Shown here piece by piece: positions 1 through 64,000 of a stretch of DNA of 64,000 nt. A model generated the notes under the pieces. That model did not search any database. It worked only from the letters and a program-made list of their open reading frames with translations, and was not told the DNA's origin. Where the stretch lies: assembly GCF_006345805.1 (NCBI RefSeq), contig NC_042999.1, positions 36,084,001-36,148,000 on the forward strand. Reading direction: 5' to 3'. The position numbers and the translations under genes are program-made. This DNA comes from Octopus sinensis. Its lineage: Eukaryota. The first letter of the stretch is position 1, and each line of letters opens with the position of its first letter.

Positions 1-240
1 GTTGTCACTACCAGAACACCTGCCTGGAGAAAAGTGAGAGACACCACTATGGTACCTACTGAAATGTCTTAAAAACATGAGCCAATAAGGGGCCTATATG
101 TAGTTGCTTACTAGACTTACTAGAAATAGCAGCTGAATCTCTCTCAGAACACAAAGGACAATAAAAGATACAATGGTTACTGCTGGAATGCCCTTGATCC
201 GAGGCCTGTTTTATCAAGACTGTCCTTAGGACTAAATAAC

Positions 241-243
<3 letters not shown>

Positions 244-274
<31 letters not shown>
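244..274. repeat. (AG)n microsatellite
   Basis: Direct reading. Confidence 0.95.
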
Positions 275-281
<7 letters not shown>

Positions 282-840
282 ATGACGTGAGAAACAGAGT
301 GAGGCAGAAGCAGGACGGTATCTGCCAACTAAAAATGAGAAAAATTCAGTTCATCTTGGCCTAAAGGAAAGCCAATATACCCAATGTAACACTTTTATGA
401 TGGTAAGAAAAAATATGAGAAGTCCATATAAGTGCAACTGTAGGCCCCTTAAGTTGTGGAAAAGAAATAAATTGTTAATTTGTGATCTGAATGAGAAAAT
501 CTCACTTAATCATCTGAAACTCAGTACCTCCAAGTACTGATGAGGAATATGGAGTAAATCAAGCCATAACAGTGTAATATCACAGCTACATTGGTCTGAA
601 AAGCTTCAGTACAATATAATTGCTATGCCACACATCAATATACCATGAATACACATGATGTAAGCCCGAATAAATGTAAATATGATCATGTAGATGTTAT
701 GTATAAGAGAGAAAGACCATGCATATTTTCAACATTTGCAGCACAATGTCACAAAAGTTTGGATAAGAGGAAAAGCATGATCAATTGTTTCTCCAGTACT
801 TGACTAGTACTTATTTTCTTTGTAATAGTTCCCCAACACA

Positions 841-875
<35 letters not shown>

Positions 876-1234
876 ATGTTTCTATGCATATGTGTGTGTC
901 TGTGTGTGTTGATGACATAAACAAAAATTAAAGTAGTCAGTATTAATCAGAATACATAGTGTAAAGAAAAAGACACAATTTAACTAGTCATGGTGTACTG
1001 CCAGTTTCACAGCATCATATAATAGTTGTTTGCCAGCACAGTCAGCTTCTATTTACAACCAAAAACAAGGTTGGTAACTTCAAAGGTTGCACTCAAATTA
1101 AAATTACATCTCCTGAACTTATCAACCTCATTTTTGCTTGTAAATAAAATATAGTAATGCTGACAAACAACTATTATATGATGCTGTGAAACTGGCTGTA
1201 TACCAAAAGTGATTAAATTATATATGTCTTTTCT

Positions 1235-1275
<41 letters not shown>

Positions 1276-1640
1276 AAAATGAACTTTTACTTATATGATA
1301 TTATTTAAAAGAGTTAATAGACAGGACAAACTCCAGCATATGTAAAGCTGATAAACTATTCTAATCAATATAAAATGGTAATAAAAACAAAATATAGTTT
1401 TCTCTTCTTTTTATTAAAAAAATTGAAAATAGTATTAGAAAGAATTAATCACATAAATACTTAGCAAAATGAACCTACATGTTTAGGGGTGGGGACTTTC
1501 TAAGATAATGGAAACATTTATTAACATTTTTAAAAAAAGCATTTAATATTTCAAATTTTTTTTTACTCTTTTGCACTCCAGATAAATTCTCTGAATAATT
1601 TTAATGATTATAAATTTATATATTTTTTTGGTTTTTTTAA

Positions 1641-1860
1641 ACTCTTCTGATATTAACCCATCTGAGACCGCCCCTGGTTTTATGGTACAAACTTCTGGTT
1701 TCAAAATAATCTAAATTAAAACTATCCAGCAAAGTTTCATGTTAACTTATGTATTAAACAGCAGCTTAATGCCAAAGCTATTTTACTAAATTCTTCCTTA
1801 TTTTCAAAATAAATTGAAATATAGGCAGTGTATTTCAACAGATATATGGTAACAAAAGCA
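1641..1860. mobile_element. piggyBac-like MITE, family 2 (about 220 bp, decayed)
   Basis: TTAA at 1637-1640 and 1861-1864. Internal similarity to the copy at 24050-24267 (tctgagacc.cccct.gtttta; aggcagtgtatttca...gtaacaaaag). Confidence 0.6.
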
Positions 1861-2770
1861 TTAAATGAAAGTGAAACAAACCCATCCTACACCAAAAAAT
1901 TAATACTTTCAAATTAAATTGACTAATTACCACAAAAGAAAACTGAGAGTGAAGAGAAGACTTTTTTTAAAAACTTTTTTTTCAATTCTTTCTATTAAAT
2001 TTTAATTAAACATTTTTTAAAATTAAAACAACTAGCACCTGGCCAATCATTTCAAGTAGAGCACAGAAAGTGAATATATGACAGAGTGTTGATGCAAAGG
2101 AAATTCAAAGAGACACGTAAGCATGCTATCATGGACTAACTGGTATATATATCATCCCTGAGAGTGAACAACTGCACCCAACAACAACAACAACAGGAAG
2201 TATACTGCTAAAATATTTACTTGTAAATAGTCAATATTTCTCATATTTAGAGTTAAACACGACAAAATATGGGCAAAAATGAGTGTGGGTGGAATCAGAG
2301 AAATGAAAGAACAAATGTAAACCAGTTTCTGTTAACATAAACACTCTTTCAGTCTCTCACTCTCTCTCTCTCTCTCTTTACTCACACATACACTGAATGT
2401 GATATGTATATATATGCATGTACACATATACAGATGTATGTATGCATGTACATACACATACACACACGCACACAAACAAACATACACATTTATTTTTTTT
2501 ACTTGTTTCAGTCATCAGACTGTGGCCATGCTGGGGCACTACCTTGCGAAGAATACAGGTCGTACATGCACGGTATTAAACATTAGATTCAAAGCCAGCA
2601 GAAAAATCAAAAGTAGATTTCTACAATTTGCTACAGATTAATCAGGTGTGTGTGTGTGTATATATATATATGTGTGTGTGTTTGTGTCCACACATATTTA
2701 AATGTACTTGTTATAAGCATGTATGTTTTAATAATTATCATTTGTGCATTTCTTTTAACCATTATCATTT

Positions 2771-2799
2771 GTAGTAGTAGTAGTAGTAGTAGTAGTAGT
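2771..2799. repeat. (TAG)n microsatellite
   Basis: Direct reading. Confidence 0.95.
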
Positions 2800-5171
2800 C
2801 CAAGTTTGTCCACCCTCTCACCCTCAACAAACATCATTACCTGAAAACTATTCAGCAATGAATTCATCTCTCTACGACCAAAGTCAACCTGTTTAGTTTT
2901 GAATTTTATGTTTTGTTTTATGTATATTTGTTTTTTTTAAATTTTGTTTTACCCGTTTTTAATACCTTTGCTCCAACAACATTTTTAACTCTAGCATTAG
3001 AGAGTTGAACAAAACAACCAGTCGACTATTTTTGTGCATTTTGTTGATTTTGTTGTTGTTGTTTGTCATTTGTTTCCAAAAGCAAAGAGAAAACAAAGCA
3101 AAGCATTGCTTGTTTCTTGGTTGTTGGCATATTTTCATTCATACAGCCATAAATATATGGATATGTGTGTAGCATTTATTCGTGAAGGAAATACAAACAC
3201 TTTAAACAAAAAATTTAAAAAAAACATGACTAATGATGAGATTTCTTTTGGTAAGGTGTGGTTACAATCAAATGACTCAGCCCTCATTTTATAACTGGTA
3301 TTTGATTTATCTCTGTTTCTCTGGGAGAATAAAAGAAGTTTGATGTAGAATTTTATCAACTTCCTAATCTTAGTGAAGTTTTGAGTTAATAACATATTGA
3401 CATACCATTTATTTTTGAAGGAATAGTTATAAATTTTGTATGAAAAGAAAAACCACAAAATGATGTTTAGAAGCTAGGGGGGGGGGAGAGGGAAATTCAA
3501 TTATTCATACATCAATAGTAAAACATTATTTTCCCCCACCTCCACATTTTTTAAACTTAATTGTGCACTAAGAAAGAACGTTCAGAGAATGTCAAATAAT
3601 ATAGGAATAAGATTAATGTCATTTAAAATGTAAATGCTTAAAAATAAATTCGGTAATCATCAGGTAAAATCTTGTTTAAAGCAAAACTAGAGATAATGAA
3701 ACAGCAACAATGAAGATTAATGAGAAAAGGTGAAATAAAAATTGAATGCAAGAAAATAACAGTAAGAATTTAAAGTTAGCTTCAATAGGTATGTAATAGC
3801 AAAAACTGAGGGTTTACTATCAATGTTATAGTAGTTTACTGTAGCTGACTTAATAAATTATCTGGCTTCAGTGTTGAGCCAAGTATTTCTGATGATAATA
3901 TTTCTTTATGAATTACATATAATTTCCCCATCCAACATGGCTTGAATAGGTCTACAAATCCAAAGGTTTACAAGAATTTTAAAAGCAAGATGAATGCCCT
4001 TAACAGAAGTTAAAATTTGCAAGGTATAACTTGGAAGACTTAAGCCAACCATTTCTAAAAACTTAATGCAAAATATATGATAAAAATTGAACCCAGCCTG
4101 AACACTTACATACAGTGATAACCAAGATGACTCTTGTTTCAAACATAGAACAATAACATGTTACTTTAGCAAGTGTAGATCAACTCAGGACATTATGAAC
4201 CAAATATTCACTAGAAGAATACTGACAGAAAACTGAATTTATCATGTTTGCTGTTACAATTATTATTATTAATTATTATTATTATCATTATTATTAATAG
4301 TATGATAACAGCAATTGTTGCTGTTTTCAATAAAATGTAAGATTTATGTTTTATCTCTAAACTTTAAAATTTAATAAACATTTGCCCAAAGGTTAAAAAT
4401 CAACATTTCATTTTAAACTATAAACAAAATTCTCAAAGGTCACAACAAAACTCTGTGCGAGTCATAAACAATATTTTTCTTCCATAAACAAAACACAGCT
4501 TGGCTGTTAAATAAAATATCAAATAGTAACAAAAGTTGGATTGAAATACAGCTTTCCTTTTGGTCTAACTCAAATATCAACCATTAGAGAAGTACTTCAT
4601 ACTCCAAGCATAGAATAAAGCCAATAAGCTTGTTAAGCTACGGCTTTAAATTTCATCACAATATTTTCTCAATCTGAACAGACTGACTCTCATCTAGGTC
4701 CTAATATCTCTAGAAACTCCAAAGATGTTCTCATCTCAAACCTATCTGGATCATCACAACACACATAGTTATCTCCTTCCTGTTACCACTATTGTATAAC
4801 TTTAAAAAACAGCAATAAACTAGTCTGGAACCCATTTAGTAACATATCCCCCATTATCACAATCTCCCAAAAGCCTGAAATACTTTTGATTACATGAAGC
4901 TAACTTTTCTAGTTATTTATTGTCTTCTCTAGGAAGGACTCAACAAGGCAATAATGGACCTGACTCTACATCTAAGCAATGATGGAACAGGTTCTCTAAC
5001 AGTGGAATGGACCAACACATAACAGCATGTAATGAAACACAGAAACTGCATATGAAATGATGCGTGTGCATCAACACAAATTATGGCATGCAAAAATTAA
5101 TGAATACATGGAAGGGCAAAAATGAACAAACCTGCCAATGGAAACATTATAAACTGTGTGTGGGGGGGGGG

Positions 5172-5262
5172 GGAGAGAGAGAAAGAGAGAGAAAAAGTGA
5201 GAGAGAGAGAAAGAGAGAGAGAGAGAGAAAGAGTGAGAGAGAGAGAAAGAGAGAAAAAGTGA
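5172..5262. repeat. Interrupted GA-rich repeat
   Basis: (GA)n with recurring aaag/aagtg interruptions. Confidence 0.9.
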
Positions 5263-5944
5263 GTGGGAAAGAGGTAGAAGAAAATTCTTTGAAATCGGAT
5301 AAAAAAGAAAAACTTAAAAGGCTCCAGTGTCTTCTTTTTAAACAACTAAGTTTGAATTTTCCGAAAAGAAAAATTAAAACTTTAATTCATTTCTAAATTT
5401 GTTTTCATATTTTCTTCCATAATAATTGGAAATATGAGATACTTGAAATTTTTTTCTAGTTATTGTTCTTAAAAATCAATCTTTCTTTAAATGATAACAA
5501 TTAAAATAAAGTTTTTTTTTTGATAATTAAAACAAACAATGAAGTCATCAACCGATATATTAAGAGAAGAGGTTCGTTATTACTTTATGAAATTAAATAT
5601 CCCACTTACAGCTTAGAAAATTGATTTTTAATATTGGTACACACAGCCAAGAATAGTGGAGGGAGGGTACAATAGAAGTTATTCCAAGTATATTACTGGT
5701 ATTTATTTTATCGACACTGGTAAAAACAAAGCCAATCTCAGTGAGATTTGAACTGAGACTATAAAGAAACAGCACTAAATACCGGAAGCTTTTTAATCCA
5801 TAACTCTATGGTTTGTCCACACCACTTCACTCTTACAGCCTTGAATATTGCAATGATTTCAGCATTGATTGAGTAAAAGAGACTAAGTATAGAATGCAAA
5901 AGGGTAGCTACAGAAAAAACATTTTATTTTACTACATACTACAA

Positions 5945-6133
5945 AATAATCTACCTGTTTTATCTTCAAATTAGCCAGATCTGGCCTCTCACACTTATTC
6001 TACAATATTATTCTGGAAACTAAAAATCACGTCATTGAAATCTCAAAGCTACAAGATAATGCATGACTAATTCATATCAGTGTAAATAAAAACACATTAT
6101 ATTTGACTGAGAAATCTGAATACTAAAGGATTA
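5945..6133. mobile_element. Family-1 MITE, left-truncated copy
   Basis: Shares ctgtttta...gatctggcctctcacac...agataatgcatgactaattc and ends ctaaaggattaa. Confidence 0.7.
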
Positions 6134-8546
6134 AAGACAAGAGATAACACTTCATAGAATGTACTTAAAGCAAAACAGCTTAAATTAGATCCCTTTTCTC
6201 TCACTAAACAATACCATAAAAAATGGGAAGTATATAATTTTAATCTAGACAAAAAATACAACTTGAAAACTCTGCCTTCATAGAATATATGTAAAGCAAA
6301 TCAATTTAAATGAGATATCACCCACACTTTCCCTGTAGAACAATATATAAAAGAAACGGGAGCTAATAAAGCAATTGTCAGTTACACAATGACCCTGAGG
6401 CTGGTAATGAAGTAAGTATTGCATATCGTGGTGTCCTGCATCACATCATAGCAACTATTTATTGAAGAGTGCACTGGGCACTTTGAGAATTCAGTGTTTT
6501 GGTCATAGCTACAGCACTGCTGCAGGTAATGGCAATGGTGTACAAACTGTTGACCTTTGAAAATTTACCAACCTCTGACCCGTTGCTTTTAATAATTATT
6601 AGACACATTCACTAACTTTTACAGAAACTGAAGGAAATAATAAGCAATTGCAAAGATAATTTTTTGTAGTGAAATAACTGAGAGAAAAAATATTTAAGTT
6701 TTAAAACTTGCTCTTAAAATTAAAAAAAAAAAGGTAGATTTTTGAGCTGCTTTCCCTGTTACAGTAACAAATTTCTAATTTTGTTTAGTTATTACGGAAG
6801 GACTTCATGATTTTTTATTATTGAATTCTATGACCTGTCGTAGCATTTCTATTTAGATTATAATAAATAAACTGGTTGGCTTAAAATATGTAGGGGAAGA
6901 TACTGACACACTGAGTTCTTTGTTTTAATTTTTCTGGTTTTGTTCATTTAACTGGCCATATTAGTGCATTGCCTTTGCAATGAAAAGTAAGTTGATCAGA
7001 GCAGGATTTGATCTCAGGAATATAATTAAATACCACAAGGTATTTTGACCAATGCATAATATCCACACGTGTATATCTATCTTGGGTTCAATCTTACTGC
7101 GTGGCACCTTGCACACGTTGGTCAGCTTGTGTTGTGAATGTACCTGGTTACATGAAAACTGTGTGGAAACCTGTTCAATGTATTCTAACTGTACTTCAAA
7201 GGGCCAGCCCTATCTCATAGTATCACTTTGATTCTGCATGAGCATCACACATGTAGAATGTGTCTGTGGAATACTCAGCTACTTACATCATAATTCAATA
7301 GATCTGTTCATTGAAAACAATAACCAGAATATTCAACATTGGAATTAATGTAAGGTCCATTTATTATTACTATTATTATTATTATTATCATCATCATCAT
7401 CATATTCAAGTAGGCAATTTAATTCAAGCTTCATGGTGTAATAAAGAATTATTTCATAATTTTATGAATATCAATCATGTTACTACTAAATTATATTAAT
7501 AAATTAACTTTGAATTATCAGGATACAGGTTACCATAACGTAAAAAGGAATGAAAAACAAAATTAAGCATTTCGAAATATCCATACTTTGTCCAAACCTG
7601 TTTTATCTTAACTCAAATGCCATTTTACAATACACAGTTCACAGCTTTACCTTGTCTATTGGCAATAAGCCAGAGAGAAATAAAAATTATATATTATTAT
7701 ATCACATCAAGGTTTTACTGTTCCTCTATAAACACCATACAATAAAACAATTATTATATCACAAGCCAATGATGGAACGCTCCCATCCCAACAAGCAACC
7801 TGCCAGAATTAGCAGCCAATCTTTTTCTCAAATCATATCCTACAATCTTGAAAATGGAAGGAAATGTCGGATAATGTGATCCAACACACACTATGTCACA
7901 AAAAAAAACAAAAAAACCCAGAAAAGCTCATGTCTGGAATACCTTTGATTTGCTCAATCAGGGTCTACTCTGGACAAAACAACAACAACTATTATATCAC
8001 ACTCAAGTTTTGCTTTTACTTCTTGGCACTAAACAATAAAAACCCCATCCAAGGCCATCTTGGCAGCATCATAAGTCTACTGGCAAATCAATGAACTGGG
8101 CCCTATAGCATTTATTTATTTATAGACAGTAAGCCACAGCACACATAGATCAGAATTGGAATGAGGTCCTGAGACCCATGAGGTCACAGGACAACAGCCG
8201 AGTGTGTCCATGCCTTAAGATAGCCCTGAACCCATCACCTCACAGCCAAGTTTTTCAACTGCACCAGTGAGTGGCAGCAGATGAATGAATGAATAAATGA
8301 ATGAATGAAAACAATCTTCAGTTTTAACAAGAACTTAACAAAACGGAAATGTTAAAGACAATGTTAGCAGTTTGGAACAACAGACTATAATGGTATAACT
8401 GTGACTGCAGAGGAGTGGAACATAGATGGTAGGGGTGGGGATAACAGCAAGAAATCCATGAAAACATATCAAAATATTAAGATTATTACTTAAAACCAAC
8501 CTTTACTGAAGTTATCAATTATAATATAAGAAGGATGGAGATTTAA

Positions 8547-8990
8547 CTCTTTAATATCTAAATCAGTCAGACTAGCTTGAATATTTAACCCTTTAGTATT
8601 TAAACCGGCCATATCCGGCCAAAATATTTAATCTGTTTTATGTTCAAACTGACCAGATCCAGGCTCTCACACCTACCCTACAATGTTATTCTACATTAAG
8701 TAATTACACCATCAAGATCTTGAAGATATGAGATAATGCATGATTAATTCAAATCAATGGGAATCAATAAGCATTATGTTTGATAGAATAATCAGAACAC
8801 TAAAGGGTTAAGCTGTTTTATGTTCAAATATATCATATTTGACTTCTCACACCTACTCTACAATATCATTCTAAAATTAAACAATCACATCATCGAAATC
8901 TCAGAACTACGAGATAATGCATGATTAATTCAAAGCAATGTGAATATATAAAAACATTGCTTTTGACAGAGTTATCTGAATGCCAAATGG
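8547..8990. mobile_element. Older family-1 MITE copy interrupted by the 8589-8807 insertion
   Basis: TTAA at 8543-8546 then ctctttaatatc..., resuming gctgttttatgttc...tgccaaatgg|ttac. Length without the insert is about 221 bp, matching the family. Confidence 0.78.
8589..8807. mobile_element. piggyBac-like MITE, family 1 (well-preserved copy, nested)
   Basis: TTAA|CCCTTTAG ... CTAAAGGG|TTAA, a perfect 8-bp TIR with TTAA on both sides (8585-8588, 8808-8811). Confidence 0.88.
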
Positions 8991-9269
8991 TTACAGAGTA
9001 GAGAAAAGAAGAAAAGGATATAAAAGACAGAAGAGAAAGAATAGAAGTGAAATATACATGAAAGCAAGAGTAAGGAGAGAAAGACAAGATAATAGATAAA
9101 AGATTATAAATAAGAGAAGGGAGAGAAATTAAAAGAAACAGAAGCACTCAGATAATGATAAAATCTTCCAGTTTTGTGATTTGTTTTAATAAAGATAGTA
9201 TTGAATATAAGTTTAAAGTGGTGTAACAGAATAAATGGTCTTCTACAAATAATATTAGAGATAATAATA

Positions 9270-10960
9270 ATGGTGTCTGATTTAGGCACAAGGCTGGCGC
9301 AGTTTCAAGGGGAGTGAGTTGTTTAGTCAATGCCATCAACCCCAGTATCTGACAGACACTTTATTTTATCAACCTTAGAAGAATAAAAGGTAAAGTTGGC
9401 CTCAGCAGGATTTGAACTCATCATCATCATCATTGTTCGACCGTGGTCGAGACAATGGAATTTACCATGCTACGCCAAACTTCACGGTCCATCATGGCAT
9501 TACGGAGGTCTTGTTGCTGGATGCCTGTATCCCTGGAGATTACATCAGGGTAGGAGAGTGTGCGCCCTCTGGTATTGCGAGTAGATGGCTTCCAGAACTC
9601 ATAATGTAAGGAACCAAAAGAAATACCACAAAGCATTTCTTCTGATATTTTAATGATTCTGCTAATCCACTGCCCTCCACTGCTCTCAATAATGATGACA
9701 ATGATTGTTAATATTGGAACAAGACTACATATTTTGAGAGAGAAAGAGAGAGCTATTGATTATGTTCTGAGTTAATAGTCTACCAATGTCAAGTTGGCTG
9801 TCATCTTTCAGTTGTTAGTAAAATAAAGTAGCAGACGATCAGTGAGGTTTGATCTGAATGAAATTATTAATAGATGACAAAGAGATTATATTGACCCTTG
9901 TATCTGACTAGCTGTGCCTTATTTTATCAGCCTATCACCAGAAAGGATGAAATGTAATGTTGAACCTTGTTGAGATATTCAACTCTTCAATGAAAATATA
10001 TAGTTTCTAAGAGAAGCACAAAGTCACACATACTCTGTGAGAGTAGTATAGTCAATTATACTAACCCCAGTACATCGTTGGTGCTTTATTTTATCAATCC
10101 TAGAAGGATGAAAGCAAAGGAAACCTCAGTGAGATCTAAACTCAGGATGTTAAAGGCCATAGCTAAATACTGCATGGGGCATTTTATCCAGCAATTCTGA
10201 CAATCAGCCACTCTGATATAATAAATAATAATCCTTTCTACTATAGGCACAAGACCTGGAATTTGGGGGTAAGGATTAAGTTGATTACATCGACCCCAAC
10301 ACATAACTGATATTTATTTAATCGACCCTGAAAGGATGAAAGGCAAAGTCAACAATAATAATAATTTCTAATTTAGGGACAAGGTCAGTAAAATTGGGGT
10401 AGGTAGCATATCAATACTATCAACAATGGAACTAAACTAGAATGTTATTGACCCCAATCAATTTAGAATAATAATAATAATAATAATAATGATAATAATA
10501 ATCATTTCTATTATAGGCACAAGGCCTGGAATTTGGGGGAGGGGAAGTCACTTACATCAACCACAGGATTCAACTGGTACTTATTTTATCGACCCCCAAA
10601 AGGATGAAAGATAAGTTGACCTCAGCAGAATTTGAACTCAGAACATAAAAACAGACAAAATTCCACTAAGTATTTAGTCCAGTGTGCTAACAATTCAACT
10701 AGTTCACTACCTTAATAACAACAACAACAGCAACAATAATAATTTTTAACAGACAGGAGGCTAGATACTGGAGAGGATGAGGTTAGTTGGTTAAATTAAT
10801 ACCAGAATTTGAATGCTTTTTTTTTTATTATTGACTGATTTATTGATTTTTTTTCATTATTGATTTATTGATTGATCCCCAGAAGATTGAAAGGCAAAGT
10901 GGACCTAAGTAGGATTTGAACTCAGAATATAAAGGACCAGAAAAAAATTACTTAGAAAAA
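9270..10960 (-). mobile_element. Array of about 6-7 full or partial copies of a tRNA-derived SINE with an (ATT)n tail
   Basis: Recurrent ataggcacaaggcctg...catcgacccca...ttattttatcgaccc...aggatgaaaggcaaagtc...atttgaactcagaa, separated by (AAT)n tracts, all in one orientation. Confidence 0.85.
9422..9594 (-). mobile_element. 5'-truncated RTE-clade LINE 3' end, inserted in a SINE
   Basis: Minus strand reads WKPSTRNTRGRTLSYPDVISRDTGIQQQDLRNAMMDREVWRSMVNSIVSTTVEQ* followed by an (ATG)n tail, an RTE ORF C-terminal pattern. Flanked by the direct repeat GAACTCAT (9414-9421, 9595-9602). Confidence 0.85.
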
Positions 10961-13167
10961 TAATAATCGAATTACACTTCATTTTCCTTTTCATCTTGTC
11001 TCTCCAATTCTTCAATTGTTGCAGAGCCAGCAAGATTAACAACACAACAAATTTTAGAATTTCCAAAAGTTTTTGGGAAAATAAATAAATTAATAAATAA
11101 ATAAAATTAAATAACAAAAATTAAATATGTTCTAGAAAATTTGATACTGTCAAAACAAAACTACGTGATATTACTCAAGGAAAATCAGGATCATGCCAAA
11201 TACTTTCTCCATAAGCTTTTCCAAACTATATCACATTGGAAAGAATTCATCACATGAAATGAGAGGCTAAGATTTCAAATTTAGTTTACATCTGTGCATT
11301 CTCTTTAGATTTGTTCTATTTGTCTAGCAACAGAAGAGAATGATAATGCCAATATTATTTAGGAGCTCTATAGTGGCAATGTTGAAAGAAGTCAGCTCTA
11401 TCTAAATCAAGCATAGGTAACCTCTATCAAGAAGTGGGCCAAATGAGACATGGGTCACTGTCAGGTGATCTGCACTACTAAAAAAAATTCAATGTAAGTT
11501 TTCCTTAGGCATGCCATTCAGAAAGTCCCATGGGCTACAGTTTGCTTATGACTGATCTAAACAATGGAGAAGGTTCCTCTAATAAGGGAGATAAGTTATT
11601 GACAGAGAACCTCCTTCATTAAGTACATACATAATGTGTGTACACACACACATACACACATGAAGAAAGAATATGGATCTCTGTTAGTTTCAACCAAGAA
11701 TATTTAATATCTTGTAATTTGACCAACTGAAACTACTTGTTCATTGAGTTAGTGGTACATTCCACAGACAATTGTGTCCGTAATGTAATTCTTAGAATCA
11801 GTGTGACAAAGCCAGACCTTTAAATTACAGGTACAATACAGCCAATGGGCTCCCCCAGTTTTATTTACTAATCTTGGGATGAACTGGGTCTCTAATAAAA
11901 GACACATGCCTGAGATGCCATGCAGTGGGATGGAACCTGAGACCTCGTTATTGCCAAGCAAACTTCTTAACTATTCAACCATGCATGTTGCATGTATTTG
12001 TTCTCTTCATCTACTATGTATGAATGTATGTATGCCTGAGTAACTCCATTGTAATTGCATACACGTATGTATAACAGTTAAAGGACAGATGTACAGAAAT
12101 TGGAAAATTAAGTCTATAGAAAAATTGCCACTAATGAGCATCGTTAATTATTCATTGAAGAAACATAAAAAGAAAAAAAAAATGAGAGGAAGGTGTGGGG
12201 GTTAAAAAAAGAGAGCATACAAGTTTTAAACATTTTTGGTAGATTTTTTTTTTTCCTGATTTGAAATACAACAAAGGTAGAACATGCAATAAATGTAATA
12301 CCTTTTGGGCTAGTTTTTGTTTTGTCGCTTTTTTGTTGTTATTGGTGTTATTTTTTTAAAACTACAAACAGAGGAAAAAATAATAATAAAAACAAAAGTT
12401 TCAGATTTTCATCACTAAATAAAGTTCTGAAATAAACAAAAACAATTCCTGAGAATAGTAGTTTTTGTTTTGTTTTTTTAATTATATCTCTTTTTGTATC
12501 TTTTTTAAAATCTCGACCATGTCAAGTATTTAATTAGAAAATAACAATAAAAGTAAAAATATAAATAAAATAAAACAAGAAACAAAGAAATAATTCCCAT
12601 TTTGGTTTCAGCAAAAAAACAAAAAAAATAAACATCTATAAAGTTAACATTCGAAATAAACCTCTTCTCTCATTTAGAAACAAGTATTATAACTTATGGA
12701 AGTTTTAAATATAATTATATAATTAATACTAAGATGAAATAAACATTAATGACCTCCTCCATTACTAAAATATTCACATCACAAACACAAAAGACATGTT
12801 GAAAGAGATTTTGTTTCTTTTTTCTTTAAAAAAAATAAGATACACAAATCTACTACTTGGCTATTTTACTTATATGCGTTAAAACAATTAAAAGAAACCC
12901 CGTTTTAAATTAAAAGTATTATCGTTATTTTTACTAATTTATTATTATTATTATTATATTTTACTTCTCAGAGCTCTTGGTCTTACAAGCTCCAGTTAAT
13001 TCTATGAGAGCAGACAGCAACCTGTTATCAAAGGTCTCGTTACTGTTGTTGTTGTTGTTATTATTACCATTATCATCATCATGAAATATCTTCCAGGGAT
13101 AATTCCAAATTAATATGAGAATGGTATGGCTCCAGTACTCCTTGCAGCAGAACTATTTATTCAAGGC

Positions 13168-13176
13168 TATATATAT

Positions 13177-13231
<55 letters not shown>

Positions 13232-13315
13232 ATGTATATACATATATATATATATATAATGTATATACATATATATATATATATAATGTATATACATATA
13301 TATATATATATATTT

Positions 13316-13383
<68 letters not shown>

Positions 13384-13395
13384 GTATGTATATAT
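13168..13395. repeat. Compound (TA)n/(CA)n microsatellite with a 27-bp higher-order unit
   Basis: aatgtatatacatatatatatatatat starts at 13231, 13258 and 13285. Confidence 0.93.
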
Positions 13396-13914
13396 GAAAC
13401 TAGTTAGTGTATCACAGTGCTGAGCTGACATCTGGACTGATATTGACTCTCTGACTGACCAATTGACCATTCGTTACACGTAGAGAGGAGTCTCAGTTTG
13501 GCCTTTAGAAAATATTCGGAAAAAAAAAATAATTATCATATCGTTTTTGTACACTATTTACATGGAAGTGGAGAAAAAAAATATATTTGCTAAAATCATG
13601 CAGTACAGCACTGAATAAATAATTGGAGGAGAGTGGAGGTTAAATAACCAATGAATTAATGAATTAAACACAAACGTTTTATATGCATATATGTATATAA
13701 ATATGTGTGTGTGAGTGTGCATATTATATGTGGGTGTAGTGGTGTGTACATATGTATTTCTATATATACATGTATATGTGTATGTACATATACATGCATA
13801 TACGAATAGAGACATATACACACATGTATGTAAGTATATTTGTATAATGCTGGTGACTCACTGTTACTACTCAGAGTTTCGCCCTCAATATGCTATCCCT
13901 TTGGCAACAACATA

Positions 13915-13916
13915 CA

Positions 13917-13978
<62 letters not shown>

Positions 13979-14020
13979 CACACACACATACAAATACTCG
14001 CACACACACATACACACATT
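13915..14020. repeat. Compound (TG)n(TA)n(CA)n microsatellite
   Basis: Direct reading. Confidence 0.93.
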
Positions 14021-14648
14021 CAGAGACTAAAACAGCGTAAAAAGCTACAATTTAAAAACCTACAGTAATGTCCTTCTTAAAGAAAAAATAAAACAAATCC
14101 ATTAACAAAAAATAATAATAATAATAATAATAATAATGGAAAATATTATATTAAAAATCTGTTAATATATGCAACAATATATATATTTTCTTTTTGGCTC
14201 ATATTTGGTATCCAGTCTTCATGTGGGACAAGGAGTAAGACTTTTGTACTCTGCTGCAATGGGTGTATCTACCAGATGCAAAGAGTCTTATAAAAAGTAA
14301 TAATTTGAGAATTAAAAAAAAAAAAAATGACAAATAACAGAAAAAGAGAGAAAAAAAACTATGTGAAATTTGAAATAGGAACAAAATAAATATTAACATC
14401 ATAAATGAGAGTTTGTTTTTAACTTAAAAAGTTAAAATAAATTATTGTTATTATTACAATAGGGCTGTTGAACTTAAGCTATGTGGGAGAAACTCCAGCT
14501 TTTTTTTATAGAAATTTTACTATGTTTGTTTGTTTCAGTTAGTTTTCCTTGGAAAGTGTGTTTACATAACTGTGGGAGAACATTATCAACAAAAGAAAAT
14601 ATCCTGGTTTGATTTTTTTTTGTGTGTGTGTTTGTGTCTTTGTTGTTT

Positions 14649-14857
14649 TTACTGTTGCTCTACTTTAGCTCTTTTAGCGAGGCAATTTCCCCCTTCCATG
14701 TGTTTATCGAGGTTCTTAGGAGTCACAAACCCTTCTCCGCAGTGAGGGCATTCATTCCTGGACTTGAGCATATGGATTTGTGATTTCATGTGGCGATTCA
14801 GATCTGACTGAGTTACACCTTTGTAATTGCACAGCTTACAGCAGAATTCACGAATAC
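14649..14857 (-). CDS. Zinc-finger gene terminal coding exon (ZF10, ZF11, stop)
   Basis: Acceptor ctgtgttctgcag|GT ATT CGT (phase 1). Encodes GIREFCCKLCNYKGVTQSDLNRHMKSQIH..CPHCGEGFVTPKNLDKHMEGGNC..VEQQ. TAA at 14649-14651. Confidence 0.92.
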
Positions 14858-14966
14858 CTGCAGAACACAGAGAAAGAAAGAGAGACAGACAGAAACATGA
14901 ATGAGCTGTAACTAAATGATAATTTGAACACAAGGAGGAAACAGACTAATATCAAACTAAGATTAA

Positions 14967-15187
14967 CTCTTTCACATTTAAACCAGCCATATCTGGACCA
15001 AATATTCTACCTGTTTTTATGTCCAAACCAGCCAGATTCAACCTCCCACATATAGCCTACAAGGTCATTCTAAAAATAAACAATCATGTCATTGAAATTT
15101 TGAAACCACAAGATAGTGCATGACTAATTCAAAACAATGTGAATAGATACACATTGCATTTGGCACAGTAATCTCAATGCCAAATGG
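14967..15187. mobile_element. Family-1 MITE
   Basis: TTAA at 14963-14966 and 15188-15191. Same internal motifs (aaaccagccatatc, gcatgactaattcaaaacaatgtgaata). Confidence 0.8.
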
Positions 15188-18091
15188 TTAATATATCTCT
15201 GACAACATTTTAACATTTTTTGTAAGATGATTGTGCATGAATCTGTATTTCGTCAGCAGAACACAGCTGGTTTGCAATGTGGCCAAATGAATATTGTCTT
15301 CTTGATACATTATTGTTATTACTGTTGTGTTATACCAGACCAGTCTTGAATGAATAGAGTGCCAACTTTGACTATTCCATCTTTTTACAGACCTATCTCA
15401 GATTACATCATCCTATATGACCCTCCATCTGATTGTAAGGAATTTGTAATTTATCTGTCAAGAAAGCCATCTCTAGCTACAAAAGCATTCAAATTGAGAG
15501 CGTTATACCAGGAGTATAAAATGTTGTATGGAACAAAAACAGCTAGGAAATTAGAATATAAAATCAGATGGCATGGACTATGTATATAAAAAAAAACAGC
15601 CTTTAGTAGCAACTGGGTAGACCAGTGTTTCTCAAACTTTAACTATTGTCTCTTTTATTTTACTAATGCTTTCTCAATACCCCACTTGCTACATCACTAT
15701 CATTATTGTTTTAATGTCCACTTTTATATATGCTTGCATGGGTCAGACAGAATTCATTAAAGTAGATTTTCTACAGCCAAATGCCCCTCCTGGCACTATC
15801 CTTATTTGTAATAATTACCCATAATCGAATGAATTTTCATGTAAGAAAGGAAACAAATGACACTGCTTACATGACGGTGACACTCATTTACAACTAGAGT
15901 GTGATGTCAAGACAAGGAGACACACACAACACAGATATAGATAGATAGATAGTTAGATAGAGAGGACACAGACACACACATTGATATATATGGCTTGACT
16001 GTGTGGATAAGAAATTTCCTTTAAAGCACATGGCTTTAGGTACAATCCTACTGAGCAGCCTGTCAGTCAAATATCTTCTACTTTAGCCCCAGGCTGAACA
16101 ATGCTATGTGATTGAATTTGCCAGATGGAAACTGTACAAAGCTTTTCATACGTGTGTGTGTGTGTGGTATTTCGTGAATGTTTATATCACATGAAAAATC
16201 CCTGAGCTACAGTTGATGTTGTCTGTTGCAATTTCTCTGTCAACAAACTATACACAACTATGTGCTTTTAAAGATGTGTGGAAAAAAAATTTTTTTAATT
16301 CTTGTTCATTAACTCATGTTTTAAAATTTATTTTAAAACACTATGCCTAATGATCTTGCAAGTTTGAAATGATTACACTCTCTCTCACAAGATTCTAATA
16401 AAACTGAAATATGTCCATTACTATCACTCTCCTGTCATCAAAGATCATATTTTTACCTCAAGTATGAAAATTTATAAGTTTCTATGAAATTAATAATTAA
16501 GTTCTTGAAATTATCTCCCCCTCTTTTTGACAGCCATTAACAATTACTACTAAGTTTTTGTTTCCTTTCTCTAATTATGAGGGAAATTCCAATTATTTGA
16601 AGTCATTCATTGCATTAAGAAGGACATTCACCCATAGAAACCATGCCAAATCAGATTGGAACCTTGTGCAGCTCTCCAGCTTACTAGTTTCAGTCTAACT
16701 GTCTAACCCATGCCAGCATGAAAAGCAGACACTAAAAGACGATGATTCTTGTACACATCATTCTGGACATCAACACCTACCTGATTTATTTAAATTTATA
16801 TCACTAAGTTACACACACACACGATAGGCTTCTTTTAGCTTCCATCGACCTAATCCACTCACAAGGCTTTGGTTGGCCTGGGACTATAGTAGAGGAACTA
16901 AACCTAAAACCAAGTGGTTGGAAAGCAAACATCTAACCTAAACAACTGTTCATATACATCATCATCATTTTATATCTGTTTTCCATGCTGTTGTGAGCCT
17001 GACAGCTCGACAATATCTAAATCAGTTCTTATTGAAGTTATAACTCCCCTAGACAGGTTGGAGGACCACATCTTGCTCAGATGTCAGAGTTTTGTCATGG
17101 TTTCGGCAGCTGGATGACCTTCCTAACAAAACAACTTTACAGAGTGTACATGAAGGTGGGGGGAGTGCTTTTTTTTTTTCTGTAGCACCAACACTAAAGA
17201 GGTTGTCATGTCCTTGGCAAGAATAAAGAGGTTTTTTTTTGGTTTGGTGCTGTCTGTTTGTTTCGCCTTATTCATGTTTTTTTTTAAACAGTTTTTTAAA
17301 AACATTTTGTTCAATGTCTGATTATGACAACCAAGACCTTTACAAGGCTTCCAAGACTGATAGGAGAAAAGGGGCAGAAGAAAGCACAACTGATGAGTCA
17401 TGAAGTAGAAAGACATCGAGTTACTCCCAGGGCAGAAGGATGACCTGAATACTTGCAACAAAAGAACCTTAGGGAGCAGGCAGTGATGGTAAAGAAGATG
17501 ACAGACTATAGATATACCACCCTAAAATAGGAGCAAACTGCCACAGTTTCCCTCTAATTTTACTCACAAGGTTTGGGTGAACCTGAGGCTAGGTTAGAGA
17601 CACTAAGCCAAAAGAGCTGTGCAATACGATTGAGTCTAAAACCACATGTTTGTGAAGCACTTAATGAGATAGCATAACCTGACTTACAGAAGGAAGATAG
17701 GATAAATAAAAGAATATGAAATACCTTGGTGGCGCATCATGTGCACTTTTAACTGGCTATTGGTGCGTGCATAGTAATCACAGAATTTACACTTGTATGG
17801 CCGGATATCTGAAAGTACAGTGAAGTTATTTGAATGTTAGGTGGTTAATAGGCAGAAATGATACAGTATTGACGCTGCTTCAGTGGTAGCAAGATGAAAC
17901 AACAAACTGATCAGGCATGAAAGTTAAATCACACATTAACTGTACATGATAATTCCAGACCTCTACATCAAAAGTGTGTGTGTGTGTGTGTGTATGTGTG
18001 TGTAATTCAGTTTTAATGGTGAAATTTTCAAGTAAGAAGTCACTTTTAATATTAAATATATGTCTCATTGTCATTGTTTTAATGCCCACTC

Positions 18092-18476
18092 TTTCATGGC
18101 ACATAAAAAGCACTATCCGAACGTCGCCGATGCCAGCGCCGCCCCGACTGGCTTCTGTGCTGGTGGCACATAAAAAGCACCATCCGAACGTTGCCAGCGC
18201 CGCCTTGGCTGGCTTCCGTGCCACTGGCACGTTAAAAGCTCCAACCGATCATGGAAGATGCCGGACATCCCCCCCCCCCCAGCACCTGTGCAGGTGGCAT
18301 GTAAAAAGCACCCACTACACTCGCGGAGTGGTTGGCGTTAGGAAGGGCATCCAGCCGTAGAAACTCTGCCAGATCAGACTAGAGCCTGGAGCAGCCCCTG
18401 GCTTCCCAGACCCCGGTCAAACCGTCCAACCCGTGCTAGCGCGGAAAACGGACGTTAAACGATGATGATGATGATG
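18092..18476 (+). mobile_element. RTE LINE 3'UTR fragment with four tandem 61-70-bp units and a (GAT)n tail
   Basis: TGGCAC(A/G)TAAAAAGCAC-like unit at 18097, 18164, 18225 and 18295. The 3' part matches the 41841-42223 element and ends gacgttaaacgatgatgatg. Confidence 0.8.
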
Positions 18477-18700
18477 GATCAGAAGGAATTCTTTGAGGCA
18501 GATATTCTATGGCTAGCTGTCCTTTTCGCCAACCCTCACCTTTTTCCAAGTAAGGTAGTATTTTCCCATGGCTGAACATGTTTTTTTTCTAGAAGACTGG
18601 ATGGCAAGCATGACAGTGGCACACATTTACAACTATCACATAATGTCAAGACATGAGACACAAACATAAACGTACACATGTGTGTGTTTATATATATATG

Positions 18701-19040
18701 TGCACATGGCTGAGTGGTCAGAGCATCAGGCTCACAATCATGAAGTAGTGATTTCGATTCCTGGACTGGGCTGTGTATAGTGTTCTTGAGCAAGACATTT
18801 TACTTCACGTTGCTCCAGTGCACTCAGCTGTAGAAATGAGTTGCGACATTACTGGTGCCAAGCTGTATCGGCCTTTGCCTTTCCTTTGGATAACATCTTT
18901 GGTGTGAAGTGAGGAGGCTGATATGCATGGGTGACTACTGGTCCTTCATAAACAACCTTGTCTGAACTTGTGCCTTGGAGGGTAACTTTCTAGGTGCAAT
19001 CCCATGGGCATTCATGACTGAAAGGAGTTTTTACCCTTTT
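18701..19040 (+). mobile_element. tRNA-derived SINE, family C
   Basis: A-box tggctgagtgg, B-box atttcgattcc, central ttgagcaagac...ctccagtgcactcagctgtagaaatgag. Homologous to 35822-36160 and 39844-40184. Confidence 0.82.
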
Positions 19041-19070
19041 AATATATATATAAATACGCACACATGGTTC

Positions 19071-19435
19071 CGGGTTCAGTCCCACTGCATGGATCCTTGG
19101 GCAAGTGTCTTCTACTATAGCCTCAGGCCGATCAAAGCCTTGTGAGTGGATTTGGTAGACAGAAACTGAAAGAAGCCCGTCGTATATGTATATATATGTA
19201 TATGTGTGTGTGTATACATTTGTGCGTCTGTGTTTTTCCCTCCACCATCGCTTGACTACCGGTGCTGGTGTGTTTACGTCCCCTTAACTTAGCGGTTCAG
19301 CAAAAGAGACTGATAGAATAAGTACTAGGCTTACAAAGAATAAGTCATGGGGTCGATTTGCTCGACTAAAGGCGGTGCTCCAGCATGGCCACAGTCAAAT
19401 GACTGAAACAAATAAAAGAGTAAAAGAGAGAGAAT
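19071..19435 (+). mobile_element. tRNA-derived SINE, family B, with an internal (TA)n(TG)n tract
   Basis: B-box gggttcagtcc, CORE-like ccttgggcaagtgtctt, tail gactgaaacaaataaaagagtaaaagag. Further copies at 36870-37260, 48480-48615, 53135-53760 and 56662-56832. Confidence 0.85.
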
Positions 19436-20306
19436 AAAGAGACACACACACACACACTTAATGATCTTCTTTCAGTTTCTGTCTGAAGTTGTGTGGCAGT
19501 ATTTTAGTGTGGTACAAATGTGTGTGTGTGTGTGTGTGTGTGTAATTGTCAGGTGGGAGGTAGGAAAGCATGCATGTGAGGGATGTATAAGCATGTATGC
19601 GTGTGAGGGAGAAAAAAAGAAAGATATTGCTGAAGCAAAAATGGTAGCAAAAGGAACGTGGAGGGCATGATTTAAATTAAAATATGTAAAAGAAAGAGAG
19701 AATGATAGAAAAAGAGAGAATATATATGAATTCTGTGGAGAGAAGAAACATAACAGAAAAAGGTAAAAAGAATTACAAAATGAAGAATTTGAGTGTTCAA
19801 AGGATAGTGGGAGGGCTAGGTGTATGTATGCATGCGTGTGCATGTATGCATATGTGTGTGTATGTGTTTGCACATGCATACATATAATGTGTGTTTTTTG
19901 TTCCAGGAATAAGCATACCACATTTCCACAAGTAGTAAATGACGATGAGAAGTGTTGGCAACAGGAAGGGCATCCAGCTGTGCAATGCCACCTTAGAGAA
20001 CCTGTTTAACCTATATCACATGTAAAAGCAGACTTAAGATAATGATGATGATGATGATATGCACAGGTATCAATAAAGTGATAGACACAAAAGCAAAAAG
20101 ACAAACTGCAAATTTCTTGAATAAATTGTAAAGTTAACAGCACTGAACTTCAGTTTGCTCCATACTGATTGTAAAAATAAATAATATAAATAAATGTATA
20201 CATGGAATTAATTATTGAGAATATATTTAATAAATACACACACACACACACATATATATATATATGTGTGTGTGGGTGTGTGTATATGCATGTGTGTGTG
20301 TATATA

Positions 20307-20706
20307 TCTTTATATATAAAAGAGAGGTTGTGTGTCTGTCTCCTACGATTTAGATTCCTAACTACTCCCACATTTTGCAGTGGAGTTTAACCAAAACTGG
20401 GTATCTTATAGTCGTGATTCATATCGAGCCCTTCTGGGTATTAGCGCGCGTCTACGATGAGTCTACCATTTAAAAAAAAATTTACCATCATTTTTTTCCA
20501 TTTTAATGCATTTTTTCCGCTATTATATAAGGGAAGTAACTCTCTAAAAATGTCTACGATGAGTCAACGATTTAAAAAAAAAAATTACCATAATTTTTTT
20601 TCCATTTTTAATGCATTTTTTTGCTATTTTTTGGCTATAACTCTCTAAAAATGCTTATATAGTTATTTCCCTTACAAACCCGAGCAACGCCGGACGATAC
20701 TGCTAG
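20307..20706 (+). mobile_element. Non-autonomous Helitron (400 bp) with a 102-bp internal tandem duplication
   Basis: A|TCTTTATATATAAAAG at the 5' end. GC hairpin CCG(A)GC-AAC-GCCGG at 20680-20693, 9 nt before CTAG|T (20703-20706). No TSD, inserted between A and T. Confidence 0.85.
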
Positions 20707-21478
20707 TATATATATATATATGAATGTATAAATTTGCAGCCTGGCTGTGAAAGATGCAACAAGTAAATAGGCCCCAGAGTCTTTGGTAAAGATTCTGTGA
20801 TCTATTCAAAGGTTTCATTTCAACAGCAAGACTGCATGTATGTTTGGGACAGCACATGCACTAGTGGTTAGGGATGCTGGGCTCATAATCATCAGATCAT
20901 TGTTTCAATTCCTGGACTGAGCAGCGAGTTGTGTCTCTTGAGTCAGGCATTTCATTTCTCAATAAAGTAGTCTATTTGAGTGCAAATGAGTACCAGCTGA
21001 GTGAAGGTGCATCCCTTTACCCTCCAGTTGTCATATCCTCAGTTTTCCATTGGAACATGGGTGGGAGGCCTGAGAGGATGTCTTTGTCAGCTTCAGACCA
21101 TGCAGGCACCTAAAACAATAAGCAAAAGCATACTTGGTTGCCAGTGATGGCTATAATTTGGTTATAATTTCGTATTTTTGCCTGTCTGTTTTTGGTAATC
21201 TTATAATCAACCCTTGTGACAAAGAGGCACAGAAATTCTGTCTTTCACACTTCCTGGAGAGACAGAGAGATACAGTTTGCAAAACACTGTTTTTTAGCAG
21301 AAGACTTGCTACTGATGTAAGGTCATGTGTGTTTCTTTTACATTGTGTATCAGGGGCTAGCCATTTCCATCTGTTCTTTTCCAGATTAAATTTGTGTCAT
21401 GACTCCAAATAACTCGTAAATTTATGAATATTTTTTGAGCACAATTGGCAGTAAATATCTTGCAAAGACTAATTGTAT

Positions 21479-21481
21479 ATG

Positions 21482-21548
<67 letters not shown>
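21479..21548. repeat. (TG)n(AG)n microsatellite
   Basis: Direct reading. Confidence 0.95.
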
Positions 21549-21555
<7 letters not shown>

Positions 21556-24049
21556 ATAAGTCAATATGTCCAATTCAGTCAACAATCAGTAGACATAGAG
21601 GTGGAGAAGATTTGATCCAGTTCATTCACTTTGAACATATGATTGTCTTCCTAGACTGCTGAAAAGCCATGTGATCTACTTTCACAATGGGACTAAATAC
21701 AAAAAGATGTGACCAATGTATATATTATTTGTAGATACATAGTCTTAGTGCTGCTACAGTGCGCCACTTGATCATTCATTGAGCAATGCATATCATCGGC
21801 GTCATCATTGTTTAGCCTTAAGTCAACCTCAGGTAAGTAGAGTGATGATCAAAAATGTTCCAGCAGCAACCATCCTGTCTTTAATTTCAGACATGATGTG
21901 TCTGGAATCACATCATCCAATATGTCGTTCCACTTTTAAGATGATAGTTGAAAGGGGGTTATGGCAGCTATTTGTGACATGTAGAGATAGTCTTGCTGCC
22001 TCAAGTGAGCATCATGGTGGTTAAAAGTCATGATGTAAAAGTGACAAGTTTGCTAACAGTTAAAAAGAAATCAGAACAGAACAGCATTTGTCACTGTCAC
22101 AGAAATAAAATCTTTCATTTCTACAATGCCATCATGTTGGCAGGTAAACTGCCCCCCCCCAAAAAAAAACCCCATTTTAGTTGCAAGTGCAATGTGATAA
22201 TAGGTATACTGTATCTCTGTAGATTGTAAGAGTTAACTAAAAAGGTTTATCAGAAAGGGAATCAGGCTATAAAACACTGCATATTGGAGTGTGACCACAA
22301 TGTGAGATTCAATCTGGGTGTAACCATAATGTAATAATCATAATGACTTCATTGTTGCCCCGGTTTTCATCAGACAGTGATTAAAAATCCCATGGGTTAA
22401 CATCATCATTGTCATCATCCTCATCATCATTTTTGTTTGCTTTTCTAAGATGGTTAGACAGAAATTGTTTGGAACAGTGTTTTACAGCAAGATGCCCTTC
22501 CTCATGTGACTCCTTTAAGCTCCCCCCTTACAACACAGAGATAAAAGGTACTTAATCTAAAAACCACAATATACAATATAATTTGGAGCTAAAAGTATTG
22601 ATCCGCAGCAGTTTTTTTTTGTTGTTTTTTTCCCCCCTGACTGGTATGAATAGTAAAAATAAGCTGGCATAAATATATAATGATGTGTAGATTTACATGA
22701 CATTTAGTATCAACTGAACAATTAATGTCACAACATCTTTGTTTCTGATCAAACACCCATTCAGAAATTATAGTGTCCTCTAATACATCATAATAAACAA
22801 TATATTCTACCCCAATAGTTTACAGAACTAAACTGTCAATCTGATATACTTTTATAAATTGGAATAAAAGATCTTAATGATTTTAATGCATTTTATTAAT
22901 TAATCTATGAAGGAAAGGAGCTTTTGTGTGTATGAAAACGTTGGGTGGTTATAGTGGGTTTGCATGGTTGATGTTTGGTTTGAATTATTGGTGATCACTG
23001 TTTGGTGAGTCATGGATGGATTTCAGGCTATGATGGAAGAAAGTAAAAGCAGTTAAGGAATATATTTCTAACGTGTAAGGATTGGGTAAGTGTCACATAT
23101 AGGGGAATAAGTAGACAAAGAGAAATAATGAAACCACAGTATATGGGAGATGTCATCAGAATGAAACAGCACAACATCACGACTTGTATTTTTTTTAAAG
23201 GATTAAGTCAAGGAAGTGTATTTATATGTATTTATGTCACATACCTATGCTAAGAGATATGTGTGTATTTGTCATACACAGCTTTGTTATTAATAAAAAA
23301 CATGTATGTGTATATTTATGTCACACGTTTGCTATTAAAGGAATGTGTATATGTATGTGATGCACCTTCACTAAAAATGTAATGTATGTGTGTGTTTATG
23401 TTACACACCTTTACTGTTATTCTAAAATAAAAAATACAATACAAAATAGAATTTAAAGGTATTTTATACTTCAAATTACAAAAATGGAAATGTCAACAGG
23501 AATTTCAAACTAATTTTTGATTTGATTTTCACGTTAAATTAGTTTTCATGCATATCAAAGGATACAAGTTCATCAAAGGTCAGACAATAAGCATACTTAA
23601 CATGCATTACAACGATAAACTTTAGCCATTGCCTTTCTCTTCTACTTAGCTAAAATTTACAATCTCCTTTCTCCAATCCCAAGCAAATTACTTTGGAATG
23701 AACTGGTTTACTAATTGCTTTCTTGTCTTTTGATCACATCTAACAGACACACAGCACTGAAATATATACACATCCAGACACCTCCCCACTAAACTAAGCA
23801 TTCAATACATAAGCAAAATCTCATTTTAAAGTAACATGCACAAAAACAAGCATAAGTAGACACACACACACATTTCTTCCCCCCCCCCCCCCCCGCCACC
23901 ACAAAGAGTCAATGTAATATGTATTTGCATCACCTTTTACTTCTATATTTTTAGTTTCTTATCGTTAATGCCATTGGCTAAATTAATTCATTTGAGAGGT
24001 GATAGCAAAGCATTATGGTTAAATCAACATCAATCTACTGCATATTCAA

Positions 24050-24267
24050 ACACTTTTGATACCTACCTGTCTGAGACCACCCCTTGTTTTATAATACAAA
24101 TTTCGTGTTTAAGTGATCTTAATTAAAACCTTTTGTCAAAGATTCACACTCACTTATGTGCCAAACACTATCTTAATAACAAAGTTATTTCAAGAAAGTC
24201 TTCATTATTTCCAAAATTAATTGCAACAGAGGCAGTGTATTTCAGCGGAAATACAGTAACAAAAGGG
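24050..24267. mobile_element. piggyBac-like MITE, family 2
   Basis: Ends AAAAGGG|TTAA (TTAA at 24268-24271). Degenerate left end tcaa|acacttttgatacc. Homologous to 1641-1860. Confidence 0.6.
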
Positions 24268-25609
24268 TTAAAGTCAATAAACTCAATGGACTGGCAGACA
24301 CATGTGTTAATCAAAGACACCTTATAGTATTTAATTATGGCCTTTCATTAGGCAAGTTCAAACTTTCTTGAGGTCAATCATGTCTTTCATCTTTTCAGAG
24401 ACAATAAAAGAACGTACCAGTCAAGTACTTGGGTGGATTTAATTGACTATACCTCTCCCACTACAAGCAATTTGTATCCTGCTGCCAATATTAGAAATGA
24501 ATAATTACTTCACTTCCTATCACCAGAGATATTTATCAGTGATCATCCCTATTGATTTTATGAGATAGGAGATTTGTGGCATTCATGCTGTTTCTGAGCA
24601 CAATGGTAGTACAAGTGAGCAAAATATAATAAAGAATTGAAACTGTGTTACAGATATAGGGACTTACCTGTAGCTCAATGGTACTCGGCATACACATGTT
24701 TGAACACACACTTTCATGCATGAACACATACACATTATCATGCACAAGAATGCATGCACCTGATCAAATACACATCCTGAAGCACACATACATACACAGA
24801 CATCCTATAGAAGAGATGGTGTTATTTTAAGGCCACCAGTTTTAAGAACAGTGGATATGTGATGTGATTATATAATATGCAGAAAAAGAAGAGGCACCTT
24901 GAAGTAAATACTGCATGCTGGTACTTGAACAGTTTGTCATCAGCAACAACAAAAAGATACATTTGGCAATTAAACAGTTGATCAAGAAAAGAAGAGAGAG
25001 AGAGAGAGAGATAGATAGATAGAGAGAGAATAGTTTCCATGCTTACATTTTAGCAACTGGATCTAGTGATCAACACAAATGCAATATTTCAAAAGAGCAT
25101 TTGTCAAAAGAAAGCCAAATAATAAAATAATTGAAACAGTCATAATCATAATGACAACAATAACAGCAACAAAAAAAAGCCCCTCCCCCGCCCAAATTAC
25201 TACTATGAAAAATTTAGAGTCAATTATTATTGTTTTTTTTTCTTGTTCTTTTAGTTGAGAAATATTGACATCTTTTGACTAGGCATGAATGCCCTTAAAT
25301 AGACATTAAATTATATTTTTTTAAAAATTCACAATAAAGTCTGTAAGTACACTCAAACAAAGAGGGTACTTCCATAAGCGTATGGGCTTGTAGACAAAGT
25401 TAATTTTTTGCACAACAAACTGCAATGGCAGAGAAACAAAAACCAAAGAAAGAATTAAAGAATCCTCATTGTACATACAAATTCGCAAGCATAAAACAAA
25501 AACACATATACATGCGTTTATATACACATAATTAAGTCTAAATTTTATCTGCAACATGAATATATATATACATATATATATAGATGGATAGATATGTATA
25601 TATCTACAT

Positions 25610-25647
<38 letters not shown>

Positions 25648-25698
25648 TAAAATTGAATTTTTTTTTTTGTTAAAAAAGAAGCAAGGTGAAACCCTCAC

Positions 25699-25791
25699 CC
25701 GTTTTAGGAACTTGTTTTGTTACATCTAGGGCATATGTATATCCTTCCAAGGTCATCTCCCCTTGTCTGTTCTGAATCGCACCAGTCTCAA
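25699..25791 (-). CDS. Candidate alternative exon (93-nt phase 1-1 cassette, or terminal exon to TAA at 25670)
   Basis: Pyrimidine-rich acceptor cccatcttttttcacttgtcag|TT GAG and donor ACG G|gtgagg. Open in the phase required by the flanking exons, within a repeat-poor island. No homology evidence. Confidence 0.35.
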
Positions 25792-27462
25792 CTGACAAGT
25801 GAAAAAAGATGGGACGCTGTGATGTACTTGAGCAATAGAAACAACCCACCACCCCATACACATACAAAAGAAGTTAAGAATAACAAGTGTTTGAAAGTCA
25901 AAGAGCGCACCCACTTTCTGCTCACAAACAAAGATGACTATGAATGCACATATACAGGCATATACAGGTTTATTTTCATTTAATGATGACAAGTACATTT
26001 CTGAAATAAAAATATAAACCTTGCTTTTCTCTCTCTCTCTCTCTCTTACACATTTTAACACTTCTACACTATACACCATGGAGTTCAGTTATCTTTCAAG
26101 ATATCTGAATATATTTAGATTCGAAACATTTCTTGATTTTAAGGAATCTTTAATTTATATCAGAAGTAATTAGTTGTCCATATACTCTCTCTCACACACA
26201 ATGTTTTTATGTTGAGTTATATATTAAAACAATATAACATTACACAGAAAAATTACCCAACACCTTTTAGTAGAGTAAATGTTTATTAAATCTTTACAAG
26301 AGGAGGGATGGCCATGACTTCATAGCTTCAGCCTGCTAGCCCCCATCAGACTGTATTGTGTGTGTGTGTGTGTGTGTTTGTGTTTGTATATTTTACATCA
26401 ATTTTTTTCCAAGCTAGCATGGGCAAGACAAATATAAATGCAGTACTGTTTGTATAGCTTGATGCCCTTCCTGTGACTAACCCTTACCTATTTTTCAAGC
26501 AACAGAAATCCATACCACCCTCCGTTCCCCATCTATGAAGGCACAAAGTAGGAGCCAATTCATTGGCAGGGAAATATCAACAAACATCACTGTTCGTAGC
26601 TCTCTGTGACTTTTCATTGCAAAGTGCAAACCATAAAAATTCCCACATACACACCATGCACACATACATTTACTGCTTCCAGTCATTGGACTGCTGCTGG
26701 ATTACAGCAGCAACACTACCTTTCCACTAACAACTTTAAATAACAGATGCATTGTGTCTACTACCTAGTTTAAGTCCTGAGATGCTACATACATAGACAA
26801 ACTTAAAGCAAAGTACCAACCTACTATTAGTGCTGCTCTATCGCCTTCCAGTTGTCACATCCCAGATGTTTTGCAAGGTCAAGGATAGGAGACCATCATC
26901 ATCGTTATCATCATTTAACATCTGTTTTCTATGTTGCCATGGGTTGGACAACTTGACAGGAGCTGGCAAGCCAGAAGACTGCACCAGGCTTCACTTCGCA
27001 CGGTCTTTATGACTGGATGCCCTTCCTAATGCCATGAGGACAATTAGATGCAACCAAACTATTGGATGCTGTCATACACAAGTGGTCATAATGTAATTTC
27101 TCACATGGTTGTTGCTTTTAAATGATACCACTCCACTGTTGGGTGGACAGCAAAATTACCCCTGAATAGCCCATCCAGGATTACCCATTTACAGCTAAGT
27201 GGACTGGAGCAATGTGAAATGAAGTGTTTTGTCCAACACAATGCACTGATAGACTACAAACTGAAACCACAATCTTGTGATTATGAGTACAAGAGTACAA
27301 CACCCTAACCACTAAGCCATGCACCTACACACCATACTAAATAGGTACCCAAAACAACTTGTGAAAGCATGATACATACTTGATTCTGAGTGATGACTAC
27401 ATAAATATAAACAACTAATATAGTCAAGATCATTTCAGAATCTGCACCAAGCAACTGTAGAT

Positions 27463-29495
27463 CAGTGGTTCCTAAATGTTGTGCCGCAGAATCACGTATG
27501 TATCATGCTTTCACAAGTTGTTTTAGGTACCTATGTAGTCATGGTGTAGGTGCGCTAGTGCACCACAAGAGGAATTGAAGTGCACTGCAGATTTTTCCAA
27601 AAAATAATTTAAAGCTTTAGAAAAAATTCATAACAATGTTTGAGCTTCTTGTAAAGCATGTTATTCCTAATTTTGTTATAAGGTATAATTAATAAAATAA
27701 GGTGAGCAAAGGTTTTCTCACATTTTTTTTTCTTTAAAATTTTTCACTTCAAAATATTCTCTTAATCTTCATAAGTTTTACCAGTAATTTTTGGTTTGAT
27801 CTTCAGTCTACTACAAAATCTATACGACTAAAAACCCACTGTGGTAAAGAATAATACCTACTATGGTAGATATTATTCTTTACAGTGATTTTTCATTTTT
27901 ATAAAAATTCACACTAGGTGAACAACTGATAGCTGCAACAGTACATCTTATTTTTTTTCTCTCTAGCCCATAGAACAATAACTGCAGTTGACAGTAGCTA
28001 TAAATTGGAACTAACATTGCAATTCCTTTTTAATTATTTACTATTATTTTTTTTTCAAAGAACATTAATAGTTTATAATTCCTTCAGGACAAGATATTCA
28101 ATATATTAAATATAGATTCTCCAACTCCCATCATGATATCATGTCTCAAAGGAGGACAACTCTTCACTGGTATTTACAATCTTCCACCACGTATATCTGA
28201 TTTAACTGCTGGCTGTTTATATTAGTAACCCAGCATAATCACTATATTAATTATCATTCATCAGACAATTTTGAAAGTATATCCTTCAGTGGGAAGTGAT
28301 ATAATAGTCACTGATACATATTAAGCTGGTGGTATTGTATGAACTAAAGACTGAATTCAAACCTGTTATTATCACAGACCAAATGTATTGTTACAAAGAT
28401 ATATTTATTCAATGTGTGAAAACCTTAACTATCCTTTCACACACTTAGTCTTTAATAATTTACAGTGATTTTTAGAGTTGTTTGGCAGAATATGTAAAAA
28501 GAATATTCAGGTATAGGGAACAGTATATTGTCTGTTATTTCAATGTCATTGTTATACAACCTACCAAGTGTTTGCCTCCATGTTTAGGCCTAAGATCTAC
28601 TTATACCTCAACAAACCATTTTTCATATCAATAGTTGTATTTTGTATTTGAATCAAGTCTATTTCCTAGTTGGCCTTCTCTAAGCACACCTCATAAGATA
28701 GCAGCCAATCAAATTAAATGTTTGATCATGGTAGAATTAGGAAGTTAAACTACTGGTCACACTAACTTTCTCTTACAATCATTTTATAGCAAGCAACCGT
28801 AAGTGAAGCCAGATTTTTCTTTTTGCTTTACTTTGCTCCAACTGACTTAAAAGAAAAATAGGCCCCACTTCTAATTTGTGGTCAAGTGGTCACCAATTAC
28901 AAAGTCAACTATGAAATCAGTTCCCAGAATGTTAAGCAAATGTAAAAAATTTGTAAAAATCACAGCATGGAATTGTAAAAAGACATCAATGAAAACATTT
29001 ATGCAAAACAAATTTTGAGAACAGGTCATTTTTACTTTCAAATGCTGATTCTGAATGATTAACCCTTTGGCATTTAGATCGGCCACATCCAGCCCAAATA
29101 TTTTGTTTTAAGATCAAACTGATCAGATCCAGCCTTTCACACCAATCCAACAACATCTTTCAAGAATAAATAACAGCATCATGGAAATCTTGAAGCTATG
29201 TGGTAAAGCATTATTAATTCAAAACAATGTGAATAAATAAGCATCACATTTAACAGAAAAATCTGAATGCTAAAGAGCTAAAGAAAATTTCTTCGCCTTT
29301 AGTCGTTGTCCAATGCTAAGTCAGCTCTGATCAAAAGTATTACAGCCACAACCCTCTATACCTTTTTACTATCAAGGACGTCTTTTATTTAAATAAGTTT
29401 TCCCACGGGCCCCCAGGATATTGAAAGGTCCGTCAACTTAACATGCTGATGGATCCCCAGTACTACCTTTGTGGACCACAGGTTGGGAATCACTG
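27463..29495. mobile_element. Probable decayed hAT (Charlie-like) element of about 2 kb
   Basis: Left end CAGTGGTTCCTAA, right end reverse complement CAGTGATTCCCAA. 8-bp flanks ctgtagat and ctctatat (6/8). Weak minus-strand SYEVCLEKA remnant near 28690. Confidence 0.42.
29063..29277. mobile_element. Family-1 MITE
   Basis: TTAA|CCCTTTGGC start, gctaaagagctaa end, family internal motifs. Confidence 0.78.
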
Positions 29496-30559
29496 CTCTA
29501 TATCATTGTTTACCAGAGACTATTCTGTCTGATGTGTCTTTCCATTTTTGAACATTATAATGTTAATTTGAAGGTGACTTGGATTTCAGTTGCAGTTGTG
29601 GATAGGGAAGTTGTTTTTTTTTTGCATTTATGGACAGCATCTAGCCTGTGTGTTAAACATTAAATAAAATGCTTATCAAGACTTTCTTCCCAGTCTAATA
29701 CTGAGAGACATAATAGGAAAATGTGAGACTAAATATTATACAAAGTGTAAGGAGAGAAGGCCAGTCCTAGCAGCAGAAGAGCTCAGAAACTGAGGAAATT
29801 AGACCCGAGGCATGAATTACTGTGACAAAGACAGCTATGAGATTACAGCAATGAAAATGAATGGCATGAATTGTGCAAAAAGAAATATCTCTTGGCTGAG
29901 ACTGGTTGAATATTAGGAGCAATGCTGCTACCTTTAATCTAATGTGGTTAAATCTAATTTTAAAAAAGAAACCAAAACTATTGTCAGATTGACACAACCG
30001 AAGAAGCAATTCCTGCAAGTGAAATAAATATCTTCACCAGAAGTATGATGAGGAGTTGATCTATGAATAATGATATTTCAGAGGATTGTAGCAAAAAGTG
30101 AAGATATCTGTTGCAAAGCAAAAAAAATGAGATAATAAAGAGATTATAATGCACAGAAAGTACAAATACAACTGTTATATATCTCCCTGCTACACATACA
30201 TAAGAAATTAAAAATTAAGAATGAAGTTAGACAAGGCTATGTGCTACCCTCTATCCTTTTTAAACTAAGAGAAACAGTATATGACAAGAAATGTCCTATA
30301 GAATGGAAATGACTGTAATGAAAACACAATGGTATTTACTTTGAAACAACAATCACTAAAAATAAATATTAAATTCTAGGGAAAGTTAATTGGACAGTGA
30401 GCAAAGATAATATACTTGGGATATATATGTATATTCAAAAAAAAAAAAAAGAAAGAAAGAAAAAAAAAAAAAGAAGCAAAAATCAAAAGAAGGATTGAGA
30501 AAGCTAGAAAGTAAATTTCAAAAATGTCAAACAAACTAATTTCAAGAAAGATTAATACT

Positions 30560-30930
30560 GAAACTAGGAAGTCATTATTGAATGTTATTTATAGTCCGCT
30601 CCATGGACCTGAAACATGAATATAACAACATTTTTATGAAATACATTACACCTCTTCAAGCTGTGTGCAAACAACTTCTGAGAATATTGTAGGCTAGACA
30701 CAACGAATGATGAAGTACTAAAAAACAAAAACTATGAAAATTTTAGCAGATACCATCAAAGAGAGAGAAAGCTAAAATATTTTGGACAATCAGAAAAAGT
30801 GGTTCACAATGACAGTTAAAAAAAAGCAAAAAGAAAGGAAAAAAAACAGAACCACAAATAATGTTGAATAACAAGAAGAACTGGATAAACTTAAAATACA
30901 TAAGAGACAAAGATGGCAATTCATGGAGTT
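30560..30930 (+). mobile_element. Decayed RTE LINE ORF fragment
   Basis: Translates to RTE-like motifs TRKSLL..LHGPET*, TTNDEVL and RERKLKYFG, with stops and frameshifts. Confidence 0.6.
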
Positions 30931-31002
30931 CTACCTGCTGAAAGAGAATGATACTTGGATGATACACTTACACCTACAGAAAAAAATAATCTCTCAGATA
31001 TA

Positions 31003-31948
31003 CAATGGTTGGACAAAACAATGGAAACATCACTTTCCATTTAACTATTTTTTCTATTGGCCATATAACAAATCCAAAACAGTTCAAGTTTGTGTATATG
31101 TATTCATATGCATTACACAAGCCTTGTACTTCATGATATAGCCTTCTCTTTTTTGCAACTATTTATATTTAAATGAGTAAAAATGCTGACCAATCTGATT
31201 TCCAAAGGACTACTTATAGAGGCATGGTTGGAGCTTCAGTTACTAAAACTGCTAAACTGTTTAATGTTTTGAGAGGTACAGTCTCCAAAATCATGTTGGT
31301 ATTCCAAAACCAAGGTAAGCATAGTTTTGGTCAGAAGGCAAAGCTCTGGGAGACTGCAAAATAAGGAAATGTCAAAAAACTATCGAACTATAGTATCAAA
31401 AGTGGCGTTAAGGCTAAGCTTTGCCAACGTTGTATCAACCAAAAACTGTTTGTTGCAAGCTCCATAAAGCTGGATACCATGAGAAAGCTGCAATTGCTAA
31501 ACCATTCCTGTTTCCCATCAACATTGGTCAATGGAAAAAATGGAGTTTAGATTGTTATAAGTGGTGAAAGGCTTAATAGAATAATGTCATCATCTCTGAT
31601 AAACTATCATTCACCCTTTTCAGATCTACAAGACAAGTTTATGTTTAGAGACAACCCAAAGAACCCTTCTATTATTATTATTTTCCCCAGATATGTTTTT
31701 GCAGACATTCCCTACATTTATGGAGCACTTTGAAGTGGATGTGAGGAGTTGTTTCCTTGCACCATTGCCACTGAAAGAGCTAAAGCAGATTTTACTTGAA
31801 CAGTGGCTAAAAATACCCTAAAACTAACTGTTCAGAACCTGACAATTCTTTGACATATTAAAGCTGCAATTCATGCCAAAGGAAGACCACTCTGAAATAA
31901 TAAAACCTCCATTTAACAAGGTGTTTCCATTATTTTGTCCAACACCAG
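31003..31948 (+). mobile_element. Tc1/mariner remnant with TIRs and a decayed transposase
   Basis: TA-flanked TIRs (25/31 identity including TA): tacaatggttggacaaaacaatggaaacatc versus reverse complement tactggtgttggacaaaataatggaaacacc. Fragments GASVTKTAKLFNVLRGTVSKIM (HTH), LHKAGYHEKAAIAKP and SDKLSFTLF (first DDE aspartate region). Confidence 0.85.
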
Positions 31949-34169
31949 TACAATTACAAAACACAGTGATACCAAGTCATTATGAAACATAAATGCCAGA
32001 CAATACTACAATAGTTATTTTCCTTCAACTCACTATATGGCTCCACAATGACAACCTCTTTTCTAAGCAATATAAAAGACCCTCCCAACTTAATATTCTT
32101 GATTTTATCAGAATCAGGACAATATTTTCCCAAGATTTATATCAGACAAATATTGCACTGCAGATAAAAACAATGATCATAACAATGACAACAACAACAA
32201 GGCAGTGGGATATTATTAGACTTCTAGCTTGATTCATATAGCTAATTAGTATCACACTATTAACTAATAATGCACACACTTTATTAATTTCTTTATAAAC
32301 TAACACCTCTGATTACTAAGTCAATTTTCTCATTATTCTTGCTTCTAGCACTTCCCAACTGGCCAACTCTATTAAATGCATAATTTGAGAGAGAGAGAGA
32401 GAGAGTGTGTGTGTGAAGGTAAACAGTAAGAAGTTAGGGAGTAGGATTCAATCATAAGTTTGTGGGTGATATTTCTGGGCAAAGCTGCACATCATGCCCT
32501 TGAGCAAGGTACTTCATTTCACATTGCTCTAGTTTATTCAGCTAAAATGAGTACTAGCCAAGTGGTGCTAGTACAACCCTCTCCTCCAACAATCGTCAAA
32601 TCTTAGGTTATATAGTTTGCTTGTCTGCACCTAAAACAATTAACAAAAGCATGGCATATACCACCACACATACTAAATTGCAAGCAACAGATATGGTTTA
32701 TATTGCCATCACCATTATCTCTACATCCAATTTTCCATGCTCACATGGGTCAGGTACAATTTTTGTTGAGCCAAACTTTCTATGGCCAGATGTCCTTCCT
32801 GTCCCCAGGCGTCAGCTCTTTCCAAGTAAGGGAGTGTTTGTCCAGGATAGGACTACACAGCCACAGCAGGAAATGTATCAGGACATGAAATGTAAAAGCC
32901 GGACTAGATTACTTTATGCGCAACTCCATTGTCTCCCGAGACAAAAAGGATGCCAACCAATATTTCCTTATGACCAGATATGTCTCAAAGAAGAGTGTGA
33001 ACAAAGGATACTGCCTACATGACAGAGAGAGATTCATTTACAACTATCACCCAATGCCAAGACAAGGAGACACTAACACACATATTACATGATGGACGAC
33101 TTCTCAATCATAACACCAAAGGTGGACAGGAACAGCTTTACCTCAATCCTACTCGACCATTTCCATTGTGGTTACAACCAGAACATACAGAAAGATAATT
33201 AACTATCTGGACCTGCTGGAATTGGCAGCCAAATATCTTCATCATACCACACTATACTGTCTTGGAGAAGCAAAGACATATTAGATAATGCAACACTACA
33301 AACAATGATGGGCATAGGTGAAATGTTTTTTGATTACAGTCTATCTGATCAGGGCTGATCTGAGGCAAAACAACACCAACAAGAAGGAACAGGATAGTGG
33401 AGAAATAACCTAAATTGCAACCAAAGCACTTCATATTATGAACTATTTGCTATCAGAGTGTGCAGTGAAGTCTACGTCACCTAGGATAAAGTATTGGAAC
33501 TGTGGATCACAACTATTTTATCACCTATCTACATGCATTAGATCTGACTGAGCAGAGCTGAATGGGGATACACAGCATTAACAACCATACCACATGATAT
33601 TGGGTTTCACACATAACCATTTATGTGTGGGTGAAAGTGAAAGAAAAGAGAAGAGTTAGGGTGACAGTGAGAAGGATTGGTAGGCCAAGAGAGTAGGGAA
33701 GATCAAATTTTCTTTGGTGAAGGGAACCATCAAAGTACTAATCTTATTTTGGAGAACTAAAATGTACCTATAAACAGCACTATACAAGGCAAACACTAAA
33801 CCCAAGCAAGGGAACAGAATATTGTACAAAGAATATTTATACTGACTTAATGTTTGCATGAATGTCTAGGCATGTGTGAGGTGCATGTGTATATACATAT
33901 GCTTGCATGTACATACTTGCTCCATTAAGAAGCAAGATTTGAAAGGATTTTAGGAGTGCTTTATTTCCTTTCATAGATTCATAGACCTTCTTCCGTTTCT
34001 CAAGTCAAACACCAAACCAAATATATTAAATGGATCTTGATGTAAGAAATGTATCTGAGAAATCTCATGGCAAGAGTTGGAAGACTCTCATTGGAGGATT
34101 AAGGACTTTGGGCTTGTAACCATATTTAAACAAAATGGAATAATAATAATAATAAAAAGTTCAGCTTAC

Positions 34170-34318
34170 CTTCGTGGAAATCCATGTGTCGGTTGATATC
34201 GGAGTAGGAAAGGAAATCTTTGCCACAAAAGATGCACCTGTACACAGCTCGTCCATCGGGCAGTAGAGTGGGCTTGCAAACCTTTTCTCTGTCAACAGGA
34301 GAATTCACAACATGTAAC
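34170..34318 (-). CDS. Zinc-finger gene exon (ZF9)
   Basis: Acceptor ccttttccag|G TTA CAT (phase 2 completes AGG). Encodes YRCIFCGKDFLSYSDINRHMDFHE. Donor GAA G|gtaagc (phase 1). 149 nt. Confidence 0.93.
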
Positions 34319-35821
34319 CTGGAAAAGGTATCAAGATATTAGGCCAGAAAAACATTCTACTTCTGGCCTGCAAGAACTGAACAACTTGATACCTAGAGTA
34401 CGGTGAGCACATGAGAAGAACAGGCAAGTAAGCGAGCAAGCAGTTAGAAAGTTAGAAGCAAAGCTTTGTCAAGAGACCATTTGAAGCACACCAAACTTGA
34501 ATAACAGCGTGAACAAAACAATATTTTACAAACACTACAAACATAAGTTAATAAGGTGTTTTCATGCCCTATTCATTTGTGAATGTGAGAGAGAGAGAGA
34601 GAGAGGGAGAGAGAGAGAGAGAGAGATTGAGCAAGCATGTATTTGAGTATTGGCATATTTACAAGCATGTGTGTGTATGTATGTTATCTCCTTATTTTCA
34701 TGTCATATACCAGCCTGGTGCTATAATGATGTAATGAGCTACTGCTCTCTATCTCAGAGGGCAGCAGAGACAGGGAACACTTGGTGTTGATGAGGGAAAA
34801 GGGAACTATTTCATTTCCGGTAGCTTTCGGAATTTAAAGCTCACTCTTCTTATTTGGAGTAGCAAACAGGTGGGATTCTTAATTTTGTACTTATTTTTTT
34901 GTGAGCACCAGACAGGCTCTAGGGCACGAAAATAATATTTTGTTATTTTCCTAAAATACAACAGAAAGTAAGGTTTTTTTTTTTTACAATGGCAAGGGAA
35001 AAGTAGTTGCATGGCTGAAGAAAGCGAAAATGGTAATAAAACCACAAAGAGTGCAAGATGCCACAAGTTTTATACCACTTTATCTAGAAAGGGATGCACT
35101 GGTTTTGTGCCTAGAGATGAGTAATGAAGCCTAGACACAGGGGAAACCAAAACCAAGAAAGTTGGTGGGAGGGGATGAACTGGCAGGATTTATCGAGAAT
35201 GGGTTGAAAAGAGTGGTTAAACTAGGTTTCATGACTATCTTTTCTGATCATATTTCAGTAAGGCTGCAGTTGTTGAGACCATGATTGTGAGAAGTTTAAT
35301 GATTTAATGATTAAGGTTAGGATAGGACATAATGAAGCAGCAAGCTTTGAGAAGTGAGGGACCGAGTGGTGTAAGAAGTCATGTGTGAATGTTCAAGGGA
35401 CAGTGCTTTTAGATGTTGACCGATCATGTCTGGTCAGGTATCATAAAGAACCCAAGTCTAAATTGTTCAAGCTATTGATGTGAGCAGGCAGGTCATATAG
35501 CAAGCTATTATAATCAGAGAAATAATTGAAGGCGTGTGGAGCAATAGTGTCAGTAGTTATTTCATCAGCTGAGTAGATACACTCCTATAATCACTATCTG
35601 TTGTGTAAAGTTCTAGTGCGCATGAAGAGCAGGAGCCTTCATTGATACAGGTTGCACAACCACAATAGTGACTCTGAGGCTGATGGGTGGCTAAAGTTGA
35701 AGGAGTAGTGTAGTAGCAGTCAATGTAAGAGAGTTAAATGTAGATATACATGTAGAGTTAGCAGTATGTAGAACATAACCGAACGAACAGGTTTTTGTAA
35801 TTCACTGCACTGTTGATAAAG

Positions 35822-36160
35822 GTGCATGGCTCAGTGGTTAGAGCATCGGGCTCACAATCATGAGGTAGTGAGTTCAATTCTCAGATCAGGTTGTGTGGTG
35901 TGTTCTTGAACAAAACTCTTTATTTTACACAGCTACAGTCCACTCAGCTGTAGATATGAGTTACAACATCACTAGTGCCAAGTTGTATCAACCTTTGCCT
36001 TTTCCTTGGATAAAATCAGTGAAGAGGAGAGGTTGGTATACATGGGCAACTGTTGGTCTTCCATAAACAACCTTGTCTGGACTTGGGCCTTGGAGGTTAA
36101 CTTTCTAGGTGCAATCCCATGGTCATTCATGACCAAAGGATGTTTTAACCCTTTACCTTT
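35822..36160 (+). mobile_element. tRNA-derived SINE, family C
   Basis: tggctcagtggttagagc...gagttcaattc head with the same body and tail. Confidence 0.82.
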
Positions 36161-36369
36161 TACACTGTTGATATAGAGTGACGTGATCAATGAACATAAG
36201 CTAGAGTGTTTGCTACGAGAATATATACCAAAAAATAGGGAGTGTTGAACTACTAAAGTGAGCTCTGGAAAAATAAATGTCTCCTGTAAGATTCAAGATA
36301 AAGATTTCTATGCAGAGTTTGATGGCAAGCAATGGGCAGTTGAATGCTCTTGGAGAGGAGAGTGTATGG

Positions 36370-36700
36370 TATTGTCTCATCTCATCTCATCTTCTTCACC
36401 CACTTAATTCTGGAAGGGCCATGTGGACAGAGTCCACAAGCATGCCTTCCATCAGGTCCAGTCAAAAGCAACTATATCCATTTGATCTGGCTGGATCCTC
36501 TAGTGAGACCCAGTGAGCTCATGGATGTCATCCAACCAACTTGCTCATGGTCTACCCATGGGTCTCCTGCTAATTGGTTTTACCGGTAAATCTCTCCAGC
36601 AATTCTCTTGCCAAGACATTCTTACCACACATCCATAGTATCAGAGATGTGATCTCACAATTTGGAGATGCAGTGGCTCTATCTGGAGCCACTCCATGAT
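36370..36700 (-). mobile_element. Decayed RTE LINE 3' fragment
   Basis: Minus strand reads RYYGCVVRM...RRPMGRP*ASWLDDI, a pattern like RWYGHV..RM...RPRGRP..RW.D. Confidence 0.65.
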
Positions 36701-36869
36701 CTTTGAATTATGCACTGTAGTATTGAAGAATAAAATTAAATGTTATGAGTGTTCTTTAGAGGAGATGACTTGGGCAAATTCTTTCTGCTCCAGCCCCAGG
36801 TTGAGCAAGGTAAGAATTTGGTAGATGGAAATTGAAAGAAGCTTGCCTGTCTATCTATCGCCCCTCTCT

Positions 36870-37028
36870 TGATGGGTTTTAGCTGAACAAATCAACCCAG
36901 AACTTATTTTCTTAAAACCTAGTCCTTATTCTATTGGTCACTTTTGCCAAACCACTAAGTTACAGGGACGTAAACACACCAACATTGGTTGTCAAGCGGT
37001 GATGGGATGACAAACACAGACAAAGACA

Positions 37029-37102
<74 letters not shown>

Positions 37103-37260
37103 GATGGGCTTCTTTCAGTTTCCATCCACCAAATCCACTCACAAGGCTTTGTGATCAGCCCAAAGCTATAGCAGAAGACGTTTGCCCAAGGTGCCATGCA
37201 GTGGGACTGAACCTGGAACCATATGGTAAGGAAGCAAGCTTCTTGCCACACAACCACACT
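36870..37260 (-). mobile_element. SINE family B with an expanded internal (CA)n(TA)n
   Basis: Reverse complement of the 19071 element, with about 75 bp of microsatellite at the homologous internal position. Confidence 0.82.
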
Positions 37261-38499
37261 TGTATGTGTGTGCGAATGTTTAACTACAGTGTTGCACCTA
37301 CAAACAGTGATCACCACTGTTTTTGACTGGGTTGCAACTGGTTTGCAAATGTTTGTTGGCATTTGCTGTCAACAAATCGTCCACAAGCTTTGTATTTACA
37401 GATTCTACTGGAAAAAAAAATCCTTTTTGTTGAAAGCAGTTAAGAGTTAGTGACAGGAGGTACACCTGACCATAAAAATCCTGCTACAACTCCTTAACAT
37501 ATAAACCATTTTAGCATGGAAAAAACAGACACTAAATGCAAGAGATGTGGTGTGCTATTCTTGATTTCAAGATCATATAATTAAAATATGGCACTAATTT
37601 ATTTACAATGCATACATAGAAATAAAGGAAAAGAAAGAAAGAAAGGCAGTAAGATAGAAGGTAGAATAAAGATTTAAAGCCAAGATTACTATACTGATCA
37701 AAACATATTAGAAGAGACAGACATTATTGCAAGACAACGCAGAGACGTAATATAATGTTAATTCAATCAAATAAGTTGAAATGTTTAATGAAACAAATAA
37801 CAAAAAGTAGCAGCACAACAGCAGAGGAATTCATAAACATAGATAATATAGTTATTGCTGCAATTATGTAAAATAAGCAGCACATTTTTCCAACAGTTTC
37901 CTCATGGAAAACTTTCACAAATATACACAACCTCAAACAAATGAATGCTCGTAAATATGCATATACACAAATACACGCTTGCGCAATCTCTCTCTCTCTC
38001 TCTCTCTCGGCACAAATGAATGCTTAACATGAAGAAATATATGCTCACACACATACATGCAAGAATAAGTGACTTACATTCAGAAAAGAAAGACACATGA
38101 CTAACAGGGTTTCAACTTAAAACCCATAAAAAACCGAAGACAACTTCCCATGCCCTACTAAATCAGTGAACACAATAATCAAAATATTTCAGATTTCCAG
38201 AATAAGGATACTGCATACATAAGGATACAATATCTTCTACTATAATGGTTGTCAACTTTATTCTATTATATTTTAGTTATAGGGAAGATAGTACCCATGA
38301 CCTATTACAGGGCCTCTGAGAGAACAGGTATCCTCAAACTGGATACCTGACTCAAATGCTTGCAGCAGAGTGAATTCTGCTAAAGGTACCAATATCCTAA
38401 TGATGGTGTTAAAGCAAGTGACAGGTTAAGTCTACCAACCAAACATGCCATGGTGGGATTTGAACTAAGAACCAGAACAAATACGGGAAAACATCCAGT

Positions 38500-38700
38500 C
38501 CAACATTTCTACAGTTCTCTTCCACTAATCAACTGCCTTGGATTTGTACTACTTTTTTATGATCCTGAAAAGGATGAAAAAGGATGGAAAGCAAAGCTGA
38601 TCTCAGCAGAATTTGAGCTGGTAATGCAGAGAATCAGAAGGAATACAGCAGAGCATTCTGTCCTACACTCAAACGACTCTGCCAATTCACTGCCTTTGAA
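38500..38700 (-). mobile_element. (ATT)n-tailed SINE fragments
   Basis: gatcctgaaaaggatgaaa...gatctcagcagaatttgagc...gactctgccaattcactgcctt. Confidence 0.6.
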
Positions 38701-39843
38701 ACCAGAACCACGATTAACTTACTTTGGTGATAACATTACAAATAATTATGTAGCAAGGAAATTAGTAAAAAAATTTAAATAGAGAAGGAAGAGCATTCAT
38801 CAATCACTCTAGTCTCCAAAATATTCAAACTAATTAGCAATACACTATGTAAATCAGTCAAACTGTTGCCTCCTTCAAAATGACTCCACTTTCTGTCTTT
38901 AAACAAACCACATTTTCCAGCTTTGGTTTCATGTTGTTAAACAGTTGAGAGAGACAAATCTAAATCTAGATAAGATACCAGTCTTACACAATATCTTCAG
39001 AAATTCTGGTACCTACTCCTGATGGAACTCCAGCATATAAACTTAAGTGTTCTGTCTAAATGCCTAGAAAAGTACTTACGATGGATTTAAACTCAAAATC
39101 TACAAGCTGATAGTCCTATACTTTATCCATTCAGGTATTCTGCCCCAATCTATATTTATTCACATGACAGGATAAACAGTAAACAGGAATAACTGTGGGA
39201 GTATTTTAGAGAAGACAAGTGCCTGGTGAATCAAGTCTCTAACCTGGTTTTCACATATTAAAGAAATCTGATTATCATAAGAATTCACTGATGACTAGGA
39301 AGACAAAACTACATACGCAGTCTAAACTTCCTCTTCATGAGGATAAGATACTTTAGCCCTAAATAGTCATTGAACTATCTACAAAATTTCAGTGTGAACT
39401 CCATCAAAGTACTGCCCACATATCAGGGTCTGTACTGCTGCTACACATGCAACATCTCAAAGCTATTAAAGCCGACTTGACACAGTCACTTAACTTGTAA
39501 GGAATAGAAACCAGGTCTTTTCTAAGTCACGCTTTGCTTTTTTTTTTTTTTGTCTTAAAGGACACATCACTGAGTAACACAGGTTTAGATACACTTGTCT
39601 GAAAATAAAATGGGATGGTTACAGCTGAAACATCCTTAATCATAGGTCCACTTGTGCAGGGATGATCTGGGACTAAGCAAACATTCTAAATACCCGTCAC
39701 CCAACAACTAATTGGCAAAAATATATCCACCAATCTACTACAACTACTATTGCATAAATGATATGTTATTTCTTCACAATTTGCTTTTCTGCTGTTAACA
39801 GTTTCTATTTCTCTGACATTTAATCTGACTCTCTTGACTACAG

Positions 39844-40184
39844 TAAAGGATAAAGACCCCCCCCCCTTCGGTTATGAATGACCATGGAATTGCACCTAGA
39901 AAATTAACCTCCAAGGCACAAGTCCAGGCAAGGTTGTTTATGGAAGACCAGCAGTTGTCTATGCATACCAGCCTCCCCTCTCCACGTCACCAATGTTATC
40001 CAAGGGAAAGGCAAAGGTTGATACAGCTTGGCACCAGTGATGTTGCAACTCATTTCTACAGCTGAGTGAACTGGTGGAACATGAAATAAAGTGTCTTGCT
40101 CAAGAACATAACAAACAGCCCGGCCAAGGAATCAAACTCATGTCATGATTGTGAGCCCAACACTGTAACCACTGAACCATGTGC
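39844..40184 (-). mobile_element. tRNA-derived SINE, family C (inverted)
   Basis: Reverse-complement match to 35822-36160 across the full length. Confidence 0.82.
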
Positions 40185-40239
40185 CTTCATTCTTTTACCC
40201 TCCAGGGAAGGGCTGCAAGAGCCAGGTAAATTCCCTAAC

Positions 40240-41040
40240 ACCTGTGCTAGCTTGAATAACAACTGTTTTAGGTACAAAGTCAGCAATTGTGTAAGGAGAG
40301 GGATTGTTGGTTACATCACCCCTATTACTTGACTGGTGCTTTATCAACCCCAAAAGAATGGAAGACAAAACTGGCTTTCTGTAGGATTTGAACCCAGAAC
40401 AGAAAAAGTCGAAAGAAATATCAAGAGGTAGGCAATTTGTCTGATACCATAACAATTATGTCAGTCTACTAATACTGACGATAACAATAATTAATCCTTT
40501 CTTCTATAGGCACAAGGCCTGAAATGTTTTGGTAGGGAAGGTAGTCAATTACATCAATTGGTACTTTTTTTTTTTATCGGCTAAGAATTCTGCCAGTTTG
40601 CCACCTTACTGCTGCTAATAATAATAATGGTTTCAAATTTGTTGGTATGAGGCCATTAATTTCAGGGGAAGAAGTGTGTTGATATCATCGACCCCAGCGC
40701 TTGACTGGTACTTATTTTATTGACTCTGAAAGGATGGAAGGTAAAGTCAACCTCAGCTGCATTTGAACTCAGAATGTAAAGACAAAAGACATGTCACCAT
40801 GTCCGGTGTGCTAACAATAATAAATCGAGGTCTGGAATTTGGAAGAAGGGGGCTAGTCGATCACATCAACCCCAGTGCTCCACTGGAACTTATTTCATTG
40901 ACCCCTAAAGGATGAAAGGTAAAGTCAACCTTGGCAGAATTTGAGCTCAGAACATAAAGACAGACGAAATGCTGCTAGGCATATTGCCCAGCATGCTAAT
41001 GATTCTGCCAGCACACCACCTTCCTGTTAATAATAATAAT
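40240..41040 (-). mobile_element. Array of about 4 copies of the same (ATT)n-tailed SINE
   Basis: Same motifs repeated in tandem. The copy at about 40820-41025 keeps its head (gcatattgcccagcatgctaatgattctgccagc). Confidence 0.82.
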
Positions 41041-41104
41041 AATAATAATAACAGTAGTAGCAATAGTAGTAGTAGTAGTAGTAGTAGTAGAAGCAGCAGT
41101 AGCA
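41027..41104. repeat. (AAT)n followed by (AGT/AGC)n trinucleotide repeat
   Basis: Direct reading. Confidence 0.93.
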
Positions 41105-41840
41105 GTTACCATAACCACAAATCAATTAAATCAATTCCTGTACTTGACTAATAAACCCAGGAAAGGTTACAGGCATAATAATAGTAATAATTTTATTTAT
41201 TTCCATAACAGAGATAACCAAAAAGAAAGAGACGTCAAAAAAATTGAAACGCTTCCTAAAAAGAGATTACTACTAATTGATGTCTCCTTACATTTTGTTT
41301 TTACTTTAGATTTACAGGCGTTGTCTCCCCTGATTTCAGTTCAGATTTTATTTATTTATTTATTTATATTCAATGCTAATAGAATATTAACTCCAGTAGT
41401 TGTTCAGCCCTAGTACAACTGTGGCCATCTGAGGCTCGTTTTTTTTTTTTTTTTTTACTTTCAGGGACTACAATATTTCAGCTGTCTTTTATTATTCCTT
41501 TCAAGACAAACAGGGTATTATATACAAGGTCAGAGTTGGCTCTTAGTACAAACAGATCAAGCAACTACATAAAGTTTCTCTTGTAGGCTCATATCAATCT
41601 CAGTGAAAACATTAGCTGTCACAACAGTGAAAATATTTACACACACATACTCACATATACACAGGGGTGACACATGGCAGTATAGATAAGAGGTTTTCTA
41701 AGCAACCATGAGGTTTCAAGTTCAATTCCACTGGATAGCAGCTTAGGTAAGTGTCTTTTACTATAGCCTCAGACTGACCAATACCTTTTAATTAAAATTT
41801 GCTAGATACTAACTATATGGAAACCTAACACGTGTGTGTG

Positions 41841-42223
41841 TGGGACGAGGTGGTGAAGCACGACCTTCGAACTTTAGGCCTCACTGAGGAAATGACCAGC
41901 GACCGAGACCTTTGGAAATATGCTGTATGTGAGAAGACCAGGCAGGACAAGTGAGCCCAGCCCACTTGTGCATGCCTTTCCTCCCTTGGACACAAAGACC
42001 TGTTGAGGCACCAGCCTCGCCTGGCACCTGTGCGGGTGGCACGTAAAAAGCACCCACTACACTCACGGAGTGGTTGGCGTTAGGAAGGGCATCCAGCTGT
42101 AGAAACATTGCCAGATAAGACTGGAGCCTGGTGCAGCCTTCTGGCTTCCCAGATCCCCGGTCGAACCGTCCAACCCATGCTAGCATGGAGAACGGACGTT
42201 AAACGATGATGATGATGATGATG
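41841..42223 (+). mobile_element. 5'-truncated RTE-clade LINE (ORF C-terminus, 3'UTR, (GAT)n tail)
   Basis: 41841-41954 reads WDEVVKHDLRTLGLTEEMTSDRDLWKYAVCEKTRQDK*, followed by a 3'UTR ending cggacgttaaac(gat)n. Confidence 0.88.
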
Positions 42224-42544
42224 AATGGGCAGCAATAATGTTCATGTCCTACAGTTTTGCAGTTTCAACATGCAAATACTAGTGGAGTAAAGTATTTTTA
42301 CTTGAAAACAAGCAAGAGTTGGTGTCAGGAGAGGCATTTGGCCACAGAACATACTAACTGAAGAAATCTTGTCAAACCATACCAGCATGGGAAAAGCAGG
42401 TATAAAAACGATGAAGATGAGGACTTAAAAACTTAAACAACAAAACAGAATTCTGACAAGTCAACTACATTTGGACAAACAGAATATTCCTCAAGATGGT
42501 TTCTCTTACAAAACACAACAATATAAAAAAAATACGTAGCTCAC

Positions 42545-45120
42545 CTGGAGTGTGTTCTGGAAAGTGAAGTTAATTTGCGTCCATCAGCTAAAACAGAATT
42601 CCGAATACTATCTGGTGAGAGTGGAGCATGCCACTGGACACGTGGAAGTCCAACCAGGCTTTCCTCAGGGGATGGACATTGGGATGTTCCTGTAAGGGAA
42701 GTGGATGTTGCCAGAGATAATGGATCACTGGCAGTAGAAAGACCGAGTGGAATATTGACAATAGGTGAACCAGTGAGGGCCTGCGACACGGCTGGATTTA
42801 ATAACTGAGTAGCAGCCAAGAAAGAGGCAGCTGCCTGAGCAGGTAATGATGGTGTTCCCAAAACCATAGAGTTACACGTTATTGGTCCCATTGAGGGCAT
42901 ACCCGACAACATACTGCTCTGAGTACTGAACAGGCTTTGCCCCATACAAGATGGTGCCATTACCATTTCTGGGTCACTGTCACCCACTATCTGTTGCAAT
43001 GCAATTGAATGAGGAGAAGGTGTGAGAGGCAGTGGCGGAGCGAGAGAAGAAGGATTGGTGTGATGTGATTGTTGTTGAACAGCAGCAGTGTTATGTGGTA
43101 ATGGCGGTGGCGGTGGCGGAGGGGGAAGTGGTGGTGGCGGGGGTAATGGCGGTGGAATTCCTTGCCTGGAGGACTGGCAGTTCTGTACTTTGTATGTCAA
43201 AGATGCTTTCCGCCTGGATTTAAGCAAGAAACTGTCTTTTTTATTTTGAGGTAAGAGACACCGTTTGGGTGCAGCTATGATTTCCCGGCCACCAACAGCA
43301 ATTACACTGTCGTCACCATTATCTGAGGTATTTTCTGACCAGTTACCTTCAGAGAGTCCATTAGTGTGGTGTGGGTCAGACACCATATCTTCTATCTCGG
43401 CTGGAGGTTCGGACGGCAATACAACGGTCACATCCTCTTTAATCCCTTCCTTCTTCAAGATCTCCTTAGCATTTAATTTCTCCTTCTCCTGCTCTTCCTC
43501 TTCCTGTCTCAGCTGCTGAGATTCTTTGTCGCTATTTGAGTATTGAGTACTGCAGATGGCAGTGTCATTGGTAGCATATTTCAGATCTGAGTTACCATGA
43601 CTAAGCATGGGATGTTGGTTTTCGCCAACACCAAGCTCTTGGGAAGCTGAGGACATGTCAACACCAATGCCATCAGCATCGGTCTGTTCTTGAAGTCGAT
43701 TCAAGTAACCAAGTCTAATGGAAGACTTCAAGCTAGCAAGGATTGCACGTTTCCTCACTTTCCTAACATAGTCCAATGGGTAGCTATCACTATGGAAACG
43801 CATAATGTGCTGACGTAAGTTACGGTATTCGCTGAAACCTTTGCCACATTCTTTGCAATAGCATGGCTTATAGCCAGTATGAATCCTCTCATGACGTTGT
43901 AAGGAGAAAAACCTTGTAAACGATTTTCTGCAATATAAACAAACATAACAGCCATTAATCTTTTGATATGAACAACTAAAATCTCTAGAAGGTAACCCTG
44001 CCGATGATAGGTTAACATTAGTTTGGTAAAGGTTATTAGAAGAGGAGTCGACCAATGGGGGCTCCTTGGAAGAGTCTCTTTCGAGAACTGGCTCCTTAAA
44101 TTCAGTATTAAGTGACAATGTTTCATTTGTTTCTTCTGTAGGCAAAGGAGCAGTTTGGCTAATGGGGTTGGGGTTGTGAAAAGGTTCTCCCTGGTCAACC
44201 TGAACAGTGTTTCTTGAGGAGGGTAGTCGATGTCTTCGGGAATGGCGAAGCAGCTGAGCTTTGAAGCGAAAGTTGTTGCCACAGATCCCACACTGATAGG
44301 TGACCAGATGCCGTTCGTAGTGCAAAGACATGTGGCACTGGAGCTTACTAAGAAAATTGAACAATTTGCCACAGAGGTAGCACTTATATAGAGATGTCTT
44401 CAGGCCATTTTCTAAGTTTACACCATCAATTCTTGTGGCAATAATAGTCTCATTTTTAATACTAATTCGATTTTTCCGGAACGGAGATTCTGTGGAAATC
44501 ACAAGATCCTCCGACTTTTTATTTGAAAGAGAAGCAGCTGGTTTGCTGCCTTCCCGTACAGGAAATACAGGGGTGGCTGATGATGATGTAGTGGTACTGG
44601 GTACAAAATAAGCTGGTGGGGATTGCTGGTGAGGGGGTGGAGGATGAGAAGAATGAGAAGATTCAAAATTTGATAGCTTTGCTTCAGCCATAGCCTCAGT
44701 GATTTTCTGGTCATTTAAACCAAGGCTTTTAGCAAGCTCCAACTCTGCTTTAAAAGTGGTGGAGGGCTTTACAGCTGTTATGTCATCTGTTCTGACAAAG
44801 CTGTTATTGTTGCTGCTTCCACTCGGATTTTGTGTCGGTGTGAGAATTTCTGAAGTTTTGCCTTCACTTAGTAAATCTTTATCTTCCTGCATTTCACCAT
44901 TGTCAAGATCTGTTATGTGAACAGGGCTGTGTTGCATTGTTAAATCTAGAGTCTCTTTCTCCTGAGTTTTATCATGTAGATGAAAGGTTTTTATTTGAGC
45001 CCGAGTTTTCAGGCGGAGGTAACGCTCTTCCAGACCTTGGCTCAGCTCTACGTTGACGCCATGTGCCACCTTCTTATGATACAGCATGCTTCCTTTTGCT
45101 TTGAAAGCTTTATTGCAGAC
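42545..45120 (-). CDS. Zinc-finger gene large exon (end of ZF4, ZF5-ZF8, polyproline and low-complexity regions)
   Basis: Acceptor tttttttcag|GTC TGC at 45120 gives VCNKAFKAKGSMLYHKKVAH. The 2576-nt exon is open throughout and contains CYLC..HMSLH, CGIC..HSRRH, CLYC..HERIHTGYKP and CKEC..HIMRFH. Donor TCC AG|gtgagc (phase 2) matches the next exon. Confidence 0.95.
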
Positions 45121-47636
45121 CTGAAAAAAAAAAGTTAAGAAACAATTGTTTACAACAAATTCAATACCACCATAAGTATCATAATTCTTTCACAGATACT
45201 ATATATATGTTGGTGTATAAGATGTGCCTTTTTTTATTTTTACTTTTATATGTAACTTAAAACTGCCATGTATCTAATGTGGTGACATTATGGATGGGAG
45301 ATACTGAGTATATGAATATATAATGAAATCTTAGATTTGTTTTTTTTCCCACAAAAAAAGCAAGGGTTTGTCCCATGCAAGAGTGCATCTTATAATGGTA
45401 TACATTTATAGAGGTAAAATCAGTTATAAAAATAAGAAAGATGAGTTAAAGGTCAATACATGATGAACATTTAATATATTTACACAGGATTTGAGGCAAA
45501 TAGAGAATATTAATTTGAAATGTTTACATTCTTGAAAAGTTTTGGGTTAGATAACGTAATGGCTAAAGGATTAGACATCATTAAATCCAAGTTGTTCCTA
45601 AAGTTGCAGATATGTCTATAGGCACTGGTATGGATGTGAAAGCTGCAGGTATGGTAGTGTATAAGAAGTTCACTTTGCAATGTTGTTGTTTCAGGTTCAA
45701 TCCCACAGTATGGCACATTGGGCAAGTTATGGCCTCAGGCCAACTAGTGCATTAATATGAGTGCAATTTGAAATAAGGAAAATTCAAATTGCAAACAGAG
45801 TAACTCCAGTACATTAATACTTCTTCCTATTCTTCATTGCAGGCAAATGATGGGTTCCAAGTAGAAATAATATACCATTAGTGAGTTCTTTATGAAGGAG
45901 GAGGGTATAGGCTGTTCAACAGCCACAGAAGGCTACAGATTGTTTATAGAGAAAACACTACTGATAAAAGAATGTGCACAGGTGGATAAAGTTTAAAAAA
46001 GGGGAAACCACACACATCTTTAAAAACAAATCTATCAACAATTTGAACAACCTATATCAGTTAATAAAAAGTTATGACCATTTTTTCATTAATCTCAGTT
46101 CAACCTTCATATCATACTATGTATATGCATGCTGAGGACTCACCTGTCATAAATACCAGATGAGAGTTCCACAACTTCTTATCAGGCAACTTGCTCTGAT
46201 GATTTATTTATAGTGATCAAATGTTTGTAATTTACATTAGCTCACTCTCTTTCCATCAAATCGACATTGCCTGTACAGGTGCACAGTGTGCCACACAACG
46301 CATCAGTTGTCGAAGTGATCACAGAACAATGTGAAATGAAGTGTTTTGCTCAAGGATATGATACACTGTCCAGCCCAGGAATCGAAACTACGATCTCATG
46401 ACTAAGTGCAATACCCTAATCATTAGGTCACATGCCCTTACTCATATATGTGTGCACATATGCACACACACATACACACACGCACATATATACACACTCA
46501 CTGTCATGCATGCATGTACACACATCATTCTTTTATTGTCTTGCCAGCACAATCGTGTGGGAAGGCAATGCAATGCAATGACTATCTTAATGCAGTATAT
46601 GTTAAGATTTAAGGATTCAGTTACAACTATTTCCCTTCTAAGTTGTCACTGCTCTCTCTTTCTCTGCATCTGTTATGTTTATTCAAGGGTTATGCAAATT
46701 TCTAAGTTCAGAAGTGATGATGGTAGTGACAGGGGTTGCATTATATTTGATATGGCATTGTTTTCAAGTAAACACAGTTCTTTTAACCATGGACTTCAAA
46801 CACTTTCACATACAATATATTTATATTACCATTTCATGCTAGTGCAGTCACCTTTCCTATACACATCATAAAATGGGGGAACATACATAGTCATTTGATG
46901 TACTAGAAATAACAGACAAATATCTCTCAAATCACTCTACAATCTCAGAAAATTTTTTTTTTTAATTAGAGGAACATGTTGGGTTATCTAATGTGATAAA
47001 TTGGTAGATAAGACAGGATGGCTATGACTGGAAGGAGTTTGATTGAAGGTCTGTTCAACTAAGAATGACCTGGGGTCCAAACAACAACAACAAAAGCAGT
47101 CAATCAAGCCAATGGGAGAGCTCTTTTCTGATCATCTGACATACTAAAAATATTTATTTATAAAATCACTCAAATCTGACCTTGCTATCTTAAAAAAAAA
47201 GGATACATTACACAGTATCCTCTTACATACACCATATATATGCAAAGAGATGGTCACAGCTGGAATACCTTTGATCATTTAAGCCTAACATGGGACAAAA
47301 GAACAACAACCAATGTCATTAATGCCTAGTTACTTTCTGACTAATTGAAAAGTTTCATGTAAAATTCTACAGCAGTTTCAATGGATCATAAACTAATTTA
47401 CTCAAACTTTAACAATTTCTCTCATTAACCTCCCTCGTCAGTCGTCAACATACATCCTCTATGTGTGTGTGTGTTTCATGTCCAGTTTTGTATGCTTGCA
47501 ACAGTTGAATGGAGTTTACTGAGGAAGTTTTTTTACAGCAAGATATCCTTCCTGTCACTAACTCTAACTTGTTTCCAAGCAAGGTAATATTTCTCCATGT
47601 CCAGATATACTTTCACAGAAAATTGGGTATGAATCT

Positions 47637-47746
47637 CATCATCATCATCATCGTTTAACGTCCGATCTGGCAGTGTTTCTACAGTTGGATGCCCTTCCTA
47701 ACGCCAACCACTCCGTGAGTGTAGTGGGTGCTTTTTACGTGCCACC
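47637..47746 (-). mobile_element. RTE 3'UTR fragment, internally deleted
   Basis: The reverse complement matches 42035-42116 at 80/82 nt, then jumps directly to cggacgttaaac(gat)n. Confidence 0.85.
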
Positions 47747-48479
47747 ACGCCAAATACACAGATTCACATAGAATTCTCACATGATGAGCTTCTTTCACTT
47801 TCTGAGTACCAAATCCACTCACAAGGTTTTAGTCAACCTGGGACTCTTGCAGAAGGCACTTGCTTAAGGTACCATGCAGTGAAACTGAACCCAAAACCAC
47901 GTGGCTGGGAAACAAACTGTAAAGTTCCAGTCAAATTGGACTTTACAATAAATATAACTTTACATTCAGCATTGAATCACCTAATCGGTTAAATGTTCCA
48001 GTGCTATCATTAAACCATCTTTAAATTAACCTTAACGCATACACACTCATGTATAACACACACACATACATGCAAAAGCACATTAAAAAGAATGAGTGGG
48101 ATCCTTTATTGGCAAGAAATATAACAGTTCCTGGAAATTTTTCTACCCCCACAACATTCTAACCACACCCATTATTCTATCATTAGCCGTTTCCAGGTCT
48201 AATTATATCACATACATAGCAATATTTATCTAATATTTCAAGCAAGTTCTCCATTGCAGTTCATGATTTTTCAGTTTATTTTGCAGTGTTAGCTACATGA
48301 ATGTATCTAGTTAACTTCTCAGTCTGCTGAAAAATCCCCATTCTTACTGAATCCTTTTCTACTTAATTTACTGCAAACTGCACAAAGACATCTTTTTCTT
48401 GTTAACAACTCCCTCTCTCTCTTTCGGAGAGGCACTGAGCAGCTATACGCACACATACACACACGGCAGTAACTTCCAC

Positions 48480-48615
48480 CTACCGAATTCAATCACAAAG
48501 CTCCGGTCGGCTCGGGGCTATAGTGGAAGACACCTACCCAAAGTGCCACGCAGTGGGACTGAACCCGAAACCATGTAGCTAGGAAGCAAGCTCCCTAACC
48601 ACACAGCCATGCCCG
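48480..48615 (-). mobile_element. SINE family B head fragment
   Basis: gtgccacgcagtgggactgaacccgaaacc...accacacagccatgcc. Confidence 0.75.
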
Positions 48616-48818
48616 CATTTAGATATTGATTTTGTTCATGCCCTTTTCTCAAATGTATCAGCAATGTAAAGGAAAACGGTTACAAATAAGATTTAAATGA
48701 TGTTTAGATGTCAAGTGTGGAGAGAGAGAGAGAGAGAGAGAAGAGAGGAAAAGGAGGAAGTGAGGGAAAGAGCAAGAGAGGAAGGGAGAGAAAAGATTAG
48801 TTAAAGAACTGAACACAC

Positions 48819-49484
48819 CTCACACTGAAATGGCTTTTCTCCAGAATGAACCATCAAATGTCTTTTCAAGTCACTAGGTTTGGGAAACACCTTGCCACAT
48901 TGGCGACATGAGCGCCGGGACAGTATTGATTTACGGCGCCCTGGCCCTCTCGGTCTTCCGCGTGTGGCATGTTCCGTTGGTAAGGATGTTTTCCACATCA
49001 CAGAGTTCATACTACTCTCTGTATTTGCATCGTTACCATCTTCTTTTACTGGACATGAATAATTGATAATCGCCTGTGACACATGGGGGGGTCTACCCCG
49101 AGGTCGTGTACCTAGAGCTGACCGCCGGTTTGCAAGTCTTGATTTGGTATGTTTACTTGATACTCCGGCAGAAGCAGTGCTGGCTTCTGCATCGGGGACG
49201 GCAGATAAATAAGCATTGTTAGATTTTTTCCTTAACGTCAAGCGGCTTGTCTTTGAACTGGAACCTTGTTTACAAGACTTCAATAGACTTGATGTTAACG
49301 AACTCGACTTGTTTTCCAGCTGGTTGTCCAGACCAGTTTTAGCTCGAAGCCGTCGCGTTTTCCACTCTTTGGCAAACTCCGAAGACTTTTTGGCACCAGG
49401 ATTAAAACCTTCGGAAACGCTGTGATGTTTGATATATTGGTGATACTGTAAGCTGCGTTTGGCCTTGAAAGATTTCTTACATAC
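48819..49484 (-). CDS. Zinc-finger gene exon (end of ZF2, two AT-hook-like motifs, ZF3, start of ZF4)
   Basis: Acceptor tttgcttttgcag|GTA TGT and donor TGT GAG|gtgtgt. 666 nt, phase 0-0. It completes CE|VCKKSFKAKRSLQYHQYIKH and contains RPRGRPP, RGRPRGPGRRK and CRQCGKVFPKPSDLKRHLMVHSGEKPFQCE. Confidence 0.95.
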
Positions 49485-50813
49485 CTGCAAAAGCAAATTT
49501 CACATCAACATTAAAACAATTTGCTTATTCTTTCAGATAAACTGATGCATATCGACTAAAATTACCAATTAGTATCAAAACATTCAACTTAAAACTCTTG
49601 CTACCACTTTATAAACATTATGGAATGCTAGTTTTAATATTTCTATATTTCTTCACTGGATATAACTATCTAATTTCTTACAGGTAAAAAAAAAAAGAAA
49701 TACTATACAGGGTATGTCTTCTCTGTAGGCAATGAGCCTCTCACATACGAAGGGTCTCTATGGTAATTATAAAAAATAGTTATAAATTAAGGTATATTTT
49801 GCTATTCCTTTGCTTCCTACTTTAAAATATGCTTTTCCAAGTAAAAAAAAAAATGTGTATTCAGGAGGCTAGCAGCTTTTGGAAGAGTTTTTACACCAGA
49901 ATATTATCTAGCTGAAGGTTCAAATGGTTTGATGTTATCAGATTGTCAGCTTCACTATATGAAATCTAGAACAGTGAATTAGAAAACTCTAACTCTGTTA
50001 CAGTTCATGGATTCAATTCATCACTGTGCAGGTTAAACACAGAAGTTGAGGTTAACAGTCTTCTAAATGCTTATTATTCAATTAATGTCTCTTAGAAAAA
50101 GAAACGCATTAGTTATAACACTCCATATTTAGCTTCGTATTCAGGCTGACAATATGCTCTCATAGAGAAATGTTCCTGATATTATAATATTATAACACAT
50201 CTTTCCATGGTTAATCTTTGATGATAATAATTATATATAAAAACAAAACAAAAAAAAAACCACACCTATTACTTTTATTGTTGTCTACAACACATTTACA
50301 TAAATGTTTTTCATAAAATTGCAATCCTAATCAGATGTAAATAACTATTTGCATTTAATTATTGGTCACAAAAAATGAAAAAAGCAAAAAAAATGACCAT
50401 GTCACTTATATAAATGAATTACAGAGATGAAAGACAAAGTGTTAATACTGGTAGGATATGTACTCAGAACAATGAAGTATCAAAGCTTAGCCGATATTAA
50501 ATAAACTACTAAAGAAGCTCCATTAATGTCTGTCATTACACTTTAAATATGCACTTGTTTCATAGCATTTTGTTTTGTTTTGAGGGAAAATGCTTGATAT
50601 AAAGACAGTAGTTGTCCAAACATCCTTATAATCACTCTTTGTATTAACTTTAACATGGTTAGTACTAATTAGTAAAATTCTTAACTGAATAACAACAATA
50701 AATTCATCTGAAAAATTACATTGAGGGATCCTCTTCTTTGCATCACTGTTGTCACAAGCAAGTGACTTTTATTGGGAAGAGCAAAGAAAATGAAAACTCA
50801 TTACCAGTTTATG

Positions 50814-51061
50814 CCGGCACGTAAAATGCACCAATCCGACCGTGGCCGATGCCAGCCTCGCCTGGCTCCAGTGCAGGTGGCACGTAAAAAGCACCCACTA
50901 CACTCGCGGAGTGGTTGGCATTAGGAAGGGCATCCAGCTGTAGAAACATTGCCAGATAAGACCAGAGCCTGGTGCAGCCTTCTGGCTTCCCAGATCCCCG
51001 GTTGAACCGTCCAACCCATGCTAGCATGGAGAACAGACATTAAACGATGATGATGATGATG
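50814..51061 (+). mobile_element. RTE 3'UTR fragment (two units plus tail)
   Basis: ggcacgtaaaa(t/a)gcac twice, then the same 3'UTR and (GAT)n tail. Confidence 0.85.
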
Positions 51062-52216
51062 AAGGGTTGCTAAAAAAACGTATCAATAAACACTCCTGGT
51101 ACACCCAGGCTGATTCATCAGCCCAAGTGATACAAGCTGATAGGATTTTGAGGTCAATCCATTGGTCCAATGGAACAAATGTTGTGAATGGTTGGTTTTG
51201 AAATGTAAAAGTTAATCAGAGATCGTCTTTCAGTAGATGTATCTCAATAGAAAAAATAATTTTGGTCTTTTTGGCTACACATACCGAGACACAGTGTCCC
51301 AAATGGGTTAAATTACAAACACACCAGCAATTTTCTGGAATCCTTAGTTCCACACCTATGCCAAGTGTCAAATTAACTGTTTTGTTATATTAGAAGAGGT
51401 CACAAAACAGTAATTCTGAGCTAAATTCCTAGAAGGCTGCTACCATATCATTTATAACTTTTCCACTACTCTGTGACATGCATTTGTTTATTCACTAGAA
51501 GCCTGTTATAAAGCCGGAAACATTCTTCCAACCCTTCAGCTATATAATATGAAATATTTAAAACAAGATCTAATGCTATGCACTAACCTCTTAACCATTG
51601 GGTCCCACTGAGCCTTGTCTTGAAACATTATTGTGAAAAGATTTATATTTTCATCTTTCATGCAGGAACAATGTATTCTCCACAGTAAACCTAAGTTATC
51701 TATTAACCTGCACTTGAGAGTCCCTAGGGGATTAGCATGCGGTGTTTGGTTTAGTTTTAAATATTTGTGTCTTTACAGTTAGGTGAGAGGAAGAGTGTTT
51801 CTGCCTTTATGATATGTTACTAATAAACAAATGTGTATCATGAATGCTTGGTAGTAAAAATATTATAATGGTTGTAGGAAATTTAAATATCCTCATGTAA
51901 TTACGTTTAGATTAAAAGGGGGTGCTGGACATTCAGTAGCTAGACAATCAGCTGATACCTTAATTTTCTTGACTTCACTGATAAAGAGTTAATAGGAATG
52001 CATCCAACTATAAACAAAAATATTGATACAAAAATATGCAAATGTTTGAATTTACAACAACAAAATTTCAGCCATAATAGCAATGGAAATTACAGCAACA
52101 AAAGGAATCTGTATTGAAGGTTGGTAACAATAATGGCATAATAGAGTGGTGTATGCAAGCAAAATAGAAATAATCTAAAATATTTGGGAATGATTACTGA
52201 AGAGGAACTTGCTTAA

Positions 52217-52437
52217 TCCTTTAGCATTTAAACTGGCTATATCCAGCCCAAATATTCTTCTTATTTTATGTTCAAACTGGCCATATCCAGCCTCTCACAC
52301 CTACCCAACATTTGTCATTCTAAACATAAGCAGTCATATCACTGAAATCTGAAAGCTACAAGATAATACATGAGTAGCTCAAAATAATGTGAATATATAA
52401 ACATTACATTTGACAGAATAAGCTGAATGCTAAAGGG
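52217..52437. mobile_element. Family-1 MITE
   Basis: TTAA|TCCTTTAGC ... GCTAAAGGG|TTAA, 221 bp. Confidence 0.85.
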
Positions 52438-53416
52438 TTAATGACAATTAAAGCCAACCCCAGTTTCCTTGAAGGATTAAATTTGAGAAGATTAAAGGGG
52501 CAAAAATTTATCAAGCAAAAAATTTTGTTGGAAACAAGCACTTTGACAAATATGAAATGGAAAAAAGAATTTTAAACTCCTTGTCAATAGGATCTGAATA
52601 CAGGACAGTCTTTGAAATACTTGGTGACTGGACAAGAGATGAGTTGAATAGTTAACTGATTCTCTGTACTAGTATAATGTCCACAGCAACTTGGTGAGGT
52701 TAGTATTTAGCAAGAGAAACAAGAACAAGGAGTGAGTTTTACAGGGTTAAAGTTCTGAGTAGAAAGTATTTAGTAAGAGTTTGTAGGGTGTAATGACATA
52801 GAGATGACTAACAGAGCAAAGGATAATTAGGTACTTTGGATGGAAACGGTATACAGCTTATTTGTTCAGAATAACAGAGGTTACTGTAATAAAATATACT
52901 GTAACAAAACAGGACAAAAGATGAAACAGTATGTCTGTAGGTTAGTGGCTGGAAAATGGTGAGAAAATCTTTGCCAATCAGGAAGATACCTTTTCAGATT
53001 TAGTAAATGATGATGATGATAGTGGTGGTGAGGTGATGGTGGTGATGGCAGTGGTGTGGTAGTAATAGCAGTAGTAGGAAATGTGGAATGTTGTACAACA
53101 TAATCTCAGTAAAAAAATTTTAAAGCCAGGTGAAGGCATAGTCATGTGGTAAGAAGTTTGCTTTCTAACTACATGGTTCTGTGTTCAGTCTTACTGCATG
53201 GCACTTAGGCAAGAGTCTTTTGCTATAGCCTCTGGCCAGCCAAAGCCTGTCTGTGTGTGTATATCCACTGCCACCACCATCACTTGACAACTGGTGTCGG
53301 TCTGTTTACATCCCCCAAAGTTTAAAGATTTGGCAAAAAGAGATCGATAGAATAAGTACCAGGCTTTAAAAAAGATACTGGAGTCAATTTGTTTCATTAA
53401 ACCCATTAAGGCAGTG

Positions 53417-53714
53417 TGGAGGCGCAATGGCCCAGTGGTTAGGGCAGCGGACTCGCAGTCGGAGGATAACGGTTTTTGATTCCCAGACTAGGTGTTGTGT
53501 GTGTTTATTGAGCGAAAACACCTAAAAGCTGCACAAGGCTCCAACAGGGGGTGGTGGCGACCTCTGTTGTACTCTTTCGCCCCAACTTTCTCGCACTGTT
53601 TCTTGAGTAACGCTGTGATGGACTGGCGTCCCGTCCAGCTGGGGGGGAACACATATACCATAGAAACTGGGCCCATGAACCTGGCTAGGCTTGAAAAGGA
53701 TGCATAAATAAATA
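53417..53714 (+). mobile_element. tRNA-derived SINE, family D, nested in a family-B SINE
   Basis: Head tggaggcgcaatggcccagtggttagggcagcgg, (TAAA)n tail, TSD aaggcagtg/aaggcaatg (53408-53416, 53715-53723). Confidence 0.85.
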
Positions 53715-54045
53715 AAGGCAATGCCCCAGTATGGCCACAGTCTAACAACCGAAACAAGTTAAAAAAGAGAAATCACTCCAAAAAGTAAGATAGATGAAGA
53801 AATGAAATAGCTCAACAAAACTTAGAATCTAACAATCTATAAACCAATCTTAAACCTTGCATGTAAAGTGAAAGGAGCTCAAATCAAATTAAAGAATAGC
53901 ATGTAGTAGAGAAATGAATCTGTGAACTATCAGAACTAATAACATTTCTAATAAAATCTGATAAATATTAATAACCGTTCTATTTTCTTTTAAGAAATTT
54001 AATGCTTCCTCATTATAAATAGAGTTCATAGAAAAGATAACTCAC

Positions 54046-54551
54046 CTCACAAGCAAACGGCTTTTCTCCCGTGTGCTTGCGGACATGTCGTGTTAAATCT
54101 GCTGGACTCTTCTTCACAATGCCACAGTATGGACAAGTGCGGTCCTGTGAAGACAGGCCGAAGCTTACATCCACCCCTAAGGACGATTCTGTTGATTTCT
54201 GGGCATTTAAGCGACAATTTCGTAAACTTCGTCGCAGTTGTCGTGCACCGCTTTCGGTACTTTTCGGATCACATGAAAGCAGTTTCGATTCTTGTTCACT
54301 TGTTTTCTTATCATATTTATCACGATTTTTCACATTCTTATCACAGTTTTTAGCAACAGTCTTGACAGCTTCATCAGCTAGAGAGGAACCTTCTACTATT
54401 GTATCACTATCACTGGTGTCTGCTTTTCTGAGGGAATCATCCTCATCGTCAGTAGCAGTTGGCTCTTCAACTCTCTCATTCTGGGTGGAGTTGTCTTTAG
54501 ACTTACGGCTGGTAGACTCTAAAGAACTTTGTTCTAGTGAAACACCTTCAT
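54046..54551 (-). CDS. Multi-zinc-finger gene, first visible coding exon (internal; acidic Ser-rich region, ZF1 and the start of ZF2)
   Basis: Acceptor ...ctctgttttcag|AT GAA (phase 1) and donor TGT GAG|gtgagt (phase 0). 506 nt. Encodes CPYCGIVKKSPADLTRHVRKH followed by the canonical linker TGEKPF and ACE. It has no in-frame Met, so upstream exons are required. Confidence 0.93.
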
Positions 54552-54619
54552 CTGAAAACAGAGAGAATATAGAGATGCTCAGAAATATAAAAATATACTG
54601 AAACACTTTATAAATGACA

Positions 54620-54651
54620 ACAACAACAACAATAATAATAATAATAATAAC

Positions 54652-54698
<47 letters not shown>

Positions 54699-55230
54699 TA
54701 ATAATCCTTTCTACTATAGGCACAAGGCCTGGATTTTTGTAGGGAGGAGGACAATTGATCACATCGACCCCAGTACTTGACTGGTATTTAATTTATTGGC
54801 CTTGAAAGGATGAAAGGCAAAGTCGACTGGTGGAATTTGAATTTAGAATGTAGTGACAGATGAAGTACCACGAAGCATTTCACCCAGCGTGCTAACAATT
54901 CTGCTACCTTGCCACCTTAATGATAATGATAATAATAATGACAAAGATAATAGTTTCTGATTTAGAGACAAGGCCAACTATTTTGAGGAGAGAGGATTAG
55001 TCAATATCATTGACTCCAGTACTTGACTAGTACTTTATTTTATTAACCCCAATAAGATGGAAGCAAAGTTGATCTTGGTGAGATCAAAACTAAGAACAAA
55101 TAAAAGCATTTGATGATGATAATACATGGTTTCAAATTTTGGCCCAAGGTTTGCAAGTTTATGGGGAGGGGGTGAGTCAATTACATCAACCCCAGTGCTC
55201 AACTGCTATTTATTTTATTGACCCTGAAAG
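54620..55230 (-). mobile_element. Array of about 3 copies of the (ATT)n-tailed SINE with a long AAT tract
   Basis: (AAT)n at about 54630-54700, a near-complete copy at 54705-54920, then further partial copies. Confidence 0.85.
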
Positions 55231-55234
55231 GTTG

Positions 55235-55397
55235 GATGGCTTGATAGGAGCTGGCAAGGCCAGGGGCCACACCAGGTTCTATAGTCTGTTTTGGCTTGGT
55301 TTCTACAGCTGGATGCCCTTCCTAACACCAACCACATCAGAATGTACTGAGTAGTTTTTACATGGCACCAGCACCAATGCTTTTTACATGGCACCTT
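55235..55397 (-). mobile_element. Older RTE 3'UTR fragment
   Basis: ctacagctggatgcccttcctaacaccaacc...tttttacatggcacc twice, reverse orientation. Confidence 0.7.
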
Positions 55398-55796
55398 GGA
55401 TATCAATTCTTTGAGGTGGATGAGTCTTCTTGAGTACAGCAATGTACCACACACCTGTCTTTTATCATTTCCTTTGTAAGGCACGATATTTTGGAAATGA
55501 CAAAGGACTGAGAAAAAAATACTAGAGAACTCTTGAAATACTTTCCATGTCTCAGGAGACCTCCAGATAAAAAAATTAATATGTACTTTCATTAATTTTT
55601 CGTAAAGTTAAATTTCCCAAGTAATTTAACAAAACATAAAATTGTCTTTGAAAGGTTTGGCACTGCTAAATCTATCAAATATTACAAAAAATGGTTTAAG
55701 AAATTTCATCTTTACTGAGACCTTGTTAAATCTAAATTTCCCGACAATTCCCTATCAAGACTTCATTTCTTTTCCATTAGGGTCTCTTACTCATGC

Positions 55797-55995
55797 CAGG
55801 ATTTCCCAACATGAAGGAATATGTTGAGCTTGTAATAATAAAATTATGAACACAGAATTAAACACATAAATTATTCACAAATGCATTTGTTATTTAAGTT
55901 ATTTATTGGGTTTTTTTTGTTTGTTTTTATGGAACCCCTAAATACTTCTTACAAAATCCTAGGGTTCTAAAATTTTGCAAGAGTTGGAAATCACT
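55797..55995. mobile_element. Possible hAT-like MITE remnant
   Basis: Ends caggatttcccaac and gttggaaatcact resemble Charlie-type TIRs. No TSD verified. Confidence 0.3.
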
Positions 55996-56619
55996 AATTA
56001 CTGAGATTTTATCAAAGCATGCAAATAATTATATTTCACAAAGTACAATATGAAAGTTGTCAGTGGTAGTGATAGTGGTGGTTAAGGGTCTGAAAGGAAA
56101 CAGGGTAGAGAGATACACTCAAGGAGTAAGAGAAGTGAGTAAAAAAAAAAATAGATATAGAAAGAAAGGAGGAAGCCAAATCTGATTCATCTCATACTCT
56201 ACAATCTTAAAATACACACACACACACACACACACTGGATAAGGTAGTTTTAGATACATTGTACCTGAAACAAAATAAATCAAAAACAAAACAGGAGATG
56301 GACTCGAATGGGATGACTTTCATCAAAGGTCCACTTGACCGGGGTTGAGATGGGGCTAAACAACATTGGTTTTGTAAAGGGAAAGAAACTAGCAGTGCGA
56401 AACAGCATATATGTGTGTGTGTTTGTGTGTGAGTGTGTAGTTGAAATTTACAGAAAAGCAAAAGATGAAGACAGGTGTATAAACGTGAAACGGATGTGTT
56501 AGTTTAACGCTCAGGAAGGTGAGAAAATCTTTTACATTTCAAGCCTATGCTCTCCAGCAGAAAGGAACACGAGGAAATAAAGAGAGAGAGAATAAAAAAT
56601 CTTTTGGAGCTAGCGGTCA

Positions 56620-56661
<42 letters not shown>

Positions 56662-56666
<5 letters not shown>

Positions 56667-56832
56667 CTGGTGTGTTTACGTCCCCGTCACTTAGCGGTTC
56701 GGCAAAAGAGACCGACAGAATAAGTACTGGGCTTACAAAGAATAAGTTCCGGGGTCGATTTGCTCGACTAAAGGCGGTGCTCCAGCATGGCCGCAGTCAA
56801 ATGACTGAAACAACTAAAAGAGTAAAAGAGTA
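56662..56832 (+). mobile_element. SINE family B 3' half, well preserved
   Basis: gatgctggtgtgtttacgtccccgtcacttagcgg...gactgaaacaactaaaagagtaaaagag, starting right after a (TA)n tract. Confidence 0.82.
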
Positions 56833-57749
56833 ATATATAGTTGCTCACTACATTTACAGTCCTTACAGTTAGAGACTCATGGTGGTAAGTGGATAAGAGT
56901 AGATATAGTGTTTCAGAGATCAAGGTTGATAGCTATAGTTACAGGGGATTTAAAAAAAAAAGAAAAACATTAGAAACAGGTAGTGGTCAGTGTTGTCAAA
57001 AATTATTCACTGGAGTATTTGACAATCTAGGATTGTCCCTTCCTCTGAGAGAGATAACACAACAGCTCTTCCTACTACTACTACTACTACTACTAAGTCA
57101 AAGTGAATGGAGTTGTCATTTTTGGCAATGAGGGTTCAGTTGTCTCTATCAACTCAATTGCCAGCTGGCTGAATTAGCAAGTGAGTAGCTGAGTATTTCA
57201 GATGGACATGTGTAGCTTTAATGTTATTCTAAGGCAGAATCAGTATAATACTGTGTACGACAAGACTGTATTGTTGAATTACTAGTACAATCCATCCAAT
57301 GGGCTTCCACAAAGGATTTGTCCAACCATTTTCACTCACAAGGAAATAGCAAAAGATACTTGCCTGAGATGCCATATGGTGAATGGCGAACCTCATGTTT
57401 GCAGGCTATACTTTTTAACTATTCAATTATACTGCAGCTGTATTACTACTACCACATCACTACTTCAGTATGTAATATTATTTTAATTATAAACCTGAGT
57501 TTAAAGAACTTAAATACATAAACAACATCTCCCAAATATATACGGTAATACTTTTCCATAAGAATTGGTAACAGGAAGGGCATCCAGCCTCAATGAAAGT
57601 ATGGAAAAGTGGACATTAAAATGGTGACAATGGTTTTTTTAAACAATTTCAAATAAAGGAAGCACATACCAATGTTATTTTGCATATTTTTGAACTAATG
57701 TCGAACAAATAACAGAAACTAACAAAGTCTTCTAAATTAAGTTACATCA

Positions 57750-58150
57750 TTAACAACTATATAATGCAATAATGCTGCTAACAGTTCTGTATGGTAGTGA
57801 AACATGAAGAGTGTCAGCAAAGGTGGCCATGAAGCTGGATATGTCCTACCAACAATGTCTACAGAAGATCTTCAAAGTCATTTGGCAAGATATAATTACA
57901 AACGTGGATATTATTCTCAGAAGCAAATCCTAGCCCCTACAAAACATTAGGACACCACATTGGTTTTGCTTGGCAGATCACAATTTACACTTGCCAACTA
58001 TTCAACATATGACACACAAAAACTGCAATGACATGGGCACCAAAAACAGAAAAACAAGGGTCAGCCCCAAAATACATAGAGATGGATAGCCCAGGAAGAC
58101 CTCAAATACACAAGAACCAGTTGGACAAGACATCAAAAAAAGAAAAACAG
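57750..58150 (+). mobile_element. Decayed RTE LINE fragment
   Basis: KLYNAIMLLTVLYGSET*...KLDMSYQQCLQKIFKVIWQDIITNVDI matches the RTE post-RT LYG.ETW / RCLR.I..I.W.D..TN motif. Confidence 0.75.
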
Positions 58151-59849
58151 ATGAAGAGCCAACCCAAGAACACCAGGAGCTGGATAGTCCATGAAGACCT
58201 CAGTTGCACAAGAACCAGTTGCAGAAGAGCAAAAAGAATTATAGCATACTGGCCACACAGGATGAATCTTGCTGTCTTCTGCATCTCACAAAAAGCCTAA
58301 TTAGTAGACGTATACATTGTATATCATTATATCCAAAGAGTTCAAAAGGAAAAGAATTAGCATTCTATTTAACAAAATACTTTAAATTTTTCAATTTACT
58401 TTTGATTTTTAACAATTATAATTGAAAAAATATATATACAAAACCATAGTTATCAACCTTATCTCTAGGGTGAGCAAAAATCTACCTCCTGATAGTAAAG
58501 TAGACCTGTTTGGGAATCCCTTTTGTAAGGTATTGTGTGACATAGTCTGGAACTAAGAATAATATATTTAAAGAATATATTTGTTGTTGTTTAGCTACAG
58601 ATCAGTCTTGATTGGATTTTAGATAGTGTATCTAGGAGTATATAACAATATACCTTCGTGATTTAAGGGAGATTTGACTGCTGTATCTGGCAAGTTGAGC
58701 AATGGGAATAGAAGCTCCTTCGCTGGTTCATAGGAAATATTGTTTGTTAACACTGGCGAAATATAAAGATATAGACTACATAATGTTGTCTGGCTGCAAC
58801 AATAAATAGCAAAATAACCTATTTCTCTTTATGAAGTTTGACAGTTTACCAATTAGACTAACTTCATTATTTGGTAAAATAATGAAAATGAATGGATTTT
58901 TACTCCATCAATGTGAAACAGTTATTACAATTAATGAAATGAATCAGTTGAAGAAATTAAGTTTTAGCTTCCATATATTGTAGGTCCAAAAACCACAGAC
59001 CTAATAATAAAACAATGTTACATTCTGATAAGAAAGTTTCAATTTAAAGAGCAATGCTAAAGTTTCAACTGATATTTGTTAGTTGTGTTTAACATGTAAC
59101 AAAGGTCTGGTGCTAGATGTAAGCATTTACTTTGATGAGAATATGGGAAAAGAGTTTATTGAAAATAAACGTGACTCCATGTGAAATTGAGGAAGATATA
59201 CAAACAGCACCAGGAGAGCCATATTTATTCTGAAGATCACATTACTAATTTGCAATGGTTTTTCTTCAATTGTCTTGACTCAGAATTTTCATCTGATTTA
59301 GGTCTACTTTCATTCTCACCCATTTCAATGCTAACCAGATTCACATTCTTTTCACAATACCAAGCACAAAATATTGATTTTGAAGAGATGAGTACACAGA
59401 CAATAAAAGTGGTCCCTAGTATATTACTGTTGAGAGTTTCAGTTATGACTAGGATATCAAATAGCTGTCTGTGAAGATCTAAAACTTTCTACTACATCAC
59501 TAGCACTGCATTATGCCAACACACTAACACTCGAAAAGAAAAGAAAAAGAAAAAATAGCACAAGCCAGGTTGCTGTAAATTGATACCATAAATAAAGCTT
59601 ATTTTGTTACAAACAACAGGAACATTCTACCATAGACCCAACACGTGTACTTATTGGCTTCTAATACTTAAACAAAATCCTACAGTTTGGAAAGCATCTT
59701 GGATACATTACATGAAGACAAGGTCTTCTGTGTTGACTTGGCAATTAAATAAGACTCTTCTTCATGGTTGGCACTCACAATCAAGTATGAATTGGTAGAA
59801 GTATTTTTTCTTTTTTAATATATACAGTGAAAGAACTTTAGAGATGTTT

Positions 59850-60100
59850 TGCTCCTTTTTGGGATTACAGACCAAAGGTGCTTGCATAAACCTGACCACA
59901 GGTATTGTAGAATACTATTGGCCAACCTGGTGTAGAGAATCTTGCTCTAGCCTTTTCTCTTCTTTCTTCTTGTTCCATCCAGTTCAATGCCACAACATTT
60001 ATTTCTGCCACTGTTTGCAGTCAGTTGCTGTTTACTCCCATGCAGTCACAATCAAGCCACTCATTTCATTGGAATGTTGTTTGATGACATCTTAATAACA
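59850..60100 (-). mobile_element. Highly decayed RTE 3' fragment (possible terminal zinc knuckle)
   Basis: Minus strand TCGQVYASTFGL resembles the RTE-type terminal CxxC..SRIGL motif. Confidence 0.4.
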
Positions 60101-61199
60101 GAGTTTCAGACTCCGCTTTGATAGCTTCTGCATATTTTTCATGGAATTCACTCATATCATATTACAGATAATATATTATCAAATGTAAATGGTGAAAGGT
60201 AAAATGAAATTTACTGCAAGTTATAATAAGAATTGTGGCATATCCAGCTTGTTAGAATTTGAACCACCACCCACCTACACATCATAGTGAACCCTTCTTG
60301 GTTCTATTGCTGGCCACCATACAGTAAAAACGTAAGTATGGAGAAGATTCTAGGGAACCAATGCTCTAGGAAGAAAGGACTGAGTATAGTGATTAGTGCA
60401 GGGCTGATGGGGGAGGTTAGATGCAATAAAGGAGATGAAAAGTGGAAAGTAAGCTGTGAGTTACAAGATCAGCTAACTAATAGGAATAGAGGCTATTATA
60501 GTAGTGATAGAAAAGACAGAGAGAAGGAACAGCACACCTGTGGGCTTGAACCTGGCATGTGCCTGTTAACAGAAAAATAACTAAGACTCTACTCTCATTA
60601 AAGAAGTGGCTATGCCCAAAATAGATATCATATGTGGCAGATATATATGAATACTTAGCAGTAAAATACACATGAAATTAATTCCTTCAGGTAGTCAGAA
60701 AGCTTTCTAGAATTAGCCAATAGATTTTATTACCTAGGTGATCTAATTAACAATGGAGCATTCTGAAAACAAAGCTGACAGAATAAGGATCACCATCATC
60801 AGCATCAACAACTGGATGTTACTATCTTGAGTCTTAGGAGTCATAGGGCCAGTTACCTAGTTTCCATGCTATGTAAGTGACCGAGATCATATTTCCTCTG
60901 AACAGGATGCCAGTTAGTTGCACAGATACTAATTTACAGCTGTTTACAGCAATTTAGAGCTGACTGGACTGGAGCAAGATGAAATGAAGATTTTTGCTCA
61001 AGAAAACAATGCACTGTCGAAGAATTGAAACCATGATCTTGTGATCATGAGTGCAAAGCTCTATCCAGTAAATGATGTGCCTTCATTTCAGAATAAGAAT
61101 GGGCAGCTGCTAGCAACAAAAGGCTTCTCTCTCAAAGTGAAGGGTAGATGGTATGATGATTGTGCAGAGTGCAGTAGATTTGCAAAATGCTGGAAAGAA

Positions 61200-61545
61200 A
61201 TAAAGCAGGCATAATCTTCTAGGTGTAGAATACATGATTGATGGAGCACAAATGGGCTGAAGGGGAAACTGGATATGATAGAAATCCTATGTGGTATGCA
61301 AAAGAGGAGACTGTGCTGGTATAGCTGTCTTGATGTATATGGAGGATGTCAGTTGAATAAAGAAGTGTTCGAGTGTTCAAAGCAGACAGAACTCGAGGAA
61401 GACGGAGATGAAGGGAGACGTGATGAAGCGTTGAAGACTGATCTCAAGATCTTGAACTTTATGAGAATGACAAAAGAACCATAACAAGTGACAAAACACG
61501 GTACTGGAGAGAACACCACCCAACCTATGCAAGGATGAGAAAAGA
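61200..61545 (+). mobile_element. Decayed RTE 3' end with a short 3'UTR
   Basis: MQKRRLCWYS and DEALKTDLKILN motifs. Ends acccaacctatgcaaggatg, similar to the ccaacccatgctagcatgg terminus of other copies. Confidence 0.6.
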
Positions 61546-62452
61546 ATTGAATGTATAAATGATGGCGGGTGAGTGTTGATAAAAAGTTGGAATAATATGT
61601 CCATACTGAGTTTCTGCAATGAACCATTTTTGCTACATTCTTTCTCTCCTCGCCCCACCATTATCTCTTCTACCTCTCACTAACATCCACCACTGATTTG
61701 CATACTATCACCCCTTGCTCTCCTTTTCTCTTTCTCCTCTCCTGTATTTTACACCTTCTATCACACATTACTGACATCCCATCACAATCCCCCACCTCTC
61801 TCTCTCTCTCTCCCACTCCCATTTCTTTTCCCATCATCTTGATTTCCTACTCTTACTGTCTTTCCCCCCCACCCGTAGTAAATTCTTAGCCAAATACCTA
61901 TTTGTTGGAGATGTTTAATATTTACACTTAAATCTCTCTCCTCCTTGCTTGTCACTAGACCGTCTCTTTACCAAGAACCATTCATGTAGCTGTTAATTAC
62001 TCCTTTCTCTATCACCCTCTCACTTGTTTCACTCTAGTTCTCTTATATTACCCTCACACTATGGTCCTCTTGTTCTCCTCTTGTAAGGGAAAGGAATGAG
62101 TGAAGGAAGAGAGATGAATGGAGACAACACAGATAGAAAAGGTTTTATTTAGTCTTGCCAGGGGTGACATGGGGTAACCTCTCTGTTGCCTGTGAATGAA
62201 CAGAGACATCACAGGACAGAAAGGACTCTTTAAGTCTTATGTGAGATAAAACAATTTCTCTAATGATGGTGCAACAATAAAATGCACTTAACAAGTTCTG
62301 TAATGTGGTTGGGTACAGGACGAGCAACCAGCCATATAAACTATACCAAAAAGTGTAACATACAAACAAGATTTAGTCCTTGGCTCAGTTGGGACAGTAA
62401 CTCTAAATGTGATCTGACTTGGTCGTAACGACCTATCCACCATATGCTAACA

Positions 62453-62846
62453 GTGGAGGCGCAATGGCCCAGTGGTTAGGGCAGCGGATTCGCGGTCCTA
62501 GGATCGTGGTTTCGATTCCCAGACCGGGCGTTGTGAGTGTTTATTGAGCGAAAACACCTAAAGCTCCACGAGGCTCCGGCAGGGGATGGTGGTGATCCCT
62601 GCTGTACTCTTTCACCACAACTTTCTCTCACTCTTACTTCCTGTTTCTGCTGTACCTGTATTTCAAAGGGCTGGCCTTGTCACTCTCTGTGTCACGCTGA
62701 ATATCCCCGAGAACTACGTTAAGGGTACACGTGTCTGTGGAGTGCTCAGCCACTTACACGTTAATTTCACGAGCAGGCTGTTCCGTTGATTCAGATCAAC
62801 CGGAACCCTCGTCGTCGTAACCGATGGAGTGCTTCTATTCCATTCT
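62453..62846 (+). mobile_element. tRNA-derived SINE with the family-D head and a different 3' half
   Basis: A-box TGGCCCAGTGG at 62465-62475, B-box GGTTTCGATTCCC at 62508-62520. 11-bp TSD atatgctaaca/atatgctgaca (62442-62452, 62847-62857). Confidence 0.87.
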
Positions 62847-63930
62847 ATATGCTGACATGGAAAGGTGGAAGTGAAACAATGACGGTAAATGTAAGTTAAC
62901 TCAAAGTTAGATCCAGTAATGAAAAGTATTAAGAACAGACTTCATCCAACATCCGATGAATGAGCTGCTTGTCCTATTAGAAATAGCAACAAAGTCTCCC
63001 ATAAATCAAAGCCACCCACTTAGAAAAAAAGAAACATTGTGAATAATGTAGTCTTGGATAGATTATGTCTGTTAAAATGAGATGGATAGTTATAGCTTGA
63101 ACACTTTTGATAAAAGGTCGGCTTAATCATGGCTGACTTGGGCTAAACAACATCCATTGAAAAGAGGCCATTAATATAACTAGGTAATACAAACAGTTTA
63201 AATGAATGATAGTTCATAAAGGTATGTACAGAACTGAACCAGATATACAAACAAGAAATAAGATTAAAAAGGACATAAAAATATGCATTGAGTGATTACT
63301 AATTGGATCAATGAACATCAGTTTTATAATAACCCTTCTCAAAACTATGGACATTGTAAACCTTACAATGATTTCATAGAAAGATGATGTTAGAGATAAA
63401 TATCTCCATGCCAGCCACTTATCATAGAGGCTTAGAAGCAGGATTTGTAGCATATTTCTAAAGGATAATCCTATAGGCTGTGGGATTTTCACTGACATTA
63501 AATCAAACATAAGGCATGTAGTATACAGAGTGCCATGAAGTTGTGATGGAATCTTTAATTTGAAGAAATGTGGTTTGAGAAAAACGAAAAACAAATATCT
63601 GGAATTATAATCTATAGTGAAACAACTTTAGGAGTAACACGTGGTAGTTAAAACTTTGAGAAATATGATTGAGAAGTCCACCCAAGTGGGTTGTTTAAAT
63701 AGTTAACTTAGCAATACAAGGAGGTACATGAAAGAAAGAGGACAATTATTCAAGGGCAAGATTATTTGAATTTAAAAGCTAAACTACATCTAAGTTGAAA
63801 GATTATACGTGACAATGTAGCAATGATGATTTTAGTAACAATAAAATCGATGGTCATAGTTTTACAATGCTCACTGAACATTATACATGCATATATATAT
63901 ATATATATATAATATACACACACACACACA

Positions 63931-64000
63931 CAGTAATCCTTTGACTATTGCAGGTGTTATGTTCCAAAATCCCCTGCGTTAGGTGAAAATTTGCAAAATA
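63931..64000 (+). mobile_element. Possible pogo/Tigger-like element end, truncated by the window edge
   Basis: cagtaatcctttgactattgcaggtgttatgttcc resembles the CAGT..CCCTCG.TTATCGCGG Tigger-type terminus. Confidence 0.4.

What the first reader, a model, noticed from the sequence alone, without database searches (positions are those of the whole stretch)
48819..49484. AT-hook exon is a built-in swap cassette: skipping it rebuilds an intact chimeric zinc finger
Seen: both flanking introns are phase 0 and cut a finger at the same residue (GEKPF-x-CE|VC). The exon is 666 nt. Skipping it would splice PFACE onto VCNKAFKAKGSMLYHKKVAH, giving an in-frame, complete C2H2 finger while deleting one finger pair's worth of sequence and both AT-hook-like motifs. 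Inference: the gene can switch AT-hook (minor-groove) binding and finger specificity by one splicing event.
Basis: partly seen in the sequence, partly recalled or inferred. Interest (0 to 1): 0.7.

Follow-up and report, generated by a model that had tools for sequence, protein, structure and literature searches.

The report
Skippable zinc-finger exon: old duplication relic
The exon really could be skipped to leave an intact zinc finger, but this geometry is the footprint of an internal gene duplication that all molluscs checked share, and nothing found here shows the animal uses it as a splicing switch.

Summary
On the minus strand, a 666-nt exon (49484-48819) is flanked by two phase-0 introns. 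Each cuts a C2H2 finger between residues 2 and 3 of its Cys-x-x-Cys knuckle. Joining 54046 to 45120 stays in frame and gives a finger that Pfam scores as intact.

The same two intron positions occur in abalone, chiton, ark clam and surf clam orthologues, and cuttlefish relatives share both donor sites. The two finger pairs are paralogues, so one ancient tandem duplication across one intron explains the symmetry. Skipping would simply recreate the pre-duplication protein.

I recovered 25 annotated full-length orthologue proteins and none skips this exon, although other alternative events in the gene are annotated. Against a congener, the exon evolves like its neighbour exon A, and its flanking introns show no extra conservation.

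Recognition residues of the paired fingers are nearly identical, so skipping would change valency rather than specificity. The two RGRP motifs are real. One is shared with cuttlefish, and the other molluscs lack them.

No transcript from the source species was available, so a regulated isoform is not excluded. Weak splice sites on this exon are the only hint in its favour. Ordinary, low interest.

The parts
54046..54551 (-). Exon A (506 nt, enters in phase 1). It encodes an acidic/Ser-rich region, ZF1 (CPYCGIVKKSPADLTRHVRKH, 54135-54073) and the first half of the ZF2 knuckle (GEKPFACE). Donor is GAG|gtgagt.
   Evidence: A congener genomic contig L005 is 98.6% identical across it.
49485..54045 (-). 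Intron A/B, phase 0. It cuts ZF2 between C-E and V-C.
   Evidence: Same position in Haliotis, Liolophura, Tegillarca and Mactra and in cuttlefish read-through ORFs P0131 and P0178.
48819..49484 (-). Exon B, the finding (666 nt, phase 0-0). It encodes the C-terminal 20 aa of ZF2, a ~170-aa basic/Ser-rich linker, ZF3 and the first 9 aa of ZF4.
   Evidence: It is 98.05% identical to congener contig L004, against 87% in both flanking introns.
49425..49484 (-). ZF2 C-terminal part (VCKKSFKAKRSLQYHQYIKH), including its recognition helix.
49089..49100 (-). AT-hook-like core 1 (RGRP within LGTRPRGRPPHV). Kept in the congener but not in cuttlefish.
   Evidence: Pfam AT_hook scores 15.5 bits, below the 17.4 cut-off.
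48951..48962 (-). AT-hook-like core 2 (RGRP within ATRGRPRGPGRRKS), 14 residues upstream of the first Cys of ZF3. Conserved in cuttlefish as GRTRGRPRGSGRRQ.
   Evidence: No Pfam AT_hook hit was reported.
48846..48908 (-). ZF3 (CRQCGKVFPKPSDLKRHLMVH), the paralogue of ZF1.
48819..48845 (-). Linker and first half of the ZF4 knuckle (SGEKPFQCE). Donor is GAG|gtgtgt.
45121..48818 (-). Intron B/C, phase 0. It cuts ZF4 at the same residue as intron A/B cuts ZF2. It carries a SINE-like insert (~48617-48411) that is absent from the congener.
42545..45120 (-). Exon C (2576 nt). It encodes the rest of ZF4 (VCNKAFKAKGSMLYHKKVAH), the conserved VELSQGLEERYLRLK motif and four more fingers. It ends in phase 2 (CAG|gtgagc).
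34170..34318 (-). Exon D, with an internal alternative acceptor at 34288.
25699..25791 (-). 93-nt phase 1-1 optional cassette inside a finger-finger linker. Cuttlefish models either include it or skip it.
17725..17808 (-). Exon E (finger CKFCDYYARTNSQLKVHMMRH).
14649..14857 (-). Exon F coding part, with the last two fingers and the stop codon.

Best explanation
Exon B is an ordinary, normally included coding exon of a multi-C2H2 zinc-finger transcription-factor gene. The gene is conserved across molluscs and has no curated name; RefSeq auto-names include 'zinc finger protein 236-like', '628-like' and '208-like'. The source is a cephalopod, probably an octopus.

An ancestral gene had one finger pair with a phase-0 intron inside the Cys-x-x-Cys knuckle of the second finger. 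A tandem duplication ran from upstream of the first finger, across that intron, to downstream of the second finger. This created a new fusion exon, today's exon B, flanked by two copies of the intron. Identical cut points, identical phases, a length divisible by three and a rebuilt finger on skipping all follow automatically. Skipping would recreate the pre-duplication protein.

The duplication predates the split of chitons, bivalves, gastropods and cephalopods. Cephalopods later gained RGRP (AT-hook-like) motifs in the linker. The conserved one lies just N-terminal to ZF3, where it most likely acts as a minor-groove anchor that raises the affinity of the weak two-finger ZF3-ZF4 module.

Shown: exon structure, conservation of the intron positions, paralogy of the pairs, purifying selection, and lineage distribution of the RGRP motifs.
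Inferred: the duplication mechanism, constitutive inclusion, and the DNA-binding role of the RGRP motifs.
For: - Splice sites, phases and frame were verified.
- The same two knuckle introns are found elsewhere, each flanking a symmetric exon: Haliotis rufescens (504 nt), the chiton Liolophura (633 nt), Tegillarca (393 nt) and Mactra (489 nt).
- Both donors are also conserved in cuttlefish relatives, seen as read-through ORFs P0131, P0173 and P0178.
- Pair 1 and pair 2 are 56% identical within the window protein, against 33-38% to another finger pair of the same protein. Orthologous pairs are 67-68% identical across classes, against 49% between paralogous pairs. The duplication is therefore older than the mollusc classes.
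- All 25 annotated full-length orthologue proteins recovered keep the exon B homologue. They cover four Haliotis species, Mercenaria, Mya, Mactra, Tegillarca, Liolophura, Batillaria and three cuttlefish models. The same annotations record 1-31-aa alternative events elsewhere in the gene.
- Exon B is 98.05% identical to a congener, with 8 synonymous and 5 non-synonymous codon changes, against 87% in the flanking introns. Exon A behaves the same way: 98.6%, with 5 synonymous and 2 non-synonymous changes.
- There is no conservation peak in the 100 nt of intron on either side.
- RGRP motif 2 is shared with cuttlefish. The corresponding linkers of Haliotis, Tegillarca, Liolophura, Mercenaria and Pinctada have none.
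- Joint action of an AT-hook and zinc fingers is documented for ZBTB24 (PMC11780882, read).
Against: - No transcript of the source species or a congener was reachable, so inclusion in every tissue is inferred, not shown.
- Exon B has the weakest acceptor tract of the gene (11 of 20 pyrimidines, against 12-17 at the gene's other acceptors and 17 at neighbouring exons A and C). Its donor is non-consensus (gtgtgt; gtgggt in the congener). It sits between a strong donor (gtgagt) and a strong acceptor, which is the usual set-up of a skippable exon.
- It is also long at 666 nt.
- Annotated isoform sets are incomplete, and rare or tissue-restricted isoforms are often missing from them.
Confidence: 0.7

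Rival explanations
1. Exon B is a regulated cassette exon. Tissue- or stage-specific skipping toggles the protein between a two-pair form with AT-hooks and a one-pair form without them, changing which DNA sites it binds.
For: The exon is symmetric (phase 0-0) and 666 nt, and skipping gives an in-frame product with an intact chimeric finger. It has weaker splice sites than its neighbours. The gene does use alternative splicing elsewhere to alter finger spacing: the 93-nt cassette at 25791-25699 is present or absent in cuttlefish models. There is precedent in Drosophila CF2, where splice forms differ in finger number (PMC3245913).
Against: No skip isoform appears among the 25 annotated orthologue proteins, including three cuttlefish models that do carry the AT-hook. 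There is no raised conservation of flanking intron sequence. Substitution rates do not differ from those of exon A. The geometry exists in lineages without AT-hooks and is explained by duplication alone. Recognition residues of the swapped fingers are nearly the same, so a change of specificity is not expected.
Confidence: 0.12
2. Skipping happens only as low-level, unregulated splicing noise. It is tolerated because the product is in frame and equals the ancestral one-pair protein. It has no dedicated function.
For: Weak acceptor and donor on a long exon between strong competing sites. The in-frame product would escape nonsense-mediated decay (inference). No isoform is prominent enough to be annotated in relatives.
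Against: There is no direct evidence that any skipping occurs. Strong purifying selection on exon B shows that the included form is the functional one.
Confidence: 0.15
3. The 'exon' is not a real exon but a chance ORF or a decayed duplicate, and the true transcript joins A to C directly.
For: None beyond the fact that A-to-C splicing is formally possible.
Against: Exon B is 98% conserved against 87% for its introns, with dN well below dS. Homologous exons are included in every orthologue model. It has canonical AG/GT boundaries. ZF3 scores above the Pfam cut-off.
Confidence: 0.02

Closest known systems
Symmetric exons created by internal tandem duplication (exon or segment duplication as a source of repeats and sometimes of alternative splicing; general concept from my own knowledge, e.g. 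Kondrashov & Koonin 2001 and Letunic et al. 2002. See also the COE genes, where a duplicated exon became mandatory, listed as PMC2394523 by title only, not read.)
   Same: Paralogous units, identical intron position and phase on both sides, length divisible by three, and an in-frame product if the unit is left out.
   Different: Here the duplicated unit spanned an intron. The new exon is therefore a fusion of the tail of one finger and the head of the next, not a copy of a pre-existing exon. No mutually exclusive or cassette use has been shown.
Drosophila Chorion factor 2 (CF2), whose splice forms differ in the number of zinc fingers (PMC3245913, citing Hsu et al. 1992)
   Same: A C2H2 transcription factor in which a splicing choice inside the finger region adds or removes whole fingers while keeping the frame.
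   Different: CF2 isoforms are demonstrated and sex- or stage-regulated, and use an alternative 5' splice site. For the gene here no alternative transcript is known. The removed part also includes a long linker with AT-hook-like motifs.
Zinc-finger proteins that combine C2H2 fingers with an AT-hook, such as ZBTB24 (PMC11780882). PATZ1 and ZFAT are further examples from my own knowledge.
   Same: An RGRP-type motif lies next to C2H2 fingers. The AT-hook alone binds weakly and is thought to act together with the fingers.
   Different: No BTB domain was found in the part of the protein seen, and there is no detectable orthology. The motifs here lie in a linker between two finger pairs, score below Pfam's AT_hook threshold and are restricted to cephalopods.
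Mollusc orthogroup auto-named 'zinc finger protein 236-like / 628-like / 208-like' (e.g. Haliotis rufescens XP_046358785.2, Liolophura sinensis XP_064597346.1, Acanthosepion pharaonis CAE1253827.1)
   Same: Colinear architecture: ZF1-ZF2, linker, ZF3-ZF4, the VELSQGLEERYLRLK motif, central fingers, the DGRK.TSLSRTHSR motif, and four nearly invariant C-terminal fingers. Intron positions match.
   Different: Only the cephalopod members carry RGRP motifs in the linker. The first exon is outside the window; in orthologues it encodes an N-terminal RRKQ.KPQH motif.

Membership tests
C2H2 zinc finger (Pfam PF00096) | C-x2-4-C-x12-H-x3-5-H pattern, with a profile score above the curated cut-off of 25.2 bits. 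| tested here: met
   ZF3 in exon B scores 32.8 bits. Whole-peptide zf-C2H2 scores, each with two matched stretches: skip-product peptide 36.8 bits, ZF1+ZF2 36.4 bits, ZF3+ZF4 44.7 bits.
AT-hook (Pfam PF02178) | G-R-P core, usually R-G-R-P, flanked by basic residues. | tested here: met
   TRPRGRPPH at 49100-49089 and TRGRPRGPGRRK at 48962-48951. At least two RGRP arise by chance with frequency 1.5e-5. Motif 1 has no basic residues downstream.
AT-hook (Pfam PF02178) | Profile score at or above the curated cut-off (17.4 bits). | tested here: not met
   Motif 1 scores 15.5 bits. Motif 2 gave no reported hit. The profile is 13 positions long, so this is a weak test.
AT-hook (Pfam PF02178) | Binds the minor groove of AT-rich DNA. 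| not testable with these tools
   Needs EMSA, footprinting or protein-binding-microarray data.
Regulated cassette (alternative) exon | Symmetric phases, length divisible by three, and an in-frame functional product when skipped. | tested here: met
   Phase 0-0, 666 nt, intact chimeric finger.
Regulated cassette (alternative) exon | Transcripts exist both with and without the exon. | not testable with these tools
   Only genomic read-through ORFs of the congener were found (P0168, P0174). In orthologues, 0 of 25 annotated full-length proteins skip it.
Regulated cassette (alternative) exon | Raised conservation of flanking intron sequence, or unusual synonymous constraint compared with constitutive exons. 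| tested here: not met
   The first 100 nt upstream are 92% and 88% identical and the first 100 nt downstream 78% and 47%, against an 87% intron background. Synonymous change is 8 of 154 sites in exon B and 5 of 113 in exon A. This rests on a single pairwise comparison, so power is low.
Regulated cassette (alternative) exon | Splice sites weaker than those of the flanking exons. | tested here: met
   Acceptor tract 11 of 20 pyrimidines and donor gtgtgt, against 17 of 20 and gtgagt/gtgagc for exons A and C. This is a consensus count only, not a trained model.
Exon born by internal tandem duplication | The units on either side are paralogous. | tested here: met
   ZF1-ZF2 against ZF3-ZF4 is 56% identical, and both share the unusual FKAK.S..YH helix. 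Identity to another pair of the same protein is 33-38%.
Exon born by internal tandem duplication | Both flanking introns sit at the homologous position and in the same phase. | tested here: met
   C-E|V-C, phase 0, at 54046/49484 and 48819/45120.
Exon born by internal tandem duplication | The architecture is shared by orthologues, which dates the event. | tested here: met
   Haliotis, Liolophura, Tegillarca and Mactra have both introns. Cuttlefish donors are conserved. No single-pair outgroup was found, so the pre-duplication state is inferred.

The most novel reading that the evidence does not exclude
The symmetric exon may be a splicing toggle kept for more than 500 million years across molluscs. 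It would switch this transcription factor between a bivalent form (two finger pairs on a long linker, able to bridge two half-sites) and a monovalent form. Cephalopods would then have loaded the toggled segment with AT-hooks, so that the same event also turns minor-groove anchoring on or off.
Probability: 0.1. Interest if true: 0.5.

Novelty: new member of a known kind. Interest (0 to 1): 0.2.

Why it matters
If a regulated skip isoform existed, it would be a neat case of a duplication-derived exon reused to change the valency and minor-groove anchoring of a transcription factor. It would sit in an uncharacterised gene that is deeply conserved in molluscs.

As the evidence stands, the value is mainly cautionary. 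An exon whose removal rebuilds an intact repeat unit is the expected footprint of an internal duplication across an intron. It should not be read as evidence of a designed switch.

Two smaller points may interest cephalopod genomicists. The AT-hook-like motifs next to ZF3 are a cephalopod-specific gain. The gene also has an annotated 93-nt cassette that alters finger spacing elsewhere.

Tried and rejected
1. I looked for transcript-derived proteins spanning the A-B, B-C or A-C junctions with all three large protein searches. Only genomic read-through ORFs of a congener appeared: P0168 for exon B and P0174 for exon A. Hit lengths fell between about 0.55 and 1.75 times the query length, which suggests a length filter. 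If so, contigs outside the three ranges tried would have been missed.
2. The exhaustive representative search, using ZF3-ZF4 plus the conserved motif, was swamped by poly-zinc-finger proteins and gave nothing usable. Including a whole canonical finger in the query was a mistake.
3. Genomic look-ups failed for the cuttlefish, Mercenaria and Mya proteins. For cuttlefish, intron positions therefore rest on read-through ORFs only.
4. I tried to name the family through cluster members and solved structures. This gave only generic C2H2 matches and inconsistent automatic names, and no vertebrate orthologue was identified.
5. Literature searches for 'hybrid zinc finger' with alternative splicing, and for the two sequencing-run accessions, returned nothing.
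6. I searched the window for the first coding exon (N-terminal RRKQ motif) and for the tRNA-synthetase neighbour seen in Haliotis and Mactra. Neither was found within 55-64 kb.
7. I rejected the idea that exon B is a pseudo-exon because of the conservation pattern.

Full report
**What is there**

The window is AT-rich eukaryotic DNA at 31-45% G+C. The feature belongs to a gene on the minus strand.

- Exon A ends at 54046 with ...HTGEKPFACE and the donor GAG|gtgagt.
- The exon in question runs from 49484 (acceptor ttttgcag|GTA) to 48819 (donor GAG|gtgtgt). It is 666 nt and translates without a stop.
- Exon C begins at 45120 after tttttttcag with VCNKAFKAKGSMLYHKKVAH.

Both introns are phase 0 and fall between residues 2 and 3 of a Cys-x-x-Cys knuckle.

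Exon B encodes four things:
- the last 20 residues of finger ZF2;
- a basic, serine-rich linker of about 170 residues;
- finger ZF3;
- the first nine residues leading into ZF4.

Joining A directly to C gives ...GEKPFACE|VCNKAFKAKGSMLYHKKVAH. Pfam scores this as two normal C2H2 fingers at 36.8 bits. The two native pairs score 36.4 and 44.7 bits.

**The gene**

Protein searches found no identical protein. They did find clear orthologues:
- cuttlefish (Acanthosepion pharaonis, 50% identity);
- abalone;
- ark clam;
- a chiton;
- several heterodont clams.

Their automatic names are inconsistent: 'zinc finger protein 236-like', '628-like', '208-like'. Mapping the cuttlefish and chiton proteins onto the window shows that the gene continues past the apparent stop at 42541:
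- exon C, 45120-42545;
- exon D, 34318-34170;
- an optional 93-nt exon, 25791-25699;
- exon E, 17808-17725;
- exon F, 14857-14649.

The first coding exon is not in the window. In orthologues it encodes an N-terminal RRKQ.KPQH motif. From memory, this resembles the NuRD-recruiting motif of SALL, BCL11 and FOG proteins.

Two Logan contigs, from runs SRR11869391 and SRR11869384, carry exons B and A at about 98% identity. A close relative of the source species has therefore been sequenced, but both contigs are genomic. The source is a cephalopod, probably an octopus. That is an inference from the hit pattern and the repeat content.

**Why the two introns cut at the same residue**

The pairs ZF1-ZF2 and ZF3-ZF4 are paralogues.
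- They are 56% identical over 52 residues.
- They share an unusual FKAK.S..YH recognition helix.
- Each is only 33-38% identical to another finger pair of the same protein.
- Across mollusc classes, pair 1 resembles pair 1 (mean 67%) and pair 2 resembles pair 2 (68%) more than pair 1 resembles pair 2 (49%).

The duplication is therefore older than those classes.

I fetched four orthologous loci and located the junctions. Every one has both introns at the same place and phase.

| Species | Upstream junction | Downstream junction | Exon length |
|---|---|---|---|
| Haliotis rufescens | PFVCQ\|GCNK | YKCE\|VCGK | 504 nt |
| Liolophura (chiton) | FACT\|ICKR | FKCD\|ICGK | 633 nt |
| Tegillarca | FICG\|ICNR | FKCD\|ICGK | 393 nt |
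| Mactra | FQCP\|ECKN | FRCE\|LCSK | 489 nt |

In cuttlefish relatives, ORFs that read through into the intron stop being homologous right after FVCE and FKCE. This places both donors at the same spot.

The simplest history is one tandem duplication. It ran from upstream of the first finger, across the knuckle intron, to downstream of the second finger. Such an event creates one new fusion exon between two copies of the intron. Equal cut points, equal phases, a length divisible by three and an intact finger on skipping all follow automatically. The skip product would be the pre-duplication protein. I did not find an outgroup that still has a single pair, so the mechanism itself is inferred.

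**Is the exon used as a switch?**

Direct evidence could not be obtained. All three large searches returned only genomic read-through ORFs for the source lineage. The indirect evidence leans against a switch.

- *Annotated isoforms.* I recovered 25 annotated full-length orthologue proteins: four Haliotis species, Mercenaria, Mya, Mactra, Tegillarca, Liolophura, Batillaria and three cuttlefish models. None lacks the exon B homologue. The same annotations do record other alternative events in this gene. Haliotis isoforms X1 and X2 differ by 3-5 residues. The cuttlefish models differ by a 10-residue alternative acceptor in exon D and by the 31-residue cassette.
- *Substitution pattern.* Against the congener, exon B is 98.05% identical, while both flanking introns are 87% identical. 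It shows 8 synonymous and 5 non-synonymous codon changes. Exon A shows the same pattern: 98.6%, with 5 synonymous and 2 non-synonymous changes. Exon B is thus a constrained coding exon with no special signature.
- *Flanking introns.* The 100 nt of intron on each side are no better conserved than background. The downstream side is worse, because of a GA microsatellite. This is one pairwise comparison, so power is low.

One feature points the other way. Exon B has the poorest acceptor tract in the gene (11 of 20 pyrimidines) and a non-consensus donor (gtgtgt here, gtgggt in the congener). The competing A donor and C acceptor are strong.

**What skipping would do**

The recognition helix of the chimeric finger is entirely ZF4's. 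Only the first β-strand comes from ZF2, and it differs by one residue (A for Q). Reading helix positions -1, 2, 3 and 6 from the sequence gives:

| Finger | -1 | 2 | 3 | 6 |
|---|---|---|---|---|
| ZF1 | S | A | D | R |
| ZF3 | K | S | D | R |
| ZF2 | A | R | S | Y |
| ZF4 | A | G | S | Y |

The two pairs carry nearly the same reading heads. Skipping would therefore reduce two similar modules on a long tether to one module and remove the RGRP motifs. That is a change of valency and affinity, not of specificity.

**The AT-hook-like motifs**

Two RGRP cores are present, which chance would give with frequency 1.5e-5.
- The second (ATRGRPRGPGRRKS) ends a few residues before ZF3. It is conserved in cuttlefish as GRTRGRPRGSGRRQ.
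- The first is kept in the congener but not in cuttlefish.
- Pfam's short AT_hook profile scores the first at 15.5 bits, below its 17.4 cut-off, and reports nothing for the second.
- The linkers of abalone, ark clam, chiton, Mercenaria and pearl oyster have no such motif.

The motifs are therefore a cephalopod gain, added to an architecture that already existed. By analogy with ZBTB24, a weak AT-hook is thought to act jointly with fingers (PMC11780882). The likeliest role here is a minor-groove anchor for the ZF3-ZF4 module. This is inferred and untested.

**Comparison with known systems**

Splice forms that differ in finger number are known, for example in Drosophila CF2 (PMC3245913). Symmetric exons born from internal duplication are a textbook phenomenon. 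This case is a new, uncharacterised example of those kinds and not a new kind.

**Verdict**

Interest is low.

The decisive test is a count of the 54046^45120 junction in multi-tissue RNA data.

Noticed in passing
window 25699-25791 (minus strand): A 93-nt phase 1-1 exon (VETGAIQNRQGEMTLEGYTYALDVTKQVPKT) lies inside the short HE|DIRPYKC linker between two C-terminal fingers. Cuttlefish gene models include it (P0001, P0129) or skip it (P0130). It is an annotated alternative cassette that would lengthen a finger-finger linker by 31 residues, and it is a better candidate for a splicing switch in this gene than exon B.
   Followed up: partly
window 34170-34318 (minus strand), internal acceptor at 34288: Exon D has an internal AG (ttgacag|AGA) that would remove LHVVNSPVDR in frame. 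Cuttlefish models P0001 and P0129 differ by exactly this segment, and Haliotis isoforms X1 and X2 differ by 5 residues at the same junction.
   Followed up: partly
window ~48411-48617 and 48720-48745: The intron just downstream of exon B holds a SINE-like element that is absent from the congener contig L004 (a gap in the alignment), and a GA microsatellite next to the donor.
   Followed up: partly
window exons A and B against L005 and L004: Synonymous divergence in both exons is about 0.045-0.05. Divergence of the adjacent introns is about 0.13, well over twice as much. The cause was not examined; it could be alignment noise in repeats or a general constraint on coding RNA in cephalopods.
   Followed up: no
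L001 (Haliotis rufescens) 20357-20470: The acceptor and first codons of the exon C homologue (…GATCTGTGRCAG|GTGTGTGGRAAATG…) occur as several tandem copies just upstream of the real acceptor.
   Followed up: no
L001 1-1755 and L006 1-5: In both abalone and surf clam the divergent upstream neighbour is a class II aminoacyl-tRNA synthetase gene, so the pairing is conserved. No match to it was found in the window.
   Followed up: partly
window 54620-54700: A long (ATT)n/(GTT)n microsatellite lies directly upstream of the exon A acceptor.
   Followed up: no
P0182, P0190-P0195: Short genomic ORFs from unnamed Logan and ENA contigs carry the same ...LSQGLEERYLRLKTRSAM motif. They begin at the same knuckle position (…Q|YCNKGFKQPGS…, …Q|VCHKCFKQKGS…). 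P0182 carries the FKQKGSLLYH helix also seen in the caenogastropod Batillaria protein P0117. The organisms behind P0190-P0195 were not identified.
   Followed up: no
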